A DNA stretch of 64,000 bases, taken from the IMG/VR virus record IMGVR_UViG_3300050120_000237, positions 1,836 through 65,835 of that record. One strand, written 5' to 3'. Within the stretch, counting starts at the first letter, position 1. Every line of letters begins with the position of its first letter. This document shows, in pieces, positions 1-64,000 of this stretch. Under the pieces are notes generated by a model. That model saw nothing but the letters and a program-made list of their open reading frames with translations. It was not told where the DNA came from and made no database searches. A program made the position numbers and the translations under genes. Source of the DNA: a virus. Taxonomy: Duplodnaviria; Caudoviricetes.

Positions 1-1350
1 CGATTTTTCACCAGTAACCGGCAGGATGCGAACTGTCCATCCGTCCAGCAGGCTGTAGTGGGCGGCGCGCTGCGACTTGCCGGCCTGTCCCGGGTCTTGA
101 GGCAGGCGAATGCGGACGGTTTTGCCATCCTGCGTGGCGGTGTTCTTTATCGCGTCGTCCACCATCTTGGGCGAACCGCGCAGCCGCACCACGTCCAGAA
201 TGTAGTAAATCCCGGTCGGGCACCGTTGCATCAGCACACCGACCGTGAAGTCACCGCCCCCTTTGGTCGCCGCCAAGTCCCATGCGCGGCACTTGTTGCC
301 CAGCGCAGGCGCGGCTTCCACAATATCGAACCAATGGCGCTTGAACGTGCCGCCTTCGCGCGGTGTCGGGCGCTGCTGGAATTGGCCGGCGACGCCGTAT
401 TCGCCCAGAGGGATTTTGTCTCTTTCCACCACGTCGCGCGGGAAGCGCTCGGGGAAAAGCAGTTCGCCTTCGCGCTTGCGGGGGTCAATGAAAAACTGCT
501 TGCCGTTCACAAAGGTGACGCAGCGGCGGTCTTTCTCGAACTCCATGGGCAGGATTAGCTTCACATAATCCATGCCAAGCTGCTCAATGACGCCGGACAC
601 GTCGTTTTCGTGCAGGCGCTGCATGATGCCGATAATGGCCGACTTCACCGGGTCATTGATGCGGCTGCCCACGCTTTCGCGGAAAACACGGGTGGCGCGC
701 GCGCGGTCTTTGTCGCTTTCGGCTTTTTCGGTGCTGTGCGGGTCGTCCCACACAAGGCGGTCGGCGCGGCCGGAAGTCAGGCCGACGAAGGGGCGGGCGG
801 TGCGCGTGCCAAAGTCGCTGTTGGCAAAGTTTGCTTCGCCTGTGCGGGTCAGGTGCACGTCTGGCCACAGTTCTTGAAACCAGGCGCTTTGGATAAGGTC
901 GCGGGTTTTGCGCGAGTCGCGCACCGCAAATTCCTCATTCCATGACGCGGAAAGGTATGTGGAAGAACGCCGGCCCAGCGGCCCCCACTCATAGGCTTGG
1001 CTGAACACGCACACCATCATGCTTTTCATAAAGCCGGGCGGCACGTTCATAAGCAGGCGGATTATGTCGCCATTGAACACGCCCTGCATGTGGTCGGTCA
1101 TTGCGTCCAGCGCCCACCCCCAGTGCAGGTGGTGGACAGGTTCAACGACGTGCCATGCCTCTTTTATGAAGCCGGGGAAGGTCTTGCAGCGTTCGAGAAT
1201 GGCTTCGCGGTTTTCGGCAATGTCGGCTTTGTCGATTTCCGCTTGGCGTTCGCGGTGCCGGCGCGCGATCTCCGCTTCTATCGCCTCAAGTGTCAGACCC
1301 CGGTTTACCGGCCTTGGCCTTGAGCGTGTGAAGGATTTGGAGTTCCGCAT
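1..1350 (-). CDS. terL: Terminase large subunit (partial, runs off window start)
   Basis: Manual translation (not in ORF track): LLMNVPPGFMKS Walker A-like, LVWDDPH Walker B, IMQRLHENDVSG, C-terminal PQDPGQAGKSQ; follows terS; start could be slightly downstream. Confidence 0.92.
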   Translation of the reverse strand, partial: MRNSKSFTRSRPRPVNRGLTLEAIEAEIARRHRERQAEIDKADIAENREAILERCKTFPGFIKEAWHVVEPVHHLHWGWALDAMTDHMQGVFNGDIIRLLMNVPPGFMKSMMVCVFSQAYEWGPLGRRSSTYLSASWNEEFAVRDSRKTRDLIQSAWFQELWPDVHLTRTGEANFANSDFGTRTARPFVGLTSGRADRLVWDDPHSTEKAESDKDRARATRVFRESVGSRINDPVKSAIIGIMQRLHENDVSGVIEQLGMDYVKLILPMEFEKDRRCVTFVNGKQFFIDPRKREGELLFPERFPRDVVERDKIPLGEYGVAGQFQQRPTPREGGTFKRHWFDIVEAAPALGNKCRAWDLAATKGGGDFTVGVLMQRCPTGIYYILDVVRLRGSPKMVDDAIKNTATQDGKTVRIRLPQDPGQAGKSQRAAHYSLLDGWTVRILPVTGEKS

Positions 1351-1738
1351 CGGTCAACTTTGAAATGTCCCAGCCTGCGAACGGGTCGTCCACGGGTCCG
1401 TCCCAACCATACTGCCTGCCCCAGTTTCGCAAATATCTTTCCTGCGCGGTTTCGCTGGGCAAGACTTCTGCGCGCACGATGTTGCCGTGTTCGTCGACCT
1501 GCGCTTTGGCACCGACCAGGCGGTTGCAGTAGCTGTCGGCGGTGCCGGCGAACAGTTCGAGTTTGCCAATACCAAGCTCGTCGGGGAAATGTTCAACCAG
1601 CGTTGGGATGGCGATGGGCTTGCCGGTCTGCCGATTGGTAACCAGCAGCGCGATTTCTGCGTGGGGAAGGCCGAATGATGCAAGGCGCTTTACGCGGGCC
1701 CGGTCTGCATCGGTGGCTTGGTAAGGGTGCTTGCCCAT
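1286..1738 (-). CDS. terS: Terminase small subunit
   Basis: HTH-like N-terminus (VKRLASFGLPHAEIA...TLVEHFPDEL), C-terminal DISKLTDAEL; directly upstream of terL. Confidence 0.8.
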   Translation of the reverse strand: MGKHPYQATDADRARVKRLASFGLPHAEIALLVTNRQTGKPIAIPTLVEHFPDELGIGKLELFAGTADSYCNRLVGAKAQVDEHGNIVRAEVLPSETAQERYLRNWGRQYGWDGPVDDPFAGWDISKLTDAELQILHTLKAKAGKPGSDT

Positions 1739-1810
1739 GTCCTATGCTTCGGATGGTTCCCACACCGGACGGCTGAAGCATTTAGCTTCTGCGTTCGCCC
1801 TTGAAACCAA

Positions 1811-2353
1811 TTAGCCCCGCGCGATTTGTTCGCGCATCACCGGAATAACACAACCTGTGCCCATTATGTCAAGCAGCACGTTCACGCGCGCGTCTTCGTC
1901 CTCTTGAACCAAGGCGTCGATGCCAAGGAATGGGCCATCCACAAAGTGCACTTTCTCGCCTTTCTCGAACCGCACCGGCTCGGGCGGGACAAGGTGGATA
2001 AAGCCGTGCGCGTCCTGCCGCGCTTCAAGGTCTTCGACAATGCCGACCGGCACAGGTGTGGGGTGGGAATATCGGTTGGTGTCGGCGCCCAGCAGCCGGC
2101 GCACGCCGCGTGTGTTGCCGATGCCCTGCCAGCGCTTGCCGCGGTCGTTGTGTTTTTGGCTGATGGCGAACTGGGCGAACAGGTAGCGGCGAAAGAGCGG
2201 CTCGCGCACGGTTTCTATGCTGCGGGTGTGGGGGCGCTCGAACGTGCACATGAACATTCGAACGGGGAAGCCCTGTTCTTCAATCCCGTGTTTTGCCAGC
2301 TTTTCTTTGGAAGGCTTGGTGACGACGACGAACCAGCGCAGGTCCAAGTCCAT
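1811..2353 (-). CDS. NusG/RfaH-family transcription antitermination factor
   Basis: NGN domain (WFVVVTKPSKEK, PLFRRYLF, NTRGVRRLL) plus KOW (GEKVHFVDGPFLG...RVNVLLDIMG). Confidence 0.9.
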   Translation of the reverse strand: MDLDLRWFVVVTKPSKEKLAKHGIEEQGFPVRMFMCTFERPHTRSIETVREPLFRRYLFAQFAISQKHNDRGKRWQGIGNTRGVRRLLGADTNRYSHPTPVPVGIVEDLEARQDAHGFIHLVPPEPVRFEKGEKVHFVDGPFLGIDALVQEDEDARVNVLLDIMGTGCVIPVMREQIARG

Positions 2354-2414
2354 TCATTCCCCAATGGTGCAGCAGCCGGTGCATGTGTTCTCACGCGCTG
2401 GTTTGCTAGTCAAC

Positions 2415-2446
2415 AAAAAGGGGCGGACACCAAGGCCCGCCCCTTT
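2415..2446 (-). terminator. Intrinsic terminator
   Basis: Stem AAAGGGGCGG/CCGCCCCTTT with T-tract on minus strand, just after the 2471 stop. Confidence 0.75.
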
Positions 2447-2470
2447 CCAGTAATCGCCCGAGAAGGCGGT

Positions 2471-2788
2471 TTAGTGCACGACGGCGGTCAGGGTGACCTG
2501 CGTGTCTTCGGCTTCAACAATCGTGCCGGCGATGTTGCCGGTGATGGTGTCGGCACCGACCACGGGGTCGCCTTCGCCGTTCACCGACACGGTGAAGTCG
2601 CCGGGCGTCGCGCCGCCGACCACTTCGGCAGACAGGCCATCGGCGGCCGGCGTGATGGAAACGGCACCGTCGGGCGAAACCGACCAGGCAGGCACGTTGC
2701 CGGGGGCCAGCGGGTGCGCAACGCCAGCGGCGTCCGTGAACGCGGCGCTGATGGTGGCCGACTGGCCAGACTTGAGACTGAACGACAT
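2471..2788 (-). CDS. Ig-like beta-sandwich protein (possible longer membrane-anchored form from 2932)
   Basis: GGAGG RBS before ATG 2788; beta-rich sequence (AWSVSPDGAVSITP, FTVSV). Confidence 0.7.
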   Translation of the reverse strand: MSFSLKSGQSATISAAFTDAAGVAHPLAPGNVPAWSVSPDGAVSITPAADGLSAEVVGGATPGDFTVSVNGEGDPVVGADTITGNIAGTIVEAEDTQVTLTAVVH

Positions 2789-3391
2789 GGTGAAAACCTC
2801 CTGCCCAATTTGGATTTGCAGCCGGCACCGCGTGGGCTTGCCACGGTGCCTTCTGTTTCGACGCAAGATGATGAAAACACAAAGTGCAGCCCAAAGGGCA
2901 AGCCACGGCAGAAGGTGGATGGCAAACTGCATGTGGCGAATCCTAGGCGGCGGGAAGCCAGCAGCGGACACCGTTGGTCGGGATTGGTCAAGGTGCTAGA
3001 ACTGCGTCGCGCGCTGCACGCGCCGCCCTGCCATGGGGCGCCCCTCGAACCTTGGCCCGGCGCGGAAACGCTGCCGGGCATTTTTTTGGGTGATGCAAGC
3101 ATTCCGGTCAGTTTGCATTTTGGCGCAGGTCACGGGTTTGGAAGAACAAAGCCGGATGCGGTGCTGGTTGACAAAGGCCGGGGCGCTTGACGCATGCGCG
3201 ATTTGGCATATCCGCATGGGGTGCACTTTTTCCGCTATTCTCCCCACACCCCCCGGAACCTTTCGTCGGTTTAAGACGCCTGTTCGTTTTTTCGACCGCA
3301 AAGGTGGCGTGTTTTCAATGGGTTGGTTTTGTTGCCCGGTGGACGACATACCACTATACCACCTAGTGGGTATTCCACGCGCGCCGGACGT

Positions 3392-3427
3392 AAAAAAGCC
3401 CCGGCGAATGGAAATTGGCCGGGGCTT
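3392..3427 (-). terminator. Intrinsic terminator
   Basis: Stem AAGCCCCGGC/GCCGGGGCTT with T6 on minus strand. Confidence 0.75.
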
Positions 3428-3589
3428 CTCGCTGTAATCATCAGAACCGTTGCGGTTGAGGCAAACGACCCCTGAATAATTGACCTGCCCAGCATGTGGC
3501 TGGGACTTTGGGGCTGGGTTCACATGACGGCCTCCCGGGCTGGGCTCTTTGTTCAGCCCGGGAATGCTGCCATCGAAACCGGCGCCAGT

Positions 3590-4225
3590 CTATGCCGCAG
3601 CGCGCGGGACGTAGGTGTCGCTGCCCAGCACCAGCACCAGCACCAGCGGGTCGGCGCTGGGGTCGGGCAAGCGGTAGGTGGCATGACCATTGGTGGCGTT
3701 GAGGGTCAGCTTGTCGCCCTGCAGGGTGCGGCCCGGCCCAGTTTTGATGCTGGCGGGGGCCTGCGCGACGGTCGGCCACGGGGTGGTGACCTGCGCATCA
3801 TCGAACGACAGGGTGGGCAGGCCGTCGGTCTGGGCTTCGTGGCCGCGCGGCGGGTACTTGTCGGCGGGATAGCCACGGTCGGTCCACTGTTTCAGGGTCG
3901 GGTTGGCCGGCGCCGTGTCGTCGCCCTGACCCTGCTGGTCGCGGTGGCGTTGCAGACTTTGGTCGGCGTCAACGCCCGGGCGGGTCTTGCCGGCAACGTC
4001 GCCCATGGGGGCGGCGGCATTGGTGCCGAACTTCACGTCTTTGCACAGGCTGATGGCGAAGTCGTCGGCCTGCGCGGCAATCTCGCGGCCCAGTTCACCG
4101 ACCTCGGTAAGGTCTTTGGCGTTGGCGATCAGGCTGCCGATGCTGCGAAACGTCACCGCAATGCGGGCTTCGAAGGTGGACTCGGCGATAGCCGCCAGCT
4201 TGGTGTCAGCTAATCTACTGGACAT
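3590..4225 (-). CDS. Hypothetical phage protein
   Basis: 211-aa ORF with AAGGA RBS; PTLKQWTDRGYPADKYPP-type motif. Confidence 0.6.
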   Translation of the reverse strand: MSSRLADTKLAAIAESTFEARIAVTFRSIGSLIANAKDLTEVGELGREIAAQADDFAISLCKDVKFGTNAAAPMGDVAGKTRPGVDADQSLQRHRDQQGQGDDTAPANPTLKQWTDRGYPADKYPPRGHEAQTDGLPTLSFDDAQVTTPWPTVAQAPASIKTGPGRTLQGDKLTLNATNGHATYRLPDPSADPLVLVLVLGSDTYVPRAAA

Positions 4226-4273
4226 GGGAAATCCTTTTGGTTGGGTGTGAAGTGGAAATGTTGCGGCCCGGGT

Positions 4274-4441
4274 TTAGTTGCCTGACAGGGCGAGGTGGAC
4301 CAAATCCCGCCCATAAGTCTGGATAAGCCGCGCACGGGACATGCCGCCGCGGTGCAGTTCTTTGATGCGAGCCAGCTTGTCGCGCTGGGCGGCAAGGCCC
4401 CGCAGGTTGGTGGCTTCCTCGCTTTTTTCGTCGTTCGTCAT
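4274..4441 (-). CDS. Small hypothetical protein
   Basis: MTNDEKSEE..., start overlaps upstream stop. Confidence 0.5.
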   Translation of the reverse strand: MTNDEKSEEATNLRGLAAQRDKLARIKELHRGGMSRARLIQTYGRDLVHLALSGN

Positions 4442-4809
4442 AGGTGTTCCCAGTCGAAGCTGCGCACCGTGTGGACGCCGGGTTTGAAATTCACCAGCGG
4501 CTTGCCGCGCGCAATGAAATGGTCGGCTTCCACCTGCATGCCATAGCTGCGTTCCCAGCCGTCGGCTTGGTACATGATAAGCCCACGCGCCGCTTCCATC
4601 AGCGGCTCGTCGTCGGGCAGCCAAAGATTGTGGTCCAGCGGGTCCAAGTTGCATTCCACCGCGACCGGGTGGCTGTGCACGATGGGCGAAAACACCGACA
4701 GGCCGGCCTGCAAGAAATACCCGCGCGCGCGCACCGCCATCCAGTAAGCCGCTTCGATGCCTTCCGCATATTTGGAATACGGCGTGGCGAGATACCAAAA
4801 GCCCTTCAT
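4438..4809 (-). CDS. DUF1937 family protein (nucleoside deoxyribosyltransferase-like fold)
   Basis: YLATPYS, VFSPIVHSH, GWERSYGM..E motifs. Confidence 0.8.
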   Translation of the reverse strand: MKGFWYLATPYSKYAEGIEAAYWMAVRARGYFLQAGLSVFSPIVHSHPVAVECNLDPLDHNLWLPDDEPLMEAARGLIMYQADGWERSYGMQVEADHFIARGKPLVNFKPGVHTVRSFDWEHL

Positions 4810-6074
4810 GCTTCGGCCTTTTTCTTTTTGGCCAAGCGTTCGGCCTTGATTTCCTCGAACGTGCGCCCGTCACCGTCCAGCGTGGCTTTCAGCCCGGTGT
4901 GCAATTCCCAGCGCCCGACCGTGACGTCGGTATATCCCGGCGTAAGTTCGCTGCCGAAATAGGTCCGGTCGGTAAGTTCGCAGGCCAGCATGGTGGATCC
5001 CGAACCGTTGAACGGGTCGCACACCGTCTTGGCCATGTCGGTTACCTCGATAACCTTCACCAGCAATTCCACCGGCTTTTCCGTGGCGTGGTTTATGTTG
5101 CCGCTGCGCTTGCACCTGATCACGTTGCCCTGCGCCTTTTTGGGGTCGAAAGGCGACTTCACCGCGATGCCGCACATAATCAGTTCGTGCTGCATGCGCC
5201 AGCCGGCGCCCATGCCGGGGGTTTCCTTGTCCCACACGATCATGTTGCGCACGCCATAGCCGCTGCTTTCGATCACGTCGAACAGGGTCAGCCACATGCG
5301 CCAGTCGGTGAAGGCATAGACGACGCCAGCGCCGATGGTGGGAATAACGGATTTCATCAGCGCGCTATAGCCGCGCGACGACAGGGTATCGTTGGCGACC
5401 ATTTCGCTGCCGCGCGTGCCGACGCTGCCGGCACCTTTGCCTGCTTCCTGAAAGCCGCCGCTGCAATACGGCGGGTCGGTCAGCACCATGTCGATGCCGG
5501 TGCCGTTGAACAGCTTGGCCATGCTTGCCTGGTCTGAACTGTCGCCGCAAATCAGGCGGTGACGGCCCAGCAGCCACAGGTCGCCGCGCTTGGAAATCGG
5601 GTTCTTGGGGATTTGCTGCGCCGGCTCGGGAAGGCGGCGGGTGTCTTCCTCTTTCACGAAGCCCTGCACCTGCAGGTCGCCAAGTTCGCCAAGGTCGAAA
5701 CCAAGGCTGCCAAGGTCGATGCCGCTGTTGTGCAGTTCGCCCAGTTCGGCGCGCAGCAGTTCTTCGTTCCAGCCGGCATTCAGCGCAATGCGATTGTCGG
5801 CAATCGCCAGCTTGCGCCACTGTTCAGCGGATAGGCCCACCTTGGTGATGGTGTGTATCTCTGACCAGCCCAGCAGCAGCACCGCAGCGAGTCTGCCGTT
5901 GCCGACCCGCACCGTGTCGGTGGCGTCCAGCAGGATTGGGCCTGTCAAACCGCTTTCGGCGATCGAGGCGCGCAGCTGTTCGACCTGTTCTGGCGAATGC
6001 GTGCGCATGTTCTTGGGGTCGGGTTTGAGGTCTGCCGGGTTGCGGTAGACGATTTCTAGACGGTCGGCGGTCAT
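4806..6074 (-). CDS. ParB-like N-terminal domain fused to N6/N4 DNA methyltransferase
   Basis: LKPDPKNMRTH...GNGRLAA...IADNR (ParB); HRLICGDS, TDPPY, HATEKP, DPFNGSGST (beta-class MTase). Confidence 0.9.
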   Translation of the reverse strand: MTADRLEIVYRNPADLKPDPKNMRTHSPEQVEQLRASIAESGLTGPILLDATDTVRVGNGRLAAVLLLGWSEIHTITKVGLSAEQWRKLAIADNRIALNAGWNEELLRAELGELHNSGIDLGSLGFDLGELGDLQVQGFVKEEDTRRLPEPAQQIPKNPISKRGDLWLLGRHRLICGDSSDQASMAKLFNGTGIDMVLTDPPYCSGGFQEAGKGAGSVGTRGSEMVANDTLSSRGYSALMKSVIPTIGAGVVYAFTDWRMWLTLFDVIESSGYGVRNMIVWDKETPGMGAGWRMQHELIMCGIAVKSPFDPKKAQGNVIRCKRSGNINHATEKPVELLVKVIEVTDMAKTVCDPFNGSGSTMLACELTDRTYFGSELTPGYTDVTVGRWELHTGLKATLDGDGRTFEEIKAERLAKKKKAEA

Positions 6075-6268
6075 TTGCTTTTCTCGGAATGGTGCCCGGG
6101 TGTGCCGCTCGGGCAATCGGACAGGGTGGTGAAAGGGTCGATGCAGGAACCGCAGCCGGAAAGGCCCAGAAGAACCAGCAGCGCGATGGACAGCCGGCGC
6201 CACAGCGGCGGCTTGGGCGGTTTTGAGAACATGCGCAGGGTCTGCTGCCCAAATTCTAACTCGGTCAT
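6071..6268 (-). CDS. Putative small lipoprotein
   Basis: Basic residues, hydrophobic stretch and lipobox LSGC. Confidence 0.55.
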   Translation of the reverse strand: MTELEFGQQTLRMFSKPPKPPLWRRLSIALLVLLGLSGCGSCIDPFTTLSDCPSGTPGHHSEKSK

Positions 6269-6270
6269 GT

Positions 6271-6669
6271 TCAAGGCTCCGAAGGAAAGTCGCCGAACTC
6301 GTAACCGTCCAGCTTGATGAAAACATGCCAGCCGCAGCCGGCTGCAAAGCGCTTGCCGGACTCGCCCATGGCCGCGAGGGTTTCGGCGGTGGCGTCGAAG
6401 AAAGAGGCGGTGACGCGACCGTCGGCATGGACATGGTGCAACCCAATGCCAGTCCAAACGCCGCAGATGCAGCGAATGTTTGGCTTGAGGTGCTTTTCTG
6501 TTCCGTATTCGGAAACACCAATCCAGCCCGGCCCGGCAGAAAACGGGGTGTCGTGCGTGATGCGGGGAATAAGCACCGGGTCGTCTGGGCTGCATCGGTT
6601 TATGTCCCGGCCCAGCAGGTCCACCATTGGTGCGGCAGCAAGAGCGGCGGCGCGGCGTTCGTCGATCAT
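6271..6669 (-). CDS. Cys/His protein, distant DUF6527-like
   Basis: CICG...H..DGRVTASF...CGWHVFI pattern. Confidence 0.55.
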   Translation of the reverse strand: MIDERRAAALAAAPMVDLLGRDINRCSPDDPVLIPRITHDTPFSAGPGWIGVSEYGTEKHLKPNIRCICGVWTGIGLHHVHADGRVTASFFDATAETLAAMGESGKRFAAGCGWHVFIKLDGYEFGDFPSEP

Positions 6670-6965
6670 AACCCAAGCCTTTCTGCTTCGTGGTGTGGAA
6701 CGTCGGGCATGGGCACGACCTGCCCAGCCAGCTTGTGGGTGCAATCGGGCTCGTAGTGCAGCGCGCCTTCCGTCACGACATAGTGGCAGCGCACGTCTGG
6801 GCCGTCGTCGCGGGTGTAGCGGTGCAGAAAACTGGGCGTGAAGCTGGGCGACTTGGCGTCACCGTTGAATTTCCAGCCCTGCTTGGGCAGGCCGTGCATG
6901 CGCTGGCAGCCCGGGCACCAGTGATAAAAGGCCCATTGGTTGTGGCGCATGGTGTTGGAAAACAT
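6666..6965 (-). CDS. DUF6527-like zinc-binding phage protein
   Basis: CPGCQRMH, WKFNGD..SPSFTPS, CHYVVTEG, DCTHKLAGQ. Confidence 0.75.
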   Translation of the reverse strand: MFSNTMRHNQWAFYHWCPGCQRMHGLPKQGWKFNGDAKSPSFTPSFLHRYTRDDGPDVRCHYVVTEGALHYEPDCTHKLAGQVVPMPDVPHHEAERLGL

Positions 6966-7135
6966 CAGTAAGCCAGCGCCAGAATGCCAAGCGAACACAG
7001 CGCCACCACAGCCAAGGTACTGATGGTCACCAGCAGGATGCCGACCGGCGACATGCCCATGCCCCACGCCATGCCGGCGGCGGAAATACCTACGGCCACG
7101 ACGCAAACCGCGATAACGGCAGGCAGAATGTCCAT
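6965..7135 (-). CDS. Small two-TM membrane protein
   Basis: MDILPAVIAVCVVAVG..., two hydrophobic helices, GAGG RBS. Confidence 0.6.
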   Translation of the reverse strand: MDILPAVIAVCVVAVGISAAGMAWGMGMSPVGILLVTISTLAVVALCSLGILALAY

Positions 7136-7145
7136 GGTGCGCCCC

Positions 7146-7727
7146 TCATGCCGCAAAGCCCCGATGCGCGGCGAATACGGCCCACGGTATATGCGACAGG
7201 CGCAGGTTGTCTCCATAAAAACCGTTGCCGTCGCAGACCTGCACATAATCGACCCGGCGCCGCCCCTGCCAAATCTCCCAAACCCGCTCCCGCACGGCAT
7301 TATAGGACACCCAGCGCCGCCGGCCGCGCTTGTAAAGCAGGTGGTGGGGGATGGCTTCGAAGTTGGCCCGGCCATACTCGCGGATAAATTCGCCCTTGGG
7401 CATGGCATTGCGCAGGTATGCGTCAAATTCGTGGGCCTTGCGCCGCATCCCGCGCAGTTCGGTGCCTTCCTGCCAGTTGGTGTTCATGTTCAGCCGCCAG
7501 ACCCGGGCCAGTATTTCTTCGCCGATATGGTAGCGGCGCAGGTGCTGCATCCAAGCAGCCAGCCGCAGGTTGGCGACAAAGGCGGTGGTGGCTTCGGTGT
7601 TGGCCATCATTTCGCGGGGGATTGTGTAGACCCTGCGGATTTCGCCTTGGGCCCATTCTATGGCGGCGGCGTGGTCACTATTCAGGCCCGCCGTGTCGAT
7701 GGCCATGTAATGCCGCCCGCCGGTCAT
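7146..7727 (-). CDS. Hypothetical protein
   Basis: 193-aa ORF coupled to upstream gene. Confidence 0.6.
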   Translation of the reverse strand: MTGGRHYMAIDTAGLNSDHAAAIEWAQGEIRRVYTIPREMMANTEATTAFVANLRLAAWMQHLRRYHIGEEILARVWRLNMNTNWQEGTELRGMRRKAHEFDAYLRNAMPKGEFIREYGRANFEAIPHHLLYKRGRRRWVSYNAVRERVWEIWQGRRRVDYVQVCDGNGFYGDNLRLSHIPWAVFAAHRGFAA

Positions 7728-7987
7728 GCCTTGGTGCGCCTGTCAGCCTTCACGCGCACGCTGTGCAGGCGCGGGGTGTCGGCGTCAATTATGTAGTCGA
7801 TGCCCAGCAGCACCGGCTGCTTGAAGCGCTGTTCTTCCTCTTTGAACAGCGGGTCGTCCTTGATGCTGGCATGGGTGTCGAAGCCCAGCACTATTTGCAG
7901 GTCGTCCATTTTGACGCCCCGGGCTTCGTGCGGCCTGATGCGGTCCAGCAGCGCCAGCGTCACGGTCATAAGTTTAGTCTGCGGCAT
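7724..7987 (-). CDS. Hypothetical protein
   Basis: GGAG RBS, MPQTKLM... Confidence 0.55.
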   Translation of the reverse strand: MPQTKLMTVTLALLDRIRPHEARGVKMDDLQIVLGFDTHASIKDDPLFKEEEQRFKQPVLLGIDYIIDADTPRLHSVRVKADRRTKA

Positions 7988-8318
7988 GGTGGACTCCCTC
8001 TGAAACAACATTGGGCTCGCCGAACGGCACAAGGTCCAGCCACGCGCTGGCGAAGTCCGGCTGGCCAACAGCGCCGCGGTTCTTGAGAACCACCAGCACC
8101 TGCTGCTGCCATTCGGTCGTCATGAACATTTGCGCGCTGGCCACCTTGATGCAGGTCGCGCACAGGATAAGCGCCACCGGCATTTGCAGCGTCGGTGTCT
8201 TGGTGGGTGCCAGCATGTTGGGGATATTCATGCGCACCATGCCCACGGCCAGGCGCGGGCAGCCGTGGGAATTGCAGCTGCGCACTGGCGATGTTTCGCC
8301 CTGCTTTGTGATTTTCAT
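7974..8318 (-). CDS. Hypothetical Cys-containing protein
   Basis: AGGA RBS, CNSHGC...CATC. Confidence 0.55.
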   Translation of the reverse strand: MKITKQGETSPVRSCNSHGCPRLAVGMVRMNIPNMLAPTKTPTLQMPVALILCATCIKVASAQMFMTTEWQQQVLVVLKNRGAVGQPDFASAWLDLVPFGEPNVVSEGVHHAAD

Positions 8319-8521
8319 ATCTTGGTTCCTGTCATGTACTCGAAAATGCGCCGCCACCGGCTGGGCTTGTATTCTGGGGCCAGCATCTTGCGCAGCACCG
8401 GGTCGTTGAACCAGCCGGGAAGCGCAATACACTGCATGCAAAGCGCGACCTTGGGCACTTCGTCGGCCACGATCTGCACGACGTGCGCGCCGCAGTCTCC
8501 GCAATCAAACTCGGCTGGCAT
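8315..8521 (-). CDS. Small zinc-finger protein
   Basis: CGDC...CMQC; GGAGG RBS. Confidence 0.6.
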   Translation of the reverse strand: MPAEFDCGDCGAHVVQIVADEVPKVALCMQCIALPGWFNDPVLRKMLAPEYKPSRWRRIFEYMTGTKI

Positions 8522-8537
8522 GTTTTAACCCTCCCCT

Positions 8538-8756
8538 TTAGGATTTGTTGTGACGCTGGCGGCGCTTGCCGATCATCGCTTCGGCAGTCTCAAGCCCGCT
8601 GTCGTACCCAATGTCGTGGGCGAGGCGATAAACCTTCTTCGCGGTGTGACTGACATAGGCGCGCAGAGCGTCAAGCTGCTTTTCGGTTAGCCGGGTGATG
8701 ATGCTCTCCGGCGGTTTGCCCCACACATCGAATGGATCGGCATTTGTCGTGGTCAT
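8538..8756 (-). CDS. Hypothetical protein
   Basis: MTTTNADPFD..., AGGGA RBS. Confidence 0.5.
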   Translation of the reverse strand: MTTTNADPFDVWGKPPESIITRLTEKQLDALRAYVSHTAKKVYRLAHDIGYDSGLETAEAMIGKRRQRHNKS

Positions 8757-8907
8757 TTTTTTGTCCCTTACTTGAAATACTGGACGGGCTGATGCCGGTC
8801 GCAGTTTGTGTCTGTGCAGGAGCAGGAGTGTGTCACCACGGCTAGACGATAGCCCTTGAACTCCATCCAAAGCAGAATGAACCAATCCATCGAACGTCCG
8901 CTTTCTG

Positions 8908-9183
8908 TTAGTCGCCGTTCCGGGCGATCATGTCTAAAATCATGTGGTCCGTTCCGGCTGGCAATTCGTGTGCGGGGCCATACCTCTCATCGCAGGTGCG
9001 GTGCGTGCGGTAGAAGTAGCTGCGCTTGGCATAGCTCTCGCTCGAATACATCAATGAGTGGGTGCGAACGTCTTCCGGCTGCACCGGCTTTCCGCAGTAC
9101 AGGCACGGCGCGTCTCGCTGCGGTTCATGATCCGGTCTGTCGGATGACGGGTCTTCGTAGAAGCCGTAGAAAATCTGTTCCAT
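8908..9183 (-). CDS. Hypothetical zinc-binding protein
   Basis: CLYCG...HRTC. Confidence 0.55.
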   Translation of the reverse strand: MEQIFYGFYEDPSSDRPDHEPQRDAPCLYCGKPVQPEDVRTHSLMYSSESYAKRSYFYRTHRTCDERYGPAHELPAGTDHMILDMIARNGD

Positions 9184-9195
9184 CGAGCGTCCCCT

Positions 9196-9330
9196 TTAGG
9201 TGAATTGTTCTGGATACCAGACGCGACCGCATTGCTTGCATGTGGCCTCAACGTGGTATGGGCCGATGACTTTTTCGTGCACCGGGCCACGGTGAAAGAT
9301 GGTGCAGACAAAGGCTTTCCAAAATCGCAT
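9196..9330 (-). CDS. Small Cys/His protein
   Basis: Manual ORF MRFWKAFVCTIFH...CKQCGRVW, AGGGA RBS. Confidence 0.45.
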   Translation of the reverse strand: MRFWKAFVCTIFHRGPVHEKVIGPYHVEATCKQCGRVWYPEQFT

Positions 9331-9345
9331 CTGGCGTCCCTTTGT

Positions 9346-9549
9346 TTACTGCGCGCGACCGGACGGCATGTCCTGCGCGCCCACCGACCGCATCATGGCC
9401 AGCACGTCTTCGTGCGCGCGGTCGCGTTCTTCCGCCGTGTCGAACAGCAGGTTGTCGTGCAAGCGCCGGTCGACATAGACGATAATCCAGAAGCCGTCCG
9501 CGTCGTCGCGTTTGATCTGTTCCACCATCACCTTGCCGTCGCCGGTCAT
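9346..9549 (-). CDS. Hypothetical protein
   Basis: 67-aa ORF, ATGA-coupled. Confidence 0.55.
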   Translation of the reverse strand: MTGDGKVMVEQIKRDDADGFWIIVYVDRRLHDNLLFDTAEERDRAHEDVLAMMRSVGAQDMPSGRAQ

Positions 9550-10067
9550 AGCTGGCGCATCCTTGGTGCTGGCGCTGCGGTCAGGTTCTGGATTGCCGCT
9601 TCCAATGCGCGGGTGCGGTTTTCCCGGCGGTCGTGCAACAGGTCGGCCTCAATGGCGAACTGTTCGCCGACGTGAGACACGAAGCCGTCGGCATACATGG
9701 CCTGTATCTTGGCAATGCGCATGGCCGTGCTTGCGGTGACGCGGTGCAGCGACACCGGAATGCTGGAACCGGAACCTGACTGATGGATGATGGCGCGCAG
9801 CATGTCGCCGCCTTGGTCCTGCGCCGCAGCCACGCAGTTTGCGCCATAGGTGTGGAAAGCGACGGCCACGCGGTGCGCCCATTCTGCTGTGGTGCTGCCC
9901 GGGGGCGCCGACATGTCGCCCAGCACATAAAGCTGCCGGGCTTTGATGCCGACCGCGACAATGCCGCAGCCGGCGGTTTTATACATGGGCGGTTCGACAC
10001 CCACCACAATGCGGTCAAGCGGCGGGGGCAGGTCGACGCGGTTGTGACTAATCCACCGGGCCTGCAT
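9546..10067 (-). CDS. Stand-alone terminase-large-subunit C-terminal nuclease-like domain, catalytic residues substituted
   Basis: LDRIVVGVEPP, CGIVAVG, YVLGD, EWAHRV, QGGDML, C-terminal PRMRQL match the GTA-type TerL C-terminus. Confidence 0.75.
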   Translation of the reverse strand: MQARWISHNRVDLPPPLDRIVVGVEPPMYKTAGCGIVAVGIKARQLYVLGDMSAPPGSTTAEWAHRVAVAFHTYGANCVAAAQDQGGDMLRAIIHQSGSGSSIPVSLHRVTASTAMRIAKIQAMYADGFVSHVGEQFAIEADLLHDRRENRTRALEAAIQNLTAAPAPRMRQL

Positions 10068-10462
10068 CAGCCGCCACCAACGCGCGTGGCGGCTTCCAGC
10101 GCTTCCTGCTGCTTGCCGAAAGCATAGGCCGACTTCATGGCGTTAAATTCTTCGGGCGTCGCCTCGCGCGTGGTGGTCTGCTTGAAAATCTGGTGCAGCA
10201 CGTCGAACAGCAAGATGCCTCGCGGGCGCATGGCATACAGCTTGTCGCGCAGTTCGCCCACGGGCATGTCGCCGGCTGTCATAACCAGCATGGCAGCGTT
10301 GGGCAGTATGTTGTCGCCGAACAGGTTGCGGATTTCGTCTTGGGTGATGGGGCCTGTTGGGCGCGCGGGTTCTTCCTTGGGCTTTGGCGCCGGCACAATC
10401 TTGGGGCGCTGCTGCGGCGCTGCTTTCTTGGCGGCTGCCTTGCGGGTGCTTTTCTTGGTCAC
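10067..10462 (-). CDS. Hypothetical protein with Lys/Ala-rich N-terminus
   Basis: 131-aa ORF, coupled. Confidence 0.6.
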   Translation of the reverse strand: MTKKSTRKAAAKKAAPQQRPKIVPAPKPKEEPARPTGPITQDEIRNLFGDNILPNAAMLVMTAGDMPVGELRDKLYAMRPRGILLFDVLHQIFKQTTTREATPEEFNAMKSAYAFGKQQEALEAATRVGGG

Positions 10463-10743
10463 GGCTTTTCCTTTTCGATGATGTAGACGAACTGCGGCTT
10501 GTCGCCAATCACAAGAAACCGCGCGTTGGGGTCATAATACTTTTTTCCTTTGATCCACGCGGTAAGGCCATCTTGCCCGTCTTCGTCGATCACTTCGAAC
10601 CAATCGACATTGGTAAAGATGATGGCTTTGCCTGCACCGAAGCAATAGCCATCGGTGAGGTTGCGCGGCATGCGATAGATGCGCACGAAGGTGCGGGGCT
10701 TTTCTGCATCGCGCAAATAAGTAGGCGTTGCGCCGATGCTCAT
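10459..10743 (-). CDS. Hypothetical protein
   Basis: 94-aa ORF, coupled. Confidence 0.6.
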   Translation of the reverse strand: MSIGATPTYLRDAEKPRTFVRIYRMPRNLTDGYCFGAGKAIIFTNVDWFEVIDEDGQDGLTAWIKGKKYYDPNARFLVIGDKPQFVYIIEKEKP

Positions 10744-11141
10744 ATGACCCGCACCGTTTCTTCCACCACTTCGTCGGTCTGCGTGCGCTTCAATACGCGC
10801 ACTTCCATTTTTGTGTTTGTGCTGCGGTAAAGTTCAAGCGTGTCCTGCGCGAACGCCCGCCATTCTTTCGGTAGCTGTGCGGCATTGGCAGGGTCTCTCA
10901 TCACCTTTTTAAAGATTTCGATGCGCTCTATGGCGGCGTAAAGGTCAACCATTTTTCCGTCTGGCAGTTCAGACCACGGCGCTGTCTTTTCCTTCGTCAC
11001 ACACCGGCCAACAACCACACACACCACCGTGCCCTTGGTGGTTTCGCGCAGCTTCGCAAGCGCAGCCTTGGCAATGGCCTTGGACTTTTCGTCACCCTGC
11101 GCGACGATTAACGACAGCCCGGCTTCCAGAAAGGCACTCAC
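10740..11141 (-). CDS. Hypothetical protein
   Basis: 133-aa ORF, coupled. Confidence 0.55.
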   Translation of the reverse strand: MSAFLEAGLSLIVAQGDEKSKAIAKAALAKLRETTKGTVVCVVVGRCVTKEKTAPWSELPDGKMVDLYAAIERIEIFKKVMRDPANAAQLPKEWRAFAQDTLELYRSTNTKMEVRVLKRTQTDEVVEETVRVI

Positions 11142-12391
11142 TTGACGGCACCGCAGGTGCAGCGGTGCTTGTGCCTAAGCTGGTGTTCGCAGTTGGTGGC
11201 GCATTCGTCCTTGTGCCGCAGGGGTGGGTTGGCGCGCAGTTTGGCGTTGAAGGCGTCGAGGTCGGCCACGGCTTTCTGCAAGGCTTCCAGCACGCATTCG
11301 CCTTCGTATGTGCGGTCTGCCCATTCCGTCATGTGGCCGTTGAACGTCACGATAGCTTCCGGGCCCGGGCCAAAGTCCGGCTTGTCGCAAATAAGCGTGA
11401 TGCTGTCGCCCTCGCCTTCGCGCAGCTTGTTTATCGCCAGCCATTCGTGCGCCTGATACTCGCGGTCGAACATGTCGATGATGGCCTGCGCGCGGCTGGT
11501 GCGGTTTTCGCGGTTCAACACAAAGTTGGGGTCGAACATGACGGCGACGGCTTCGGCGTTGGTGCGAAACCCGGGCGCACCGATCTGGTCGGCGTGCATG
11601 GGCGCTGGCTTTTCGCGCGTGCGCGTGGCCTGCGGGCGCTGCGTCGGCTTGCCGTCGGCGGATATCTCTTTCAGCAGGTGGCAAATATCGGACACGGTGG
11701 CCGACCACGACGGGTTGTCGTGATGCTTGGCGATTTGGTTCAACAGGGTGCCCACGGTGATGGGCTTTTTGCCGTCGGTCATGTCGCGCACGAACTCTGG
11801 CTTTTCCGCCCACTTTTCGCCCACGATGGAGTCGCGGCTTATGGTGCGCGATGCCACGCAAACAAGGTCGTGCAGGTAAGTGGCAACAGCCACTGCGCGG
11901 GTGTCGCCTGCTTTGCGCGCTTCGTCGGTAAAGCGGGACATTTCCGCGCGCAGCCCACCCATGATTTCTTCGCGGCGCGGTGCTTCCGGGTCTTGCAGCA
12001 ACAGCGTGGCGGCGATTGAACCGTCTTGCCTTTTCAGGTCGATGCTGTCGCCCAGCATCACCTGCGCCGCGCGCGGCGTCTTGGCGACGGCTTCCAGCAG
12101 ATTATCCAGCGCGTCTTCGGTGCGCTTGAACACATGGGGGGGAACAACCCAACCGAGGGCACCGGGGATTTTCTGGCGCAGGCGCAGGTATGCTGCGGAC
12201 AATGCGTGTTCATCAGCCAGCAGCTTTTTGTAAGGCTCGGTTTCTTCTGGGCGCGGCATGGCGTCGAGTGCGGCGCGTGCCAGTTTTTCGGCGTTGTCCG
12301 GTGACCATGTGCCGCCCCATATTCCGGTTGCGGTCTTTTGGAGGGCTTCCGCGACGGCGTTTACCGCTTCACGGTACTGGAAGATGGCCAT
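11138..12391 (-). CDS. Hypothetical multi-domain protein
   Basis: AAGGA RBS before MAIFQYRE; C-terminal Cys/His cluster. Confidence 0.65.
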   Translation of the reverse strand: MAIFQYREAVNAVAEALQKTATGIWGGTWSPDNAEKLARAALDAMPRPEETEPYKKLLADEHALSAAYLRLRQKIPGALGWVVPPHVFKRTEDALDNLLEAVAKTPRAAQVMLGDSIDLKRQDGSIAATLLLQDPEAPRREEIMGGLRAEMSRFTDEARKAGDTRAVAVATYLHDLVCVASRTISRDSIVGEKWAEKPEFVRDMTDGKKPITVGTLLNQIAKHHDNPSWSATVSDICHLLKEISADGKPTQRPQATRTREKPAPMHADQIGAPGFRTNAEAVAVMFDPNFVLNRENRTSRAQAIIDMFDREYQAHEWLAINKLREGEGDSITLICDKPDFGPGPEAIVTFNGHMTEWADRTYEGECVLEALQKAVADLDAFNAKLRANPPLRHKDECATNCEHQLRHKHRCTCGAVK

Positions 12392-12651
12392 GGTGCTGTT
12401 CCTTGTTGCTTTGCGGCGCATACGGCACGACGCAGGTCTGATTTGTCAACAAAGTAAACAGCGTCTGGGTAAGCGTAAACAGTGGAAACGGCCCCCGGGT
12501 CGTCCATGTTGCCCAGTTCGAAGGTGACGGAAAAGACGGGCCGCAGGGCGTCGTCGAAGCGGCGCCGGGCCAGAAACCCATGATTTCTGCGGAAACGGCG
12601 GGCCTGCACCATCAGCCACGCCCACCGCAGGTCGTCCAGAAACTGACGCAT
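12361..12651 (-). CDS. Hypothetical protein
   Basis: 96-aa ORF; overlaps the promoter of the next gene. Confidence 0.4.
   Translation of the reverse strand: MRQFLDDLRWAWLMVQARRFRRNHGFLARRRFDDALRPVFSVTFELGNMDDPGAVSTVYAYPDAVYFVDKSDLRRAVCAAKQQGTAPWPSSSTVKR
12445..12459. promoter_or_regulatory. Operator-like palindrome overlapping a minus-strand TTGACA
   Basis: GTCAAC-AAA-GTAAAC. Confidence 0.55.
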
Positions 12652-12653
12652 TA

Positions 12654-12953
12654 TCAGGCCCGGGTCTTGAAGCGCTGGTCGGCAAGGAAGGTTTCGAGGG
12701 CCAGCAGGCCCGCCAGACTTACGGTGTGTTCTTGGTATTTCGCACCGGACGGGTGGGTGCCGAACACCCCGTTGGGTTCAATCCATCCCTCCTTCACCAA
12801 GGCGTTGAAGGTTGGGGGGTTCCAAGGCGGTGGCTTCCCCCCTTCCCTGCCTTCAAACGTGATTTGAAGCGCCTCTCCTTCGCCGAAAAGGCGCGCAATC
12901 ATTTTTGCCTGCGTCAACGACGGCACCTTGGATTTGAAACGCCGGCTGGCCAT
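12654..12953 (-). CDS. Hypothetical protein (wHTH-like)
   Basis: TFNALVKEGWIE...VSLAG pattern. Confidence 0.55.
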   Translation of the reverse strand: MASRRFKSKVPSLTQAKMIARLFGEGEALQITFEGREGGKPPPWNPPTFNALVKEGWIEPNGVFGTHPSGAKYQEHTVSLAGLLALETFLADQRFKTRA

Positions 12954-13216
12954 CAGGCTTCCTTGTTGTCCGCAAGGAATTTGGCCTCGGCTTCTGCCTT
13001 GCTGGTCGCGCGCGCGGTCGTCCAGTTCAGCAGGCAGGTTTCGTCGCAGAAGTGAACCGGCGGCAGAACTTCGCCAGCATCGTGGCGGGGCGCGGTGCCT
13101 GGTTTCATGCCGACGACTTCGGACATGACGTGATAGCGCCACGCACGGCCATTGCCTTTGCTGATATCCCTGCCGCACTTCGGTGCGTCGCAGGTCGTGA
13201 TTTGCTGTGTGCCCAT
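12953..13216 (-). CDS. Small zinc-finger protein
   Basis: TCDAPKC...HFCDETC. Confidence 0.6.
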   Translation of the reverse strand: MGTQQITTCDAPKCGRDISKGNGRAWRYHVMSEVVGMKPGTAPRHDAGEVLPPVHFCDETCLLNWTTARATSKAEAEAKFLADNKEA

Positions 13217-13220
13217 GTTG

Positions 13221-13412
13221 TCAGTCTCCGGTGGTGAGGGTTTCGGCGGTGCGCTTCAACCTTATAGCGCGCGCCATGGTGTTGTCGCGGGCGACCCCGT
13301 GTTTCATGTCGGTGGCGCGCTTGTTCAGCTTTGTGGCGACCGCATCGAGGGCGCGCGCAATCTCGGGAATGTCCACCGTGCACACGGTGATGGTGGTTTC
13401 GGGCTTTCTCAC
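13221..13412 (-). CDS. Hypothetical protein
   Basis: GTG start overlapping upstream stop. Confidence 0.45.
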   Translation of the reverse strand: MRKPETTITVCTVDIPEIARALDAVATKLNKRATDMKHGVARDNTMARAIRLKRTAETLTTGD

Positions 13413-13774
13413 TGGTGGTCGCTGTCGCTGGGGGCAAAGGCGGCATTGATGTTGGCCGCGTTCCGCTCCATGGCGGTCTTGGCGCACAGTTCGAGGTTGG
13501 CGAGAATTGCGGCGAACTCGTTTGCGCCAAGGTCGCTGCGCATTTGGTCGCCAAGGTCGCGTGTGGACTTGTCGGCCTTGGTCAGAAGTTCGCGGGCGAC
13601 TATTCGGCCGGCCCCGGGCGGGAACAGGCAGCGTTGCCCGCCGGCCTGCATTGCGCCCACCCATTTGTTGACCTTGGGCTCAAACACCACGCCAAAGGTG
13701 ATGGCGCCGCCGGTCTGCTGGGTGGCGAAGTGCAGGAACTGCTTGATGCCATCGCGGGGTGACAGGTCGGTCAA
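13409..13774 (-). CDS. Hypothetical protein
   Basis: TTG start overlapping upstream stop. Confidence 0.5.
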   Translation of the reverse strand: MTDLSPRDGIKQFLHFATQQTGGAITFGVVFEPKVNKWVGAMQAGGQRCLFPPGAGRIVARELLTKADKSTRDLGDQMRSDLGANEFAAILANLELCAKTAMERNAANINAAFAPSDSDHQ

Positions 13775-14442
13775 TTCATCACCATTTTGTAGCGGGCCTG
13801 TTTGATACCCAAGGCCGCGTCGCCGCGCCAGTGCGCACTGACCAGTTGAAGCTGGCCCAGCCGGATGCGCAGGTGCGCACGGCAGAAGTGCAGCGCACGC
13901 TGCCCGGTCAGGTGGGCTTCGTGGTCGTCTTCGGAAATGTCCGGCGGCGTGACGTGCAGCCTGATTTCGTGCCACGCATGGACCGCAAAGCGCCCGCCCA
14001 TGGACCGCAGCAGCCGGCGTTCCAGCCCTGCATGCGGCATGTGCTGCGTGCGACCAATAACGCGGGGCGTGTTTATGAAAGGCAGCAGCGACGCAATAAA
14101 AACTTCGGTCTTTGCTCCCAGTGTCGGGACGCCAGCAAAGCGATATTCAAAGGCCATATAATTGCCGTCCGACGTTGACAGCACGCCTATGCGTCCAATC
14201 TCTTTGTCCTTCCATTCCAACCAAGTTTTTGGCGCCGGAAGAAAGGCGCGGGCTTCGACAACAGCCTTGCGCGATGCTGGCGTGCTGGTGTTCCACAATT
14301 CGGTTGCCGCATCACTAATTTCTGTGCACTCGAAACAATGAACGTCGTCCAGCATGCCCAGCAAACCGACTTGGTCGTTGAACGTGCGCTCGCTCTTGGG
14401 CAGCGTGAGTTCGCGGGCGATGCGGTGGAAAAGCGGGGTCAT
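13771..14442 (-). CDS. Conserved phage hypothetical protein
   Basis: FLPAPKTWLEW; C-terminal HFCRAHLR...VSAHWRGD motif. Confidence 0.65.
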   Translation of the reverse strand: MTPLFHRIARELTLPKSERTFNDQVGLLGMLDDVHCFECTEISDAATELWNTSTPASRKAVVEARAFLPAPKTWLEWKDKEIGRIGVLSTSDGNYMAFEYRFAGVPTLGAKTEVFIASLLPFINTPRVIGRTQHMPHAGLERRLLRSMGGRFAVHAWHEIRLHVTPPDISEDDHEAHLTGQRALHFCRAHLRIRLGQLQLVSAHWRGDAALGIKQARYKMVMN

Positions 14443-15017
14443 GCGTGACGGCCCACCTTTTCGCGGCGTTCGGATTCCTGCACCCACGCATCCACGTTGG
14501 ACCAGTCGCCGCTGCGCGCGGTTGGATCCCCTTCGGCGCGCACGGTGCCGTGGCCATCGCAGGCGTCGCATTTTTCGATGCTGTAGGTAACGGTTGCCGA
14601 CGGCAGGTCGCCGCGATTGCCGAACAGCGGTTCGTCCTTGTAGGCGCGATAATTGCCCATGCCTTCGCATTTCTTGCAGGGCACCCAGATTGGGAAAAGG
14701 TCGGCCTCCTGCATCAGCGGGTCCAGCCACACCAGCTTTAGACCGTTGCGCTTCAAGAACTGGTCGACCTGTTCGTCGGTGGTCATGGTCGGTTCTGGGC
14801 GGCGTTCGGTCAGGCGGTAAAACGCCTGGGCCATCGCGCGCATGTCCATGCCAAGCGGCGGATAATACTGCGCCAGCATCTTGCGGGTGACCCGGTAAGC
14901 CTGGTCGCGGCGCATGGCGGTGCAATCGGTTTCGAACTTGTGGCGCTTTTCCAACACGCGGCTGTCGAGGCGTTCGAAATACGGCAAGGCGGCTTCGACT
15001 GCGCGGCGTGACGTCAT
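14439..15017 (-). CDS. Protein with DnaJ-like zinc finger
   Basis: CKKCEGMG and CDACDGHG repeats. Confidence 0.6.
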   Translation of the reverse strand: MTSRRAVEAALPYFERLDSRVLEKRHKFETDCTAMRRDQAYRVTRKMLAQYYPPLGMDMRAMAQAFYRLTERRPEPTMTTDEQVDQFLKRNGLKLVWLDPLMQEADLFPIWVPCKKCEGMGNYRAYKDEPLFGNRGDLPSATVTYSIEKCDACDGHGTVRAEGDPTARSGDWSNVDAWVQESERREKVGRHA

Positions 15018-15454
15018 TGTGGTGCCCTGAGTTTGACCATGGAAAGGCAGCGGTTGGCTGCGGTGTTCAGTATGGCGTTGATTTCTTCTGTCCGGTCAAC
15101 CGACCAGCTGCGCGGGTCGCCCAGTTCGGCCGCAAAATCCACAGGCTTGCCGGTGTTGCCGTCAAGCAACGGTTCGTGCCGGCCAAGGCAATTGGGCACC
15201 ATGACGTGCACGATGTTGACGCGCCGGCCCGGGTTTGGGCTGGTGCGCTGGTCGATACGCACGCCGCACGGGGCTGGCTTTGGCTTGGGCTTGCGCGGGT
15301 TCACTTCGTGCATGGTCTTGTTGGATTTCCAGTAGGTGCCGTCGTAATAGCCGCCTTCGGCAAAACCTTTGCCGTGCACGCGGGCGTACATTTCGCGCAG
15401 CATTTCTGAGGTCAGGCCGGGGCCTTCTGTCCAGTTTTGGCTGCCGTTGGTCAT
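15014..15454 (-). CDS. Hypothetical protein
   Basis: 146-aa ORF, coupled. Confidence 0.55.
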   Translation of the reverse strand: MTNGSQNWTEGPGLTSEMLREMYARVHGKGFAEGGYYDGTYWKSNKTMHEVNPRKPKPKPAPCGVRIDQRTSPNPGRRVNIVHVMVPNCLGRHEPLLDGNTGKPVDFAAELGDPRSWSVDRTEEINAILNTAANRCLSMVKLRAPQ

Positions 15455-15717
15455 GGCAGCGTGCTGCTTCCTGTCACCAAAAGCGGTGCGACTTCGACGT
15501 GGCTGGTGTCCCAGCCATCGCGCACCATGACGTCATACAGCGCCTGATGGATCACCAGCCGGTTGGGTGGAAAGGCGGCGTTCTGGGCCGCTACCAATTC
15601 CAAGAACGGGTCGTAGTCCCACGGCACCCAATTGAGGGGCGCCGCCGCTGCCGGCAGCTTGATGGGCGGCGCAAAGGCCGTGCCCAGCAGACCTGCCAGC
15701 AGCGCGCGCCGGTTCAT
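15451..15717 (-). CDS. Small protein with twin-arginine-like N-terminus
   Basis: MNRRALLAGLLGTAFA. Confidence 0.55.
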   Translation of the reverse strand: MNRRALLAGLLGTAFAPPIKLPAAAAPLNWVPWDYDPFLELVAAQNAAFPPNRLVIHQALYDVMVRDGWDTSHVEVAPLLVTGSSTLP

Positions 15718-16073
15718 TTGTGGGCCGAATACGGCATGCGAAACAGCACGGCGAAGCGGATATGCAAATCCTGCCCGCGCGCGCGGCCCCATGCGACGGC
15801 ACGGTCGATGCCGAATATGCGCGTGAAGCGGGCGAGGTTCTTTTCGCCGCAGTCGATTTTGCGACGGCCCGGTGTTTTCTTGTGGCCTGCGATGTAGGGG
15901 CGGCGATAGGCGCGGCGGTAGGGTTCATGCTTCCAGTCGTCAACCACGCAATCCATCACGACGCCATCCAGCGCGGCGCGAATGTCGGCAGCGATGGCAG
16001 CCGGCGTGCGGCCTTTGTTTTTGGGGTCGCGCAGAATTGGGGCAACGATGCGCAGGCTTTTGTGGTGGGCCAT
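15714..16073 (-). CDS. Basic hypothetical protein
   Basis: GAGG RBS, MAHHKSLR... Confidence 0.55.
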   Translation of the reverse strand: MAHHKSLRIVAPILRDPKNKGRTPAAIAADIRAALDGVVMDCVVDDWKHEPYRRAYRRPYIAGHKKTPGRRKIDCGEKNLARFTRIFGIDRAVAWGRARGQDLHIRFAVLFRMPYSAHK

Positions 16074-16093
16074 GGTGATTCCTCGGGTGTTGG

Positions 16094-16273
16094 TCAGTAA
16101 CAGGTATCGCAAGAACAGTGGTTCCTGCCACCACTTTTGCAATGTTCTGATGCGGTGTGGCTGGGCATGGGCGACTGCGTGCTTGGGTTGGCGCGCTCTT
16201 TGTCGCAATAGGCGCACTCGCCCGGCGGCGCCATCCGGCCTTTGAACGGGGGCTTTGGCTTTTCGGCTTCCAT
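16094..16273 (-). CDS. Small Cys-rich protein
   Basis: CAYC...HCKSGGRNHCSCDTCY. Confidence 0.6.
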   Translation of the reverse strand: MEAEKPKPPFKGRMAPPGECAYCDKERANPSTQSPMPSHTASEHCKSGGRNHCSCDTCY

Positions 16274-16563
16274 CAGTTGGCCTTTTCGCCTGTTAGCTGC
16301 CGGCTCTTGGCGAACAGCGCGACCACCGCCGCTTTGATCTGCCCGGGAAAGCAACCACCGCAGCATTGGATTTGTTCTGCGATTTCCTCGATCGCATAGG
16401 CGGCACCAATGCTGGTGGCGTCGTGCAATTGGCTTTCAATGCTGTAGTTGTCGCCATGCTCTTTCAGCGATATGGCAAAGACTTGGTCGACCTCGCCCGC
16501 TTCGATCTTGCGCGCGAGTTCGTGCAGGTCTGCGGCTGCTTCCGCTCTTGTTTTCTGGGTCAC
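16273..16563 (-). CDS. Hypothetical protein
   Basis: GTG start, coupled at both ends. Confidence 0.5.
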   Translation of the reverse strand: MTQKTRAEAAADLHELARKIEAGEVDQVFAISLKEHGDNYSIESQLHDATSIGAAYAIEEIAEQIQCCGGCFPGQIKAAVVALFAKSRQLTGEKAN

Positions 16564-16856
16564 GGCATTTTGCGCGTGATGGGATTTTCGCGCCCTTTCT
16601 CGATGCGGTGCATGTCCATGACCACATACACGACGGTTTCGCTGTAGGCATACGCGCCGCCGCATGTGCAGTTGCCGGCCTGCGGTGGCGTGGTCAGCAT
16701 TTGCGTGTGGATGCCGCAGTTCGACAGGTGCACGCACTCGCCTGCGAGGTTGAACGTGCGGTCGCCCCATTGCAGGCCGGGCGGCGGTTCTTTGTACGGC
16801 GGCAGGTCGAAGCTGGCGACAAAGCCGCCGATGGCGGTGAATAGTTCGGCACGCAT
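16560..16856 (-). CDS. Hypothetical protein
   Basis: AAGGA RBS; H..NC...NCTCG motif. Confidence 0.55.
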   Translation of the reverse strand: MRAELFTAIGGFVASFDLPPYKEPPPGLQWGDRTFNLAGECVHLSNCGIHTQMLTTPPQAGNCTCGGAYAYSETVVYVVMDMHRIEKGRENPITRKMP

Positions 16857-16905
16857 GGTGTGGTCCTTACCTGCTTTTGTACCCACGCACGCGCGGGGGT
16901 TCTGG

Positions 16906-16920
16906 TTCAACAAAGTAGAC
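16906..16920. promoter_or_regulatory. Operator-like palindrome / -35 element
   Basis: TTCAAC-AAA-GTAGAC in intergenic gap. Confidence 0.5.
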
Positions 16921-17027
16921 CATGCCGCGACAGCGCGGGCATGGGTAGTGCCGGGTATTGCGTGCGCGCTTGCCTTTCCAGCCACAGGCGCACGCGCATT
17001 TGTATTTTGGCACCCAGTGACGCGCCA

Positions 17028-17249
17028 TTATGGTTTGCGCCTGCGCTTTTTCTTTTTCTTCGGTTGCGGCTTTTCAACGTGAAGCATCACCGCAACCTCA
17101 TTCGAAGACTGGAAAAGCGTCCACTTATCGCCGGGCCCGGTGATTTCTCGCGCGCGGTTGGTGAACTCTATGGCCACCAGCGTGCCTATTAGCCGACCGC
17201 CAGCATATAGCTTGCCATTGGCGGTTTTGATTGATGGCAGCCTTTTCAT
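17028..17249 (-). CDS. Small basic protein
   Basis: 73 aa with KKKKKRRRK tail. Confidence 0.5.
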   Translation of the reverse strand: MKRLPSIKTANGKLYAGGRLIGTLVAIEFTNRAREITGPGDKWTLFQSSNEVAVMLHVEKPQPKKKKKRRRKP

Positions 17250-17509
17250 TGCACGGTTTCGCTTTCGCGGTCGGACTTAATCAGCGACGCGATAACGTCG
17301 CCATAATACTTGCCGATTTCTTCCGGTGTGTCGCCCGGGTGGCGCTGCACGATGATGGCAACGAAGCCCATCACCATGCCCATTGCCAGAGGGTCGCCGG
17401 CTGTCGGGTCTTTCTGATAGCGGTCAATGAACACCTGCGACGTTGCCGCCGAAGTCTCTTGCATCAGACTTACATGCTCAGTCGTGAAGTGCAGCTTTTG
17501 AAGCGTCAT
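17246..17509 (-). CDS. Hypothetical protein
   Basis: 87-aa ORF, coupled. Confidence 0.55.
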   Translation of the reverse strand: MTLQKLHFTTEHVSLMQETSAATSQVFIDRYQKDPTAGDPLAMGMVMGFVAIIVQRHPGDTPEEIGKYYGDVIASLIKSDRESETVQ

Positions 17510-17853
17510 GGGTAGTCCTCGCTGAAATGGTCGTGGGGGAAACTCTCGCGCGGCAGCCCGCAGTAATCGCAGCAGTCGCCATCACCACCGCGATGGCGCG
17601 GTGTTAGCTGGTGGCCTGTTTCACCGTCGGCATGTTCTGCGCCTGCCTCGCAGCAGTCTGGGCAGATTGCGTTGGTGTGGTCGTGCGGCCACCACGCGAT
17701 GATGGCCGACCGCGACCGGCACAGGCGGCACTTGACGTCGACCACGGTGTGGCGGGGCTGGTTGCACGACGGCAGGTAACCGTGCTTTGCGAAAGCGCGC
17801 ACGGTGTCGCGCGGCAGATACCACCGCATGCGTGGATATGGCTGCGCGAACAT
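17506..17853 (-). CDS. Cys-rich hypothetical protein
   Basis: CRLC, CPDCC, CCDYCG. Confidence 0.55.
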   Translation of the reverse strand: MFAQPYPRMRWYLPRDTVRAFAKHGYLPSCNQPRHTVVDVKCRLCRSRSAIIAWWPHDHTNAICPDCCEAGAEHADGETGHQLTPRHRGGDGDCCDYCGLPRESFPHDHFSEDYP

Positions 17854-17990
17854 CAGCCGAACAGTTGCTGCACGGTGTAGGCCACGCCGATGATGGCGAA
17901 CGTGGCGACGACGCCCACGCCAAACCAGAACCACGCGGTGGCGGCGGGCATGGGCGTGAAGTCTTCGAAGTCGTCTTCGTGTCCGCCCAT
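17853..17990 (-). CDS. Small single-TM protein
   Basis: AWFWFGVGVVATFAIIGVAY helix. Confidence 0.55.
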   Translation of the reverse strand: MGGHEDDFEDFTPMPAATAWFWFGVGVVATFAIIGVAYTVQQLFG

Positions 17991-17991
17991 G

Positions 17992-18708
17992 TCAGCTTTC
18001 CTTTTTCGGTGGTGTGAGACTGAAACCGAACTGTGACCCGTTGGGGAATGACAGGTCGTGGTCGCCATCGCGGCATTCTACCAGCAGAGTTAGCGTTTTC
18101 ATGTTGGTAAACACCTGCTTGCGTTCGCCGGGGTCCATGCAGGACCAGCCCGCGTCGGCATACAGCACGCTGCCAACGTGCACGTCGGCTTCGCTTACAA
18201 GGCTATGGCTTGCGGCGTCGAACGTGTGCGCGAATGTTGCGGGGCGCACGGCGTTGGGCGCAAAGGTGGCCATCTCCGCGTTGGGCGGCGGTTCGATGCT
18301 GCCCAGACCGCGCGGTGCTGGTGCAGGCGGATGATATGGCAGGTCGTCAACAAACTCGCCGTGCACTTCGTTGTACTGTTCGGAGACGCCGCGATAGGAG
18401 GTCAGGTCAACGATTTTCAGCGGGTCGCCCTGCACTGCGTCTTGCAGGTGCTTGGGCAATTCCCACAGAGACTCGTGCCCATTGCGCATGGCTGTTTCCG
18501 CATCCACCTGCGTGAAGCTGTAAAGCGACGCGCCGGAATGCAGCAGCGGTGCCAGCAGCCTGCCGTTAAAGATGGGCTCGATTTGCAGCATCTTGGCACC
18601 GAAGCGTTCGACTTCGGCGAAGCGCCCGACCAGGCGGCGGTGGCCAAGCATTTCGGCGATGCAGTATTCGCCGGGCGGCAGGGTTGGCTTGGTGTCTGGC
18701 TGGTCCAT
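17992..18708 (-). CDS. Conserved phage hypothetical protein
   Basis: IAEMLGHRRLVGR..EVERFGAKMLQI motif; GAGGA RBS. Confidence 0.65.
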   Translation of the reverse strand: MDQPDTKPTLPPGEYCIAEMLGHRRLVGRFAEVERFGAKMLQIEPIFNGRLLAPLLHSGASLYSFTQVDAETAMRNGHESLWELPKHLQDAVQGDPLKIVDLTSYRGVSEQYNEVHGEFVDDLPYHPPAPAPRGLGSIEPPPNAEMATFAPNAVRPATFAHTFDAASHSLVSEADVHVGSVLYADAGWSCMDPGERKQVFTNMKTLTLLVECRDGDHDLSFPNGSQFGFSLTPPKKES

Positions 18709-18723
18709 GGGCGAGTCCTCTGT

Positions 18724-18738
18724 GTTTACAATGTTGAT
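18724..18738. promoter_or_regulatory. Operator-like palindrome
   Basis: GTTTAC-AAT-GTTGAT just upstream of the 18708 start. Confidence 0.5.
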
Positions 18739-18817
18739 AAACCGGGGAGGGCAGGCGCGCAAGCCGTGGTGCACATACAACCGGCCCTAAATCGGGTGGG
18801 TTAAATCTGTTGACAGG

Positions 18818-19105
18818 TCAGGCGGTGATTCCCGCCGCCCGCTCTTTGGCCACCGCTTCCATGCGGTCCCACCAGCGCCAATACAGGCGCAGGGCCTGCC
18901 GCGCCTTGGGCGGCGTGTTGGCCCATGTCGCGCCGTTGGTGCCGCCAGCTTTCCGCCACAGCCGCGCCAGCGTGGTGCGGCGCCGTTTCATCCATCGCGG
19001 CACCAGCCGCCAATGGTTGCAGCACAGCCACGGGTCGGCTGGCGTCATGTTGCCGCCGACGGTGCGGCGGCAGAACGGCACGCGGCAGTGGCAGCGTTCA
19101 GCCAC
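18818..19105 (-). CDS. Zinc-finger hypothetical protein
   Basis: CRVPFCRRT...WLCCNHWRLVP. Confidence 0.6.
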   Translation of the reverse strand: MAERCHCRVPFCRRTVGGNMTPADPWLCCNHWRLVPRWMKRRRTTLARLWRKAGGTNGATWANTPPKARQALRLYWRWWDRMEAVAKERAAGITA

Positions 19106-19135
19106 GCGAAGTGTAACCTTGGAGGCGCTTGGGTA

Positions 19136-19867
19136 TCATTTCAGCCGTGTTCTCCATTCGCCGGGCCCGACCCGTTCGAACTGGCCAGCTTGCAGCTGCT
19201 GCCGGATTTTCTCGCGCCACCAGCGCTTGCCCTTGGCCTTGGGGTGATCGGCCAAGGCGCGGTACAGGTCGTCGAGGCGCACAGGGCCTTGGGTTTTCTG
19301 CATGTGGTGGGCGATCACCTGCGCCCATGTCTCGCCTATCGCCATCACCAGAACACCGCGCGGGATCTCGAGTGGCCAGAATTTGCCCGGCAGGCCACAG
19401 AACGCAAGCCGTTCGGTGTCGCGCGGGCCATAGGCGACCAGCACGCTGGCGTGGTTGGCGCGTTCGCGGTGGCTGCTGCTGCCATCGGCCCTGCAGAACG
19501 CCTGCCTGCCGAACAGGAACAGCACGCTGCTTGCGCGCTGCCACACCAGCCGGTGGAACGCTTCGGTGTCGGTCGCGGCCGGTATCAGCGCTGTGCCGCG
19601 ACCGTGGCCGACCAGGCGCGCGAGAAAGGCGGACAGCAGCCGGCGCGAATAGGGCGGGTTCAGCCACACCCGGCCAAACCACCGGTTAAGCAGCCCGTTG
19701 TCGGCTTCGGTGTAGGTTTTGGCCGCGGTCGGCCATGGCTGCCATGCTGGCGCGCACGGGTCCAAGTCGAACGGGCCCAGCGCCTCGATGATGGGGCGCG
19801 GCGTAAGCCAGCAATCGCCGGGCGTTGGTTCTTTGGCGGCAGGCGGCAGGTCGAAAAGGTCAGGCAT
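19136..19867 (-). CDS. Phage Dam-family N6-adenine DNA methyltransferase
   Basis: WLTP, FDLDPCA, DNGL, VWLNPPYS, ALIPAATDT. Confidence 0.85.
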   Translation of the reverse strand: MPDLFDLPPAAKEPTPGDCWLTPRPIIEALGPFDLDPCAPAWQPWPTAAKTYTEADNGLLNRWFGRVWLNPPYSRRLLSAFLARLVGHGRGTALIPAATDTEAFHRLVWQRASSVLFLFGRQAFCRADGSSSHRERANHASVLVAYGPRDTERLAFCGLPGKFWPLEIPRGVLVMAIGETWAQVIAHHMQKTQGPVRLDDLYRALADHPKAKGKRWWREKIRQQLQAGQFERVGPGEWRTRLK

Positions 19868-20339
19868 CGGGCACCAGCCAGCGTTCCTTGCGGCGGAAAA
19901 TCTGGTGCGCGTGGTGGGTGGTTATTCCCAGCACGGCGGCAAAAGCTGCCCTGTCTTTGCGGTCAGCCATGGCGCGCAAGGTGCGCACGTCGTCGGGGGT
20001 GATTTTGGTTGGAAAGCGACCCTTGCGGCTGGCGTCTTCGCTGTTCTGTTTGTGCGTGCCCTCGAACAGATGGAGGGGGTTTGCGCAAGGTGGATTGTCG
20101 CAGGTGTGGCAGCCGCACGACCGCTTCCACAACGGGCCGCCCTGCGAAAGCGCCAAGGCCATGCGATGGGCTGGCACTTGGCCGATGCCGGGAAAGCAGA
20201 ACCAGCCATATTCGCCAGATTTGCCACCAAGCCATGGCCAGCACTCGTTGGGGCCGCGAATGTCCACCAAAGGCCAGAACCTTGCCCAGATTAAATCGAT
20301 TTTTGCCGGTCGCGGCCACGTTTCGCGCTTCAAAAACAT
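19860..20339 (-). CDS. HNH endonuclease
   Basis: RFW..VD...ECWPW, AHR, CHTCDNPPCANPLHL..GTHKQN. Confidence 0.88.
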   Translation of the reverse strand: MFLKRETWPRPAKIDLIWARFWPLVDIRGPNECWPWLGGKSGEYGWFCFPGIGQVPAHRMALALSQGGPLWKRSCGCHTCDNPPCANPLHLFEGTHKQNSEDASRKGRFPTKITPDDVRTLRAMADRKDRAAFAAVLGITTHHAHQIFRRKERWLVPDA

Positions 20340-20360
20340 GAGTAACCATAATGGTTTGAC

Positions 20361-20389
20361 TTGAACTGCCGCAAGGCATGCCGTATATT
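20361..20389 (+). promoter_or_regulatory. Sigma70-like promoter of plus-strand cassette
   Basis: TTGAAC-17 bp-TATATT. Confidence 0.55.
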
Positions 20390-20443
20390 CACGGCACGAC
20401 CGCAACGGCATGGGCCGGGCGAAGTTGGCGAAAGGGCCAGAAA

Positions 20444-20671
20444 ATGACGAAAGAACCCACCTACCGCATCGAAGCCTGCAAGGTCCGCCAGCGTCGCGGG
20501 ATTCCGCACATTGGGATTTTCCGCGATGGCGAACCGCGCGGCATTTGGCAGGGCAGCGATGCAGCCCGCGCCTTGGCGCTGGTCGCCGAACTGAACGCCG
20601 CAAGCCCCGCAGGTCGCTTGGCCTGCGAAGACGCCCTGCGCGCCGAAACCATCATCAACCTGAAAGGCTAA
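20444..20671 (+). CDS. Hypothetical protein
   Basis: MTKEPTYRIE..., first of three plus-strand ORFs. Confidence 0.55.
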   Translation: MTKEPTYRIEACKVRQRRGIPHIGIFRDGEPRGIWQGSDAARALALVAELNAASPAGRLACEDALRAETIINLKG

Positions 20672-20677
20672 ACGACC

Positions 20678-20860
20678 ATGAAAACCCTGCAAATCCGCTT
20701 TTCCCTGCTTGCCGCCGCCCTCGGCGCACCCGCCTTTGTCGTGCGCCTGCGCACCACCGACCCGTTCGGGCGCACCCGCACCGAAAACCTCGAATGGGCC
20801 AAGACTCGCGCCATGGCCACGGCCATTGCCGCCGAATACCGCCTGCCGCTGGTGGCATAG
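20678..20860 (+). CDS. Hypothetical protein
   Basis: 60-aa ORF in cassette. Confidence 0.5.
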   Translation: MKTLQIRFSLLAAALGAPAFVVRLRTTDPFGRTRTENLEWAKTRAMATAIAAEYRLPLVA

Positions 20861-20861
20861 G

Positions 20862-21089
20862 ATGGCGCTGGACCGAGAAAAATTCCGCGAAATCATGGCC
20901 TTGTGCTTCGGCAGCGCATGGCAAACCGACCTTGCCAACGCGCTGGGGGTGAATATCCGCACCGTCCAGCGCTGGGCGTCGGGCCAAACCCCGATACCCG
21001 CCCAAATCTGGAAAGCCTCACAGGGCCTCTGCGCGGCCCGTGCGCTGGCGCTTGCCCGGATGGCCGACGAACTCGGGGAATGGCTGTAG
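20862..21089 (+). CDS. XRE-family HTH regulator
   Basis: WQTDLANALGVNIRTVQRWASGQTPIP. Confidence 0.8.
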   Translation: MALDREKFREIMALCFGSAWQTDLANALGVNIRTVQRWASGQTPIPAQIWKASQGLCAARALALARMADELGEWL

Positions 21090-21191
21090 CGCCACGTATG
21101 GCCTTCTGGTGCCATTCTGCGGTCGATCTGCGCGCGCGTGTCCTTCCGGCGTGTGGGGGAGATTATTAACCTTTCGACGTTTTTGGTCATT

Positions 21192-21959
21192 TCACACCTT
21201 GGGCCACTGGTGGGGCCAACCTTTGCCCAGCTTACGGGCTTGGTCTTTGCACAGCTTGAGGCAGCGGGTGTGCAGTGGGTTGGATTGGTCGAGGGCTGCG
21301 GCGACTATGCTGTAGCCGTTGTTGCCCAGCGCTTCTGCCAGCGATTTTTGAAACCGCGCGAGGCGCTCCGCAGGGTCTGCGATGGTGGTGCGCGGCCCAC
21401 CACCAACAGAAGAACTATTCTTACTTTCTTCTGGGTATGGGTATGGGGGCATGCGTTTGGCATATCCAGTGGCATTCGCTAAGTCTTTGTTTTCTATGAA
21501 ATCGGACCCCTTATCGTGGGCCCGATTTGTGACCACCGGGCGGGGGAGGTTTCCCGTTGTGTTCTCTATTTCATCCACAGGGCCGAACAGGTCGGCTTCG
21601 ATGTTATCCACAGGGGGTGTCTCGGGGTCGCTGTTCCACCTTTTGCGCGCGTTCGCCGCCTGCTTGTTACTGAGATTTTCGACATAGGCCCGCTCGCGGG
21701 TCAGCCGCTTTTGCCGCCACATGCCGTCGGCCCCCAAAGTCCAAAACGCCATCACCACAGGCTTGAGGCGGCTCGCCCAATGGCGCGTGTCATTCACCAC
21801 GCGGCCCAGAAACTGGTCGTCGTTCGGCAACGCGCAATCGGCCCGACGCCACGCAGTGCACAGCAGGCGCATGTAAGCCCCAAATTCCGCATTGGTCAGG
21901 TGGTTGGTGTCGCCCAGAAGCGCGTCGGTCCACAGCGGCAGGGCGGGAAATTCAGCCAC
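21192..21959 (-). CDS. DUF1376/YdaU-family replication initiator
   Basis: PLWTDALLGDTNHLTNAEFGAYMRLL..AW, LPNDD, WRQKRL. Confidence 0.85.
   Translation of the reverse strand: MAEFPALPLWTDALLGDTNHLTNAEFGAYMRLLCTAWRRADCALPNDDQFLGRVVNDTRHWASRLKPVVMAFWTLGADGMWRQKRLTRERAYVENLSNKQAANARKRWNSDPETPPVDNIEADLFGPVDEIENTTGNLPRPVVTNRAHDKGSDFIENKDLANATGYAKRMPPYPYPEESKNSSSVGGGPRTTIADPAERLARFQKSLAEALGNNGYSIVAAALDQSNPLHTRCLKLCKDQARKLGKGWPHQWPKV
21571..21612. promoter_or_regulatory. Two DnaA boxes, putative replication origin
   Basis: TCATCCACA (21571-21579) and perfect TTATCCACA (21604-21612) inside the initiator gene. Confidence 0.55.
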
Positions 21960-22458
21960 AGAACAAATCCCCGTTGCTGCCGCTCGCATGGCTGGCGTCC
22001 GGCATTTCAGCCGGCAGCATTTGCCACACCCACAGGCCATGGCGCTTGGTGAAACCGACGTGCCGAAACCCGGCCTTGAGGTAGCAATAGCCGAAAATTT
22101 CGCGCCCGCGCCGTACCGTTGGGCGAACCGCGGTGGGGTCGACGAACGTGACAATGCCCAACGGCGGTGGAGTCCACCGTGCTTTGGTCGCCGCGACCGC
22201 TGCGCGGATTAAATCACTGGCGCGGCCCGGGCCTTCGTTGCGGAAAAGGCTGTTTACCCACGCGCCAGCCCACTGGTGCTTGGTGAACTCGGGAAATGGC
22301 CACGACGTGACCCAGACCGCCTGCCGGTTTTGGGAAAGCAGCACCATGCAGCGGCCCGGCGGAACGAATTGCATGCTGCCGACCGATTGCCGGTTGTAGT
22401 GCCGGTCAGCCAATGCAGCATCTGGTGCATGCGCGCGGTGGGAAGTGCACCAGTTCAT
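21952..22458 (-). CDS. Mom-like (GNAT-fold) putative DNA modification protein
   Basis: LADRHYNRQ, QFVPPGR, FRNEG, SDLIRAA, IVTFVD, GYCYLKAGF. Confidence 0.6.
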   Translation of the reverse strand: MNWCTSHRAHAPDAALADRHYNRQSVGSMQFVPPGRCMVLLSQNRQAVWVTSWPFPEFTKHQWAGAWVNSLFRNEGPGRASDLIRAAVAATKARWTPPPLGIVTFVDPTAVRPTVRRGREIFGYCYLKAGFRHVGFTKRHGLWVWQMLPAEMPDASHASGSNGDLFCG

Positions 22459-22514
22459 GCGATCACCGCGAACAGTGGGCTGTCGCCTGCAATCGGTATT
22501 GTGGATTTTAACGG

Positions 22515-22805
22515 TCACTTGGTTTCCCACACCGCCGCAGCGGCCCACCAGTAATGCTGCGGCCCCTCGCGTTCGTAAACCGCATCCCGGAATGCGTTCC
22601 AGTTTTCGAACCCGTTGGTGCGCGCGAACAGGTTGCGGTCGCGCACCCGGTTAATCAGCGGCCTTTTGCCGACCTTCAAGCTGCGCATGCTGAAATTGAT
22701 TTTCACCTTTTCCAGCGTCACCGTGCCGGTTGCCCGTTCGGGGATCATGCCGCGCAGGTGCGCCGCCTGCATCTGGTGGTAAAGCAGAATGGTGGTCACG
22801 CCCAT
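22515..22805 (-). CDS. Degenerate ASCH-like protein
   Basis: FARTNGFENWNAF resembles FAVSDGFEDWEDL of neighbour. Confidence 0.5.
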   Translation of the reverse strand: MGVTTILLYHQMQAAHLRGMIPERATGTVTLEKVKINFSMRSLKVGKRPLINRVRDRNLFARTNGFENWNAFRDAVYEREGPQHYWWAAAAVWETK

Positions 22806-23170
22806 GCGATGTAGACCCCAGACCAAAGCGGATACACGGCCTTGTGTTCTTTCTTCCAGAAGGCGCGCAGGTCTTCCCAGTCTTCGAAGCCATCACTTAC
22901 CGCGAACTCGTCGCGTTCAGCCTGGTCGCGGATAACTGGGCGCTCGCCGATGCGCACGGTGTCCTTTTTGAAGTCGATTTGCACCGGCTCAACAGCGACG
23001 CATTCCGGGTCGGGGATGATCTTGGCGCAGCCCTTCTGCCGCATCTTTTCGTAAAGCTGCGGACTTTCACCCACGCGCACATGGCGTTTGCGTTCGTTGC
23101 GCATGGTGTGTTTTTTTATCCGCGCTTTGATCTTTGGGACAAAGCGGCCTTTGAAGCCATAGGCGACCAT
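22796..23170 (-). CDS. ASCH/PUA-like domain protein
   Basis: MVAYGFKGRFVPKI...KKHTMR, QLYEKMR, FAVSDGF. Confidence 0.75.
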   Translation of the reverse strand: MVAYGFKGRFVPKIKARIKKHTMRNERKRHVRVGESPQLYEKMRQKGCAKIIPDPECVAVEPVQIDFKKDTVRIGERPVIRDQAERDEFAVSDGFEDWEDLRAFWKKEHKAVYPLWSGVYIAWA

Positions 23171-23595
23171 CAGGCATTCCTTTCGATGTTGGTAAAAATC
23201 GCGTCTTCCACGCGCTGCGCCAGCCACGCAATGACGGGCACAGCCATGGAATTGCCAAGCATCCGGTAGCGCGCGCTATCGGAAATCATCGCGCCGCGGT
23301 GCGGCACCAGCGAATAATCGTCGGGGAAGCGAAGGCCGAAACGCCGCATGTGGCGCGGGCGCAGCGCGGTGAAATCGCCCCACAGCGCGGTGGTGCCCGG
23401 CGCCGCACCTGCGCGCAGGTCGTGGGCTTGGTGGCGATGGCGCAGCACCGATACGGGCGCGTCCTCAATTTCGGAAAGATAGGCTGGCACCCAGCCCAGC
23501 GGGCGCATGGCTTGGCTGGCTGCTTCCATGCCGCTGCACACGCTGCCGAAAGCAATCGGCTGTCCGTCGGGCAGGAGGCGCGCTGTGGCAGGCAT
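23170..23595 (-). CDS. Internally deleted C5-cytosine DNA methyltransferase (mini-MTase or pseudogene)
   Basis: GSVCSGMEAAS, SEIE, GDFT joined to FPDDY...RYRMLGNSMAVPV; no PC, ENV or QRR motifs. Confidence 0.8.
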   Translation of the reverse strand: MPATARLLPDGQPIAFGSVCSGMEAASQAMRPLGWVPAYLSEIEDAPVSVLRHRHQAHDLRAGAAPGTTALWGDFTALRPRHMRRFGLRFPDDYSLVPHRGAMISDSARYRMLGNSMAVPVIAWLAQRVEDAIFTNIERNA

Positions 23596-23726
23596 TGGTG
23601 TTCCTTGGAAATCGGGGGGGCGACCGTCCAAGGAACGGCGCGGTCGCCCCCGCGACACAACCACCATGCCCGTCGGCAGGGTGTACTTTTCCGTCGTGAA
23701 GTGAGTCGGCTTGGGCCGTCAACAAT

Positions 23727-24428
23727 TCACAGCGGGATGCTGTCGAACAGCGGCGCAGGTGCAGGCTTGCAAAACCTGCGGTCGTCGTCGGGATAGTAAA
23801 GGCGGTCGCGCGTGCCCGGTGGCACCGGGTCAACCGGCATGGGCGCGGCACCCTTCTGAAAGAAAAACCACGCATATTCGGTCATGGTGTCGGCGCCTGG
23901 TTTCCAAGGCCCAAGCACCATGGGCACGCGCTCCATGATGGGCGCGCACAGCGTCATGGGGTTTTCGCTGCGATACAGCGGCAGATAGCGTTCGCCAGTG
24001 GAAAGGAACGACAGGCGGCAAAGCAGCGCCACGCCTTTGTTCGCCACTTCCAGCCCGCGCGCAAGAAATTCAGCGGCAAGACCAAAGGGCGGGTTGGTCA
24101 CCACCCAATCCACGTCGGCGAACTGATAGGAACCCGGGGCAAGGAAATCTATGGTGGGATAATTGCAGCCATAGTCGTGAATATCCCCGTTAAATACGTC
24201 GAAATACTCGCGCAACGGCTCGCACATGGTGCCCATGCCGCATGCCGGTTCCAGCAAGGTTTTGGCAGTGGGATCCAAGCGCCGGATGATTTCCGCGCCG
24301 GCTCGGCCGGCCCACGGTGGCGTGCCGTAGAAATCCAGCCGCCGCCACAGTTTCTTCTGTTCGTTGTCGGCTTCGACTTCTGCAGGTGCGCGGGTTTCGA
24401 CCACGGCGCGGCTGGGTGTCTTTGCCAT
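23727..24428 (-). CDS. Putative N6-adenine DNA methyltransferase (NPPF type)
   Basis: DFYGTPPW, LEPACGMG, DIHDYG, VVTNPPF, ALLCRLSFL. Confidence 0.85.
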   Translation of the reverse strand: MAKTPSRAVVETRAPAEVEADNEQKKLWRRLDFYGTPPWAGRAGAEIIRRLDPTAKTLLEPACGMGTMCEPLREYFDVFNGDIHDYGCNYPTIDFLAPGSYQFADVDWVVTNPPFGLAAEFLARGLEVANKGVALLCRLSFLSTGERYLPLYRSENPMTLCAPIMERVPMVLGPWKPGADTMTEYAWFFFQKGAAPMPVDPVPPGTRDRLYYPDDDRRFCKPAPAPLFDSIPL

Positions 24429-24670
24429 CAGCGCGCAGCCATCGCGGCAGCCGGCGCGGCTGGATGCGGTCTGTGCTTCACGCTCGGAATGTTGTCGCAC
24501 AGCGGGTGCACCGTCATGCCGATGCGGTCGGCCCGGCCAATGACGGCGCAGCGCGTGACCTCTCTGCCCGTGGCGATCGAGACGGCAGCTGCAATTTCCC
24601 GCGTGGGCACGCCATAGGCCCAGCCGGTGGTGATGAGCATGTCGGCGATTTGCGGCCAAGCGCAGGTCAT
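24428..24670 (-). CDS. GcrA-like N-terminal HTH domain only
   Basis: W...W..G....EIA...VTRCAVIGRADRIGM versus GcrA VTRNAVIGKVHRLGL. Confidence 0.75.
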   Translation of the reverse strand: MTCAWPQIADMLITTGWAYGVPTREIAAAVSIATGREVTRCAVIGRADRIGMTVHPLCDNIPSVKHRPHPAAPAAAMAAR

Positions 24671-25161
24671 TTTTTCCCCCACGACCATTTCGGGTAAGTG
24701 GTCACCATGCCCCAATACCAAAGCGCGCCCGCGTCGCCTTCGTCGTCGTTCTTGGGATTGCAGCCCAGCATGCGCCAGCGCGCCATGACGGCCTCTTTTG
24801 CTTCCTTGCGCGGCAGGTTTCCGTGGCCAATGAAACATTTGCGGACGGTCTGCACGTTCTGGCGCACATACACGGCGCCGCCAGCAACCGCAGCAGCCAT
24901 GGCCACACCGCACAGGAAAAACGCGCTTTCCACGTTGTGCTGGTCGCGGCCCTGCTTCAAGAAAGGGGCTTCGATAAGCACGATTTTAACGCCCATCATT
25001 TTGACCATCGGCGTCACCCATTCCTGAATGATGGCGACCGACCGCGGTTCATTGTGCTGCGACACACCGGGCAGCAAAAGCGTGCCGAATTTTGGGGTGG
25101 TGGACTCGGGTCCACCAAGGCACCACCCCAAAGACGTGGCAATGTCGAGTGCCAGAAGCAT
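24667..25161 (-). CDS. RuvC-like Holliday junction resolvase
   Basis: LLALDIATSLGW, VLIEAP, RKCFIGHG, DDEGDAGALW. Confidence 0.8.
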   Translation of the reverse strand: MLLALDIATSLGWCLGGPESTTPKFGTLLLPGVSQHNEPRSVAIIQEWVTPMVKMMGVKIVLIEAPFLKQGRDQHNVESAFFLCGVAMAAAVAGGAVYVRQNVQTVRKCFIGHGNLPRKEAKEAVMARWRMLGCNPKNDDEGDAGALWYWGMVTTYPKWSWGKK

Positions 25162-25163
25162 TT

Positions 25164-25829
25164 CTAGTTGGGCTTCTGCACTTCGGTATCGGCAGTCTCG
25201 CCGGGCAGCTTGTCGTCCGGCCACACGTCCTGCGCGGTCGGCTCGGGCTTCTGTTCTTCGGCGGCCGGCGTGTCGGTGCCGTCTTCCGGGCCCAGCGCCG
25301 CATCGACCTGTTCATTGGTCTGGCCAAGGTGTTCGCCCGTTGCGTGCGCATGCCCGCGCGCCCAACGCTTGTGCGGCTTTGAACCAGGCGGATAAGGGTT
25401 GGGGCGCGTGTGCCCACCCTTCGCTGTTTCATAGCCGGCGCGATAAGCCTGTTCGTCGGGCGTGCCCTTCGCGGTGTCGAAAATCATAAGCTGGAACGGC
25501 TGCCCCTGTTCCTTCATGTGTTCGATAAGCTGCGCATAGAAGTTGCGCATCACCATGGGGTCTTTCTTCGACTTGGACATGGCCATGCGAATGGCGGCGG
25601 TATCAATGCCGCATTCTTCCGCCTGCTTGTACGCATTGCGCAGGTGGCCGGACGCTTCGTCCATCTTGGCCTTGTAGCCCATGATGGTGTTGTAGTGGTG
25701 TTTTAGGTCTTTGGGCTGGGGCAGATTGAGGCGCGGGGCCTCGCCTGCGGCAGCAGCTTGCATGTCCTTTGTGGATTTGGCGTCGCGGTCGGCTTTTTTC
25801 TTCCCGCGCTGCCCGTTTACTTTTGCCAT
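25164..25829 (-). CDS. GapR (DUF2312)-like domain plus Rmf-like NPY..W..G domain
   Basis: LRNAYKQAEECGID..AIR..M...KKD; AYRAGY...PNPYPPGS...WARG. Confidence 0.6.
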   Translation of the reverse strand: MAKVNGQRGKKKADRDAKSTKDMQAAAAGEAPRLNLPQPKDLKHHYNTIMGYKAKMDEASGHLRNAYKQAEECGIDTAAIRMAMSKSKKDPMVMRNFYAQLIEHMKEQGQPFQLMIFDTAKGTPDEQAYRAGYETAKGGHTRPNPYPPGSKPHKRWARGHAHATGEHLGQTNEQVDAALGPEDGTDTPAAEEQKPEPTAQDVWPDDKLPGETADTEVQKPN

Positions 25830-25878
25830 GAACTCTCTCCGGGTTGGTGTTTTCACCTCTCCCGAAGGCACCCCAAAT

Positions 25879-26112
25879 TTACTTGCGCCTTTTTGCTGGC
25901 GCTTTTTTCAACCGCCAGACGCGGATTTCCGCGCCTTCGGTTCTGCTTTTGAACTTCCGGTCTTCCTTGACGGTCAGCCGGGTGGCAATGGACCGCACGC
26001 TGGTGGCCATTTCAGCCGGGAAAGCGTGGGAATCACCGACCCCCAAGGCCCGCAATGTGGCGCTTATATCCACAGGGGGAGGGGGGGAACGGTCTTTTTC
26101 TAGGTTTTTCAT
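25879..26112 (-). CDS. Small basic DNA-binding protein, first gene of left arm
   Basis: LGVGDSH...FKSRTEGAEIRVWR. Confidence 0.65.
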   Translation of the reverse strand: MKNLEKDRSPPPPVDISATLRALGVGDSHAFPAEMATSVRSIATRLTVKEDRKFKSRTEGAEIRVWRLKKAPAKRRK

Positions 26113-26120
26113 GCAAATAA

Positions 26121-26192
26121 GCCATATCCCACGGTTTTTGGGGTGTCAACAAAGTTGATTTTGTTGACAGCCCACACGACGCACCCTATTTT
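26121..26192. promoter_or_regulatory. Back-to-back divergent sigma70 promoters
   Basis: Minus: TTGACA-17-TATGGC; plus: TTGACA-17-TATTTT; perfect inverted repeat TGTCAACAAA-N6-TTTGTTGACA (26144-26169). Confidence 0.75.
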
Positions 26193-26246
26193 TACCCCAT
26201 CATTCCACCTGGCATCCCGCCCGTCTTTGGAGAGAATGAGGACCAC

Positions 26247-26423
26247 ATGCCAAACACCCCCCCGAACAAAGCCGCCATAATCCGCAAAGCAGCGGTGGCG
26301 CTTTCCGCTGAATACACCGCGCAGGGCATCGCCCCCGCCGTCGTCCTGACCCTCGCAGAAGTCGCCGAACTGCCCAGCGATGCGCTGGTCCGTTTCTTCG
26401 ACCTTATCCATGGGGAGGGCTGA
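26247..26423 (+). CDS. Hypothetical protein
   Basis: Manual ORF MPNTPPNKAA..., GAGGA RBS. Confidence 0.55.
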   Translation: MPNTPPNKAAIIRKAAVALSAEYTAQGIAPAVVLTLAEVAELPSDALVRFFDLIHGEG

Positions 26424-26426
26424 AAC

Positions 26427-26903
26427 ATGGGCCACTATGCCGACGACCTCGAAGGAAGCGACGACAAGGCCCGCGAACGCGCCATCTTGGGGGAAATGGC
26501 GCAAGCCGCCATCCCGCACGACGATGCGGATTGGGGCAGCGAACGGCAGGTTGCCGCGCAGAATGCGTTTTTCAATCGCGTGGAACGCCTGCTGGTCAGC
26601 TATGAGTTCGCCGAACTCGAACACTACTGCAACAAGGCGACCACGGAAGAAATGATCGCCGAAGCGCTGCGCATGGTGGACACGTCGCGCGACGTGCTGC
26701 ACCGCGACCGCTTCAATCTGCCGGACGACGTTATCGAAGACGCGCTGAATGCGGCATGTCTCATTATCCAAAAGCACCTTGGCGTGACCGACGGCGGCGT
26801 TGCCGGTCAGCATTTCAGCGGCAGCGGGCGCGAGAACTTCGAAATCGCACTGCAAGAATATGCCACCACCGAAAAGCACTACGCACCCGAGTTGGAGGAC
26901 TAG
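26427..26903 (+). CDS. Acidic hypothetical protein
   Basis: 158-aa ORF with RBS. Confidence 0.65.
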   Translation: MGHYADDLEGSDDKARERAILGEMAQAAIPHDDADWGSERQVAAQNAFFNRVERLLVSYEFAELEHYCNKATTEEMIAEALRMVDTSRDVLHRDRFNLPDDVIEDALNAACLIIQKHLGVTDGGVAGQHFSGSGRENFEIALQEYATTEKHYAPELED

Positions 26904-26906
26904 GCC

Positions 26907-27410
26907 ATGAACATTGAACTCAAAAACATAAAGCATGCCGAATTTGCCAGCGAGGAAACCGCCTGCTTTTCCGCCACCGTCTACATTGACGGGGAAAAGG
27001 TCGGCGATGTGCACAACGATGGGCGCGGCGGTTGCAACATGTACTCGCCATGGTCGATTGCCGACCGCATCAATGCCTATGCGGTGACGCTGCCCAAGAT
27101 TGTGGACACCGAAATGAAGGGCGAAGACGGCTTGGCGTTTCAATACCAGCCCGACGCCGACACGCTGGTCGACGAACTTCTGACCGCTTGGCTGGTGGCA
27201 AAGGACTTGCGCCGCGCCCTCAAGTCGAAACTGCTTTATGTGAAGCAGGACGGGGTGGTTTACGAAACCAAGCCGAAAAAGCCCCACACCGTGCAAACCT
27301 ACTTGGACGCACACACGGCAGGCAAAATCCCGTGGCTTGCCGGTGCCACCATTCTTAACACCCTGCCGGAAGCAGACGCGCTGGCGCTGTACCGGAAGGC
27401 AGGCGCATGA
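26907..27410 (+). CDS. Conserved phage hypothetical protein
   Basis: ELKNIKH....SEET.CFSATVYIDG....VHNDGRGG motif. Confidence 0.7.
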   Translation: MNIELKNIKHAEFASEETACFSATVYIDGEKVGDVHNDGRGGCNMYSPWSIADRINAYAVTLPKIVDTEMKGEDGLAFQYQPDADTLVDELLTAWLVAKDLRRALKSKLLYVKQDGVVYETKPKKPHTVQTYLDAHTAGKIPWLAGATILNTLPEADALALYRKAGA

Positions 27411-27787
27411 CACCCGCGTCCGAAATCGACACGACCGGATTTTCCACGCCTGCGGTTATTGGTGCGGAGTTCGCGCGGGTGCTGCGCGAGTGGATCAATA
27501 ACCCACGCCTTTGGGACGGGGAATATGCGCACTGCAAGACACCTGAACAGGCATGGGCGAAAATGTGCGCCGACAATGCCGCCGACCCTAACCGCAACGC
27601 CGAACAGGATTGGTGCGACGCGAACATGGCGATGGACGAAGCTATGCGAAACCTTGGCATGGGCGCGGCGCTTGACCACCCCATGTGGGCGGAAAATCAA
27701 GCCATGGCAGACCTGTGGAATGCCGCATGGGAATGCGCAAAGCCCGCACTGCGCGGGGAAATCATCACCACCAAGAGGAAGACCTAA
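27407..27787 (+). CDS. Hypothetical protein
   Basis: DWCDANMAMDEA...LWNAAW motif. Confidence 0.65.
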   Translation: MTPASEIDTTGFSTPAVIGAEFARVLREWINNPRLWDGEYAHCKTPEQAWAKMCADNAADPNRNAEQDWCDANMAMDEAMRNLGMGAALDHPMWAENQAMADLWNAAWECAKPALRGEIITTKRKT

Positions 27788-28068
27788 TGCCGTTTATCGC
27801 ATCAGCCACCAACAACAAGACGCGCGTCATTAAGACGTGCGACATGGACACCCTGCCGGAAGCGCAAATCCGTGCGCGCAATCTGGCAATCATCGAATGG
27901 CAGAAGGCACCGGAAGAAAAAGCCGACTGGTCCATGATGGTGACGACACCCGAGGGCGACGTGTGGCGCTTTGTCGTGGTGCCGCCTGCGACCCGCGAGA
28001 CGTGGGTTATGGACACGAAGCCGGCGGCGAAGGCCACCGCCAAGAAAAAGGCCACCCGCAATGCGTGA
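27787..28068 (+). CDS. Hypothetical protein
   Basis: GAGG RBS, coupled. Confidence 0.55.
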   Translation: MPFIASATNNKTRVIKTCDMDTLPEAQIRARNLAIIEWQKAPEEKADWSMMVTTPEGDVWRFVVVPPATRETWVMDTKPAAKATAKKKATRNA

Positions 28069-28498
28069 ACTGCTTTTGAACACAGCCGGGCTTGCGCGCC
28101 TTGGCCGGAACTATGCCGAGTCCGTGCTTTCCAAAGCGGTGGACGGCGGCGAAACCAGCTTGGCGGTCGCCAGTGATCTGCGGATTTCGTGCTGGGCAAT
28201 CGCCACCCGCACTGGTGCGGAAATCGACAACGTGACGCTTTCGCGCGATGGCGACGACCTCGAAATGAACCGTGCCGAAGCGCGGCGCGTCTTCGCCGTG
28301 CTGCATGGCATTGTGTCGACCGAGTATGACGAACCGCTGGAAGCGCCGACGCTGCCACCCACGCCGGACTTTCTGGCGGCGCTGGACTTGCTGCGGCGTG
28401 CGCAAGGGCTGATCGATGCAGCCCCGGGCGAAATGACGGACGCTTTTGCGTCTGACACCGACGCCTTTCTTGGCCGCTTCCCCAAAGGTGCCGCATGA
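28061..28498 (+). CDS. Hypothetical protein
   Basis: MRELLLN..., overlaps upstream stop. Confidence 0.55.
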   Translation: MRELLLNTAGLARLGRNYAESVLSKAVDGGETSLAVASDLRISCWAIATRTGAEIDNVTLSRDGDDLEMNRAEARRVFAVLHGIVSTEYDEPLEAPTLPPTPDFLAALDLLRRAQGLIDAAPGEMTDAFASDTDAFLGRFPKGAA

Positions 28499-28815
28499 TT
28501 TTGCGCACCAGCGTTGAAGTGGAAATCGCGGGCGCCGATATCAGCGTGGCGTTCGAGTTCGAATATGTGGCGGGCTGCCCAGAACAGGGGCCCAGTCATG
28601 GCAGCGGCGGCGAACCTGCGACCGCTGCGGAAATCAGCATCACCAAGGCAACGCTTAACGTGCCGGAAGGCGGCAAGCTGGTGGACGTGCCCGCGCCCGG
28701 GTGGCTGGTGCGGCTGTTCGAGGAAAACAGCCACATAATGGAAGCGCTGGAAGAACACGCGAACGAAGGGCCAGACCCCGACGACGCGCGCGACCGGCAA
28801 ATAGAAAGGGACTGA
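28495..28815 (+). CDS. Acidic hypothetical protein
   Basis: 106-aa ORF, coupled. Confidence 0.6.
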   Translation: MILRTSVEVEIAGADISVAFEFEYVAGCPEQGPSHGSGGEPATAAEISITKATLNVPEGGKLVDVPAPGWLVRLFEENSHIMEALEEHANEGPDPDDARDRQIERD

Positions 28816-28817
28816 CA

Positions 28818-28949
28818 ATGAAAGCGTTGCTGCGGTCAATCGGGCGCGACGGCAGGCTTGCACTGGCTTGCGTCACGCTGGGCATGCTGGGCGGCATTAT
28901 GCTGGGCCTGTGTGCTGCCTCCCATTTTTATTGCGCGATGTATCAGTAG
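28818..28949 (+). CDS. Small membrane protein
   Basis: One hydrophobic helix. Confidence 0.45.
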   Translation: MKALLRSIGRDGRLALACVTLGMLGGIMLGLCAASHFYCAMYQ

Positions 28950-28952
28950 ACC

Positions 28953-29924
28953 ATGCCAGACATTGATAAAAAGACGATAAGCGCCACGCAGGTGCCGGCA
29001 CTCTTTGACGCCAGCCCCTACCTGACCAAGTTCATGCTGTACCGCTGGTTCAAGTATGGCGACGAAGTGCACGGCAAAGAACACAACCGCATGGATTGGG
29101 GCACCCGCATGGAGCCCCTTTGTCTCGCGCAAGCTGCGGAAGACCTGTTCTTCGAAGTGATCCCAACGCGCTTGCCCGATGGCACACAGCCCTATGTGCG
29201 CAACGGCCTGCTGGGCTGCACGCGCGATGCGGCGATCATATGCCCAGACCGTGGACCAGGCGCTTTGGAAACCAAAGTTTGCTTCGACAGTATGTCGTGG
29301 ATGCGCGACTGGAACGGCGGCAAGTCTGTGCCGCGCCACATTGAAATACAGCTGCAAATGCAGATGAAAGTCGGCGACGGGGTGACCTCATACAAGTGGG
29401 GCGTCATTTCGGTGTGGTATGGCGGCGAACAGAAATACTTTGAACGCAAGCCGATGCTGGACCTGTGGGCGGCAGCCGACGCAGAAGCCGCCCAGTTCTT
29501 TGCGGACTTGGAAGCCGGCAAAGAACCAGACCCGTTTGGCGCGTCGATAGAGGCACCGCTTATCGCGCACGTCTTCCCGCCGGACGACGCCAAGGTGCTG
29601 GACCTGTCCAAGTTGGAACGCGGCAAAGCAGAACACGCCACGGCGCTGGCCATCGCAGAAGACGTGCGCATGATGGCTTACCACAGCGGCGAACGGCTGG
29701 GCCACGCGCGGGCAGAAAAGGAATTGAAAGCCAAGCTGCTGGCCATCGCAAAGGACAACGGCACGGTGCTGCTGCCCTATGGCATCAATTACAAAGTGAA
29801 GCAGTCGCCGCGCGCGGGCTTCATTGCCAAGCCGACCGTGGCCACTTCGGTGGACCCCTACGTTCCGCAAGACGTGCCGGAAGGCGACCTGACGCAGTTT
29901 TATAACGCAGACCTTGGAGGTTAA
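28953..29924 (+). CDS. YqaJ-like viral recombinase exonuclease
   Basis: ISATQVPAL..SPY.T, WGTRMEP, GCTRD, LETK, P.H..IQLQ.Q. Confidence 0.85.
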   Translation: MPDIDKKTISATQVPALFDASPYLTKFMLYRWFKYGDEVHGKEHNRMDWGTRMEPLCLAQAAEDLFFEVIPTRLPDGTQPYVRNGLLGCTRDAAIICPDRGPGALETKVCFDSMSWMRDWNGGKSVPRHIEIQLQMQMKVGDGVTSYKWGVISVWYGGEQKYFERKPMLDLWAAADAEAAQFFADLEAGKEPDPFGASIEAPLIAHVFPPDDAKVLDLSKLERGKAEHATALAIAEDVRMMAYHSGERLGHARAEKELKAKLLAIAKDNGTVLLPYGINYKVKQSPRAGFIAKPTVATSVDPYVPQDVPEGDLTQFYNADLGG

Positions 29925-29926
29925 GA

Positions 29927-30892
29927 GTGGCCAGCAGCGAACTTGTGATTTTTGAAAACCAGCTAAAGCCGCTTACCCGGCAGTTCGAAGACGTTCTGGC
30001 AGACCGCATGCCGGCGGAACGGCTGATGCGCACGCTGTTTATGGCGTGCGAGAAAACCCCCAAGCTGTTGGATTGCAACCGGCAGTCGCTGATTAACTGC
30101 GGCATGACCTTTGCGGTGCTGGCGCTGGAAACCGACGGCGTGACCGGGCAGGGATACATTCTGCCGTTCAAGCAGCAGGCCCAGCCGGTGGTTGGGTACA
30201 AAGGCTACAACACCATCGGCGCGCGCTCGCGCCTGACCATCACCGGGCAGGTGGTGCGCGAGGGCGACGAGTTCGATTTCCAAATGGGCACCAAGGCGTT
30301 TGTGCACCACAAGCCAGCCTTGGACGATAGCGGCAGGATCATTGCCGCTTGGGCACAGGCCGAAGCCTTCGACCGGCCGCCCATCATTGAAGTGCTGGGC
30401 CTCAAAGCATTGATGGCCGTCAAGGCGAAGTCGCCCGGCGCGCGCATGTCGGACAGCCCTTGGAACGACCCGGCCATTGGCCTGCCTGCGATGTTCGGCA
30501 AGACGGCAAAGCGCCGCCTTGCGCGGTCCACCCCGATGGAATGGGCGCGGCCGGAATTTCAGCAGGCGGCGGCGCTCGACGAAGCGTTCGAGGAAAGGGG
30601 CATGCTGTCCCAGCTTTCGCCCACCAAGGGCCTGATGCTGGAAGGCGTGCCGTCGCCCATCACAAAGCGCGAACCGGGCGAAACCCCGACGATGGACGAC
30701 ATAACGGGCCCCAAGCCGGACCCGGAACTGGAAGAACTGAAAGCCACGGGCAACGAAGCAGCGCAGGGCGGCGAACATGCGCTGGTGTCGTGGTGGAAGT
30801 CATTGACGCCACGCCAGATGCGGATTCCCGGGCTGGACGAATACAAAAACACCACCTTGAAGCCGCTCGCGGTCGAAGCCGACAAAAACTAG
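29927..30892 (+). CDS. recT: RecT-family single-strand annealing protein
   Basis: PKLLDCNRQSL, GYILPF, VGYKG, VREGDEF, MFGKTAKRRL; adjacent to YqaJ. Confidence 0.88.
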   Translation: MASSELVIFENQLKPLTRQFEDVLADRMPAERLMRTLFMACEKTPKLLDCNRQSLINCGMTFAVLALETDGVTGQGYILPFKQQAQPVVGYKGYNTIGARSRLTITGQVVREGDEFDFQMGTKAFVHHKPALDDSGRIIAAWAQAEAFDRPPIIEVLGLKALMAVKAKSPGARMSDSPWNDPAIGLPAMFGKTAKRRLARSTPMEWARPEFQQAAALDEAFEERGMLSQLSPTKGLMLEGVPSPITKREPGETPTMDDITGPKPDPELEELKATGNEAAQGGEHALVSWWKSLTPRQMRIPGLDEYKNTTLKPLAVEADKN

Positions 30893-30919
30893 AAACCACC
30901 CACCACAAGGAAAACTGCA

Positions 30920-32497
30920 ATGCGCGTTCTGAAATTACTTTCCGAAAACATAAAGCGGATTAGCGTGGTCCAAATCACGCCCGAGGGAAACCTTGTGCAA
31001 ATCACCGGCAAGAATGAGGAAGGCAAGTCGTCGGTGCTGGACTCCATATTCATGCTGCTGGGCGGCGCCGACGCCATCCCCGAAATGCCCATCCGCAAGG
31101 GCCACAAGACTGCGCGCATTGAAGGCACGCTGGGCGGCGACGATGGTGTGCACTATATCGCCACCCGCAGCTTCACCGAAAAGGGCAGCTATCTAAAGGT
31201 CGTTGGCGCTGATGGTGCGAAATACGGCAGCCCAGACAAACTGCTGAAAGACCTCATGGGCTCAATTGGCTTCGACCCCATCAGCTTTATGAAATTGAAG
31301 CCCAAGGACAAGTTCGACACGCTGCGCAAGGTCGTGGTGCTGAAAGACAAAGGCGGCAACGATATCGACTTGGCAGCCCTCGCGCGCCGCCGGCAGACCG
31401 CCTTTGACGACCGCACCACCATCAACCGCGACCTTTCCAGCGCCAAGGCGCGCGCCGACGCCATCGTGGTGCCCGATGATCTGCCCGACGAAGAACCCGA
31501 CCGGCAGGCCATCGTGGTGCGTTTGAGCGGTGTCAGCGAACACAACACCGCCATCGCGCGCCTGGTCCGCAACCGCGAAGACGCGGCAAAGACCGTGGTC
31601 GAATGGGAACGTGAAGTGGAAGAACGCAAGGCAGCGCTGAAAGAGGCGCAAGAGGAAATGGACCACGCCACAGAAAAGCTGGCGCACTGGGTGGAAAACA
31701 AGGCCACGGTGGACGCGGTGGAAATCCCAGACCAGCAAGACCCCGCCGCGATCACCGCCGAACTGGCGGCTGCCGACGAAATCGCCGAAGGCTTCCGCTT
31801 GCAGGCGTCTAAAATCACCGTGCTGGCGGAAGTCGATAAGCACCAGCGCCTTTCCGACGAACACACCAAGGCCATCGAGGCAATCGACCAGACCAAGGAA
31901 GCGGCCCTGAAAACCGCAGCCATGCCGATTGAAGGGCTGGCGTTCGCCGACGACCTATTGCTGTTCAACGGCATCCCGCTGGAACAGGCCAACGCCGCCA
32001 CGCAGCTGCGTGTCTCTGCCGCCATCGCCGCCGCCTTGAACCCCAAGCTGCGCGTGATCCTGTGCCGCGACGGGTCGCTGCTGGACAGCAAAAGCCTTGC
32101 CGCGCTGGCCCAGTTTGCCGAGGAAAAGGACATGCAGATTTGGCTGGAACGGGTTGACGAAAGCGGCGAGGTCGGTTTCGTCATGGAAGACGGCCACGTT
32201 AAGGGGCAGGAAGACTTGGTGGCGTCGCATGCCGAAGCCGAAGCCAACGCCCCGGCCACCGGCAGCGACCCCACGGCTGGGGTCACCATGGACCCGGGCG
32301 GCGAAAAGGAAGTGCGCGCCCGCAAGTATCTGGCGTCGATGCTTGCCGCCCTTCCGAAGCAGACCACCGTCGAACAGTTGGAGGTCGGAAACGCGCAGGT
32401 GAAAGTAAAGCTGTCTGGATTCCCGAACCTCATTCAACAGGAATGGGCGCCGTCTTATCTGTCGGCGTTGAAGGCCCTGACCGGGAAGAAGCACTGA
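30920..32497 (+). CDS. Rad50/SMC-like ATPase with coiled coil
   Basis: ENIKRI, ITGKNEEGKSSVLD Walker A, central coiled coil, RVILCRDGSLLD. Confidence 0.85.
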   Translation: MRVLKLLSENIKRISVVQITPEGNLVQITGKNEEGKSSVLDSIFMLLGGADAIPEMPIRKGHKTARIEGTLGGDDGVHYIATRSFTEKGSYLKVVGADGAKYGSPDKLLKDLMGSIGFDPISFMKLKPKDKFDTLRKVVVLKDKGGNDIDLAALARRRQTAFDDRTTINRDLSSAKARADAIVVPDDLPDEEPDRQAIVVRLSGVSEHNTAIARLVRNREDAAKTVVEWEREVEERKAALKEAQEEMDHATEKLAHWVENKATVDAVEIPDQQDPAAITAELAAADEIAEGFRLQASKITVLAEVDKHQRLSDEHTKAIEAIDQTKEAALKTAAMPIEGLAFADDLLLFNGIPLEQANAATQLRVSAAIAAALNPKLRVILCRDGSLLDSKSLAALAQFAEEKDMQIWLERVDESGEVGFVMEDGHVKGQEDLVASHAEAEANAPATGSDPTAGVTMDPGGEKEVRARKYLASMLAALPKQTTVEQLEVGNAQVKVKLSGFPNLIQQEWAPSYLSALKALTGKKH

Positions 32498-32637
32498 TGG
32501 CCAAGGCCATCCCATTGCAGTTGGCCACGGCGTTAATCGTGGCCTCCTATCTGTCAAACCACAAACTGTCCGCGCGGAAGGTGGACCGGCTGATTTTGTC
32601 GGTTCACGCCGCGCTGGCGGAAATCGGGAAGAAATGA
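32497..32637 (+). CDS. MucR/Ros N-terminal domain-only protein (46 aa)
   Basis: LIVASYLSNHKL....VDRLILSVHAAL matches MucR IVSAYVSNN......LI.SVH.AL; no zinc finger. Confidence 0.75.
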   Translation: MAKAIPLQLATALIVASYLSNHKLSARKVDRLILSVHAALAEIGKK

Positions 32638-33047
32638 ACACCGCCATCACATGCCCGTATTGCTCCCGGCCTGCCGCTTTGGTGACCGGCAAGGTGATTT
32701 ATCCGCACCGCAAAGACCTGCACGAAAAAACCTTCTGGGCCTGCATGCCCTGCAAGGCGTGGGTGGGCTGCCATCCCGGCACCGACGTGGCGCTGGGCAG
32801 GCTGGCGAACGAAGAACTGCGCAACGCCAAGCGCGCGGCCCACGCGGCGTTCGACCCGCTGTGGCAGCCGGAAGTGCAGACCGGCAGCAAGAACAAGCGG
32901 CGCAAGATGCGCGACGCCGCTTATGACGCGCTGGCGCGGGTGCTGAATATCCCGCGCGAGGAATGCCACATTGGCATGTTCGACTTGGACCGCTGCACGC
33001 GCACGGTCGAAGCCTGCAAGACCCTGAAACTAGGAACCAAAGGATAG
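32634..33047 (+). CDS. DUF3268-type zinc-finger protein
   Basis: CPYC, C..C.AWVGCH, LGRLAN.ELR, FDPLW, CHIGMFD. Confidence 0.85.
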   Translation: MNTAITCPYCSRPAALVTGKVIYPHRKDLHEKTFWACMPCKAWVGCHPGTDVALGRLANEELRNAKRAAHAAFDPLWQPEVQTGSKNKRRKMRDAAYDALARVLNIPREECHIGMFDLDRCTRTVEACKTLKLGTKG

Positions 33048-33050
33048 GCC

Positions 33051-33512
33051 ATGGCCACCGATAAAAAGACTGCCTTTATCGACATTGTGTTTGCGGACTC
33101 CGACACGCCCGGCGGCGTCGGTCAGTTCGTGGAAATCGACAACCACGAAGGCAAAAGCATATCGCTGCCCGGCGAGTGGGTGACGCGCGGCGATGGATAT
33201 AGCGCCTTGCGCCTGCCGTTGCAGCGCGGCACATGGCCCCTGCGCGAAGCCGGCCCAGCCATCAATGCGCTGCGCACCTGCCAGCGCCAGCTTGACGCCG
33301 ACGGAACCGAAGTTGGCGTGTCCCGGCAGGCGCTGGAAGAAACGCTGGCTGCCTTCAAGGAAGTGCTGCAAGCGATTGACGACGAAGCAGCGGTGCGCAG
33401 GCGCTGGGTGGAAGACTTCAAGGGCAAGCTGAACAGCTTCCTGATGGACGACACCAAGCCGGCAGAACAGCGCCACGGCATCGCCGCATTTCTCGAAACC
33501 TTCGAATTTTAA
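33051..33512 (+). CDS. Hypothetical protein
   Basis: FVEID...GKSI..GEW and QLDADG.EVGVSRQA motifs. Confidence 0.6.
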   Translation: MATDKKTAFIDIVFADSDTPGGVGQFVEIDNHEGKSISLPGEWVTRGDGYSALRLPLQRGTWPLREAGPAINALRTCQRQLDADGTEVGVSRQALEETLAAFKEVLQAIDDEAAVRRRWVEDFKGKLNSFLMDDTKPAEQRHGIAAFLETFEF

Positions 33513-33523
33513 AGGCGGTGGTC

Positions 33524-33745
33524 ATGGACAGAAAAGATTTTGAAATGTCCGCCGCGCAGTTCGCCAAATTGATGGAGGCGTGCAAGCCGCAAATGTACCT
33601 CGTCGCCAATGGAACGGAGCCTGATGTTCGCGGAACCATTTTGAGAGCGTGGGACGCGCTTGGTGACGAAATGGGATTTGTCGGCAGCACGGCTTTGCCA
33701 ATCCCGGGTAAGTCGCATCATTTTTTCACCGCCGTCGAGAAATAG
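33524..33745 (+). CDS. Hypothetical protein
   Basis: AWDALG.EMGF...FFTA motif. Confidence 0.6.
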   Translation: MDRKDFEMSAAQFAKLMEACKPQMYLVANGTEPDVRGTILRAWDALGDEMGFVGSTALPIPGKSHHFFTAVEK

Positions 33746-33756
33746 GAAACACCACC

Positions 33757-34374
33757 ATGTTTAAATATGCCGTCTTTGATACCGAAACGTCCGGCCTGTT
33801 CGACTTTAAGTTGGCTGCCGACCACGAAACGCAGCCCCGCATGTGTTCTTTCGCCATGGCTTTTCTGAACGCCAACCTTGAAGTGGAAAACCACTACAGC
33901 GCGTTGGTGAAGCCGGACGGCTGGGCGCTCGACGACAATTGCGAGGCAGCCCAAAAGAACGGCCTCACGCAAGCGCGCCTGATGGCAGAAGGCGTGCCGG
34001 TCAGGGAAATTCTGGACATGTATAACGCCGCGCTGAATGACGGCCTTATCATGGTGGGGTTCAACGTGTCGTTTGACCTCAAGATGATGCGGGCAGAACT
34101 GCGTCGGGCCGGCCTGCCCGACCGCTTCGACACCACCGCGTCGGTCGATTGCATGCGGCCCCTGACCAATATCTGCAAAATCAAAAAGGCCAGCGGTGGC
34201 GGCTTCAAGTGGCCGAAACTGACGGAAGCCCACCAGTTCCTGTTTGGCGAAGGCTTCGAAGGCGCGCACGGCGCGCTGCCCGACACCCTCGCTGCCGCCC
34301 GTGTGTTCAAGCACATGGTGGCCAACAAGATGCTTTCCGAACAGGCCCTGACCGGCGTGCAGGAAATGCGCTGA
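33757..34374 (+). CDS. DEDDh 3'-5' exonuclease (DnaQ-like)
   Basis: FDTETSGL, GFNVSFD, KWPKL.EA, AHGALPD. Confidence 0.9.
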   Translation: MFKYAVFDTETSGLFDFKLAADHETQPRMCSFAMAFLNANLEVENHYSALVKPDGWALDDNCEAAQKNGLTQARLMAEGVPVREILDMYNAALNDGLIMVGFNVSFDLKMMRAELRRAGLPDRFDTTASVDCMRPLTNICKIKKASGGGFKWPKLTEAHQFLFGEGFEGAHGALPDTLAAARVFKHMVANKMLSEQALTGVQEMR

Positions 34375-34859
34375 TGCTGGGAAAACTCACACCCCCGTGG
34401 CGCTGGCAGACTTTCGGCGACCTGCTGATGCTGGTTACCGATGCTGGCGGCTCCCGCGTCGTGCTTGCCGGCAGCCGGCAGGACGGCACGCTGATGGTCT
34501 GCGATGATACAGGGCGGCTGGTGCCTCTTAAACCGGACCACCCCATCGCGGCTTTCATTGTGGAAGCGTGCAACGGCTGGACGATGGCCAAGCTAACGGC
34601 ATCTGAATATGCCAAGGCCGTTGCGGCATGCGCGATGTTCCAGTCTGGCGGTCGGTGGTCCAGCTTAATGACGGTCAGCGAAAGGACCACCAGCGACGGG
34701 CCAAAGGCGCTTTCGGATTATGCCGAAAAGCTGGAACGCACGCTGGTGGAATTGCTCAAGCAGGTGGACGACCGGGCCGGGCCCGGCGGGCTGGTGGGCA
34801 ACACCCCGCTGTGCCGTGCTGCCGACGACGCCCGCAAGCTGCTACTGGGCGAAGAATGA
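34374..34859 (+). CDS. Hypothetical protein
   Basis: TPPWRW...HPIAAFIVEACN motif. Confidence 0.6.
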   Translation: MLGKLTPPWRWQTFGDLLMLVTDAGGSRVVLAGSRQDGTLMVCDDTGRLVPLKPDHPIAAFIVEACNGWTMAKLTASEYAKAVAACAMFQSGGRWSSLMTVSERTTSDGPKALSDYAEKLERTLVELLKQVDDRAGPGGLVGNTPLCRAADDARKLLLGEE

Positions 34860-35065
34860 AAGCCAAGCCCACACACCGCGCCATCACCAACGCAAAGCTG
34901 GCGGTGCTGCGGGAAGCAAAGGCCCGCATTGGGCGCATTCCATCACTTCGGTTTCCGACCAGGCGGCTGGACGAAGCGGCATGCGCCCAGAACGGCATGA
35001 ACTACAGGGCACGCAAGGTGCTGCTGGAAATGATCGAAGAACTAGAGCGGGGAACGAAGCAGTGA
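34856..35065 (+). CDS. Small basic protein
   Basis: Coupled at both ends. Confidence 0.5.
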   Translation: MKAKPTHRAITNAKLAVLREAKARIGRIPSLRFPTRRLDEAACAQNGMNYRARKVLLEMIEELERGTKQ

Positions 35066-36771
35066 ACAAATCCATGGTGCTGGGCACCACCAGCTTGAAG
35101 CAGGAAATCACCTTGGACGTGGAAGCCCTAATCGGCTCCCACCTGCTTATTCAGGCCAATGCCGGCGGTGGCAAAAGCCGGACCATTCGCAAGATTATGG
35201 AGATTGCGGACGGGAAGGCGCAGCGCATAATTCTGGACGTGGAAGACGAATTCCACACCCTGCGCGAAATCTCCCCGGGCATGGTGGTGCTGGGCCCCGA
35301 GGGCGACGCGCCCGCCAATCTGGCAAACGCCGCGATGCTGCCGAACTTCCTTCTGGAAACCGGGCTGGATGCGGTGTTGCAAATAAACCAGCTTGGCCTT
35401 GAAGGGCGGCGCGAGTTTATCGCCCGGTTCCTTCACGCCCTCATAGGCGCCCCACGGCACCTGTGGCACCCGGCGCTGGTGGTGCTGGACGAAACCCACC
35501 GCTATGCCCCGCAGGCCGGCAAGGAAGTCAGCAGCGACCCCGTGGCGGCGCTGGCATCGGAAGGGCGCAAGCGTGGGTTCACCGCCATATTTGCCACCCA
35601 GCGCATGGCAAAAATCGACAAGGACGCCACTGGTGACGTGAATAACTGGCTGATGGGACGCGCCGGGCAATCCACCGACCGCGACCGCTGCGCCGACGAA
35701 CTGGGCCTGAAAAAGACCAGCCCGGAAATGCGCGCGCTGGGAAAGCTGAACCCCGGTAACTTCTGGGTGATCGGCCCGGCCCTGACAGCCGAAGCCACGC
35801 TGGTGCACGTCGGCAATGTCCAATCCACCCACCTGCGCAGCGGTCAGCGCGGCGTGCCGGTGCCGCCCGGCGACAAGGCCCTCAAAGCCATGATGGCCAA
35901 GCTGCATGTGGAAGAACCGAAGCCGGCGCCGGCCACGTCACTTTCTGCCCCCACGAACGTGACCCCGGAAAGTTACGCGGCGTCCAAGGACGACCTCGCG
36001 GCAGAATACCGGCGCGGCTATGGCGAAGGCGACGCGGCGGGTTTTTCGCGCGCGGTCGCCATCATCGAAACAAACCGAGCCGGGGCGTTGCGCGCGTTGG
36101 CAGCCCAGCAGAGCAACGCCACCGCCGCCCTAGAATACATGCAGGACTTGACCATAGACCTGCAGAACGCCGCGCCGGCATCCCTGCCGGCGCCTGCGCC
36201 CAAGATTGCCCCCGTGGCGGAAGGGAATACGCGCCCGGTTTTAAAGCCGAATGGTGGGAGTGCTGGTTCAAGTCCAGCCGGGGGCACCAAGCAGCCTGTG
36301 GAACAGCGCGTGTTGAACGCTCTTGCGGAATTGGAGGCGATGAAAGTCACCGCCCCCACCCGTGAAATCGTGGCTTTCATGTGCGATTATTCCAACACCA
36401 CCAGCACCGGCTTTGCCCGCGCCATGGCGGCGCTGAACAAGGACGGGCTTGTTTCCGCCGGTGGTGGGCAGCTTATGCTGACCGATGCCGGCAGGCGCCG
36501 GGCGCAGCCCCCGCCCAAACGCACCCCGACAGAACTTCGCGCCAGGATCGTCGAAATGATCGGTGGAAAGGCCGGGCAGGTCATGGGCGCGTTGGTGAAA
36601 TCCTATCCGCAGGCCGTCACGCGCGAGGCATTGGCGGCGGCCGCTGGATACACCAACACCACCAGCACGGGATTTGCGCAGGCGATGGCGAAGCTGTCGG
36701 CGCTCAATTTCGTGGAATATCCAGAAAAGGGGCAGGTTGTCGCCGCGCGCCTTCTGTTTCAGGGGGCATAG
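35062..36771 (+). CDS. HerA/DUF87-like ATPase with two C-terminal winged-helix repeats
   Basis: ANAGGGKS, ILDVEDEF, VVLDETH..APQ, GRKRG, ATQR; duplicated Y.NTTSTGFA.AMA.L. Confidence 0.85.
   Translation: MNKSMVLGTTSLKQEITLDVEALIGSHLLIQANAGGGKSRTIRKIMEIADGKAQRIILDVEDEFHTLREISPGMVVLGPEGDAPANLANAAMLPNFLLETGLDAVLQINQLGLEGRREFIARFLHALIGAPRHLWHPALVVLDETHRYAPQAGKEVSSDPVAALASEGRKRGFTAIFATQRMAKIDKDATGDVNNWLMGRAGQSTDRDRCADELGLKKTSPEMRALGKLNPGNFWVIGPALTAEATLVHVGNVQSTHLRSGQRGVPVPPGDKALKAMMAKLHVEEPKPAPATSLSAPTNVTPESYAASKDDLAAEYRRGYGEGDAAGFSRAVAIIETNRAGALRALAAQQSNATAALEYMQDLTIDLQNAAPASLPAPAPKIAPVAEGNTRPVLKPNGGSAGSSPAGGTKQPVEQRVLNALAELEAMKVTAPTREIVAFMCDYSNTTSTGFARAMAALNKDGLVSAGGGQLMLTDAGRRRAQPPPKRTPTELRARIVEMIGGKAGQVMGALVKSYPQAVTREALAAAAGYTNTTSTGFAQAMAKLSALNFVEYPEKGQVVAARLLFQGA
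36208..36289 (+). tRNA. tRNA-Leu-like element with degenerate anticodon arm, nested in frame in the HerA-like CDS
   Basis: Acceptor GCCCCCG/CGGGGGC plus ACCA, T-arm GCTGG-TTCAAGT-CCAGC, D-arm GCG/CGC with GG. Confidence 0.65.
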
Positions 36772-37725
36772 ATGGGCGCTACCACCATCGAATGGACGAA
36801 GTACGTTTGGCCAATCGTGCAGGGGTGCGATCTGGTCAGCCCGGGCTGCACCAATTGCTATGCCGTGCCGCTGCTGTGGCGCTTGCAGCACAACCCGCTG
36901 GCCAAGGTCAGCGACCCCATAGCCGGGCTGGTGACCAAGAACAAATACGGCAAGCTGCATTTCACCGGCAAAGTTGCGTTGCGCCATGATCGGCTGGAAG
37001 ACCCGCTGAAATGGAAGACGCCGCGGCGCATTTTCGTGCCCAGCCATGGCGACATTTTCCACAAATATGTGCCGTTCGACTTTCTGGACCGCATCTTTCT
37101 GACCATGGCCTATGCCCGCCGCCATACCTTTCAGGTTCTGACAAAGCGCGGCGACCGCATGCAGCGCTATATAACGGATCCCGAGACACCAAACCGCATC
37201 AACGCGCTGTTGCGCGCGGAAACCGCGCCTTATGTGAATTGGCAGCTGAAAACTTGGCCGCTGCCGAACGTGTGGCTGGGCATCAGCGCCGAAGACCAGA
37301 CCCGCCTGACCGAACGGTGGCAGTTCCTGCGCGACACGCCGGCCGCGCTGCGCTTCCTGTCCTATGAACCGGCGCTTGAAGCCATAGACCTGACCGCGAT
37401 CTGCAACGGCTGGCACTTCGAAGACGCGCTGGCGGGCGTGCGCTATCACGACACGCCAGCCGGCGGCGGCGGCGCGACGATGAAAATCCCAAAGCTGGAC
37501 TGGGGTATTGGCGGGCTGGAAAGCGGCAACAAGGCGCGCGAAGGAAACGTGCGCTGGCTGCACAGCTTCAAGAACCAGTTCCAGCGTGCCGGCGTGCCGG
37601 TATTCATCAAGCAGTTGGGCCGCAGGCCGATGCTGGACACTGAGCCCATGGTTTTGAAGGACCGCAAGGGGGGCGACCCGGAAGAGTGGCCAATAGATTT
37701 GCGGGTCAGGCAATTTCCGACATGA
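36772..37725 (+). CDS. Phage Gp37/Gp68 (DUF5131) family protein
   Basis: TTIEWT, GC..VSPGCTNCYA, GDIFH, HTFQVLTKR, NVWLG.S.EDQ, FLSYEP, FIKQLG. Confidence 0.9.
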   Translation: MGATTIEWTKYVWPIVQGCDLVSPGCTNCYAVPLLWRLQHNPLAKVSDPIAGLVTKNKYGKLHFTGKVALRHDRLEDPLKWKTPRRIFVPSHGDIFHKYVPFDFLDRIFLTMAYARRHTFQVLTKRGDRMQRYITDPETPNRINALLRAETAPYVNWQLKTWPLPNVWLGISAEDQTRLTERWQFLRDTPAALRFLSYEPALEAIDLTAICNGWHFEDALAGVRYHDTPAGGGGATMKIPKLDWGIGGLESGNKAREGNVRWLHSFKNQFQRAGVPVFIKQLGRRPMLDTEPMVLKDRKGGDPEEWPIDLRVRQFPT

Positions 37726-38237
37726 TCGAAGAATGGCGTCCAGTCGTCGGCTATCCCGACCACTACGAAATTTCTAGCATGGGCCGAGTTCGTCGCATCT
37801 TGGCTTGCCGTGGCGCTACCGCAGGAAGAATTTTGCGCCAAGTAAACGGCGACGGCTATCGGTATGTGCACCTGTATCGGAACGACAAAAAGCGCAAGGT
37901 TGGCGTGCACATTCTGGTCGCAGAAGCATTCCACGGGAAGCGCCCGCGCGGAAAACTGCCAAACCATATGGACCTGTGCCGCTCGAATAACAGCGCCAAA
38001 AATTTGGAATGGCTTACCCAGCGCCAGAATGTCATGCACGCGATTTCGGCAGGAAGGCATGGCGGGCGCCCATTGCCAGGCATGCAGAACGGGCGCGCGA
38101 AACTCACTGCTGCGCAGGTCGCTGCAATCAAAGCGCAGAAAGGAAAGGTGGGTCAGCGCACCTTGGCCAGCCTTTGTGGTGTGTCGAAGACCTGCATCCA
38201 GCTAATACACCAAGGCAAGAATTGGACCCGGGATTGA
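37722..38237 (+). CDS. NUMOD4-HNH endonuclease
   Basis: EEWRPVVGY...YEISSMGRVR, VHILVAEAF, NH.D..RSNN...NLEW. Confidence 0.88.
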   Translation: MIEEWRPVVGYPDHYEISSMGRVRRILACRGATAGRILRQVNGDGYRYVHLYRNDKKRKVGVHILVAEAFHGKRPRGKLPNHMDLCRSNNSAKNLEWLTQRQNVMHAISAGRHGGRPLPGMQNGRAKLTAAQVAAIKAQKGKVGQRTLASLCGVSKTCIQLIHQGKNWTRD

Positions 38238-38298
38238 CGCTGCTGGTTAGGCGCGGCAGAAAGGGCACCTTAGACCAAGCACCAAGAGGGTTTCTGCT

Positions 38299-38502
38299 AT
38301 GTCCGCCATCAAAGGCACCGTCAAGTTTTTCAATGAAGACAAGGGTTTTGGCTTCATTGTGCGCGACGATAAGGAAAAAGACGTGTTCGTTCACAAGACG
38401 GGAATCGCCGACGGCGGCACCTTGAAGGAAGGCCAGAAGGTTTCTTTCAGCGTCGTGAGCGACAAGCGCGGCGCCAAGGCGGAAGACGTTCGCCCCGCCT
38501 AA
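38299..38502 (+). CDS. cspA: Cold-shock protein
   Basis: [28 protein letters not shown]. Confidence 0.93.
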
Positions 38503-38505
38503 GTC

Positions 38506-38534
38506 AAAAAAAAGCACCCGGGGAAACCGGGTGC
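38506..38534 (-). terminator. Intrinsic terminator (minus strand)
   Basis: Stem GCACCCGG/CCGGGTGC with T8 on minus strand. Confidence 0.7.
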
Positions 38535-38782
38535 CAAGTTCAACAGTTGGGGTGCCCTCGCAAGGGCACAGCAAATCTCGGGTGATTTGGCCTATAGGGT
38601 CAATCGCCAGCCGGTCATTTTCGGAAGCAGCAGAAGCCTGCGACCGCCAGAACCGCCGCGAATGCCCACCACATGGCCGCGATATCCCCGTTCGAAGGGA
38701 AACGCCGGAAAGGCTACTAAGCCTCTCCCGCAATGGGATTATTTCGAGACGAAACCGTACCGAAGCACCCTATAAATCCCCC

Positions 38783-39226
38783 ATGGGTGCACCTTTCAAG
38801 CATGGCATGGGCCGCACAAAAGAATACCAGGCATGGGCGAATATGCGGCGGCGCTGCTACGACCAGACCATGGATTCGTTCAAATTCTATGGTGCCCGGG
38901 GCATTGTTGTGTGCGACCGCTGGCAGCGGTCATTTCTGAACTTTTACAGCGACATGGGGCCTGCGCCATCACCAGCGCATTCATTAGACCGCAAAGACAG
39001 CGACGGCCCGTACGCGCCCGGAAACTGCCAGTTGGCGACAGAAGACGAACAGCAGAACAACAAGCGTTCGAACCGCTATCTGGAACTTGACGGTGTGCGC
39101 ATGAACTGGGCGCAGTGGTCGAAGGCCACCGGCTTGGACTACCAGCTTATTCGGCGCCGCGTTGGGCTTGGTTGGTCGGCGCGGGAAGTCCTGCTGCGGC
39201 CTGTGGGCTCGGGCAGGCATGCCTGA
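38783..39226 (+). CDS. HNH-type endonuclease
   Basis: W.NMRRRC, YGARGI.VCDRW..F.NFY.DMG, SLDR, Y.PGNC. Confidence 0.82.
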   Translation: MGAPFKHGMGRTKEYQAWANMRRRCYDQTMDSFKFYGARGIVVCDRWQRSFLNFYSDMGPAPSPAHSLDRKDSDGPYAPGNCQLATEDEQQNNKRSNRYLELDGVRMNWAQWSKATGLDYQLIRRRVGLGWSAREVLLRPVGSGRHA

Positions 39227-39542
39227 CTTCTGTCAGGCTTGGCACGGGCACAGCCGGCACGAAGTTGGACACGATAGCCTGCGTCGCCACGCCGCGCAGA
39301 ACCTTGTTTTCCGCACGGGTGCAGTCGATTGAAGCCACCGGGTTCGGGCCGGCGACCTTCTGGACCTGTTCGAAGTTGGCGGTGGCGCGGTCCTTGTAGG
39401 GAAGCTGTGCCGACTTGTCGGCGATGCTGGTGCACCAGCCGCCCAGCGCGAACGCAAAGACCATGGGAGCCCATTTGCGCAGGAAGGCACGCAGGCCCAG
39501 CCAATCGAAATGTAGCATCTTGGGAACGGTTGCTGTGGTCAT
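39147..39542 (-). CDS. Membrane-anchored hypothetical protein
   Basis: N-terminal hydrophobic helix; coupled to upstream gene. Confidence 0.55.
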   Translation of the reverse strand: MTTATVPKMLHFDWLGLRAFLRKWAPMVFAFALGGWCTSIADKSAQLPYKDRATANFEQVQKVAGPNPVASIDCTRAENKVLRGVATQAIVSNFVPAVPVPSLTEVRHACPSPQAAAGLPAPTNQAQRGAE

Positions 39543-40009
39543 GCTGTCTTGCCTCCGGTCTTTGAACTGGCGAAAGCCAAGAACGCTCCCACCACTTTGA
39601 ACACCAGCTTTGGACCTGCCGCGCCTGCGACCATAAACCCTGCCGCCGATTGCAGCCAATTGGCTGCGCCGAAACCCGTCCCACCCCAGAACTGGTGGAT
39701 GATGTAAATAAGACACGCAGCCGCCATGGGTGCGCCAAACATCGAATAACCGACCATGACCATGTCGATTTTTGGGCGGTCGGCGGCGGCGATACCGCGG
39801 TCTGCCGCTGCCTGCCGCAGCGCCTGCGCTTCGACGAACTGGTATGAGAACGCGCCGATGATGGCGAAAAGGCAGCCCCAAATAAATTCGTTCAACGAAG
39901 CGCCCGGGGGCATGATCTGCCCGGCCACGGCCATGGTGCCTGTTGAAAGTAGAAGCGCGCCTGTTGCCGCCGCGCCGCCGCTTACTGGATCAGCCAAAGC
40001 CGCCCCCAT
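39539..40009 (-). CDS. Multi-TM membrane protein, holin candidate
   Basis: 3-4 hydrophobic helices, basic C-terminus, near lysis genes. Confidence 0.55.
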   Translation of the reverse strand: MGAALADPVSGGAAATGALLLSTGTMAVAGQIMPPGASLNEFIWGCLFAIIGAFSYQFVEAQALRQAAADRGIAAADRPKIDMVMVGYSMFGAPMAAACLIYIIHQFWGGTGFGAANWLQSAAGFMVAGAAGPKLVFKVVGAFLAFASSKTGGKTA

Positions 40010-40058
40010 GATTTTCTGCCCTCGCAAGAACCTCTCTTTTCACAAGGGAAAGCGCAAC

Positions 40059-40089
40059 AAAAAAGGGCGACTACTAAAGCCGCCCTTTT
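40059..40089 (-). terminator. Intrinsic terminator (possibly bidirectional)
   Basis: AAAAGGGCG/CGCCCTTTT. Confidence 0.65.
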
Positions 40090-40113
40090 CCAATTGCCGT
40101 GGTGTTCTGGTGT

Positions 40114-40473
40114 TTACTTGGCCGGCGGGGCGGACAGGGACTGGCCCGTCGCCACCTTCACCAGATTAACGCCCAGTTCCACCAGCAGGTTCACGAAGGC
40201 TTCGAAGCCGTCGGCCTCAATGCTGTGGCCATCGGTTTCAAGCTGCTGGGCAAGCTGCGTCCACGCGGTGCTTTTCTTTTCGCTGCTGGACATGACCGCG
40301 TTTTCAAGGGCGGACACGACCTTGACGGCTTCCGGGGTGTACTTGGTGACCAGGCCGTCAAGGTCGGTGGCGGCGGTCTGGGCTTCGGCAGAAAGGGCAG
40401 TGCCGAATCCGGCAAGCAAATGGGCGCCTGCCGATTTCAGCCACGACAGGGCGCTGGTGAAAATCTGGTTCAT
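40114..40473 (-). CDS. Hypothetical protein in lysis region
   Basis: AAGGA RBS, 119 aa. Confidence 0.65.
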   Translation of the reverse strand: MNQIFTSALSWLKSAGAHLLAGFGTALSAEAQTAATDLDGLVTKYTPEAVKVVSALENAVMSSSEKKSTAWTQLAQQLETDGHSIEADGFEAFVNLLVELGVNLVKVATGQSLSAPPAK

Positions 40474-40519
40474 TGTGTGGTCCTTTGGTGGTTGGAACCG
40501 GCAACCTGCGCCGCTTCGC

Positions 40520-40924
40520 CTATTTCGGCAAGTCGCACAGCCTGTGCCACACCGCGTCGTTCAGCTTGTTTTTGCCGATGGTGTCGCTGGTGTCGCCGAA
40601 CAGGTGGTGCAGTTGGTCTTCCCAATCGGGCAGCGCCAGCCGGCTGGTGACGTCTTCCTTGGAAATGTCGGGCTTGCCGTCCGGCGTAATTTTCCCAAGG
40701 TGCGGCTGCACCAAGTCGAACTCGCTGCAGCTGAAAGGCCGAAGCGAAACCGGCCCGGAACTAGCTGATACCGTCCCGGCCACGGGGGATAGTGTCGGGG
40801 TCTGGCTGGCGCACGCTGTCAGCATTAAGGCCAGCAGCAGCAGTGCTGCGCGCCGTGGACGCGGCGTCCAATTCTTTGAGCCCTGCCACAGCGGTGTCGC
40901 GCTGGTCGCTGGTTTGCTGCGCAT
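40520..40924 (-). CDS. Putative o-spanin (Rz1-like lipoprotein), start uncertain
   Basis: LLLLALMLTAC lipobox; overlaps upstream gene out of frame; C-terminal N..W..LC. Confidence 0.6.
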   Translation of the reverse strand: MRSKPATSATPLWQGSKNWTPRPRRAALLLLALMLTACASQTPTLSPVAGTVSASSGPVSLRPFSCSEFDLVQPHLGKITPDGKPDISKEDVTSRLALPDWEDQLHHLFGDTSDTIGKNKLNDAVWHRLCDLPK

Positions 40925-41024
40925 TTTTGACGCTCCTGTCATGGAAATAACCCGTGACCGCATCAATCATTTTCCCGACATACGGGATGGCACGCAGGGC
41001 ACCCAAAGCGATATCCCAAAACAT
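40761..41024 (-). CDS. Putative i-spanin (Rz-like)
   Basis: Hydrophobic N-terminus plus helical tail, directly after endolysin. Confidence 0.55.
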   Translation of the reverse strand: MFWDIALGALRAIPYVGKMIDAVTGYFHDRSVKNAQQTSDQRDTAVAGLKELDAASTARSTAAAGLNADSVRQPDPDTIPRGRDGIS

Positions 41025-41032
41025 GGCTGCCC

Positions 41033-41614
41033 CTATCTCCCGTCGTCGGACCAATGCGGCGGGTCCGACGGCAGTTTAACCACGCCAAAGGTCTTGCCGA
41101 TAGCCCATAGCGTCGGGTTGGCGCCCGTGCGCGGGCCCGAGGCAATCGAATTGGGGTTGCCGGCTGCGTCGCGCAGGGTCAGCACGCCCTGCCAGCCAAT
41201 CGTCATGTCGATGGCCCGGCGCTGGGTGTGGCGGCTGGCCAGCGCCGCCGGGAAGCGGATTTGGTAGGCATGGACCATGGCGACTGCGGCGGCGCGCGCC
41301 GCCGTGTCGTCGCCGCCGTGCGTCCAGTCGATATCCACCCCGGCCATGGGCGGCACGTCGCCGGGCTTCACCATCGTGATTTTGTTGGATCCCGCTGGCG
41401 CGAAGCCCGCCACCATGCAGCACCAGTGCATCAGATAGGCGCGCTCTGGCGGGCGGTATGTGTCGGCGATCGAGACAGAAGCGCCGGCAGTGCGCATGCT
41501 GGCAATGAAGGGATTTACCCGGTCGCGGAACGCCGGCACCAAATCGGACACCAGCCGGCTGGGCGGGAATTGCAGCGCCCACGCCGCGCCGGACGGCTTA
41601 CCAGACAACGGCAT
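41033..41614 (-). CDS. Putative endolysin (M15-like zinc peptidase)
   Basis: TYRP.ERAYLMHW, SRH...AID, DPPHWS. Confidence 0.75.
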   Translation of the reverse strand: MPLSGKPSGAAWALQFPPSRLVSDLVPAFRDRVNPFIASMRTAGASVSIADTYRPPERAYLMHWCCMVAGFAPAGSNKITMVKPGDVPPMAGVDIDWTHGGDDTAARAAAVAMVHAYQIRFPAALASRHTQRRAIDMTIGWQGVLTLRDAAGNPNSIASGPRTGANPTLWAIGKTFGVVKLPSDPPHWSDDGR

Positions 41615-42143
41615 TCACCGCTGGGATAGTGGTGGCAGCCGCCACGTCAGCGTTAAGCCCGGTCAGCTTCGTGCGGTTGGTGTCGCGCATCGTGCCGAAG
41701 TCGCCCAGCACCGCCATGCCTTCCGCAGCCGTGTGCGGGGTCAGCGCCCAGTTGCCGCCGCTGTCCTGCGTCGCCAGCAGCCCGCCGGCCGCAGCGACCG
41801 CCTGCATGTTGGTCTGGTCGATTGGGCCGCTGGGATAGAAAAGCGCCGTGCCTGTGGCGGAAGACGTGAAGCCCTGCGCAAATATCGCGTTGGCACATGC
41901 GCTGCTGAGAAAAAGAAGCCGGGTAGTTTTCGCCTGGTCCAAATCGGACACCGTTTGCACGAAGGCCGAAGTGGCTTCGTCCCATTCCCAGTTCGTGGCG
42001 TTGATAACGCTGGATTGCGCGGCGGTTATTTCCACCGCCTTTTGGCCGGGGCCAGTGCCCTGCAAAACAAGGTCGTCGGCGGAGCAATGCCCAACCATGG
42101 AAATCTTGCGCGTGCTGGGATTGACGACTGCGAAAAAGGCCAT
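41598..42143 (-). CDS. Tail fibre assembly protein (DUF4376-like)
   Basis: AC...I..GFTSSA.G....YPS...DQ.N, HTA, AVNAVVW. Confidence 0.7.
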   Translation of the reverse strand: MAFFAVVNPSTRKISMVGHCSADDLVLQGTGPGQKAVEITAAQSSVINATNWEWDEATSAFVQTVSDLDQAKTTRLLFLSSACANAIFAQGFTSSATGTALFYPSGPIDQTNMQAVAAAGGLLATQDSGGNWALTPHTAAEGMAVLGDFGTMRDTNRTKLTGLNADVAAATTIPAVNAVVW

Positions 42144-42146
42144 TTT

Positions 42147-45100
42147 CTACCGCTTCAATTGGGTGACAACGATGGTGGTGCCGTAAGCGCCGCCGCCTGG
42201 AACGACGCAATAATATGTATGGCCGCCAGCACTGGGGAAATCCAAAATCTGGAAGGTCGATGCCGTGTAATAGAAAGTCAGCGGATAAGGGGCAAGGCTG
42301 CTTCCGTCGCGTTGCACGTCATAATTGCCGCTAAATCCGTTCGCTGCGACCGTTCCAGAAACGATAACGGCATAGGTGTTGGCGTCAATCGTGACACCGA
42401 CAGACGAGTCGCCTGATGAGTTCGAAGCAGCAGAAGTGTATGTGACGGAGTTCGCGGTTAGGTGTCCGGTGACAATGATGTTGCCCACGATGATGGCCGT
42501 GGCATTGATGGCGCCGGCTGCGACCGTTCCCGCCGTCACCGCATTGGCGTCCAGCTTGCCGGCAGTGACGGCAGAACCGGCAATGATCGTCGCGGTAACC
42601 GAACCAGCTTGCAGCGCCGCGGTCGAAATTGCATTCGCCGCGACCATGCCGGCGGTGATTGAACTTGCTACCAATATGTTGGCGGACAGGTCCGAGATAT
42701 TCGCCTTTGCCGCTGTAACAGCACCAGCCGCCAGCGTGCCGGTGGTCACCGCGCCCGCTGCCAGCACTGCGGTGGTGACGGCACCGGCCGCAAGCTGCGG
42801 CGTAGAAACCGCGCCGTTCGTAATCTGCGTGCCGACAATTTGGCCAGTGAGTTTGGCCGCAGCGATAGCCGCAAGCTGGCTGTCCACCAGTTGCCCGGTG
42901 ACCTTGGCCGCAGCAACCGCCGCAATCTGCGCGTCGGTTAGCTGGCCCGTGATGTTGACCGCCGGCACAGCCAGCGTCCACGACGAAGTGCTGGTGTTCC
43001 ACCTGTAAAGCTGGTGGTCGGTGGTGTTGAAAAACACGCTGCTGGCAGCCGGCGTGGCCGGGTTCGAAGCGCCGACGCCGACGCCTTCAATACCTGCCGC
43101 CAGCATCAGGGAAGCAAGGGCGGCGGGGTCGATTTTCGCAGCCGTCACCACGGCATTGCCGAGGTCTACTGTCTGGACCTGCGCGCCGGTCTGGGACACG
43201 CCAGCGCCGGTCGAAACCGGGTCATAAGCGCCGACGTTCCCGGCAATGTCGCGGCACCTTATCCAATACCAATAGGGGGTGGCCGATGCGACGGCTTGGT
43301 CATTGTAGCTTGTGGCATAGCTGCCGGCGTCCGCAATCTTGCTGGCACCGGAAAAGCTGCTGGTGGCAGAACGCCAGATTTCCACAGCGGCAATGCCGAC
43401 GTTGGCAGCGTTAATCCAGTTCAGCTGCAACCCTTTTAGGGCCGGCGTCACGGTCAGGCTGGTGGGCGCATAGATGGTGGGCGGTCCACCGATGGTGTGG
43501 GTGTAGGCCGTGACCGTCGAAATATCCTGCAAGGCCAAGCCGTAGCAGTTGAAAGACACCAGCTTGATGTAAAGCGTGCGGCCCACGTCGGTGGCGTTGT
43601 AAGGGATTTTGCAGACCGCATCGTCAAGGCGCACGAACAGCGACCCGATGGCGTGGGCGCTGATGGGCGAGCCCCACATACCGCGACGCAGAAGGCCAGC
43701 GGTCGCGCCGTTCTTGCCCAGATTATACTGGTATGGCGAGGTCAGAACGCACTGCTGGTAGGAGATATATTCCCCGTCCACGAAGCACAGGGTGGTGCCG
43801 TTGTTCGCGTCCGCCAGTGTGCCGGCTTCCAGCGACCCTAGGCTTTGCGACAGGTCCACATGCAGCGAGTTTACAGTGTCGGGATCGGCGCCGGACGGCA
43901 GCAATAGGGTGGTGACGCCCAACCGCGAACTGCCCTGCACGGTCTGTTTCAGCACATAGTTGGTGCCGTCGGTGGAAACATGGATTTCGCAGCCGCCCCA
44001 ATAGGCATTCCCCGCGACCGGCGAAACGCCAATCCATGTCTCGAGCCCGACGACCTGCGCAAGCTGCACCGGCACGTCAAAGATGGCCGGCGCCGCCGCA
44101 TCGCCCGGGGCGATGTTGAAGTTCTGCGGGACGGCGCCAGAAACCTGCCGGGTGTATGCCGGCGCATGGCCGACGCCCACCAGCATTTCTTCTACCGTGT
44201 AAGTGATCGTCGCGTCGTCGGGGTTTTCTTGATACGAAATAATGCGCACAAACCGCGTGCCGCCGTTGCGCAGCGGGATTGTGAGCGTGTCCATGGGGTC
44301 CAGAAGTCCGAAGACTTCCGGCAGCGTGAACACCGCGGTGCGCCGCACGTTGCAGGTCCGCTGCACCATAAGCTGGGCAATCGCCGAAGCGACCGTGCCG
44401 CTGCAAATCGAATGCAGCGAAAATGGGTCTTGTTTGCGCAAACCGAACTGGTCGATGTTCGCTTGGTCCAGTGCCGGCGCAATGTCGGTGTTGTAGCTTG
44501 CGGTGCGGTCCAGAAATTCAATCTGCACATAGTTGTATGCGTCGGCGGGGCGCGTGAAATCCCACTTAATGGGGTCGTCGCCTTCCTCCGAAATGAACTG
44601 CCCAATGGGGATATTGTACGAAGGCGTTAGGTTGGGCACCCACGTCACACCGTTGCCGGTGATGGTGGTGTCGCCATACGGGATAATCTTTAGCTGCCCG
44701 TCCGACCATATGCAGTCTGAGTTCGAAGCCGCCAGAATTTCGGTCAGGAAGTCGCTGGTTTGCCGCTGGCTTTCCAACACCGGGCTGAGTAGCAGGCCCG
44801 CCGCGAGGCAATAGTTGGAATAGTCGGTGTAGCTGCCGGTCCACGCGCTGTTCCACTGCGGCAGCACGCTGAAAAAGTCCGTGAGAATTGCGCCCGGGTT
44901 TGCATCGTCCTGCGTGACGCCGCCGATAACCTGCCGAATTGTGGACTGCACTTCAAAGCTGTGGTTGGGCAGCGTCGCCGAACTGTTCAGCGCATACTTG
45001 GCGGCATAGACATATGCGAGCCCACTGTAGCCCAGATTATGCGGCGAGGTCAGGTGACCCCACGGGGCCTGCCCGATTGCGCCAGTGGCAAGGCTCAGAC

Positions 45101-45425
45101 CGGAAGTCGCCAGCGTCAAAATCTCTTGGTCACGCCAGACCGTGCGAATGCCGGCGACCGGGCCTTCGACAATTCCCAGCATGATATCGGCAAAGTAATT
45201 GTAGCTGGTGGTAGTCTGGCTCCCGCCACCACCCTTGCCGCCGCTTTGCGTGCTGGTGACGGCAACGGATTGAAAATTCAGGTAGTCGATAAGGTTGCAG
45301 CCGCACTTGAATGTGCCCCAACCATACGGGATGGAAGAACCCTTGATTGAGGTCTGCACAGGAATGCCGATGTAGCGCGTGGGCGCTGCGGCCTGTGGTG
45401 AACTGTTGCCCCCAAAGAGGTTCAT
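42147..45425 (-). CDS. Central tail fibre / host-specificity protein
   Basis: 1092 aa after NlpC/P60; phage-tail core, FN3 domain (YWYWIR), C-terminal AVT/ITGQ repeats. Confidence 0.85.
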   Translation of the reverse strand: MNLFGGNSSPQAAAPTRYIGIPVQTSIKGSSIPYGWGTFKCGCNLIDYLNFQSVAVTSTQSGGKGGGGSQTTTSYNYFADIMLGIVEGPVAGIRTVWRDQEILTLATSGLSLATGAIGQAPWGHLTSPHNLGYSGLAYVYAAKYALNSSATLPNHSFEVQSTIRQVIGGVTQDDANPGAILTDFFSVLPQWNSAWTGSYTDYSNYCLAAGLLLSPVLESQRQTSDFLTEILAASNSDCIWSDGQLKIIPYGDTTITGNGVTWVPNLTPSYNIPIGQFISEEGDDPIKWDFTRPADAYNYVQIEFLDRTASYNTDIAPALDQANIDQFGLRKQDPFSLHSICSGTVASAIAQLMVQRTCNVRRTAVFTLPEVFGLLDPMDTLTIPLRNGGTRFVRIISYQENPDDATITYTVEEMLVGVGHAPAYTRQVSGAVPQNFNIAPGDAAAPAIFDVPVQLAQVVGLETWIGVSPVAGNAYWGGCEIHVSTDGTNYVLKQTVQGSSRLGVTTLLLPSGADPDTVNSLHVDLSQSLGSLEAGTLADANNGTTLCFVDGEYISYQQCVLTSPYQYNLGKNGATAGLLRRGMWGSPISAHAIGSLFVRLDDAVCKIPYNATDVGRTLYIKLVSFNCYGLALQDISTVTAYTHTIGGPPTIYAPTSLTVTPALKGLQLNWINAANVGIAAVEIWRSATSSFSGASKIADAGSYATSYNDQAVASATPYWYWIRCRDIAGNVGAYDPVSTGAGVSQTGAQVQTVDLGNAVVTAAKIDPAALASLMLAAGIEGVGVGASNPATPAASSVFFNTTDHQLYRWNTSTSSWTLAVPAVNITGQLTDAQIAAVAAAKVTGQLVDSQLAAIAAAKLTGQIVGTQITNGAVSTPQLAAGAVTTAVLAAGAVTTGTLAAGAVTAAKANISDLSANILVASSITAGMVAANAISTAALQAGSVTATIIAGSAVTAGKLDANAVTAGTVAAGAINATAIIVGNIIVTGHLTANSVTYTSAASNSSGDSSVGVTIDANTYAVIVSGTVAANGFSGNYDVQRDGSSLAPYPLTFYYTASTFQILDFPSAGGHTYYCVVPGGGAYGTTIVVTQLKR

Positions 45426-45857
45426 TTACTTGTCGCCCCACAAGGTGAAAAAGCGGCTTTCTCGTTTCAAAAATTCGTTGTAACGGTCGATTTCATCAAT
45501 CTGCACGCCGCTGCGCACGACCGAATGAATAACCTGCTGCACGGATATGAAAATGCCGGCATGGCTGAATGCCTGGCCGAACTTCCACACCCCAAGGTCG
45601 CCGCCCTGCACCTGTTCCTTGGCGATCTCCCGTGCACCGCATTTCAAAATCCACGCAATGAACAGTTCTTCGCTGTGGTGCATCGCCCACTGGCGCGGAT
45701 AGTCCGGGTCTACATGCGCGATAAGGCCGACGCTCTCATAGACGGCAGCAGGGAATTGGGCGCAGTCGACTCCCGCGTGCTTGATGCGCGCATGGTGGTG
45801 CCACGGCGTGCCGCGCCATGTCATTGCTTCGGCTATGACGGCCTCGCGGGTGGTCAC
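45426..45857 (-). CDS. NlpC/P60 tail peptidase
   Basis: W.GTPWHH...GVDC, FSHAGI, IHS. Confidence 0.88.
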   Translation of the reverse strand: MTTREAVIAEAMTWRGTPWHHHARIKHAGVDCAQFPAAVYESVGLIAHVDPDYPRQWAMHHSEELFIAWILKCGAREIAKEQVQGGDLGVWKFGQAFSHAGIFISVQQVIHSVVRSGVQIDEIDRYNEFLKRESRFFTLWGDK

Positions 45858-46741
45858 GATGGCAGCCCCGTGGCCGGGTCTGGGATAAACGGCTCGCCCC
45901 GGTAGTGGATGATATTGTTGAAGCGGGCCACGCAGCGGGTGGTGGACAGGTCGCACCCGGGATAGGCCGTGAAGGTGTCACCGACCGCAGGCGCCGCCGG
46001 CAGCGGCACGACGGTGGTCCAAACGCCGGCTGCGTCCTGCGACTTGATGGTGACCGTGCGCCCGCTGTTTGCGCCGCTGGTGAATTTCACCTTTCCCAAG
46101 GAATAGTCGCCGGTCGGCGGCAGCGTGCCAGTGATCTGCCACTGCGTTTGGGTGGGGGTCAGGGTGTTGGCGACGGTGTAGTTGGTGCCAAGCGATGGCA
46201 GATTTACCAGACACTTGCCGTCGCCCAGCACGTTGGCGCAAGAGGTCTGGAAGCAATCGGGCGGCACGTTGTTCGTGAACAGGTCCAGCGGGCTGGCGCA
46301 TGTCACGGTGACCTGCGACATGCCCAAGTCCTTGGCTTCAGAAAACCGACCGCTGAAACGGATGTAGGTGCCGCCAATCGGGCCGGCCGAACGCATGCTG
46401 GCAAAGTCGGTGCTAAAGCCGCGTTCGATAAGCACCAGCGCGCCGTCAAGCCCGAGGTTTTCCACGAAGTCCAGAAACACCACACCGTTGACCAAAAACC
46501 GCGTGTCCGAACTAAAGGTGATATCGATCTCTGAGACTTCGACGCCGCGTGTGGATTTCACGCCGCTATCTTTGACCAGCGGTCCTTGGCCGAAAGTGAA
46601 CCCATTGGCGTTCATCAAGCCCGGGCCGCTCCAATACCGCAGCACCTGCCCGCCCACCAAGGTGATGGTGTAGAAGTCGGCGCGCGCGTAGGTCGCCGCG
46701 CTGTCGAGAAACGCAATGAGGGTCGAACTTGCAGCTTTCAC
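45854..46741 (-). CDS. DUF2163/BR0599 tail hub protein
   Basis: C...LGD.KC, FTSGANSG, GDTFTAYPGCD....C..RFNN. Confidence 0.88.
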   Translation of the reverse strand: MKAASSTLIAFLDSAATYARADFYTITLVGGQVLRYWSGPGLMNANGFTFGQGPLVKDSGVKSTRGVEVSEIDITFSSDTRFLVNGVVFLDFVENLGLDGALVLIERGFSTDFASMRSAGPIGGTYIRFSGRFSEAKDLGMSQVTVTCASPLDLFTNNVPPDCFQTSCANVLGDGKCLVNLPSLGTNYTVANTLTPTQTQWQITGTLPPTGDYSLGKVKFTSGANSGRTVTIKSQDAAGVWTTVVPLPAAPAVGDTFTAYPGCDLSTTRCVARFNNIIHYRGEPFIPDPATGLPS

Positions 46742-47406
46742 AGTGGCATCCAGCTTTGGAATGGCAGACCGTCGCTTGAATAAAGCTGCTTTACCATTTG
46801 TGCCACGTCCAGTTGGTCTTCGGCGAAGCGGCACAAGAACAGAAACTGCCCGGTCCACGCAATGCGGAAGCCATTGCCGGGTGCTGTGGTGAAGGTGATG
46901 GCACCGAACGGGCCCAGCGTATAAAGCGACGACGACACCGTTGAACCGTTGACCGTGACCACGGGCGTGCCAAGGGTCACATAGATGGGCTCGTAAAAGG
47001 GATTTCCGCCGCCTTGGTCGAGGCAGCGGGTAAGCTGGAAAATCTTGGTGACGCCATCGCCCACCGAAATGGAGCAATCGGACACCGCGTTGTCTTCCGG
47101 GTCATAGAAAAAGAATGTGCCGAACTGGCCCAGCCGCGTGTTGAAAAAGGAAAACAGGCGCTGCAATTCGTTTTGCGACACCTTGTTGCGGATAACCTCA
47201 TAGGCAACCTTGAACTGCCACGTCGGGAAGTCGCCAAGCGAAACCCGGATTTCCCGACCGCTGCCGCTCTTGCGCACGATGGTGGGCGGGAACGTCGGCG
47301 ACTTCTGGGAAATGAACTCTTGCCCCTTGAACAGCGGGAACACGTCGGGGTCGCTTACCAGATTGATGGGCGTCGGCACGTTCCAGCGTGTCGGCAGGTA
47401 CGACAT
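46738..47406 (-). CDS. DUF2460 distal tail protein
   Basis: SGRE.R, FF..R.G....F.F.DPED, GDGVT..FQL, CRF.ED. Confidence 0.88.
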   Translation of the reverse strand: MSYLPTRWNVPTPINLVSDPDVFPLFKGQEFISQKSPTFPPTIVRKSGSGREIRVSLGDFPTWQFKVAYEVIRNKVSQNELQRLFSFFNTRLGQFGTFFFYDPEDNAVSDCSISVGDGVTKIFQLTRCLDQGGGNPFYEPIYVTLGTPVVTVNGSTVSSSLYTLGPFGAITFTTAPGNGFRIAWTGQFLFLCRFAEDQLDVAQMVKQLYSSDGLPFQSWMPL

Positions 47407-47410
47407 GGGG

Positions 47411-50089
47411 TTAGACCTTCATAAGCCGTTTGCCGGCAGACCGTGCGCCTGCGGCAAAGGCTGCGGGGTTGGCCTTGAACAGCTTCAACACGCTGGAAGC
47501 ATCCAAGGCGTGAAAATGATATGTGTCGCCGCCGCTGCCTTTGCCGCCGCCGCCGTCCACTGCGTCCATCAGGTCGGCGTTTTCGGCTGCTGGGATGATG
47601 CGCTCGCCGGCATGGATTTGCGCGATCATGTCATTGGGAACGAAGTTGGTGCCGCTGTCCAAGCTGGCCATGCCCAGCGCGGTGGCACCAAGGCCCTGCA
47701 TCGAGGCAAACGCCGCAGCCGCCAGTTCGGGGCCGATGATGGGGATTGGCGCGACGGCTGCCGCAGCGCCCATGGCGGCAATTCCCGTGTAAGCCGGGAT
47801 TTCCGCCAGCGCCAGCGCTTTGGCTTCCGCGATTCCTGCTGCGGTTTCGGCTCCCGCTGCCGTGGCGCGCGCGGTGGCGCCGGCCACGGTTTCTGCCGTC
47901 TTTGAAGTCTCAAGGCCCAGCCATTCGGCAAGCTGTTGGCCAATCTTTCCGAAGAACCCGGAATTGCCAGCCGCCTCTACCGCCGACCGCTGGCCAACGC
48001 CGGCCGCCGTTGCGGCGGTCTTGGCCTGCTGCACGAAAATGGTTTCTTCAAGCTGGCGCAGTTGCAGCTGAATGTAGTCCTCGGCGATGGTCAGCGCGCC
48101 TTGGCCCAGCACCTGCACCAGCGTCTGGTTGCCGCTGAAAATGCCGCGCACCATAGAATTGAACCCGTTGGTGATAGGCGACCAGGCGCGCGAGTATTCC
48201 TGCACCATGCTGTTGGCGCCGGTCTTGGCAATGTCGGAAATGGCTTTGGAGTGGGTGCGTTCGTTCGCCTCAATTTGCTTGTTGATGGCGTTCAGCTTTT
48301 CCGGGTAGCCGGCCCACATATTCAGTTCGTCCGCCAGTTCCTTTTTCACCAGTTCGTTTCTGGTGTCTTCGGTCTGGGACATGAGGGCGATTTCTTCCGC
48401 AGCGCTGATTTGCTGCTGGGAAAACTTCTGCCGGATAGTGTCGATTTCCTCACGCGCGGTTTCGTTCGCCTTGGCGATTATGCTTTCGTCGGCCTGCGCG
48501 CGGGTGGCAATTTCCTGCTGGGCTGCCTCGCGCTGGGCTGCGGTAAGCTGGCGCAGCGCAGACAGGGCCGCAGCGCTCTTGGCGCCTTCCAGCCGCACCG
48601 CCGTGTTGTAAAGGTTTTGGAGGGTGGCGATTTGGTCGGCGGATCCCTTCTGCTGGGTGGTCGCCGTTTCCTCAATATCGCGCAGGGTTTCTTCGCTGGC
48701 CTGATGGCGTGCGGTCTTGGCTGCCGCAGCCGCCGTTTTCGCGGCGCTGGCGGACGCTTCATGCGAATGGAAAATAGCTTCGTCGGCGCTGCGTTCGGCG
48801 GCTTGCCGATCTTTTGCGCTGCCTTCCGTGCCGTTTGCGACCTTCTGCCAAAGGTCGGCCTCGGCCTGATACCGCGCCGCGGTCGAACCCGTCCACATGG
48901 AGTCCAGCTTGGCGATGGCGTCGCGCGTCTTTTCCACAGGAGACTGAATGTCTGTCAGCGGCGGCTTGGGCGGTTGCTTTTTCAGGGCGGCAATATCGCC
49001 CAGAATGGCCCTCTGGTTCTTTTCCCACGCGGCGGTGTTGTCGTTAATTATCGCGGTGTGGATTTGCTCTTGCGTCATGCCCTGCTGCAAGTAGCCGATA
49101 TACGCGATAAAATTGCCGAAGCTGGACGTCATGCTGGTGTTGGCTTCAACATACTTTTGCTTGTTGTCCACCAACGCCGAATTGACGGTTTCCAAAATCG
49201 CAGCGGTCGTGGCGTGCACGTTGCCCATCTGCTGCGTCTTTTCGATGTTGTCGACCTGCGCCTGCGTGATGCTTGGCACCAGCTTGGCAAGGTCTTTGGC
49301 CGACAGCTTTTCGTTTTCCATTGCGGCAATGAAGGCTTTGGCGGCTTCCGGGGCTTTCTCGCCCATGGTCTGGGCATACTCGCCGACCAGCAGGGACAGG
49401 CCCTGCAATTCCGGGCCTGACATATCGCGCATGGTGGAAAATGCCCGCACCACTTCTTCGGCGTCCTTGGTGGACACGCCGGCCAAGTCGTCCAGCGCCT
49501 TGATAGACGATTGGATGGACTCGGTGCTGATGCCTTTATTGCCCACGAAGCTGGCGGCAAGGCTGGTCTTTTCCAGCGCGTCGGCAGCTTCCAGCCCGGT
49601 GACGATAAGGTAGCCCAGCCCGGCAACCAGTGCGGCAACACCGCCTGCCGCCAGCAGCGCGGCCGGCCCCATGCCCAGCACGCGCTGCCCGATGATGGCG
49701 AGGGTTCCGGGGGTCTGCTTGGTGCGCCCGCTGGACAGTTCGTCGAACAGGGCACGAAATTCGCGCGCTGCCGCAGACGCGCTGCCGTGGCCTTTCGTCA
49801 CTTCGGTGTCGATATTTTCGAGTGCGTTGGCGGCGGCTTGCAGCTTCTTCTGGTCGCCCACCGCATCGGCGAACGCCACAAAGCTATCCTTGGCGCTCTT
49901 GGTGCTGCTGGAAACGCCCGTGGTGCTGTTGATGATTCCTTGGAAGTCGGTCGCAATTGTCGCGCTGGTCTTGGTTGATGCTCCCGCCAGCGCTTCGATT
50001 TCTGCCGAAGCGGCAGCGGTCGAAGCAGCAAGACTGGGGTCCACCGTGCCGGTGATGCGGACTGCAATGCTTTTGTCGCCGTCGGCCAT
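47411..50089 (-). CDS. Tail tape measure protein
   Basis: 892-aa Ala-rich helical protein; C-terminal GTNFVPNDMIAQIHAGERIIP. Confidence 0.9.
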   Translation of the reverse strand: MADGDKSIAVRITGTVDPSLAASTAAASAEIEALAGASTKTSATIATDFQGIINSTTGVSSSTKSAKDSFVAFADAVGDQKKLQAAANALENIDTEVTKGHGSASAAAREFRALFDELSSGRTKQTPGTLAIIGQRVLGMGPAALLAAGGVAALVAGLGYLIVTGLEAADALEKTSLAASFVGNKGISTESIQSSIKALDDLAGVSTKDAEEVVRAFSTMRDMSGPELQGLSLLVGEYAQTMGEKAPEAAKAFIAAMENEKLSAKDLAKLVPSITQAQVDNIEKTQQMGNVHATTAAILETVNSALVDNKQKYVEANTSMTSSFGNFIAYIGYLQQGMTQEQIHTAIINDNTAAWEKNQRAILGDIAALKKQPPKPPLTDIQSPVEKTRDAIAKLDSMWTGSTAARYQAEADLWQKVANGTEGSAKDRQAAERSADEAIFHSHEASASAAKTAAAAAKTARHQASEETLRDIEETATTQQKGSADQIATLQNLYNTAVRLEGAKSAAALSALRQLTAAQREAAQQEIATRAQADESIIAKANETAREEIDTIRQKFSQQQISAAEEIALMSQTEDTRNELVKKELADELNMWAGYPEKLNAINKQIEANERTHSKAISDIAKTGANSMVQEYSRAWSPITNGFNSMVRGIFSGNQTLVQVLGQGALTIAEDYIQLQLRQLEETIFVQQAKTAATAAGVGQRSAVEAAGNSGFFGKIGQQLAEWLGLETSKTAETVAGATARATAAGAETAAGIAEAKALALAEIPAYTGIAAMGAAAAVAPIPIIGPELAAAAFASMQGLGATALGMASLDSGTNFVPNDMIAQIHAGERIIPAAENADLMDAVDGGGGKGSGGDTYHFHALDASSVLKLFKANPAAFAAGARSAGKRLMKV

Positions 50090-50364
50090 TATTCCTCAAA
50101 CTCTGGCAAGAGGGACGCCGCGACAACCTGCGGCTTGGCATCTGCTTTAATCTGATTTGGAGGGTGCCACCAATCGCGGCCCTGAAAGTAACCGGCAAGG
50201 AAGAACTCGGGCGGCGGGCTCAAGCGCAGTTCTTTGCGCTGGGCCAGTATGCGCCGCATGGTCAGGTGGTCTTCCCAGTAATCCGGCGACTGGCCGAAAT
50301 GGCGACATGCCTGGGCGATTAAAACGTCCCAGTCTGGTTCTGCTATGTCGCCAGTGCTTCCCCC
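50089..50364 (-). CDS. Tail assembly chaperone, frameshifted (T) part
   Basis: Open -1 frame from GGGGGAA to the TMP start. Confidence 0.6.
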   Translation of the reverse strand, partial: GGSTGDIAEPDWDVLIAQACRHFGQSPDYWEDHLTMRRILAQRKELRLSPPPEFFLAGYFQGRDWWHPPNQIKADAKPQVVAASLLPEFEE

Positions 50365-50771
50365 GAGCCGGGCTGCGCGTCGGCTGCGGTGACCTGCTGG
50401 TAGATGCCGGACTGCGACCGCACCGTCAAAAATGCTTTGAACAGGTCGGCGTCCTTTAGGCCCCAGCCGGAAAATTCGTCTTCCGTAAGGTCGGGGTGCG
50501 CAGCGGTCAGGCCCCAATAAACGGCGTCGACCATCTGGGCGTAAACTTCATTCGGCAGCTGCAAGACTTTCACGCCCGTGCCAACCACGGGCTTGCCCAA
50601 ACCAAGCGGGTCGTCTTCGGCAAATTCCGGCTCGATCGCATCCGTCACGTCGATAATTTGGCGCCGGCACTGGCGAAGCTGGCGCGGTGCCAGTTCGAGG
50701 ATGGGCCATTTCTGGCCATTCAGAACGACGTGGGGTGTCAGGTTTTCATTGAATGGTGCTGGTGTGGTCAT
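50343..50771 (-). CDS. Tail assembly chaperone (G)
   Basis: Position between tail tube and TMP; slippery site near 3' end. Confidence 0.7.
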   Translation of the reverse strand: MTTPAPFNENLTPHVVLNGQKWPILELAPRQLRQCRRQIIDVTDAIEPEFAEDDPLGLGKPVVGTGVKVLQLPNEVYAQMVDAVYWGLTAAHPDLTEDEFSGWGLKDADLFKAFLTVRSQSGIYQQVTAADAQPGSGEALAT

Positions 50772-51133
50772 TCCGATGCCCGCACGTTGCGTGCGGCCTC
50801 TCTCAATTCGTTGGAATTTGTGACTTTTTGAACGTGGATTGAAGGCAGAAGCAGTTCTGAGGAAAGGAATTTTGGGCCCAGCTTTCGCAGGGTTTCCAGC
50901 AGCGCCTTGCGGTTCCAGCGGATTGAAAGGGTGTCGTTGGTTGCCAGCGGCGGCATGTGCCGCTTGAAGCGGTACTCGGCAATCTTTTTGCCGACAAACG
51001 CAACGTGCTGTTCCACTTCAAGCTGGGAAAGCGAGAACGCCGCCATGATATCCGGTAAAGGGACACCACCAGCGACGTTCTCAAAAACCAGCCTTCTTTG
51101 CTCGCCCAATTCCGGGCCAGTCAGTGTTGGCAA
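50768..51133 (-). CDS. Hypothetical protein in tail operon (start uncertain)
   Basis: Fills gap between tail tube gene and chaperone. Confidence 0.5.
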   Translation of the reverse strand: MPTLTGPELGEQRRLVFENVAGGVPLPDIMAAFSLSQLEVEQHVAFVGKKIAEYRFKRHMPPLATNDTLSIRWNRKALLETLRKLGPKFLSSELLLPSIHVQKVTNSNELREAARNVRASE

Positions 51134-51134
51134 A

Positions 51135-51893
51135 TTATGCAGCTTCCGCGAAAGAGAAGCTCCCCAGATTGTCGTTGGCATCGCAAGACGCCATGAAACC
51201 AAAGGTGGGTTTCGCGTAGTCGTCCTGCTTGGTGCTGATTTCAGTATCCGAGGTCAGGCAATAGTTCAAGGTCAGGATGGACTGTTCGCTGGCCCAGTTG
51301 AACTGCATCACCGCCGTGAAGGCGCCGACATTGCCCATCTGCTGGTTGGCGATAACGATAGTCTCGCCCACCAAGGTGACCGTGTAGAGATAGGAAATCT
51401 TCATGTTCGCGTTGGCATCGCCGGCCGCGAAAGTGTAGACGCCCGCCGCCACCGTGTAGGACTTGCCGACAACCGGGGTGGTGGCGACGCGGGTGTAGCG
51501 ATTGCCGCTGTCGGCATTGCGCACGCCCAAGTCGGTGGTCCACGTCGCCGAATTGGCCACGGTGATGATATAGGTGGTCACAGCAGGCACCACGCCGGCT
51601 TCGTTGTTCGCCTCTTTGATCTGGCCAGCCGTGCCGGCGTCGCCGAACAGCAGGTCCGAAAAGATGCGGGGCTGCAACGTGCCAAGCGTCACCTTGCCGG
51701 TCACTTCCATGGTTGCCGCCGAAATGTCCGCAGCGAACTGGTTTTCACCGAACAGCGACTTGGTGCTGCGCTTGAAGGTGATGGACTGGTCCTGCGGGAT
51801 GGAAAACGCGGTGGGCGTGGGCGTGGTGACGTTTGGCATGCCGAAAAAACGGCCCGCCGCAAAGATTTTTTGGCCATTGACTGCGGTAACCAT
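51135..51893 (-). CDS. Major tail tube protein
   Basis: K.LFG.NQFA, K.DDY..P.F.F.A..D; position. Confidence 0.8.
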   Translation of the reverse strand: MVTAVNGQKIFAAGRFFGMPNVTTPTPTAFSIPQDQSITFKRSTKSLFGENQFAADISAATMEVTGKVTLGTLQPRIFSDLLFGDAGTAGQIKEANNEAGVVPAVTTYIITVANSATWTTDLGVRNADSGNRYTRVATTPVVGKSYTVAAGVYTFAAGDANANMKISYLYTVTLVGETIVIANQQMGNVGAFTAVMQFNWASEQSILTLNYCLTSDTEISTKQDDYAKPTFGFMASCDANDNLGSFSFAEAA

Positions 51894-52096
51894 CAGGCTT
51901 TCTCCATCGTGGGGTTGTTGGGGGGTTCTGCGGCAAACAGCCCGCAGAGGCTTTTCTTGAGGTCAGGCAATGCAGACACCGCAGCGTTGAACACGGCGGT
52001 GTCGCGCGACAGCGTGGTGTTGTGGAATTTGGTGTTGAACCAGGCGTCCACCGCGTCGCTGATTTGGGCGGGCGTGGGCGTTTTCGATGCTGGCAT
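51893..52096 (-). CDS. Hypothetical protein
   Basis: AGGAGG RBS, 67 aa. Confidence 0.55.
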   Translation of the reverse strand: MPASKTPTPAQISDAVDAWFNTKFHNTTLSRDTAVFNAAVSALPDLKKSLCGLFAAEPPNNPTMEKA

Positions 52097-52106
52097 GGTG
52101 GCCTCC

Positions 52107-52577
52107 TTAGCCGGGCAGATAGATGGCGACAGGCAAATAGTATGCGGCCTGCCTCGCGTTTTCCTTGGTGGAATTGTCGCCGTGGTCTTTGCCGGCGATG
52201 CCAACAAGCTGCACGTTTTCGACAAGACCGCCCAAGGTGATGGGCTCGCCATCTTGGGGCGTAAAGACATTCTCCACCATGTCCACAAGCGGGTTCAGCA
52301 TGGCGGCGCCGAACTCGTCGGGTTCATGGGTCACGCCGATGATGTAAATAACCGTCCAGCTTTTCTTGGTCATAAGGCGACCTTGGTATTCGTTTTCTTC
52401 CTGCATTTCGTACTGCATCAGTATCGGCTGTTCGCCGGGCGGCACGCGCTGCGTTTCAATGACCTTACGGGTGACGGTCACGAAGGGCTGGGCTTTCGTC
52501 AGCGCGCCTTGGTTCTTTGCCTGCAACGGCGTGACCATTGCATAAAGCGCCTTATAGATTGGCTCGCGTTCGATCAT
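52107..52577 (-). CDS. Tail terminator-like protein
   Basis: REPIYKAL, LNPLVD, TLGGLV; position. Confidence 0.7.
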   Translation of the reverse strand: MIEREPIYKALYAMVTPLQAKNQGALTKAQPFVTVTRKVIETQRVPPGEQPILMQYEMQEENEYQGRLMTKKSWTVIYIIGVTHEPDEFGAAMLNPLVDMVENVFTPQDGEPITLGGLVENVQLVGIAGKDHGDNSTKENARQAAYYLPVAIYLPG

Positions 52578-53089
52578 AGCTTCGTTGCCTTTTCGACAAT
52601 TGCCCGGATGCCGCCTTCAAACACCGGCTTTTCCTTCACCAGCGCAAGCCGCATGTAGGGGTGTTCTGGAATGCGCGAACCCGGGTGGTGGACGACTTTC
52701 AAAATCATCAGCGAACTTTGCTTGGGGCCGCCGGAAAAACCCATGCGACCGGGAAACTGGAAGGCAAGCGCGCCGCCTGGTTTCTTCGGTCGAATGTCAT
52801 GCGCCCGGGTTTGTCCGCCTTCCTCTTGGATGGCGGCATAGGGGATGCGGCTGCCGTCGATAAAGACCACGCCCGACACGCCGCCCGGCACTTCCACCAT
52901 CGTTGCCTGCACCGCCTGCCACAGCGGCCCGGTGGACTGGAACATGCGGGCGATGTTGTTCTTTACGCCATCGCGCAGGGCCAGCATGCGGTCGGCAACA
53001 AAGACCCGCAGTTCCGTTTGGATTTCCGGGCTGGTCTTTTCAAGGGTGACTTGAACAGTGCGCAGCCCGAGAATTTCGGTCCTAATCAT
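52574..53089 (-). CDS. Tail completion / virion morphogenesis protein
   Basis: YAAIQEEGG...H.IRPK, VHHPG..IPE.PYMR. Confidence 0.75.
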   Translation of the reverse strand: MIRTEILGLRTVQVTLEKTSPEIQTELRVFVADRMLALRDGVKNNIARMFQSTGPLWQAVQATMVEVPGGVSGVVFIDGSRIPYAAIQEEGGQTRAHDIRPKKPGGALAFQFPGRMGFSGGPKQSSLMILKVVHHPGSRIPEHPYMRLALVKEKPVFEGGIRAIVEKATKL

Positions 53090-53879
53090 CCTTGGAGTTT
53101 AGGTCTTCGTTGCCCATGATGCCATCGGGGATGAAGTTGTCCATCATACCGGTGTTGAAAGACGGCTGCACCCGGTCGGGCTGCTTGATCTGCCGCGAAC
53201 GGTCGGCGATGGAAATCCCGCCGGCATACGGCACGACGCCGCTGCGCGCCGACGCCTTCTGTTCGAACTGCGACGCCATCTTGGAAAAGGCGCTGGACCG
53301 CTGGGAAAGCCGGGTCTGCAAATCCTTGTCCACCGTGTCGGCCTCGCGCGCGAACCGGCTGGCCAGCGACCGGCACACAATGGCTGCGGCGCCGTAGGTG
53401 CTGGTCGATTGCGTGAGGGCAAAGAGAATTTCCCCGTCGAACACCAGCGGGTCTTTGCGGAACGTGTCGCCCATGATGAAGCGCACCGCATCCTTTTGGC
53501 TGCTGGTCGGATCCCCGCTGTAGGTCCAAGCCGGCGCGGCGCCGACCTGCATCATGCCGGTGGAAACCGTGGCGGGCTGGCTGGTGAAATCGACCAGGCT
53601 GGCGGCAAAATAGTAATTGGCGGTCAGCGCGGCGGTGTCGGCAGGTGCGAAGTTCACCTGAAACTTGCCGTCCGTGCCGTCGGTCACAAAGGTGATGCCG
53701 GCGGCGACGCTCTTTTTCTTGGTCAGAACCGGGCTGCTGGCGAGGTCGCGGCGGGCCTCAAACACAATGTCCTGCGCCTGCGAAATGTCCAGCGGCAGGT
53801 CGTCGTCGCCCACCACCGTGAAAACCACGCCGTTGGCGTTGCCGGCAAATACTTCGAAATCTTGGCTTTGCGCGGTCAT
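53082..53879 (-). CDS. Head-tail adaptor with N-terminal beta domain
   Basis: WTYSGDP...KDAVRF..GDT...D.EI; N-terminal BppU-like segment. Confidence 0.7.
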   Translation of the reverse strand: MTAQSQDFEVFAGNANGVVFTVVGDDDLPLDISQAQDIVFEARRDLASSPVLTKKKSVAAGITFVTDGTDGKFQVNFAPADTAALTANYYFAASLVDFTSQPATVSTGMMQVGAAPAWTYSGDPTSSQKDAVRFIMGDTFRKDPLVFDGEILFALTQSTSTYGAAAIVCRSLASRFAREADTVDKDLQTRLSQRSSAFSKMASQFEQKASARSGVVPYAGGISIADRSRQIKQPDRVQPSFNTGMMDNFIPDGIMGNEDLNSKDD

Positions 53880-55438
53880 TCGTCCAGCTTTCCCTTGAGG
53901 TCGGTGGTCGTCTTTTTGCCGATAAGCGAGGTCGTCACCTTGCTGCCCAGCAGCTGCACGCGGGTGACGAACTGCCTGCGGGCGGACTTGAACAGCAGCG
54001 CCACCGACCGGGACGACGCCAAAAGGTGCAGGCCGATTCCCCGTGCCAGATAGGCCACCGGGGTGGTGCTGGCCAGCACGACCTTGCCGGTGGCTTTCAC
54101 CAGCAGGGCGACGGCATGGCTGGTGGCAAGCACTGAAAGCGGGAAGCCGATGGCCAGCAGCGCCCGGGCGGCGCTGGCGGCGGTAAGGGCCTTGCTGGTG
54201 CGCATGGCCAGCATCGCCACCGGGGCGGACTGGGCAAGGAATGCAAAGCCCCGGTTGGATGGTGTCAGAAGGCTGGCAACGGGGCTGCTGGACGCCAGCA
54301 GCGCCTTGGTGCTGTCCCGGCGTAGCAGCGCGCGGGCGGCGGAAACGGCCACCAGCGACTTCGTGAGCCCGAGTGCGAACAGGGCACTGGCGTTGGACAC
54401 CGCCAACAGCGCCTTGGCCTGCGACCGGCCCGCCAGCGCCTGCGCCGCGCTGATGGCCAGAATGCCGTGGGTTGTTGACTTAGAAGTCAACGCGACCGGG
54501 ATGCTGGACGCCGGCAGGGCCTTGGCGGTGGACCGGCGCAGCAGGGCCACAGAGGCGCTGCTGGCCAGCGCATGGATGGACAGGGCGACCTGCCGAACCC
54601 CGATGGCGACCGACGCGGCGGTGGCCGGCAGGGCTTTGGCGGTCTGGCGGGTCAGCAGGGCGACCGCCGCCGACGACGCGAGAATGGCGACGAGCCGGCC
54701 CTTGATGGTGGCAAGCAGCGCGACCGCCGGGCTGGTGGCCAGCAGCTTCTTGCCGCCGGCCTTGGTCAGCAGGGCGATGGCGGCGGACGCCGCGACCTTG
54801 GACCCGGTGGTGATGCCCTTTTGCAACAAGGCGACGGCGGGCGACGATGCCAGCCGCGCGGCGCCGGTCTGGCGGCGCAGAAGCGCGACGGCGGCGGACT
54901 GGGCCAGCACGACCTTGAACACCCCGTGCACCTGCAAGGCGACCGCCGCAGACTGGGCCATCAACACCTTGCCCTTGTTGGTCTGTAGCAGCGCCACCGA
55001 CGACGCCAGACAGGTGGCGGCGAAGCTGCGCAGGCTGCCCCGGACCAGCAGGGCGATGGACGACCCCAGCGCGGGCAGGTTCTTGCCGGTGGATTTGGAC
55101 AGCATGGCGACCGCGGCGGACGCGGCGGTCAGGGCAAGGTGGTAAGGCGTGGTGGCGTGCAGCAGGGCCACAGAACTGGCCAGCGACACGCTGTTGCGCC
55201 CGGTCGAACGGCGCAGCAGGGCGACGGAAGCGCCGACCGCTGCAATCTGGTGGGCCATGCCGCGCAGCAGAAGCGCAACGGCGGGGCTGGATGCGGGCAG
55301 CAGCTTTCCGGTGGACATGGAAAGGCTGGCCACGCTGGCGCTGGTCGCAAGGCAGGTCTGGAAATAGGCCGTGCCGCTCGAAATGTGAACGGGCCGAATG
55401 TGGGCCTTGAAAGGCCGGGCTCTACCGAGACGTGCCAT
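53876..55438 (-). CDS. Ala/Leu-rich repeat virion protein
   Basis: About 18-aa repeats A.S.AVALL.+..(G)K. Confidence 0.65.
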   Translation of the reverse strand: MARLGRARPFKAHIRPVHISSGTAYFQTCLATSASVASLSMSTGKLLPASSPAVALLLRGMAHQIAAVGASVALLRRSTGRNSVSLASSVALLHATTPYHLALTAASAAVAMLSKSTGKNLPALGSSIALLVRGSLRSFAATCLASSVALLQTNKGKVLMAQSAAVALQVHGVFKVVLAQSAAVALLRRQTGAARLASSPAVALLQKGITTGSKVAASAAIALLTKAGGKKLLATSPAVALLATIKGRLVAILASSAAVALLTRQTAKALPATAASVAIGVRQVALSIHALASSASVALLRRSTAKALPASSIPVALTSKSTTHGILAISAAQALAGRSQAKALLAVSNASALFALGLTKSLVAVSAARALLRRDSTKALLASSSPVASLLTPSNRGFAFLAQSAPVAMLAMRTSKALTAASAARALLAIGFPLSVLATSHAVALLVKATGKVVLASTTPVAYLARGIGLHLLASSRSVALLFKSARRQFVTRVQLLGSKVTTSLIGKKTTTDLKGKLDE

Positions 55439-56061
55439 TAGAAGAAACTCGCGCGTTTAACGGATTGCCGCAGAAAACGAAGCTGGGCTGCCATGTCCAC
55501 CGGGGCGAATGTCAGCAAGCCGTGGCCCTGTGCGCCGGGCACAAGCCTTGCGGCGGCAGCATTAAAGAATGACGTCACCGGATAAAGTATCGTTGCGCCG
55601 GTCAGACTAAAGAACGGATTGTTGAAACCAGTTCCAGCATCGGGATTGCCAGTGGCATTCCATGCGCCTTGGTTTTTCCTAACCCAAACATTTGTCAAGC
55701 CATAACCGGGCGTCGTGTCCCAAGCGGCATAAATTCTGTCGCCGGTCGTGAAGGTCGCGTAATTGGTGACGGTGCCGCCCTGCGCTAAAAACTCGCCAGT
55801 GTTGTAATATCCGAAAGTCCCACTGCTCCCGATGTAATTGTTCACGTCGGTGTGGTCGAATGTCAGACCGAAGGATGGGCCGTTCGCGCCACCCGTCACA
55901 ACGTCCCAAGCGCAGACCCACTTCTGCTGCGGGCCAGCAATCAAAAGCCCCGTGTTCGCCATAGCGTTGGCGTCGGTGCCAGCATTGCTTGCTGTTGCGA
56001 CACCGTTACCAGCGGAAAGAGTTACCGACGCTGCGATGAATGAAGGGTCGTAGGTCGTCAC
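55438..56061 (-). CDS. SPRY/concanavalin-like beta-sandwich protein
   Basis: TLS.GN..A, TGDRI.AAWD, W.RKN..W...GNP. Confidence 0.65.
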   Translation of the reverse strand: MTTYDPSFIAASVTLSAGNGVATASNAGTDANAMANTGLLIAGPQQKWVCAWDVVTGGANGPSFGLTFDHTDVNNYIGSSGTFGYYNTGEFLAQGGTVTNYATFTTGDRIYAAWDTTPGYGLTNVWVRKNQGAWNATGNPDAGTGFNNPFFSLTGATILYPVTSFFNAAAARLVPGAQGHGLLTFAPVDMAAQLRFLRQSVKRASFF

Positions 56062-56068
56062 GCGGCAT

Positions 56069-56560
56069 TTACTCCTCCCACTGCACCCAAACGATGGCGT
56101 TCACGGTGGCGGCGAACTTCGCGCGCACGCGCAGGAATTTGCTGGCGCGCACCCTAAATTCGCGGCCCAGCGGCCACTGCAAGCCATACTGGTTGGTCGG
56201 CGCGACAAACTGCACGTCCGCCGTGCGCACGGCGGTGATGGTGCCCTCGCCTGTCGGGGAAAAGCAGGTCAGCGCGGCGCCGCCGACGCAAAGCGACGCT
56301 GGGCCGTTGGGGTTGCTGTACGGGGTCGGGGTCAGCGACGTGCCGCCGGTCGCGGCCACGTCGGTTTCGATAAGTTCGAGAATGCCCGGCACCGCATTGG
56401 TGATGCCGTCGAATGCAATGCCCCAAGCAACAGGGATGATTTCCTTGGTGCTTGGGGGTGCAATTTGCAGCAGCGTCTTGATGGCAGTGCCCGTGGCGAC
56501 CGCAACACGGCTTGCCGTGGTCGGTTCGACACCGTTACCAGCCCAGAATTGGTCGGCCAT
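56069..56560 (-). CDS. Putative virion structural protein
   Basis: KTLLQ, WGI.FDG, QWPLGRE, WEE C-terminus. Confidence 0.6.
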   Translation of the reverse strand: MADQFWAGNGVEPTTASRVAVATGTAIKTLLQIAPPSTKEIIPVAWGIAFDGITNAVPGILELIETDVAATGGTSLTPTPYSNPNGPASLCVGGAALTCFSPTGEGTITAVRTADVQFVAPTNQYGLQWPLGREFRVRASKFLRVRAKFAATVNAIVWVQWEE

Positions 56561-56595
56561 GGGTATTCCCTTTCAAAAAGCTGCGCCTGGTCGAA

Positions 56596-57072
56596 CTACG
56601 CCGGAACCTGCTTCAAGCCGAAGGTGAATGCAATCGAGTCACCCAGCAGCGTGTTGATGGCGGCGAAGACAGAATGGATAAGCAGGTTGCCCGCCGTCAC
56701 GTTGTCGAACAGACCCGCTTCGGTGATGGCGACCGGGCCCGCAGCGGACTGCGTGACGGTGCCAGCAACCTGATTGGTGTCGTTCGTCACCGTGGTGGTG
56801 ACGCGGCTTTCCGTTCCCACCGTCCGGCCGCCGGCTGTGGTCGGCGCGACTTCGGTCTGCAGGGCGGTGTCGGTCACCGCCGCAGCCGTCACGCCAGTGC
56901 CCCAGCCGATATTTTTGGCTGCGGTGCCGGCCTGAATGACGCGGTTGGTGATGATGGACGCGCCCACGTTGGTGAACACGTTGGCCAGCAGGATGATGCC
57001 CTTGGCCACGGCTTCGGCGACAGCGGCAGCAATGCCGCCGCCGGGATTGAGGGTTGCAGCGCGTGCGCTCAT
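56596..57072 (-). CDS. Putative virion structural protein
   Basis: GWGTG.TAA..DTAL, ITEAGLF, GDSI.FT. Confidence 0.65.
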   Translation of the reverse strand: MSARAATLNPGGGIAAAVAEAVAKGIILLANVFTNVGASIITNRVIQAGTAAKNIGWGTGVTAAAVTDTALQTEVAPTTAGGRTVGTESRVTTTVTNDTNQVAGTVTQSAAGPVAITEAGLFDNVTAGNLLIHSVFAAINTLLGDSIAFTFGLKQVPA

Positions 57073-57333
57073 TTACTGGGCCTCCTTCGGGGCGGCGGAC
57101 ACCAGCGAAAATTCGCCCAAGGAAACCACGTTGCCTTCGGCAAACAGGGTTTCCACGGCTTCCTTCGTGCTGGCGGTCAGCTTGCGGCGGATGGTGATGG
57201 TGGTCTGCGTGTCGTCTTCCGGCACCAGTTCGATGATGGCGACGGGCTGTTGACCGATGATGGTTTCGCCATCGCCAGTCTTTGCTTCCACCGGCACGGT
57301 GGTGGGGTGGAAGCTGTGAACGGTGTAATTCAT
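57073..57333 (-). CDS. Hypothetical protein
   Basis: 86-aa ORF, coupled. Confidence 0.55.
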   Translation of the reverse strand: MNYTVHSFHPTTVPVEAKTGDGETIIGQQPVAIIELVPEDDTQTTITIRRKLTASTKEAVETLFAEGNVVSLGEFSLVSAAPKEAQ

Positions 57334-57593
57334 TCTCCGAACCTCTCTAGTTTCTTGGCCAATTTATTCAGCCAATCTGCGACGGCAAAAAAGATATTGG
57401 CCGGGAATGGCCAAGGCATGATGGCCTCGGCGTCCCGCTGGTAAATCACGGCTGGTGTGCCGCACTTGGGGCACTTCGGAAGCCCGGTCGGGTTGGGGAT
57501 CACTTCGCCGCAGCATCGAAACGCACCGCGAAATTCGATGGTGACGACGGGGATAACCTTGACCCCGACCGTGGCATTCCGAGTGCTTTCCAT
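57330..57593 (-). CDS. Small zinc-ribbon protein
   Basis: CCG...CPKCG. Confidence 0.5.
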   Translation of the reverse strand: MESTRNATVGVKVIPVVTIEFRGAFRCCGEVIPNPTGLPKCPKCGTPAVIYQRDAEAIMPWPFPANIFFAVADWLNKLAKKLERFGE

Positions 57594-58027
57594 TACGCCG
57601 ACACGCCGCCCTGCAAGGACTGCCAAGCGCCAGCGGTCAGGCAGTAGAAAATCGCCCGCTTGGCATTGGTCAGGGGAACGCCGGTCGCCGCAGCAACACC
57701 GTCGATGGTGTCTGTGCCGGTGACGCCGGCATAGACCTTGGCGGCAGCGACGCCATCATTGATGACGACGACACTTGCGCCGGCAACGGCGGGCGGAAGC
57801 GCGACGCTGTCATTGGCGCTCGCCACGGTGGCAAGGCGGTTCCAGCCATACTTGAGGGCCATCGCAAGTGCGCGGGTGCCGCCAGCATGCGCAATGACGC
57901 CGTCGTTCGGCTTGCCGCCGAGAACCTGCGCGCCGGTATCGGACGACACAATGCCGCCAGAGCCCAAATAGAGAATGTGGGCCTTTGCTTTGCCCTTGAT
58001 GCGTTCAACAAAGCCGGTGAGAGCCAT
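57593..58027 (-). CDS. Putative virion structural protein
   Basis: A.AGG..A.A..L, DSVALP, VIN.G....VY...DTIDG. Confidence 0.65.
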   Translation of the reverse strand: MALTGFVERIKGKAKAHILYLGSGGIVSSDTGAQVLGGKPNDGVIAHAGGTRALAMALKYGWNRLATVASANDSVALPPAVAGASVVVINDGVAAAKVYAGVTGTDTIDGVAAATGVPLTNAKRAIFYCLTAGAWQSLQGGVSA

Positions 58028-58063
58028 TGCGCGTCTCCGCGTTTGAGGTTTCGGGGAAAAGAA

Positions 58064-58426
58064 TTAGCCCGCTGCGGGCTTCTTCTTTTTGGGTTTCCGG
58101 CCTTTCGGACGGTCGGCAGCCGGCAGCATTGCTTCGGCTTCCTCACGCGACATAGGGACAGCGTTCAGCTTGTGCCCCTCGATCACGTCAAAACGGCCCA
58201 TGCCCATGTGGATGGCAAAACGACGGCTGCCGGCAGCGACGGGCGACGCCGGATACAGTTCGATTTTGCCAAGGTTGATAAGCGCTTGGCGGTTTCTTTT
58301 GGGAATGGCCAGCACCTGTTCGGCGGTCAGTGTTTCGCCAGCGGTCATGGTGCGCGGGCCGAGGTCGAAGCGGCGGCGGACATACGCGCCGCCAATCTGG
58401 GTGTCGGGGAGCATGGGGTTGGGCAT
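58064..58426 (-). CDS. Hypothetical protein after capsid gene
   Basis: GAGGA RBS, 120 aa. Confidence 0.6.
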   Translation of the reverse strand: MPNPMLPDTQIGGAYVRRRFDLGPRTMTAGETLTAEQVLAIPKRNRQALINLGKIELYPASPVAAGSRRFAIHMGMGRFDVIEGHKLNAVPMSREEAEAMLPAADRPKGRKPKKKKPAAG

Positions 58427-58481
58427 TGGGTGGTCCTCTTGTGTGGATGGGCGCGCGACTCACGCCGCGCGCCCGGCCACA

Positions 58482-59471
58482 TTAGGCGACGATGGTAGAG
58501 AAGAAATAGCCGAGGTCAGCGCCGACGCGCTTCAACCCGTAGGCCATTTCGCATTCCACGCGGATGGAGTTCTTGCCGCGATTGGGCAGGGGCTCCGACC
58601 ACGAACGGGCGCCGAACACGCCCATGCCGTCCAGACCGTTCCAAGCAAAGATATAACCGGCGGACGGGATGCGCAGGCCGGGGGCCTTGGGGCGATAGCA
58701 CAGCAGGGCAGACTTGCCGACGATGAAACCCATCGCAGCGGCCTGACCTTCGGCAGCGGAATTGTAAACCGCTTCCGACACCACGACTTCTTCCACCGCG
58801 AATGCGCCGGCCAACAGGGCGGGCGTAATGTCGGCGGCGTCGGCCTGCATCGTGAACTTGATGCGGTCGATCACCAGCGGGTGCTTGCGCAGCGCCTGGT
58901 AAACCGCCCAGCCCAGCACCAGCACATTCGGCTTTTTGCCGGTGTTCTGGAGGATGGTGGTCTGCGCGTTGGAAATGTCCGTGAACGGGTCGCTGTTGGC
59001 GTCGTCGGACCACTGGTAGACCTGCGCCCCGGTCGGCGTAGCGGCGCCCACCAAGTCCGTGCCCCAAACGCCAGTGGTCATGTAGGTGCTGGCGAAATTG
59101 AGGTCGCGGCTGATAAGCAGCTGCTGCATCAGGAACTCGGTCGTGGTGGTTTCGAGGTCCACCGACGGGTCTTGGTTGGCGCGGGCCTGTTCGCCGATAT
59201 CGTCATGCAGCGCCCACACGTCGCAGCGATAGCTGTCCTGCGTGAGATTGACGCCCGAACCGGCGGACTCCGTTGCGTCCGCACGCTTCTTGGGATTGTT
59301 GCGGAAAAAGTCGGCCTTGGACCAGATGTAGTACAGGTCCGACTGATGGGACACGGGGACGATGGGGAAGACTTTGTCCGCGATATAGGCGGACTCGTCC
59401 TGCATGTAGGCCACCGCGATGTTGGTCAGCGGTGAAGGCGAATGGACCTGATTAAGGGTGGGTTGCGGCAT
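58482..59471 (-). CDS. Major capsid protein
   Basis: LTNIAVAY, IADKVFP.VPV, PNVLVLG..VY.ALR.HP, GYFF; GAGG RBS. Confidence 0.88.
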   Translation of the reverse strand: MPQPTLNQVHSPSPLTNIAVAYMQDESAYIADKVFPIVPVSHQSDLYYIWSKADFFRNNPKKRADATESAGSGVNLTQDSYRCDVWALHDDIGEQARANQDPSVDLETTTTEFLMQQLLISRDLNFASTYMTTGVWGTDLVGAATPTGAQVYQWSDDANSDPFTDISNAQTTILQNTGKKPNVLVLGWAVYQALRKHPLVIDRIKFTMQADAADITPALLAGAFAVEEVVVSEAVYNSAAEGQAAAMGFIVGKSALLCYRPKAPGLRIPSAGYIFAWNGLDGMGVFGARSWSEPLPNRGKNSIRVECEMAYGLKRVGADLGYFFSTIVA

Positions 59472-59600
59472 TGCCGGATTCCTCTGTTCAAAGTTTCGGG
59501 TTTTTGGACAAGAGGCTGGCTGGTGCGGGTGCAAACCTGCACCAGCCTAGGCACGCCTCTTACTGGGTGGAATTGGCGCGTTTAACCGCGCGCCATCCGG

Positions 59601-59972
59601 TTAGTTCGGAATGACGACGACCGAGATAATGTCGCCGGACACGCCAGCCTGCAAAGCGCGGGCAATGACGGCATTGGTGCTGGTCTTGGTGACCACGGCG
59701 CCGGTCGCGGCTTCGGTCTGCAAAGCATCGCCATAGGCGCAGCCGGCAACGCCGACCAAAGCCTTGGAAACACCACCGATGCCAATGTCCGCAGCGTCGC
59801 CATTCGCAGGCGTGTTCTGCAGGATGCCCAGCGCATTTTCGCCGCCGGTCGACGCGAGGTTTACCGTGAGATTGCCGGACGATTTCACGGCCTTGTACTG
59901 GTTGGCGGCAGCGCTGAGATCGGCGCTGGCGTTCAACCAGCCAAGGTGTTGGAGAGGGGAGTCGGTCGCCAT
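59601..59972 (-). CDS. Capsid cement/decoration protein (DUF2190-like)
   Basis: ADLS..QYKAVK, GILQN.P, ALQAG..GDIISV. Confidence 0.8.
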   Translation of the reverse strand: MATDSPLQHLGWLNASADLSAAANQYKAVKSSGNLTVNLASTGGENALGILQNTPANGDAADIGIGGVSKALVGVAGCAYGDALQTEAATGAVVTKTSTNAVIARALQAGVSGDIISVVVIPN

Positions 59973-60043
59973 TGCAAAAGTCTCCTTTGCGATTTGGCAG
60001 GTGGAAAGGCGGTGGCGGACGGAATGCCCGCCACCGGATGCAC

Positions 60044-61315
60044 TTAGTTGGCGGTGGCCAATTCCGCCTTGTACTTGGCGACCAGCGCCGCATTCTCGCG
60101 GGCCTTATAGACGCGCGAGAAAGCCTGCTCGTTGGACAGCGTGGGCTGCGACTTTTTCAGTTCGTCGCGCTTGGCCATCAGTTCGGCAGTGGCGCTGCCG
60201 GCGGTCTTGTCGCCCTGCTTGCCGAACTCGCTGAACACACCGCCCGCATCGGCCTGCGCCTTGAGGGCCTTGTATTCCTTCAGCAGCGCGTCGCGTGCTT
60301 CCGGGGCAGAGCCCTGCATGGCTTTGCGCAGCGTGGGGGCAAATTCCTTGGCGAAGCCATTGGCGGCGGCAAGGTCTTCGTATTCCTTCACGATGCGGTC
60401 TTCGCGGCCCTTTTCGATTTCCGCGCGGTCGCCGCGGCGGCCGTCGTCCATCGACTTGAGAATGGAGAAGGTGTCGGCGCCGACCTTGGACTTATAGACG
60501 ACCTGCGAACCATCCAGCGTGCGGAAGGCTTCGCCCGAGGAAATCGCCTTTTCCACGTCGTTGGGATTGGGGTCGTCCTTGGGGTCGTCCTTCATTTTCT
60601 TGTCGCGCGCGGTCGCGTCGGCCTTCTGAAAGTCGGCGATTTCCGCCGGGTCTTTCATCTTGGCGAGATACGCAACCTGCGCATCGGACATGGGCGCAAC
60701 CAGGCCCTTGGCAACGCCATCGCGGGTTTCCAAAGCCTTGAGCATTTCGGCTTCGGTGGCGGTGGTGGGAAGGCCCAGCGCCTTTTTCAGTGCATCGGAC
60801 ATGAGGTTTTCTCCGTTGCGGGCGCTGCCCGCGAATGTGGCCGCAATGCCTGCGACCAAGGCTTTGCCAACATTATTGGGCAGGATTTCCCCAATGTAGT
60901 CGGCGAACTCTTTCAGGCTCTGTTCAACCATGCCGGCCTTGTCCGTCACGGTGTCGTCTTTGACGATGGAAGACAGCGAGTCCTGCAAGGCGCAGGTGCC
61001 CTTGTAATAGGCGTCCCAGAACTGCTGCGTGAGTTTTTCCGCGCCCAGCACAGCGTCGAAAAGCTGCGCGCCATCGGCGTCGTTGTCGGTCAGGCCCAGC
61101 CCGCTTTTCTCGATCGCCTCGAACAGCGACTTGCGCAGCACGGTGCCCTGCGTGGTGTCGGCCTTCACAACGGGCGTGCCGTTTTCGGACCAGACCTGCA
61201 AGGCTTTGACGACCGGGCGGCTTTTCATAATCGCCGCCACCGCGTGTTCCTGACACGGGAAATCGACCGCAGCGATTTTGTTGACCACAAGGCCATGAAT
61301 GATGCGCTTAGGCAT
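60044..61315 (-). CDS. Putative scaffold protein
   Basis: IAAVDFPCQEHA N-terminus, LGLP.TATEAE, charged helical tail; upstream of capsid genes. Confidence 0.65.
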   Translation of the reverse strand: MPKRIIHGLVVNKIAAVDFPCQEHAVAAIMKSRPVVKALQVWSENGTPVVKADTTQGTVLRKSLFEAIEKSGLGLTDNDADGAQLFDAVLGAEKLTQQFWDAYYKGTCALQDSLSSIVKDDTVTDKAGMVEQSLKEFADYIGEILPNNVGKALVAGIAATFAGSARNGENLMSDALKKALGLPTTATEAEMLKALETRDGVAKGLVAPMSDAQVAYLAKMKDPAEIADFQKADATARDKKMKDDPKDDPNPNDVEKAISSGEAFRTLDGSQVVYKSKVGADTFSILKSMDDGRRGDRAEIEKGREDRIVKEYEDLAAANGFAKEFAPTLRKAMQGSAPEARDALLKEYKALKAQADAGGVFSEFGKQGDKTAGSATAELMAKRDELKKSQPTLSNEQAFSRVYKARENAALVAKYKAELATAN

Positions 61316-62243
61316 GTGTCTCGCTCCCTCCGGGCATACGCCAGCCCTCGATTGAAAAGCCCGTCAGGGTGCCGTCGGCGAACTTTGCCAGCGTGTCCTT
61401 GCAGGGTTTGTACCCGACCATCAGGCCGGTGGTGTCGCACTCGATGCCCATTGCCTTGGCAATATCGGCGGTCAGCGGGAAAATGAACGGATAGGTGCCA
61501 ACGTCGGGACCGTCGTGCTGGATATTGCCGGCGCGGTCCTTGGACAATGCGAAGCCCAGACCGCAATCAAACATCGCCTTTTCGGTGATGTGTTCCGGCA
61601 CCAGCTTGCCCTTGTGTTCGCCGTGGTGGTCCACATTCCAGTCGTAGTAATCGGCACCGGCTTTCTTGGACACGATGGCCCAGCCGAACACCACGCCCGC
61701 CGTTTCGTCCACCTTGCAGACCTTGAACTGTTCGGTGGTGGACTCGCGCGCCTTCAAGGCGTTGGACACTTCGGTGAGGTCCAGCAGCTTTACCGGGCTG
61801 CTTTCCTTGCCGTCCATCCAATCTGCCGCAAGGCGGTGGTGGCCGTCGGCGATGTAGTGCTTGTCGTTGTGGCGAATGACCACCGGGCGCTTGGCGCTGG
61901 TCAGGTCTTTGCCGCGCATGGCTTCGACCTTGGCCGGGTCCACACGGTCCTGCATGGCGTGCAGGTCTGACAGCTTCACGTCCGCATCCGGCAGGTTCTT
62001 GCTGTCGGTCAGGGCGCCGAAAAAGCGCGGAACCTGATCAGGTCGCAGGCTGCCCAGCGAATTGACGTCATATAGGAATGGCGTCTTGGCCGTCTTTTCG
62101 TCATGCGGGTGCAGGTTGCGCTTCGCCACGGGCGTCTGCCCGATGAAAGCGCGGAAAGACTTCCCGCCCTTTTTGTCTTTGTCGTCCGCCGTGGGCACAT
62201 GGACCGCCGAAGGCGACAGCTGCTTGAAGGTCTGGGCGGTCAT
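61308..62243 (-). CDS. ParB/Srx-like domain fused to XkdF-like prohead protease domain
   Basis: LHAMQDRV, PVVIR...YIADGHHRLAA; KVDE...VFGWA, H, TGLMVG, TGFSIEG. Confidence 0.75.
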   Translation of the reverse strand: MTAQTFKQLSPSAVHVPTADDKDKKGGKSFRAFIGQTPVAKRNLHPHDEKTAKTPFLYDVNSLGSLRPDQVPRFFGALTDSKNLPDADVKLSDLHAMQDRVDPAKVEAMRGKDLTSAKRPVVIRHNDKHYIADGHHRLAADWMDGKESSPVKLLDLTEVSNALKARESTTEQFKVCKVDETAGVVFGWAIVSKKAGADYYDWNVDHHGEHKGKLVPEHITEKAMFDCGLGFALSKDRAGNIQHDGPDVGTYPFIFPLTADIAKAMGIECDTTGLMVGYKPCKDTLAKFADGTLTGFSIEGWRMPGGSETHA

Positions 62244-62692
62244 TATTCGATAACCGACGCGCCAATCTTGCCGGTGACAGCGGCAGAACCGCCGACCACA
62301 CCCACCGAAACACGCCAAGTGCGCGGCAGCGGGGAATTTGCCGACAGGTTGGTGGTGACCGCAGCAGCCGGGTAAACCACCAGCGGGGTGGTGCCGACGC
62401 CGGTCAGGCCGGCCGAAGCCAGCAGCGTGTAATACTTGCCGGACACCGCGTCCTTGCCCTGAATGGTCACGGTGACCGTGGCGGTGGTGACCGTGGTCAG
62501 GTCCACCACGACCACAACGCCGCGCCCGGTGCAGTTGATCTGGTCTGCCGAATTGAGCGTGGCCGCACCCTGCGCGGTCATGGTCAGCAGGCCGAGGTCG
62601 CGGTTCTGGATTTCGCAGTTCTGCGCTGCGGCCGGCGTGGCAATGAACAGCGCCAGCAGGGCCAGAAGCGGTGCGGCTTTCATCAGGCGCAT
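62243..62692 (-). CDS. Signal-peptide-bearing beta-rich protein in head module
   Basis: MRLMKAAPLLALLALFIATPAAA-Q; VTIQGKD..SG.YY.LL, PLPRTWRV. Confidence 0.65.
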   Translation of the reverse strand: MRLMKAAPLLALLALFIATPAAAQNCEIQNRDLGLLTMTAQGAATLNSADQINCTGRGVVVVVDLTTVTTATVTVTIQGKDAVSGKYYTLLASAGLTGVGTTPLVVYPAAAVTTNLSANSPLPRTWRVSVGVVGGSAAVTGKIGASVIE

Positions 62693-62702
62693 GGGAAACT
62701 CC

Positions 62703-63740
62703 CTAAAGGTGAATGACGGGCCCGCGTGCGGGCAGCTTGTAAAGCGGCGGGCGAACCGCGCCGGTAAAGGGGTTGGCGGTGACGCGGGACAGGTCGGTTT
62801 CGTACCGCTCAGAACACCGGCAATTGGTGTGCGCCAGCGGGGCCATGATAAGGCCCCCGAGGCTCTTGTATGGCGTCAACACACCCACGCCCTTGCTGTT
62901 CAGCAGCGGGATGGATGCGCAAATCGGGCACAGGCGTTCGTCAAATTCCACCAGCCAGAACCGCTTGACCTCGCTGTCAAGCAGGCGACCGCTGGAAACG
63001 GCCTGCGTGTAAGCATCGCGGATCCCACCGACGGAAGCCTGCATGCTTTCGTTGCTGGCGATGGTCTGGGCCCGGGCCGCAAGCGACCGCGTGGCATACC
63101 GTTCCACCATCGCATCCACCTTGGCCGGGTCCACCGGGGCACCCTGCAACCAGCTTTCCACGGTGGCGTCGTACCGTTTGTCGCGCAGCGCGCGGCGCAG
63201 GGCGTCGCGGTTGCCGTTTTCCAGCAGGCTGCGGAAGTTGGTCACCGCCTTGGCCTGCCGTGGTGTCAGCGAAATGACGCCGCGCAGCGCGTTGGCCACT
63301 TCCTCAACATTGGTGCCGGCCCGCGCCGCGGCGACCAGTTGGTCAGACACGACCTGCGACGACTGGCCAAGAATGCTGCCAATGAAATTCTGCTGGGCAC
63401 CGGCAAGCTGCCTGGCTGCAAACAGCGGGTCGTAAACCACCAGCCCGCCGAACTTGGTTTCCGCTTCGGCCTCTGCGGCTTCGACGAACGTGTCGGCAAT
63501 CGGCTGATACCCAGACTTGAGGGCGTCCACCACATGCGGGCTGGCCAGCACGTCGCTGATGGCGGACACGTCGGCGCGCTGAATGGCCACTGTCAGGTCG
63601 TGATAGTCCACCGCGTCGCCCATGCGGCGAAGGGCTGCCAGAACACCAGCGGCGATTTTCTGTTCGCGCTTGCGGGCCAGCACCACCGCCGCATCGTCCG
63701 GCGATTGGAAGTCGTTCACCGACAGCAGCAGCTTGGGCAT
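62703..63740 (-). CDS. Head morphogenesis protein (MuF / SPP1 gp7-like)
   Basis: RAQTIA.NE, KRFW...DERLCPIC, P.AH.NCRC. Confidence 0.85.
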   Translation of the reverse strand: MPKLLLSVNDFQSPDDAAVVLARKREQKIAAGVLAALRRMGDAVDYHDLTVAIQRADVSAISDVLASPHVVDALKSGYQPIADTFVEAAEAEAETKFGGLVVYDPLFAARQLAGAQQNFIGSILGQSSQVVSDQLVAAARAGTNVEEVANALRGVISLTPRQAKAVTNFRSLLENGNRDALRRALRDKRYDATVESWLQGAPVDPAKVDAMVERYATRSLAARAQTIASNESMQASVGGIRDAYTQAVSSGRLLDSEVKRFWLVEFDERLCPICASIPLLNSKGVGVLTPYKSLGGLIMAPLAHTNCRCSERYETDLSRVTANPFTGAVRPPLYKLPARGPVIHL

Positions 63741-64000
63741 TAAAACCTGCGCTTTGGCTTGCCCTTGTTGGCCAGTTCCGGGCGGTAGTTGTGTTTGATG
63801 AGGCGGCGCGTGATGGCGCCGGCAATCATTTTCTTGACGTCAGGTGCGCCGTCTTCCCCGCCGGTCGGCTGGTTGGACTTCGTGGCGTCGTCCGCATCGT
63901 CCTGCGCGGTGTAAGCCGCCAGCAGCGCTTCGGCGTTTTCGTCCGCCACGTCGGGCAGGCCCGCCACATCGCGCAAATACTGGTCGGTGTCAGGGTCGGG
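63740..64000 (-). CDS. Portal protein C-terminus (partial)
   Basis: YLRDVAGLP motif; precedes MuF gene; open to window end. Confidence 0.7.
   Translation of the reverse strand, partial: PDPDTDQYLRDVAGLPDVADENAEALLAAYTAQDDADDATKSNQPTGGEDGAPDVKKMIAGAITRRLIKHNYRPELANKGKPKRRF

Follow-up and report, generated by a model that had tools for sequence, protein, structure and literature searches.

The virus record that carries the locus described here is 65,835 bp long and is rated complete by CheckV; the window, by which we mean the whole 64-kb stretch of DNA that was analysed, corresponds to bases 1836-65835 of that record. The record encodes a major head protein, tail proteins, two DNA methyltransferases and RecET genes. 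Within the window is an open reading frame of 46 codons, whose product we refer to as P0001, situated between a gene for an SbcC-like ATPase and a gene for a zinc-ribbon protein. The features of the locus are listed in Table 1.

Table 1. Features at and around the P0001 gene (window coordinates)
Feature	Position	Strand	Remarks
Sigma-70-like promoter, TTGACA-17-TATTTT	26164..26192	+	Consensus match only; located where the strand switches and the + strand block begins
RecE-like exonuclease	28953-29924	+	Same block as P0001
RecT-like annealing protein	29927-30892	+	Same block as P0001
525-aa AAA_23/SbcC-like ATPase, phrog_1499	30920..32497	+	Directly 5' of P0001
Purine-rich Shine-Dalgarno-like element, GGGAAGAAG	32483..32491	+	5 nt 5' of the P0001 ATG; read from the sequence
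TGATG junction, ATPase stop / P0001 start	32495..32499	+	Sequence
P0001, 46-aa ORF	32497..32637	+	MucR N-terminal (oligomerisation) domain alone; predicted two-helix hairpin
ATGA junction, DUF3268 start / P0001 stop	32634..32637	+	Sequence
137-aa DUF3268 zinc-ribbon protein, phrog_1934	32634..33047	+	Directly 3' of P0001; Pfam E 1.7e-32
DnaQ-like 3'-5' exonuclease	33757..34374	+	Same block as P0001

Position and junctions of the P0001 gene

P0001 is encoded in a co-directional block of genes on the + strand that extends from about 26.2 kb to 41 kb and includes recombination and replication genes. The AT-skew changes sign near 26 kb, at the strand switch. The original prediction placed P0001 in an early operon, and this placement agrees with what is seen, in that the block is of a phage early-type, with the RecE/RecT, ATPase and DnaQ-like exonuclease genes as neighbours. 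Two proteins without an assigned role are encoded between the DUF3268 gene and the DnaQ-like exonuclease gene, and the final ~94 residues of the ATPase gene product are without a counterpart in its homologues.

The gene had also been described as translationally coupled at both ends, and the coordinates and overlaps agree with the sequence. The A of the P0001 start codon (ATG, 32497-32499) is common to the TGA stop codon of the ATPase gene (32495-32497), and the P0001 stop codon (TGA, 32635-32637) overlaps the ATG of the DUF3268 gene (32634-32636). The GC3 of the P0001 gene is 0.79, compared with 0.77 and 0.83 for the neighbouring genes. Were translation to begin at another ATG in the same frame, at 32443, P0001 would be 64 aa long and overlap the ATPase gene; the coupling and the ribosome-binding-like site make 32497 the more probable start.

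Homology to the MucR N-terminal domain

MucR/Ros is the H-NS-like xenogeneic silencer of the alphaproteobacteria and oligomerises via its N-terminus; across this group MucR governs genes of symbiosis, virulence, the cell cycle and the surface and keeps AT-rich foreign DNA silent. Residues 10-45 of P0001 align with positions 5-40 of the 123 positions in the Pfam ROS_MUCR profile (PF05443), with an E-value of 1.2e-4 and a score of 22.6 bits, and P0001 is the sole ROS_MUCR match in the 65,835-bp record. The score is below the ROS_MUCR gathering cut-off of 25.4 and is thus not that of a full member of the family, as is expected when no more than a third of the model is able to match; when P0001 is read through its stop codon the score is 23.2 bits. 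An HMM of the N-terminal domain (NTD) was built from 79 MucR N-terminal domains, with 80 MucR loci gathered from named bacterial genomes, and scores P0001 at 32.2 bits, as against 10.6 bits for the best of 2000 shuffles, 1866 of which gave any score. With BLASTP, P0001 matches the MucR (gp61) of Erythrobacter phage vB_EliS_R6L in register, with 42% identity over 31 residues (E 4e-6).

When P0001 was compared by tblastn with 72,556 plasmids (E<=10), 29 records matched: 22 of the matches lie in genes whose annotation is MucR or transcriptional regulator, six where no gene is listed and one under an unrelated gene, and 26 of the 29 begin at P0001 residue 11 or 12. The neighbours of P0001 in the ESM Atlas are ROS_MUCR clusters (score 0.87, used as a lead only). 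Searches of PHROGs and NCBIfam assigned P0001 to no family, and phmmer against PDB sequences returned only a chance-level match (AtzG, E 0.93).

It is very improbable that the likeness to MucR reflects chance or the convergence of an amphipathic helical hairpin, even though the protein is short, its Pfam score falls under the cut-off and a phmmer search of 1.84 billion representatives finds P0001 itself only. The 32.2 bits of the NTD HMM far exceed anything in the shuffles, nearly all the plasmid matches are to MucR N-termini, with the register unchanged, and the language-model neighbours, as a lead, point the same way. Judged by its sequence, P0001 is a true homologue of the MucR NTD that covers the N-terminal part only; the match to the MucR N-terminal signature in the original prediction is thus borne out, with the comparison against ROS_MUCR that had been suggested as a check giving a significant E-value below the cut-off score.

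P0001 can be aligned along its full 46 residues with 43 NTDs without introducing a gap. Identity in the core does not exceed 19/35 (54%) to any of 124 sampled MucR loci, and the closest sampled NTDs belong to MucRs of full length (165-170 aa) that conjugative Gluconobacter plasmids encode. The net charge of P0001 is +5, whereas the 43 NTDs range from -7 to +1 (mean -3.9).

The self-association of MucR has been dissected in S. fredii MucR1, for which the minimal self-associating fragment is given as residues 17-47, with a signature of I, V or L at positions 20, 21, 25, 30, 35, 39, 42 and 46 and Y or H at position 24; Gly or Asn substitutions at signature positions are reported to abolish association, and the spacers in the stretch 35-46 to tolerate no insertions or deletions (PMC9410896). 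At an offset of -6, P0001 has nine of the nine signature residues (I14, V15, Y18, L19, L24, V29, I33, V36 and L40) with the spacers unchanged, and it spans the entire minimal MucR1 fragment, ending five residues beyond it. AlphaFold2, run with a 39-row alignment, predicts helices at residues 7-21 and 26-41 of P0001 with a pLDDT of 92. In the cryo-EM work on Brucella MucR and Ml5, the NTD is described as two antiparallel helices packing by hydrophobic contacts, and these NTD contacts build rings or horseshoes of 9-14 protomers, the isolated NTD being ring-forming as well (PMC11662661). The predicted hairpin of P0001 matches the two antiparallel helices of that description; a Foldseek search of the PDB with the P0001 model gave no match at E<=0.001.

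Absence of the DNA-binding part and distribution of relatives

The signature positions, the gapless alignment and the two predicted helices are those of the NTD of the ROS/MucR family, and the zinc-finger DNA-binding domain of the family is absent, P0001 ending at residue 46. By descent we regard P0001 as an NTD-only derivative of the ROS/MucR family, without the DNA-binding domain that defines it. An HMM of the linker and zinc finger of 79 MucRs found no match in any of the six reading frames of the 64-kb window, with filters switched off and a threshold of E<=100, and the NTD HMM in six frames matches at 32527-32643 only. It had been predicted that P0001 ends before the zinc finger, with zinc-finger remnants downstream named as an observation that would speak against the proposal; P0001 does end there, and none were present in the six frames of the window. 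The loss of the MucR 3' part would be old, because no remnant of linker or zinc finger is left, and the six-frame searches indicate that P0001 is not a recent truncation.

We also considered a 'split MucR' formed by P0001 and the DUF3268 zinc ribbon. This was ruled out, since the DUF3268 protein, which has no ROS_MUCR match at E<=1 and is not a MucR zinc finger, belongs to a different family; phages of unrelated hosts also have DUF3268 and no P0001.

Relatives of P0001 and NTD-only genes were sought in several collections. A tblastn search of GenBank phages with P0001 gave no match at E<=1, and a word-index search of 5.8 billion clustered proteins, of similar and longer lengths, returned P0001 itself at most. 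With the R6L MucR as the query, six records of GenBank phages were matched, all of them including C-terminal sequence. IMG/VR viral contigs contain 25 loci with a confirmed NTD, of which 24 are full length, one is frameshifted and none is a clean NTD-only gene, as seen by scan patterns that would not match P0001 itself and are blind to similarly diverged NTD-only genes. The survey for N-terminal-only phage homologues that the original prediction had proposed therefore yields no second clean NTD-only gene among the 25 viral-contig MucR loci. The NTD profile has 350 matches among proteins of 25-84 aa; 24 of the best 120 of the 350, chosen for their longer contigs, were inspected, and all 24 of these short 'MucR' proteins extend into the linker or finger, in frame or frameshifted, and are partial or broken full-length genes. 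In alphaproteobacterial genomes the profile matches 288 of the 401 sampled (including unpublished genomes G243 and G043), with 454 matches in total, the best 150 of which are without exception in open frames 126 aa or longer. With P0001 as the query, matches came from six of 151 genomes, and no frame containing them was shorter than 133 aa.

P0001 is thus, in the databases searched, a lineage-specific singleton, and selection on it is therefore not measurable; 46 open codons could persist by chance. A non-functional remnant of a full-length phage MucR, open by chance and tolerated as preserving translational coupling, is accordingly one way to account for the gene, and an unlikely one. Viral contigs often carry full-length MucR genes (24 of the 25 loci), which also occur in the six GenBank phage records, and in phage R6L the full-length MucR lies ~2 kb upstream of a DUF3268 homologue, in a neighbourhood similar to that of P0001; a singleton, moreover, permits no test of selection. 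Set against this, P0001 has no remnant of linker or finger, as after an old loss, yet keeps all nine signature residues at their exact spacing at no more than 54% identity, and both of its gene junctions are exact overlaps. Broken MucRs look different: the frameshifted viral copy, L120, still contains out-of-frame linker and finger sequence, as do the short database 'MucR' proteins inspected.

The ATPase profile recovered 80 loci in metagenome contigs, with best-segment identities of 22-69% (at most 41% for full-length matches). These 80 loci with a homologous ATPase, 331 kb in all, contain no NTD- or finger-like segment, and no P0001-like ORF is found in Caulobacter phage Sansa. These comparisons bear on the idea that P0001 self-assembles as a small basic ring or bundle, independently of host MucR, and serves as a DNA- or RNA-binding or scaffolding partner of its neighbours. 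We consider this rather unlikely. The isolated MucR NTD does form rings by itself (PMC11662661), P0001 is strongly basic, so that a multimer could bind nucleic acid, and its gene lies between those of the SbcC-like ATPase and the zinc-ribbon protein in the RecE/RecT block. Like charges, however, should disfavour homo-oligomers; the absence of the ORF from 80 of 80 metagenome ATPase loci and from phage Sansa indicates that it is not part of a conserved module, and DUF3268 occurs in phages of non-alphaproteobacterial hosts without P0001.

The relationships of the rest of the genome are mixed. Other genes of the phage resemble those of alphaproteobacterial phages (Caulobacter, Brevundimonas, Roseobacter, Rhizobium and Erythrobacter) and also those of phages with other hosts (Pseudomonas, Acinetobacter and Arthrobacter), and the capsid, tail and ATPase proteins together with nucleotide similarity give the same mixture of alpha and non-alpha phage hosts, with no single host indicated. 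Against the first 50 kb of phage R6L, matches were obtained for only six of the 79 ORFs. A megablast comparison of 28-38 kb with phages gave no match, and no relative was found for the ATPase in viral contigs or for the capsid protein in genome contigs. The Gluconobacter-plasmid-like NTD and the 61% GC of the phage are host clues, as hints only. The mixed alpha and non-alpha relatives count against an action of P0001 on MucR, which would require a host with MucR.

Possible action on host MucR

Truncated H-NS proteins (H-NST) act as dominant-negative antagonists of H-NS, and the original prediction reasoned from them to a phage-encoded counter-silencer of MucR. Counter-silencing of MucR is, to our knowledge, so far known only via DNA-binding activators. 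A 2020 review enters 'truncated derivatives' of MucR as Unknown, where H-NST is given for H-NS (PMC7710501), and the atypical MucR2/3 of S. meliloti, the subject of a paper from 2026, are DNA-binding proteins (PMC13297338). A search of full-text literature, covering main texts outside subscription journals, found no natural or phage-encoded NTD-only MucR and no anti-MucR protein, in keeping with the earlier supposition that none had been described.

The analogy with H-NST is sound, and C-terminally truncated MucR1 and RosR are experimentally dominant-negative. MucR1 is reported to need self-association through its NTD in order to bridge DNA, to silence and to be stable (PMC9410896). In Caulobacter, mucR1::Tn5 gives rise to a C-terminally truncated MucR1 that is described as trans-dominant on MucR2; the truncated protein pulls down MucR2 and lowers the in vivo occupancy of MucR2 at PpilA (PMC4083442). 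A truncated rosR is reported as negative-dominant in R. leguminosarum, and the same effect is cited there for rosAR without its 3' end (PMC2996380).

Because these laboratory truncations of MucR/RosR are dominant-negative, the best reading of P0001 is as a dominant-negative 'poison subunit' directed against host MucR, a MucR counterpart of H-NST, and we put the chances of this at about even. P0001 would be made along with the recombination and replication genes of the phage, early in infection, and would enter the ring or horseshoe oligomers of MucR in an alphaproteobacterial host via the same NTD. Since it would bring no linker or zinc finger, the mixed particles would have fewer DNA-binding arms; the multivalent binding and DNA bridging of MucR, and possibly its stability, would then fall, and MucR-silenced genes of the host or the phage would be derepressed, presumably to the benefit of the phage. 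Going by its composition, the reversed charge of P0001, compared with the acidic NTDs, may make mixed assemblies more favourable than assemblies of P0001 alone.

Some observations, besides the singleton status of P0001, count against the poison-subunit reading. P0001 has Ser at the position of A23 in MucR1, and this weighs against it because the A23S substitution is reported to weaken MucR1 self-association when assayed by yeast two-hybrid (PMC9410896). P0001 is also without the loop proline found in most of the NTDs in the 43-NTD alignment. Nor is it evident that MucR silences the DNA of the phage itself, because the phage is without marked AT-rich islands (the lowest GC in any 200-bp segment is 0.49, against a mean of 0.61); an alternative pay-off to relieving such silencing would be the reprogramming of the host MucR regulon.

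P0001 could also bind MucR in order to retune or redirect the oligomers of the host, or those of a paralogue on a co-resident plasmid or prophage, with no anti-silencing involved; the aim could be a change in surface or receptor genes (superinfection exclusion) or action against competing mobile elements. The structural argument for this is the same as for a poison subunit, MucR copies are reported to number from 1 to 45 per genome and to hetero-associate via the NTD (PMC9410896), and it is on conjugative Gluconobacter plasmids that the closest NTDs occur. This reading differs from that of a poison subunit only in its putative biological pay-off, and we think it distinctly unlikely.

Among known systems, the closest functional analogues of the poison subunit proposed here are H-NST and the MucR1 and RosR truncations made in the laboratory. 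As in the H-NST proteins of E. coli genomic islands, P0001 is homologous to the oligomerisation domain of a silencer, is without a DNA-binding domain and, belonging to a complete 65.8-kb virus record, is carried by a horizontally moving element. According to work cited in PMC7710501 and PMC13707967, H-NST works against the resident silencer, an activity for which P0001 is only a candidate. Unlike H-NST, P0001 derives from MucR and not from the unrelated H-NS fold and family, is encoded on a phage and not on an island, and is shorter (46 aa). The laboratory truncations (mucR1::Tn5, rosR and rosAR) are of the same family as P0001 and likewise consist of an N-terminal part without the DNA-binding part; they are, however, artificial alleles of host genes that keep linker sequence, whereas P0001 is a natural, diverged, stand-alone phage gene, cut just after helix 2 and inverted in charge.

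R6L gp61 and other full-length MucRs of phages and plasmids share with P0001 a homologous NTD, location on a mobile element and an early-type block, but they keep the linker and a zinc-finger-type DNA-binding domain and would silence or compete on DNA, in contrast to a DNA-blind subunit. S. fredii MucR2 resembles the reading proposed for P0001 in that it does not bind DNA and associates with MucR1 via its NTD; in contrast to P0001 it is nearly full length (with a frameshift at residue 114) and is a host or plasmid gene, and it is presented as a protein non-functional in DNA binding, not as an antagonist (PMC9410896). Among the phage inhibitors of H-NS-like silencers, T7 gp5.5 is, going by titles cited in PMC7710501, made early by the phage and directed at the oligomerisation region of the host xenogeneic silencer; it shares no homology with the protein it targets, whereas P0001 copies a domain of its putative target, and the silencer family differs.

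Of the phage-encoded counter-silencer originally predicted, the NTD-only homologue with its complete signature and no finger remnant stands, and the function claimed for it is still putative: P0001 is a candidate resting on solid homology and a single sequence. More tentatively, and with somewhat less than even confidence, P0001 may be the first natural MucR antagonist, a ring domain copied by a phage with the arm removed and the charge inverted, which would co-assemble preferentially with host MucR and dismantle silencing early. If P0001 is a natural poison subunit, the H-NST principle would extend to a fourth, unrelated silencer family, and phages would be shown to target MucR. Its charge inversion suggests a testable design rule by which hetero-assembly is favoured over self-assembly, and the 46 residues would provide a genetic tool for switching off MucR oligomerisation in rhizobia or Caulobacter.

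Start of P0001 and the upstream ATPase gene

P0001, the 46-aa ORF that corresponds to the MucR N-terminal domain only, could also be read from an in-frame upstream ATG, giving a 64-aa form (window 32443–32637) that overlaps the 3' end of the ATPase gene by 55 nt. The phrog_1499 ATPase itself has a C-terminal extension of approximately 94 residues (residues ~432–525; window 32200–32497), and matches to it, both in the listed phage records and with the Sansa and R6L proteins, stop near residue 427–431.

Other features of the window

Two DNA methyltransferase genes are present in the window. The tRNA-like gene called by ARAGORN falls within a long ORF (34720–36771) and is probably a false call.

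Additional features of the window and their coordinates
Feature	Window coordinates	Strand	Remarks
DNA methyltransferase gene 1	4806–6521	-	Carries a fused ParB-like domain at its N-terminus (phrog_498/620)
DNA methyltransferase gene 2	61308–62318	-	
tRNA-like gene	36208–36289		ARAGORN call; undefined two-base anticodon

Relatives of P0001 and variant MucR genes

The nearest sampled relatives of P0001 are plasmid-encoded MucRs of Gluconobacter oxydans H24 (locus L095) and G. thailandicus, with 19 of 35 core positions shared. The conserved loop proline of the N-terminal domain is absent from the G. oxydans H24 protein, as it is from P0001.

Many of the 50–84-aa 'MucR' entries that a profile search recovered from the large protein collection (P0010–P0108) derive from Sphingomonadales MucR either by frameshift or by truncation at a contig end, and such broken entries are seen even where the contig exceeds 100 kb. 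The MucR gene of one viral contig (L120:1159–1446) is frameshifted past the N-terminal domain, leaving the linker and finger tail out of frame; this could be either a sequencing error or a pseudogene.

Several phage-borne full-length MucR homologues, namely that of Erythrobacter phage R6L (L002:30903–31301) and those at the viral loci L109, L111, L112, L119, L122 and L125, lack the cysteine that would serve as first zinc ligand, with the motif I[SI][LF]xDG... in place of CLEDG...; these appear to be zinc-less variants or variants with altered coordination. In R6L (L002 30903–33612), approximately 2 kb downstream of the full-length MucR gene, there are genes for a DNA methylase and for a homologue of DUF3268 that is 41% identical to the one at window 32634–33047, a layout that loosely echoes the adjacency of P0001 and DUF3268.

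Follow-up and report, generated by a model that had tools for sequence, protein, structure and literature searches.

A leucine-type tRNA-like element within the reading frame of a phage HerA-like ATPase gene

The host gene and its surroundings

The window analysed here is a 64,000-nucleotide stretch of a phage record of 65,835 bp (65.8 kb), which was rated 100% complete by CheckV. The genes and protein regions at the locus, numbered from the first letter of the window, are as follows.

28953..34374, + strand: upstream recombination/replication module with RecE-like, RecT-like, SbcC-like ATPase and DnaQ-like exonuclease genes (PHROGs)
35074..36771, + strand: host gene of the element, coding for P0002 (565 aa), a HerA/FtsK-type P-loop ATPase followed by a long helix, a disordered linker and two winged-helix repeats
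36172..36288, + strand: predicted disordered interdomain linker, residues 367-405, which contains the element (AlphaFold2 pLDDT <50, no secondary structure)
36298..36744, + strand: two winged-helix repeats, residues 409-476 and 485-557 (AlphaFold2 secondary structure)
36772..37725, + strand: DUF5131 / phrog_2045 gene, starting right behind the stop codon of the host gene

The host protein P0002 matched Pfam DUF87 (E 8.1e-9) and, by Foldseek, the HerA structure 4d2i_B (E 4.4e-13); with its P-loop and modelled HerA-like fold, the product is identified as a HerA/FtsK-type ATPase. The winged-helix region contained an internal DNA repeat (D1, 82% identical) and gave weak Pfam HTH matches. The family comprised 6075 representatives at E<=0.001, and 111 homologues, mostly full length, were collected, the fused order of ATPase, linker and two winged-helix (wHTH) repeats being common to the 20 that were aligned. 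The linker varied widely among homologues in both length and sequence.

The element lies in frame in this linker, codes for residues 379-406 of P0002 and is translated as APVAEGNTRPVLKPNGGSAGSSPAGGT, which agrees with the sequence-only reading, where it was taken to be read through between the ATPase and wHTH domains. It is therefore not a stand-alone tRNA gene, since it is overlapped in frame by a genuine gene with 111 homologues. Both junctions of the element were spanned, with zero differences, by contig pieces of a second run from another study, indicating that the element is not an assembly artefact; two DNA runs in all contain the locus, of which one may be the source of the record and the other was identical over the compared pieces, with no variants; none of the runs listed for the locus was an RNA run. 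A separate transcription unit was considered and rejected, as no promoter-like site was present near the element and terminator-like sites were at the chance level; a lambda-like origin inside the gene was likewise rejected, with no iterons and no AT-rich stretch close to the element.

Structure and origin of the element

ARAGORN found a single tRNA in the window, at 36208..36289 on the + strand, the same coordinates at which a cloverleaf had been read by eye, and Rfam RF00005 matched 36208..36286 with 43.5 bits (E 8.9e-8, 901 nt searched), above the curated gathering score of 29. The parts of the element are listed below.

36208..36289, + strand: tRNA-Leu-type tRNA-like element, 82 nt (ARAGORN, Rfam, alignment to tRNA-Leu(GAG))
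36208..36214, + strand: acceptor stem 5′ strand GCCCCCG, 7/7 pairs with 36279..36285
36217..36232, + strand: D-arm, a 3-bp stem plus a G.A pair, with GGG in the loop (Rfam alignment)
36234..36250, + strand: defective anticodon arm with the 7-nt loop TTTTAAA (Rfam flags, ARAGORN)
36251..36261, + strand: variable region, 11 nt, stemless (alignment to the L009 and L005 tRNAs)
36262..36278, + strand: T-arm GCTGG / TTCAAGT / CCAGC, 5/5 pairs (sequence, Rfam)
36279..36289, + strand: acceptor stem 3′ strand CGGGGGC, discriminator A and encoded CCA (sequence, Rfam)

The perfect acceptor stem, perfect T-arm and encoded CCA were thus as the sequence-only reading had them, and its Leu-like D-arm and discriminator were borne out by alignment to a genuine tRNA-Leu(GAG) at locus L009, in which 60 of 79 aligned positions were identical and the 5′ 15 nt and the 3′ 27 nt (up to the discriminator) were the same. 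The acceptor stem, D-arm and discriminator A73 are all of leucine type, and the loop TTTTAAA is that of a well-formed, Leu-like UUA tRNA at L005:344-431. From these alignments we conclude that the element is derived from a leucine-type tRNA.

The middle of the molecule is less regular. In the canonical register the anticodon stem had two Watson-Crick pairs out of five, with three non-standard pairs flagged in the Rfam alignment, whereas a shift by one base gave four pairs closing a 6-nt loop; the anticodon arm had been called imperfect, with 3-4 bp, and the imperfection stands. ARAGORN labelled the element 'tRNA-???' with a two-base anticodon (ta), which implies the 6-nt loop. The TTA at positions 34-36 of TTTTAAA is at the same time in-frame codon 12 (Leu). 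What a functional decoder would show, an anticodon stem of 5 bp closing a loop of 7 nt and an anticodon that can be assigned, is thus absent, as is the long, stem-forming variable arm of a type-II tRNA-Leu; relative to the type-II tRNAs at L009 and L005, the variable region is shorter by 3 nt and 6 nt, respectively. By contrast, the sequence holds the prerequisites of an RNase P substrate, namely a 7-bp acceptor stem, a 5-bp T stem, a T immediately 5′ of the acceptor stem (U at -1) and ACCA.

Unconstrained folding of the element gave no cloverleaf, and its stability did not exceed that of shuffled sequences (z -0.72), 46 of 200 of which folded equally well; enforcing the acceptor and T arms cost only 0.5 kcal/mol relative to the minimum free energy. 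Codon usage set the element apart, in that its 28 codons ranked 85th lowest in codon adaptation among 11,032 windows from 42 phage genes and lowest within its own gene, with a GC3 of 0.57 versus about 0.8 and with a TTA codon, which makes up 5 of the 1012 Leu codons in the phage. It was also noticed that a minus-strand Rfam match to Plastid-ycf2, below its own cut-off, was the complement of the T-arm.

Distribution among homologues

The peptide footprint of the element was detected in four of 243 homologous proteins (P0002, P0003, P0006 and P0013), all with the same 28-codon length and spacing, and the element was present in none of 175 homologous loci with DNA. Two close relatives, P0004 and P0005, had only the 5′ part of the footprint and lacked nine codons including those of the T-arm; as their genes are intact, the element is dispensable there. 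P0006 retained the footprint in front of a different C-terminal module (19% identity).

DNA of the other carriers or of P0004 and P0005 was found neither in IMG/VR, searched by protein and alignment (relatives at <=48% identity), nor in JGI/ENA metagenome contigs (<=46%), GenBank phages (three records, all <60%) or 401 alphaproteobacterial genomes, 16 of which had a family member at <=39% identity. An exact 25-mer from the 3′ end of the element had no further match in IMG/VR, and a protein search with residues 368-412 alone recovered the query itself and nothing else. Matches of the element to GenBank phages by blastn were set aside as 28-30-nt T-arm matches to ordinary tRNAs. In the sequences compared, the element is rare and the tRNA capture appears confined to a small lineage of phages.

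Conservation pattern in the four carriers

Carriers were compared across species through their peptides, which do not reveal third codon positions; a position that is compatible with pairing need not be paired. Codons 1-5 and 19-27, which correspond to the acceptor stem, the 5′ strand of the D-stem, the T-arm, A73 and CC, agreed at 11-14 of 14 positions in each of the six carrier pairs, whereas codons 6-18, covering the D-loop, anticodon and variable region, agreed at 2-5 of 13 (one-sided Fisher test, p 6e-6 to 0.04). The flanking linker of the carriers was 19-70% identical and their ATPase domains 50-79%. All 12 acceptor and T-arm pairs were allowed by the peptide, in the sense of compatibility given above, in each of the four carriers, against a null of 38 among 12,598 windows taken from the linkers of 105 further homologues. 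ACC-A was retained in all four through Thr followed by Lys or Ile.

Compensatory stem changes in homologues had been proposed as a check, and one was found, as read from peptides: in P0013, the substitutions Ala1 to Val and Gly26 to Asp together require U-A in place of C-G at pair 2:71, this being the single two-sided pair change among carriers (n=1). The sole further change in the top half was at T-loop position 59, a position that is variable among tRNAs, and the codons for G53, T54, T55, C56, R57 and A58 were still compatible with a tRNA. The in-frame anticodon codon, on the other hand, read Leu, Ser, Tyr and Ser across the four carriers. Both a covariance-model score above background and conservation, the lack of which the sequence-only reading had named as telling against a tRNA, were thus observed. 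It should be added that the 3′ part of the element adjoins the wHTH domain and that the string 'GG..PVEQRVLNALAEL' also occurs in P0022, which is without the element, suggesting that some of the conservation may act on the protein.

Possible roles of the element

A working, decoding tRNA expressed from within the gene, for example a Leu-charged ochre suppressor (UUA), would fit the Rfam score over the cut-off and the loop shared with the well-formed UUA tRNA, and the peptides of P0003 and P0013 permit a perfect 5-bp anticodon stem, although such 5/5 compatibility has a null rate of 20%. With two canonical anticodon-stem pairs of five, no anticodon named by ARAGORN, a truncated variable arm, a differing anticodon codon, and TAA, TAG and TGA all terminating genes here (12, 11 and 19 of the 42 phage genes), we regard this as most improbable. 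Phages carry tRNAs against tRNA-targeting defences, and the acceptor stem, T-arm, A73 and CCA, exactly the parts that are conserved, are those that a decoy or sponge for a defence or toxin directed at the acceptor end or top half of tRNAs would offer, its RNA being made from the mRNA. Such a decoy is improbable, as the element is single-copy in a replication-module mRNA with no sign of high expression and the close relatives P0004 and P0005 manage without it; anticodon nucleases, the target first suggested for a decoy, are excluded by the unconserved anticodon region and disfavoured also by the broken anticodon stem. A DNA recombination site, either an attP-like sequence, working or relic, for a host tRNA gene or an island for crossovers that swap ATPase and wHTH modules, is somewhat less far-fetched, the 3′ ends of tRNAs being classic phage att sites. 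From 'VAERKT' onward, P0004 and P0005 appear to match at all residues but one up to the C-terminus, and they differ upstream, the mosaic boundaries coincide with the element, P0006 joins the ATPase and element of the clade to a foreign C-terminal module, and P0013 carries the element yet groups elsewhere in the whole-protein tree; in addition, the phage encodes RecE/RecT-like proteins, and one relative (L016) has, at a distance of about 2 kb from the gene, a tRNA-Ala directly bordered by an ORF with weak, sub-threshold similarity to integrases (19 bits). Nevertheless, no match to PF00589 or PF00239, for tyrosine integrases and serine recombinases, occurred in the whole 65,835-bp record, and the gene is uninterrupted in every assembly or contig that encodes it. 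Moreover, att cores need the 3′ part of a tRNA alone, but here the 5′ acceptor and D-stem codons are kept too and co-vary with the 3′ strand, and the exact 22-nt string of T-arm plus acceptor occurred in just eight loci of a 185,579-species genome collection. These loci were tRNAs of five identities (Ser, Arg, Met, Leu and His) in unrelated phyla, without protein similarity to the phage, and the 22-mer was absent from all other IMG/VR contigs. The earlier suggestion of an attP relic is weakened accordingly, and we consider a recombination site unlikely.

A neutral relic, that is, a tRNA gene or module-exchange fragment decaying in a tolerant linker with no RNA or DNA function, is the strongest of the rival explanations, though still a minority prospect. 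The anticodon arm has already decayed, the 3′ half is gone from P0004 and P0005 with the gene unharmed, carriers number four of 243 homologues, and the linker is disordered and highly variable. A ready source is provided by genuine tRNA genes 0.3-2.3 kb from the homologous gene in the loci of at least eight relatives (L080, L162 with the near-identical L154 and L158, L136, L060, L013 and L016). A relic, however, would be expected to decay equally in both halves, contrary to the 11-14 of 14 against 2-5 of 13 codons observed; its length would not be expected to stay at exactly 28 codons, nor one acceptor pair to be altered on both sides, and its codon usage is still unadjusted though identity between the ATPase domains has fallen to 50-79%.

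We tentatively favour, at somewhat less than an even chance, a captured, non-decoding tRNA whose top half has been retained as an RNA signal for tRNA-processing enzymes. A leucine-type tRNA gene would have entered, in frame, the disordered linker of the HerA-like ATPase-wHTH gene, where its peptide was tolerated because of the flexible-linker position; the element would no longer decode, given its broken anticodon stem, truncated variable arm and an anticodon that differs between carriers. The notion of an exapted tRNA is supported by the tRNA-derived sequence, its place inside a gene whose fused architecture is common to homologues and its coding for part of a disordered linker. Selection on the nucleic acid would have retained the acceptor stem, T-arm, discriminator A and CCA, which may fold on the mRNA as a tRNA-like minihelix and be recognised by host tRNA-processing enzymes. 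RNase P would cut at U(-1)/G(+1), 36207/36208, and 3′ trimming would halt at the encoded CCA, so that the message would be divided into a half coding for the ATPase and a half coding for the wHTH repeats, with release of an RNA of about 82 nt, while uncut transcripts would be read straight through by translation. The RNase P/Z processing signal proposed from the sequence is in line with the acceptor, T-arm and ACCA codons having been kept in the four homologues while the rest drifts; the cleavage itself, folding in vivo and any benefit to the phage are putative. Further points in favour of this reading are the poor codon adaptation of the 28 codons, the 12 pairs allowed by all four peptides, the small energy cost of the enforced arms, the T ahead of G(+1) and the retention of the footprint in P0006 next to an unlike C-terminal module.

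Against this reading, the phage would here cut its own mRNA for a benefit that is at most putative, the element is dispensable in P0004 and P0005, a single two-sided pair change is seen, the unconstrained fold is no cloverleaf and has an ordinary energy, and neither an RNA run nor a promoter or terminator signal points to the locus.

A broader version, possible but doubtful, is that the same 82 nt have a dual use as translated linker and excised minihelix, either controlling the amount of full-length protein or yielding a CCA-ended small RNA, and that the same island is the point of crossover between ATPase and DNA-binding modules.

Relation to known tRNA-like elements

To our knowledge, the known phage tRNAs are intergenic. 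The element resembles phage tRNA genes and pseudogenes in sequence family, Leu-type body and encoded CCA, its Rfam score exceeds the cut-off, and relatives have ordinary tRNA genes beside the homologous gene; it differs in being inside a genuine ORF, translated and without a usable anticodon arm.

In SSV-type archaeal viruses, attP lies inside the integrase gene, so that, as here, a tRNA-matching sequence is found within a viral ORF; the SSV gene is an integrase gene that is split on integration, whereas that of the present phage codes for a HerA-like ATPase and no integrase is encoded. In mitochondria, tRNA structures serve as cut sites separating the coding segments of polycistronic transcripts, but there the tRNAs are intergenic and still decode, in contrast to an element within one gene and between domains.

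tRNA-like structures in longer RNAs include, in the available portions of three reports (PMC4810235, PMC4565877, PMC6152437), the 3′ TLS of plant viruses, IRES-associated mimics, mRNAs cut by RNase P in vitro and RNAs released from lncRNAs. What they have in common with the mode proposed here is that a longer transcript contains a module shaped like a tRNA and open to RNase P and 3′ enzymes. As far as the available portion of PMC4810235 goes, they are located in 5′ or 3′ UTRs, introns or non-coding RNAs and are mostly shape mimics, whereas the present element is a true tRNA sequence in a coding region of a bacterial virus, read as protein; it is internal to that region and not at a 3′ end or in a UTR as is a viral TLS, which can moreover be aminoacylated. 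No in-frame tRNA-like element in a phage ORF appeared among the top-ranked results of a full-text literature search, as judged from titles and the start of abstracts.

If the favoured reading of a retained top-half signal is right, the element would show a tRNA-like module in a new location and put to a new use, namely between protein domains in the coding frame of a bacterial virus, and a protein linker doubling as an RNA processing signal, as well as a concrete example of a tRNA gene turned into coding sequence; for annotation, the lesson would be that where a tRNA call and an ORF overlap, neither of the two need be false. Should the element prove to be a decaying relic, it would still be a clean example of disordered linkers absorbing foreign DNA.

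Detection and structure of the tRNA-like element

The sequence-only reading placed a tRNA cloverleaf in frame within the gene for a HerA-like ATPase, and the sequence read directly from the window at 36208..36289 was as it had been given. ARAGORN called a tRNA at exactly this position, the single one in the whole 64-kb window, as "tRNA-???" with anticodon (ta), i.e., not nameable. The element and its surroundings are as follows.

Features of the window
4806..6521, - strand: ParB-like domain fused to a DNA methyltransferase, phrog_498 (E 1e-99) and phrog_620
35074..36771, + strand: gene for P0002, a HerA-like ATPase with two winged-helix (wHTH) repeats
36208..36289, + strand: tRNA-like element, 82 nt
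36392..36435 and 36653..36696: 44-nt direct repeat, 82% identical
36772..37725, + strand: DUF5131/phrog_2045 gene (E 1e-62), beginning right after the stop codon of the P0002 gene

The Rfam tRNA model matched 36208..36286 with 43.5 bits (E 8.9e-8, 901 nt searched), above its curated cut-off of 29 bits, with 3 non-standard pairs in the anticodon stem. The perfect acceptor stem (7 pairs) and T-arm (5 pairs, loop TTCAAGT), the discriminator A and the CCA noted from sequence alone were all present, and the anticodon arm was indeed imperfect: the canonical register leaves only C28-G42 and G30-C40 paired, and moving it by 1 base gives the version of ARAGORN, with 4 pairs and a 6-nt loop. Free folding did not return a cloverleaf, and the stability was not above that of shuffled sequences (z -0.72; 46 of 200 equally good); when the acceptor and T arms were imposed, the fold reached -33.6 versus -34.1 kcal/mol. 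One copy of the element exists in the 65,835-bp virus record, and both of its junctions were covered, with zero differences, by contig pieces from a second run, which belongs to another study. It was also noticed that a 199-nt contig of run X2 matched only window 36157..36190 (34 nt, 4 differences), with unrelated sequence on both sides; it probably comes from a different organism that has a GC-rich string coding for Ala/Pro in common.

The exact 22-nt string of T-arm plus acceptor occurred at 8 loci in a 185,579-species genome collection, one being a tRNA-Leu(GAG) on contig L009, which is identical to the element over the first 15 and last 27 nt (60/79 aligned positions overall). A Leu-like tRNA with anticodon UUA (contig L005, 344-431) shares the 7-nt loop TTTTAAA and matches the element at 63 of 82 aligned positions. 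The variable arm of the element is shorter than those of these two type-II tRNAs by 3 and 6 nt, respectively. The element thus has a Leu-type body with damaged anticodon and variable arms, in agreement with the Leu-like D-arm and discriminator first noted. L005 is a Roseovarius MAG contig; its UUA tRNA is well-formed, type-II, and would read the TAA stop, and about 470 nt downstream, beyond a small ORF, lies a 77-nt class-I tRNA with anticodon GCU (900-976), whose T-arm and acceptor 3′ strand are common to the element.

Host gene and its product

The window comprises most of the virus record, for which CheckV gave a completeness of 100%. The ORF at 34720..36771 most likely starts at ATG 35074, giving the 565-aa P0002, the form recorded by a gene caller; the 5′ extension (34720..35073) translates into a Trp/Arg-rich, non-protein-like sequence missing from homologues. 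A DUF87/HerA domain was identified in P0002 (E 8.1e-9), and the protein model resembles structures of HerA (4d2i_B, E 4.4e-13). Homologues numbered 111 by word-based search and 6075 representatives by exhaustive search (E<=0.001), and 20 aligned ones had a common architecture of ATPase, variable middle and two winged-helix repeats. The latter arose by duplication, since both carry the 44-nt repeat, which encodes "SNTTSTGFA.AMA". The gene setting is a recombination/replication module with RecE-like and RecT-like proteins, an SbcC-like ATPase and a DnaQ-like exonuclease, and DUF5131 downstream.

In the AlphaFold2 model (mean pLDDT 80.7), residues 367-405 had pLDDT <50 and no secondary structure. 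The element corresponds to residues 379-406. Its predicted place is therefore the linker that follows a long helix (321-366) and precedes the first winged helix, which begins at 409, as had been proposed for its position between the ATPase and wHTH domains.

The 28 codons of the element had the lowest codon adaptation of any window in the gene and stood 85th from the bottom among 11,032 windows from 42 genes of the phage; GC3 was 0.57 versus about 0.8, and the codons included TTA (5 of 1012 Leu codons), AGT, TCA, GGT and GCT. Either the sequence is held by something besides translation or it is too young for codon adaptation; the latter is hard to square with ATPase domains only 50-79% identical among the four proteins that carry the element (P0002, P0003, P0006 and P0013). 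The poorest codon adaptation in the phage was at codons 61-72 of the ORF at 4806..6521, which probably places the true start of that ORF further downstream.

Distribution among relatives

The element is rare in homologous genes. For DNA, the comparison took in 175 homologous loci (83 from IMG/VR, 80 from metagenomes and 12 from alphaproteobacteria, with some contigs counted twice), all encoding proteins <=48% identical. No tRNA-like match lay inside the homologous gene by ARAGORN (91 loci), an acceptor-plus-T-arm scan (163) or a top-half tRNA covariance model (175); all matches flank the gene, and those confirmed by ARAGORN are ordinary tRNAs. The peptide footprint, "[AV]PVAE" followed 22 residues later by "GS[SNT]P", was found in 4 of 243 homologues, the four carriers; P0004 and P0005 have its 5′ part only, with nine codons missing. 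In a quick whole-protein tree, P0002-P0005 formed one clade with support 99, its sister group was P0006 plus P0011 (97), and P0013 was placed elsewhere (89).

Module shuffling was also observed. The C-terminal parts of P0004 and P0005, from "VAERKT" on, are apparently the same but for one residue, while their upstream parts differ, and P0006 and P0011 combine an ATPase of the same clade with another DNA-binding module at the C-terminus, that of P0006 being only 19% identical. In several relatives, ordinary tRNA genes lie about 0.3-2.3 kb from the homologous HerA-like gene. The tRNA-Ala of L016 adjoins a weak integrase-like ORF (4396-6156; 19 bits, under the cut-off).

tRNA genes of the relatives, by locus
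L080: 1887-1959
L162: 1464-1687 and 5295-5373
L136: 4881-5137
L060: 5310-5383
L013: 6411-6487
L016: 6185-6260

Conservation and origin of the element

Constraint across the carriers was read from their peptides. By coincidence, element nucleotide n is tRNA position n through position 45, with the anticodon as codon 12, and the footprint is 28 codons long in all four. Codons 1-5 and 19-27 (acceptor stem, D-stem 5′ strand, T-arm, A73 and CC) were identical at 11-14 of 14 in all six carrier pairs, versus 2-5 of 13 for codons 6-18 (D-loop, anticodon arm and variable region; Fisher one-sided p 6e-6 to 0.04); the surrounding linker was 19-70% identical. Of the compensatory stem changes sought in homologues, one can be read: in P0013, Val replaces Ala at codon 1 and Asp replaces Gly at codon 26, which obliges pair 2:71 to change from C-G to U-A. 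The sole other top-half difference, Ser/Asn/Thr at codon 22, alters T-loop position 59, which varies among tRNAs, and keeps A58. ACC-A is preserved in all four through "Thr then Lys or Ile". All 12 acceptor and T-arm pairs are allowed by the four peptides, which partly restates their common ancestry; among 12,598 windows taken from the linkers of 105 other homologues, 38 did likewise. The anticodon codon specifies Leu, Ser, Tyr and Ser, and a perfect anticodon stem is allowed by P0003 and P0013, a weak result since 20% of null windows allow it. The in-frame element is clearly more than chance, a translated, tRNA-derived insert as the suggestion of an exapted tRNA implied, and indirect but coherent evidence suggests constraint on its top half at the level of nucleic acid.

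The sequence-only reading also suggested an attP relic, i.e., a phage attachment site matching a host tRNA. The coincidence of mosaic boundaries with the element (P0004/P0005 at "VAERKT", the foreign module of P0006 and the tree placement of P0013) speaks for it, as do the RecE/RecT-like proteins and the integrase-like ORF of L016; nevertheless, the phage has no tyrosine integrase or serine recombinase, the gene is uninterrupted in all assemblies, conservation extends to the 5′ half, and no consistent host tRNA was found. A conserved island would draw homologous exchange in any case. The rarity of the element, and its loss from P0004 and P0005, agree with a neutral relic; the split conservation, fixed length and two-sided change do not. 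Selection on the peptide is in keeping with the 3′ part adjoining the wHTH domain and with "GG..PVEQRVLNALAEL" recurring in P0022, which is without the element. A working suppressor tRNA conflicts with the broken anticodon stem, the differing anticodons of the carriers and the use of all three stop codons by genes of this phage. A replication origin within the gene was rejected, as it has neither iterons nor an AT-rich stretch.

The acceptor/T-arm minihelix, U at -1, A73 and CCA are features recognised by RNase P and 3′ tRNA enzymes. We infer, at somewhat less than even confidence, that a tRNA was captured and its top half retained as an RNA signal, which would fold, be cut and benefit the phage. 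Such a cut would part the ATPase-coding from the wHTH-coding half and free an RNA of about 82 nt, and uncut messages would be translated through into a tolerant linker.

In archaeal viruses of the SSV type, attP lies within the integrase ORF. Among the top-ranked papers of full-text literature searches, no title or abstract opening described a tRNA-like element lying in frame within a phage ORF. The element can be classed both as a captured tRNA and as a tRNA-like module inside a longer RNA, but not as a decoding tRNA, TLS or attP site, because it lacks the working anticodon stem and nameable anticodon of the first, sits within a coding frame unlike the UTR-located second, and has in this phage no site-specific recombinase of the tyrosine or serine type. 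Passages of a review place viral tRNA-like elements in 5′ and 3′ UTRs (PMC4810235), and two other papers reportedly concern in vitro cutting by RNase P of mRNAs with tRNA-like features and the release of a tRNA-like RNA from a plant non-coding RNA (PMC4565877, PMC6152437).
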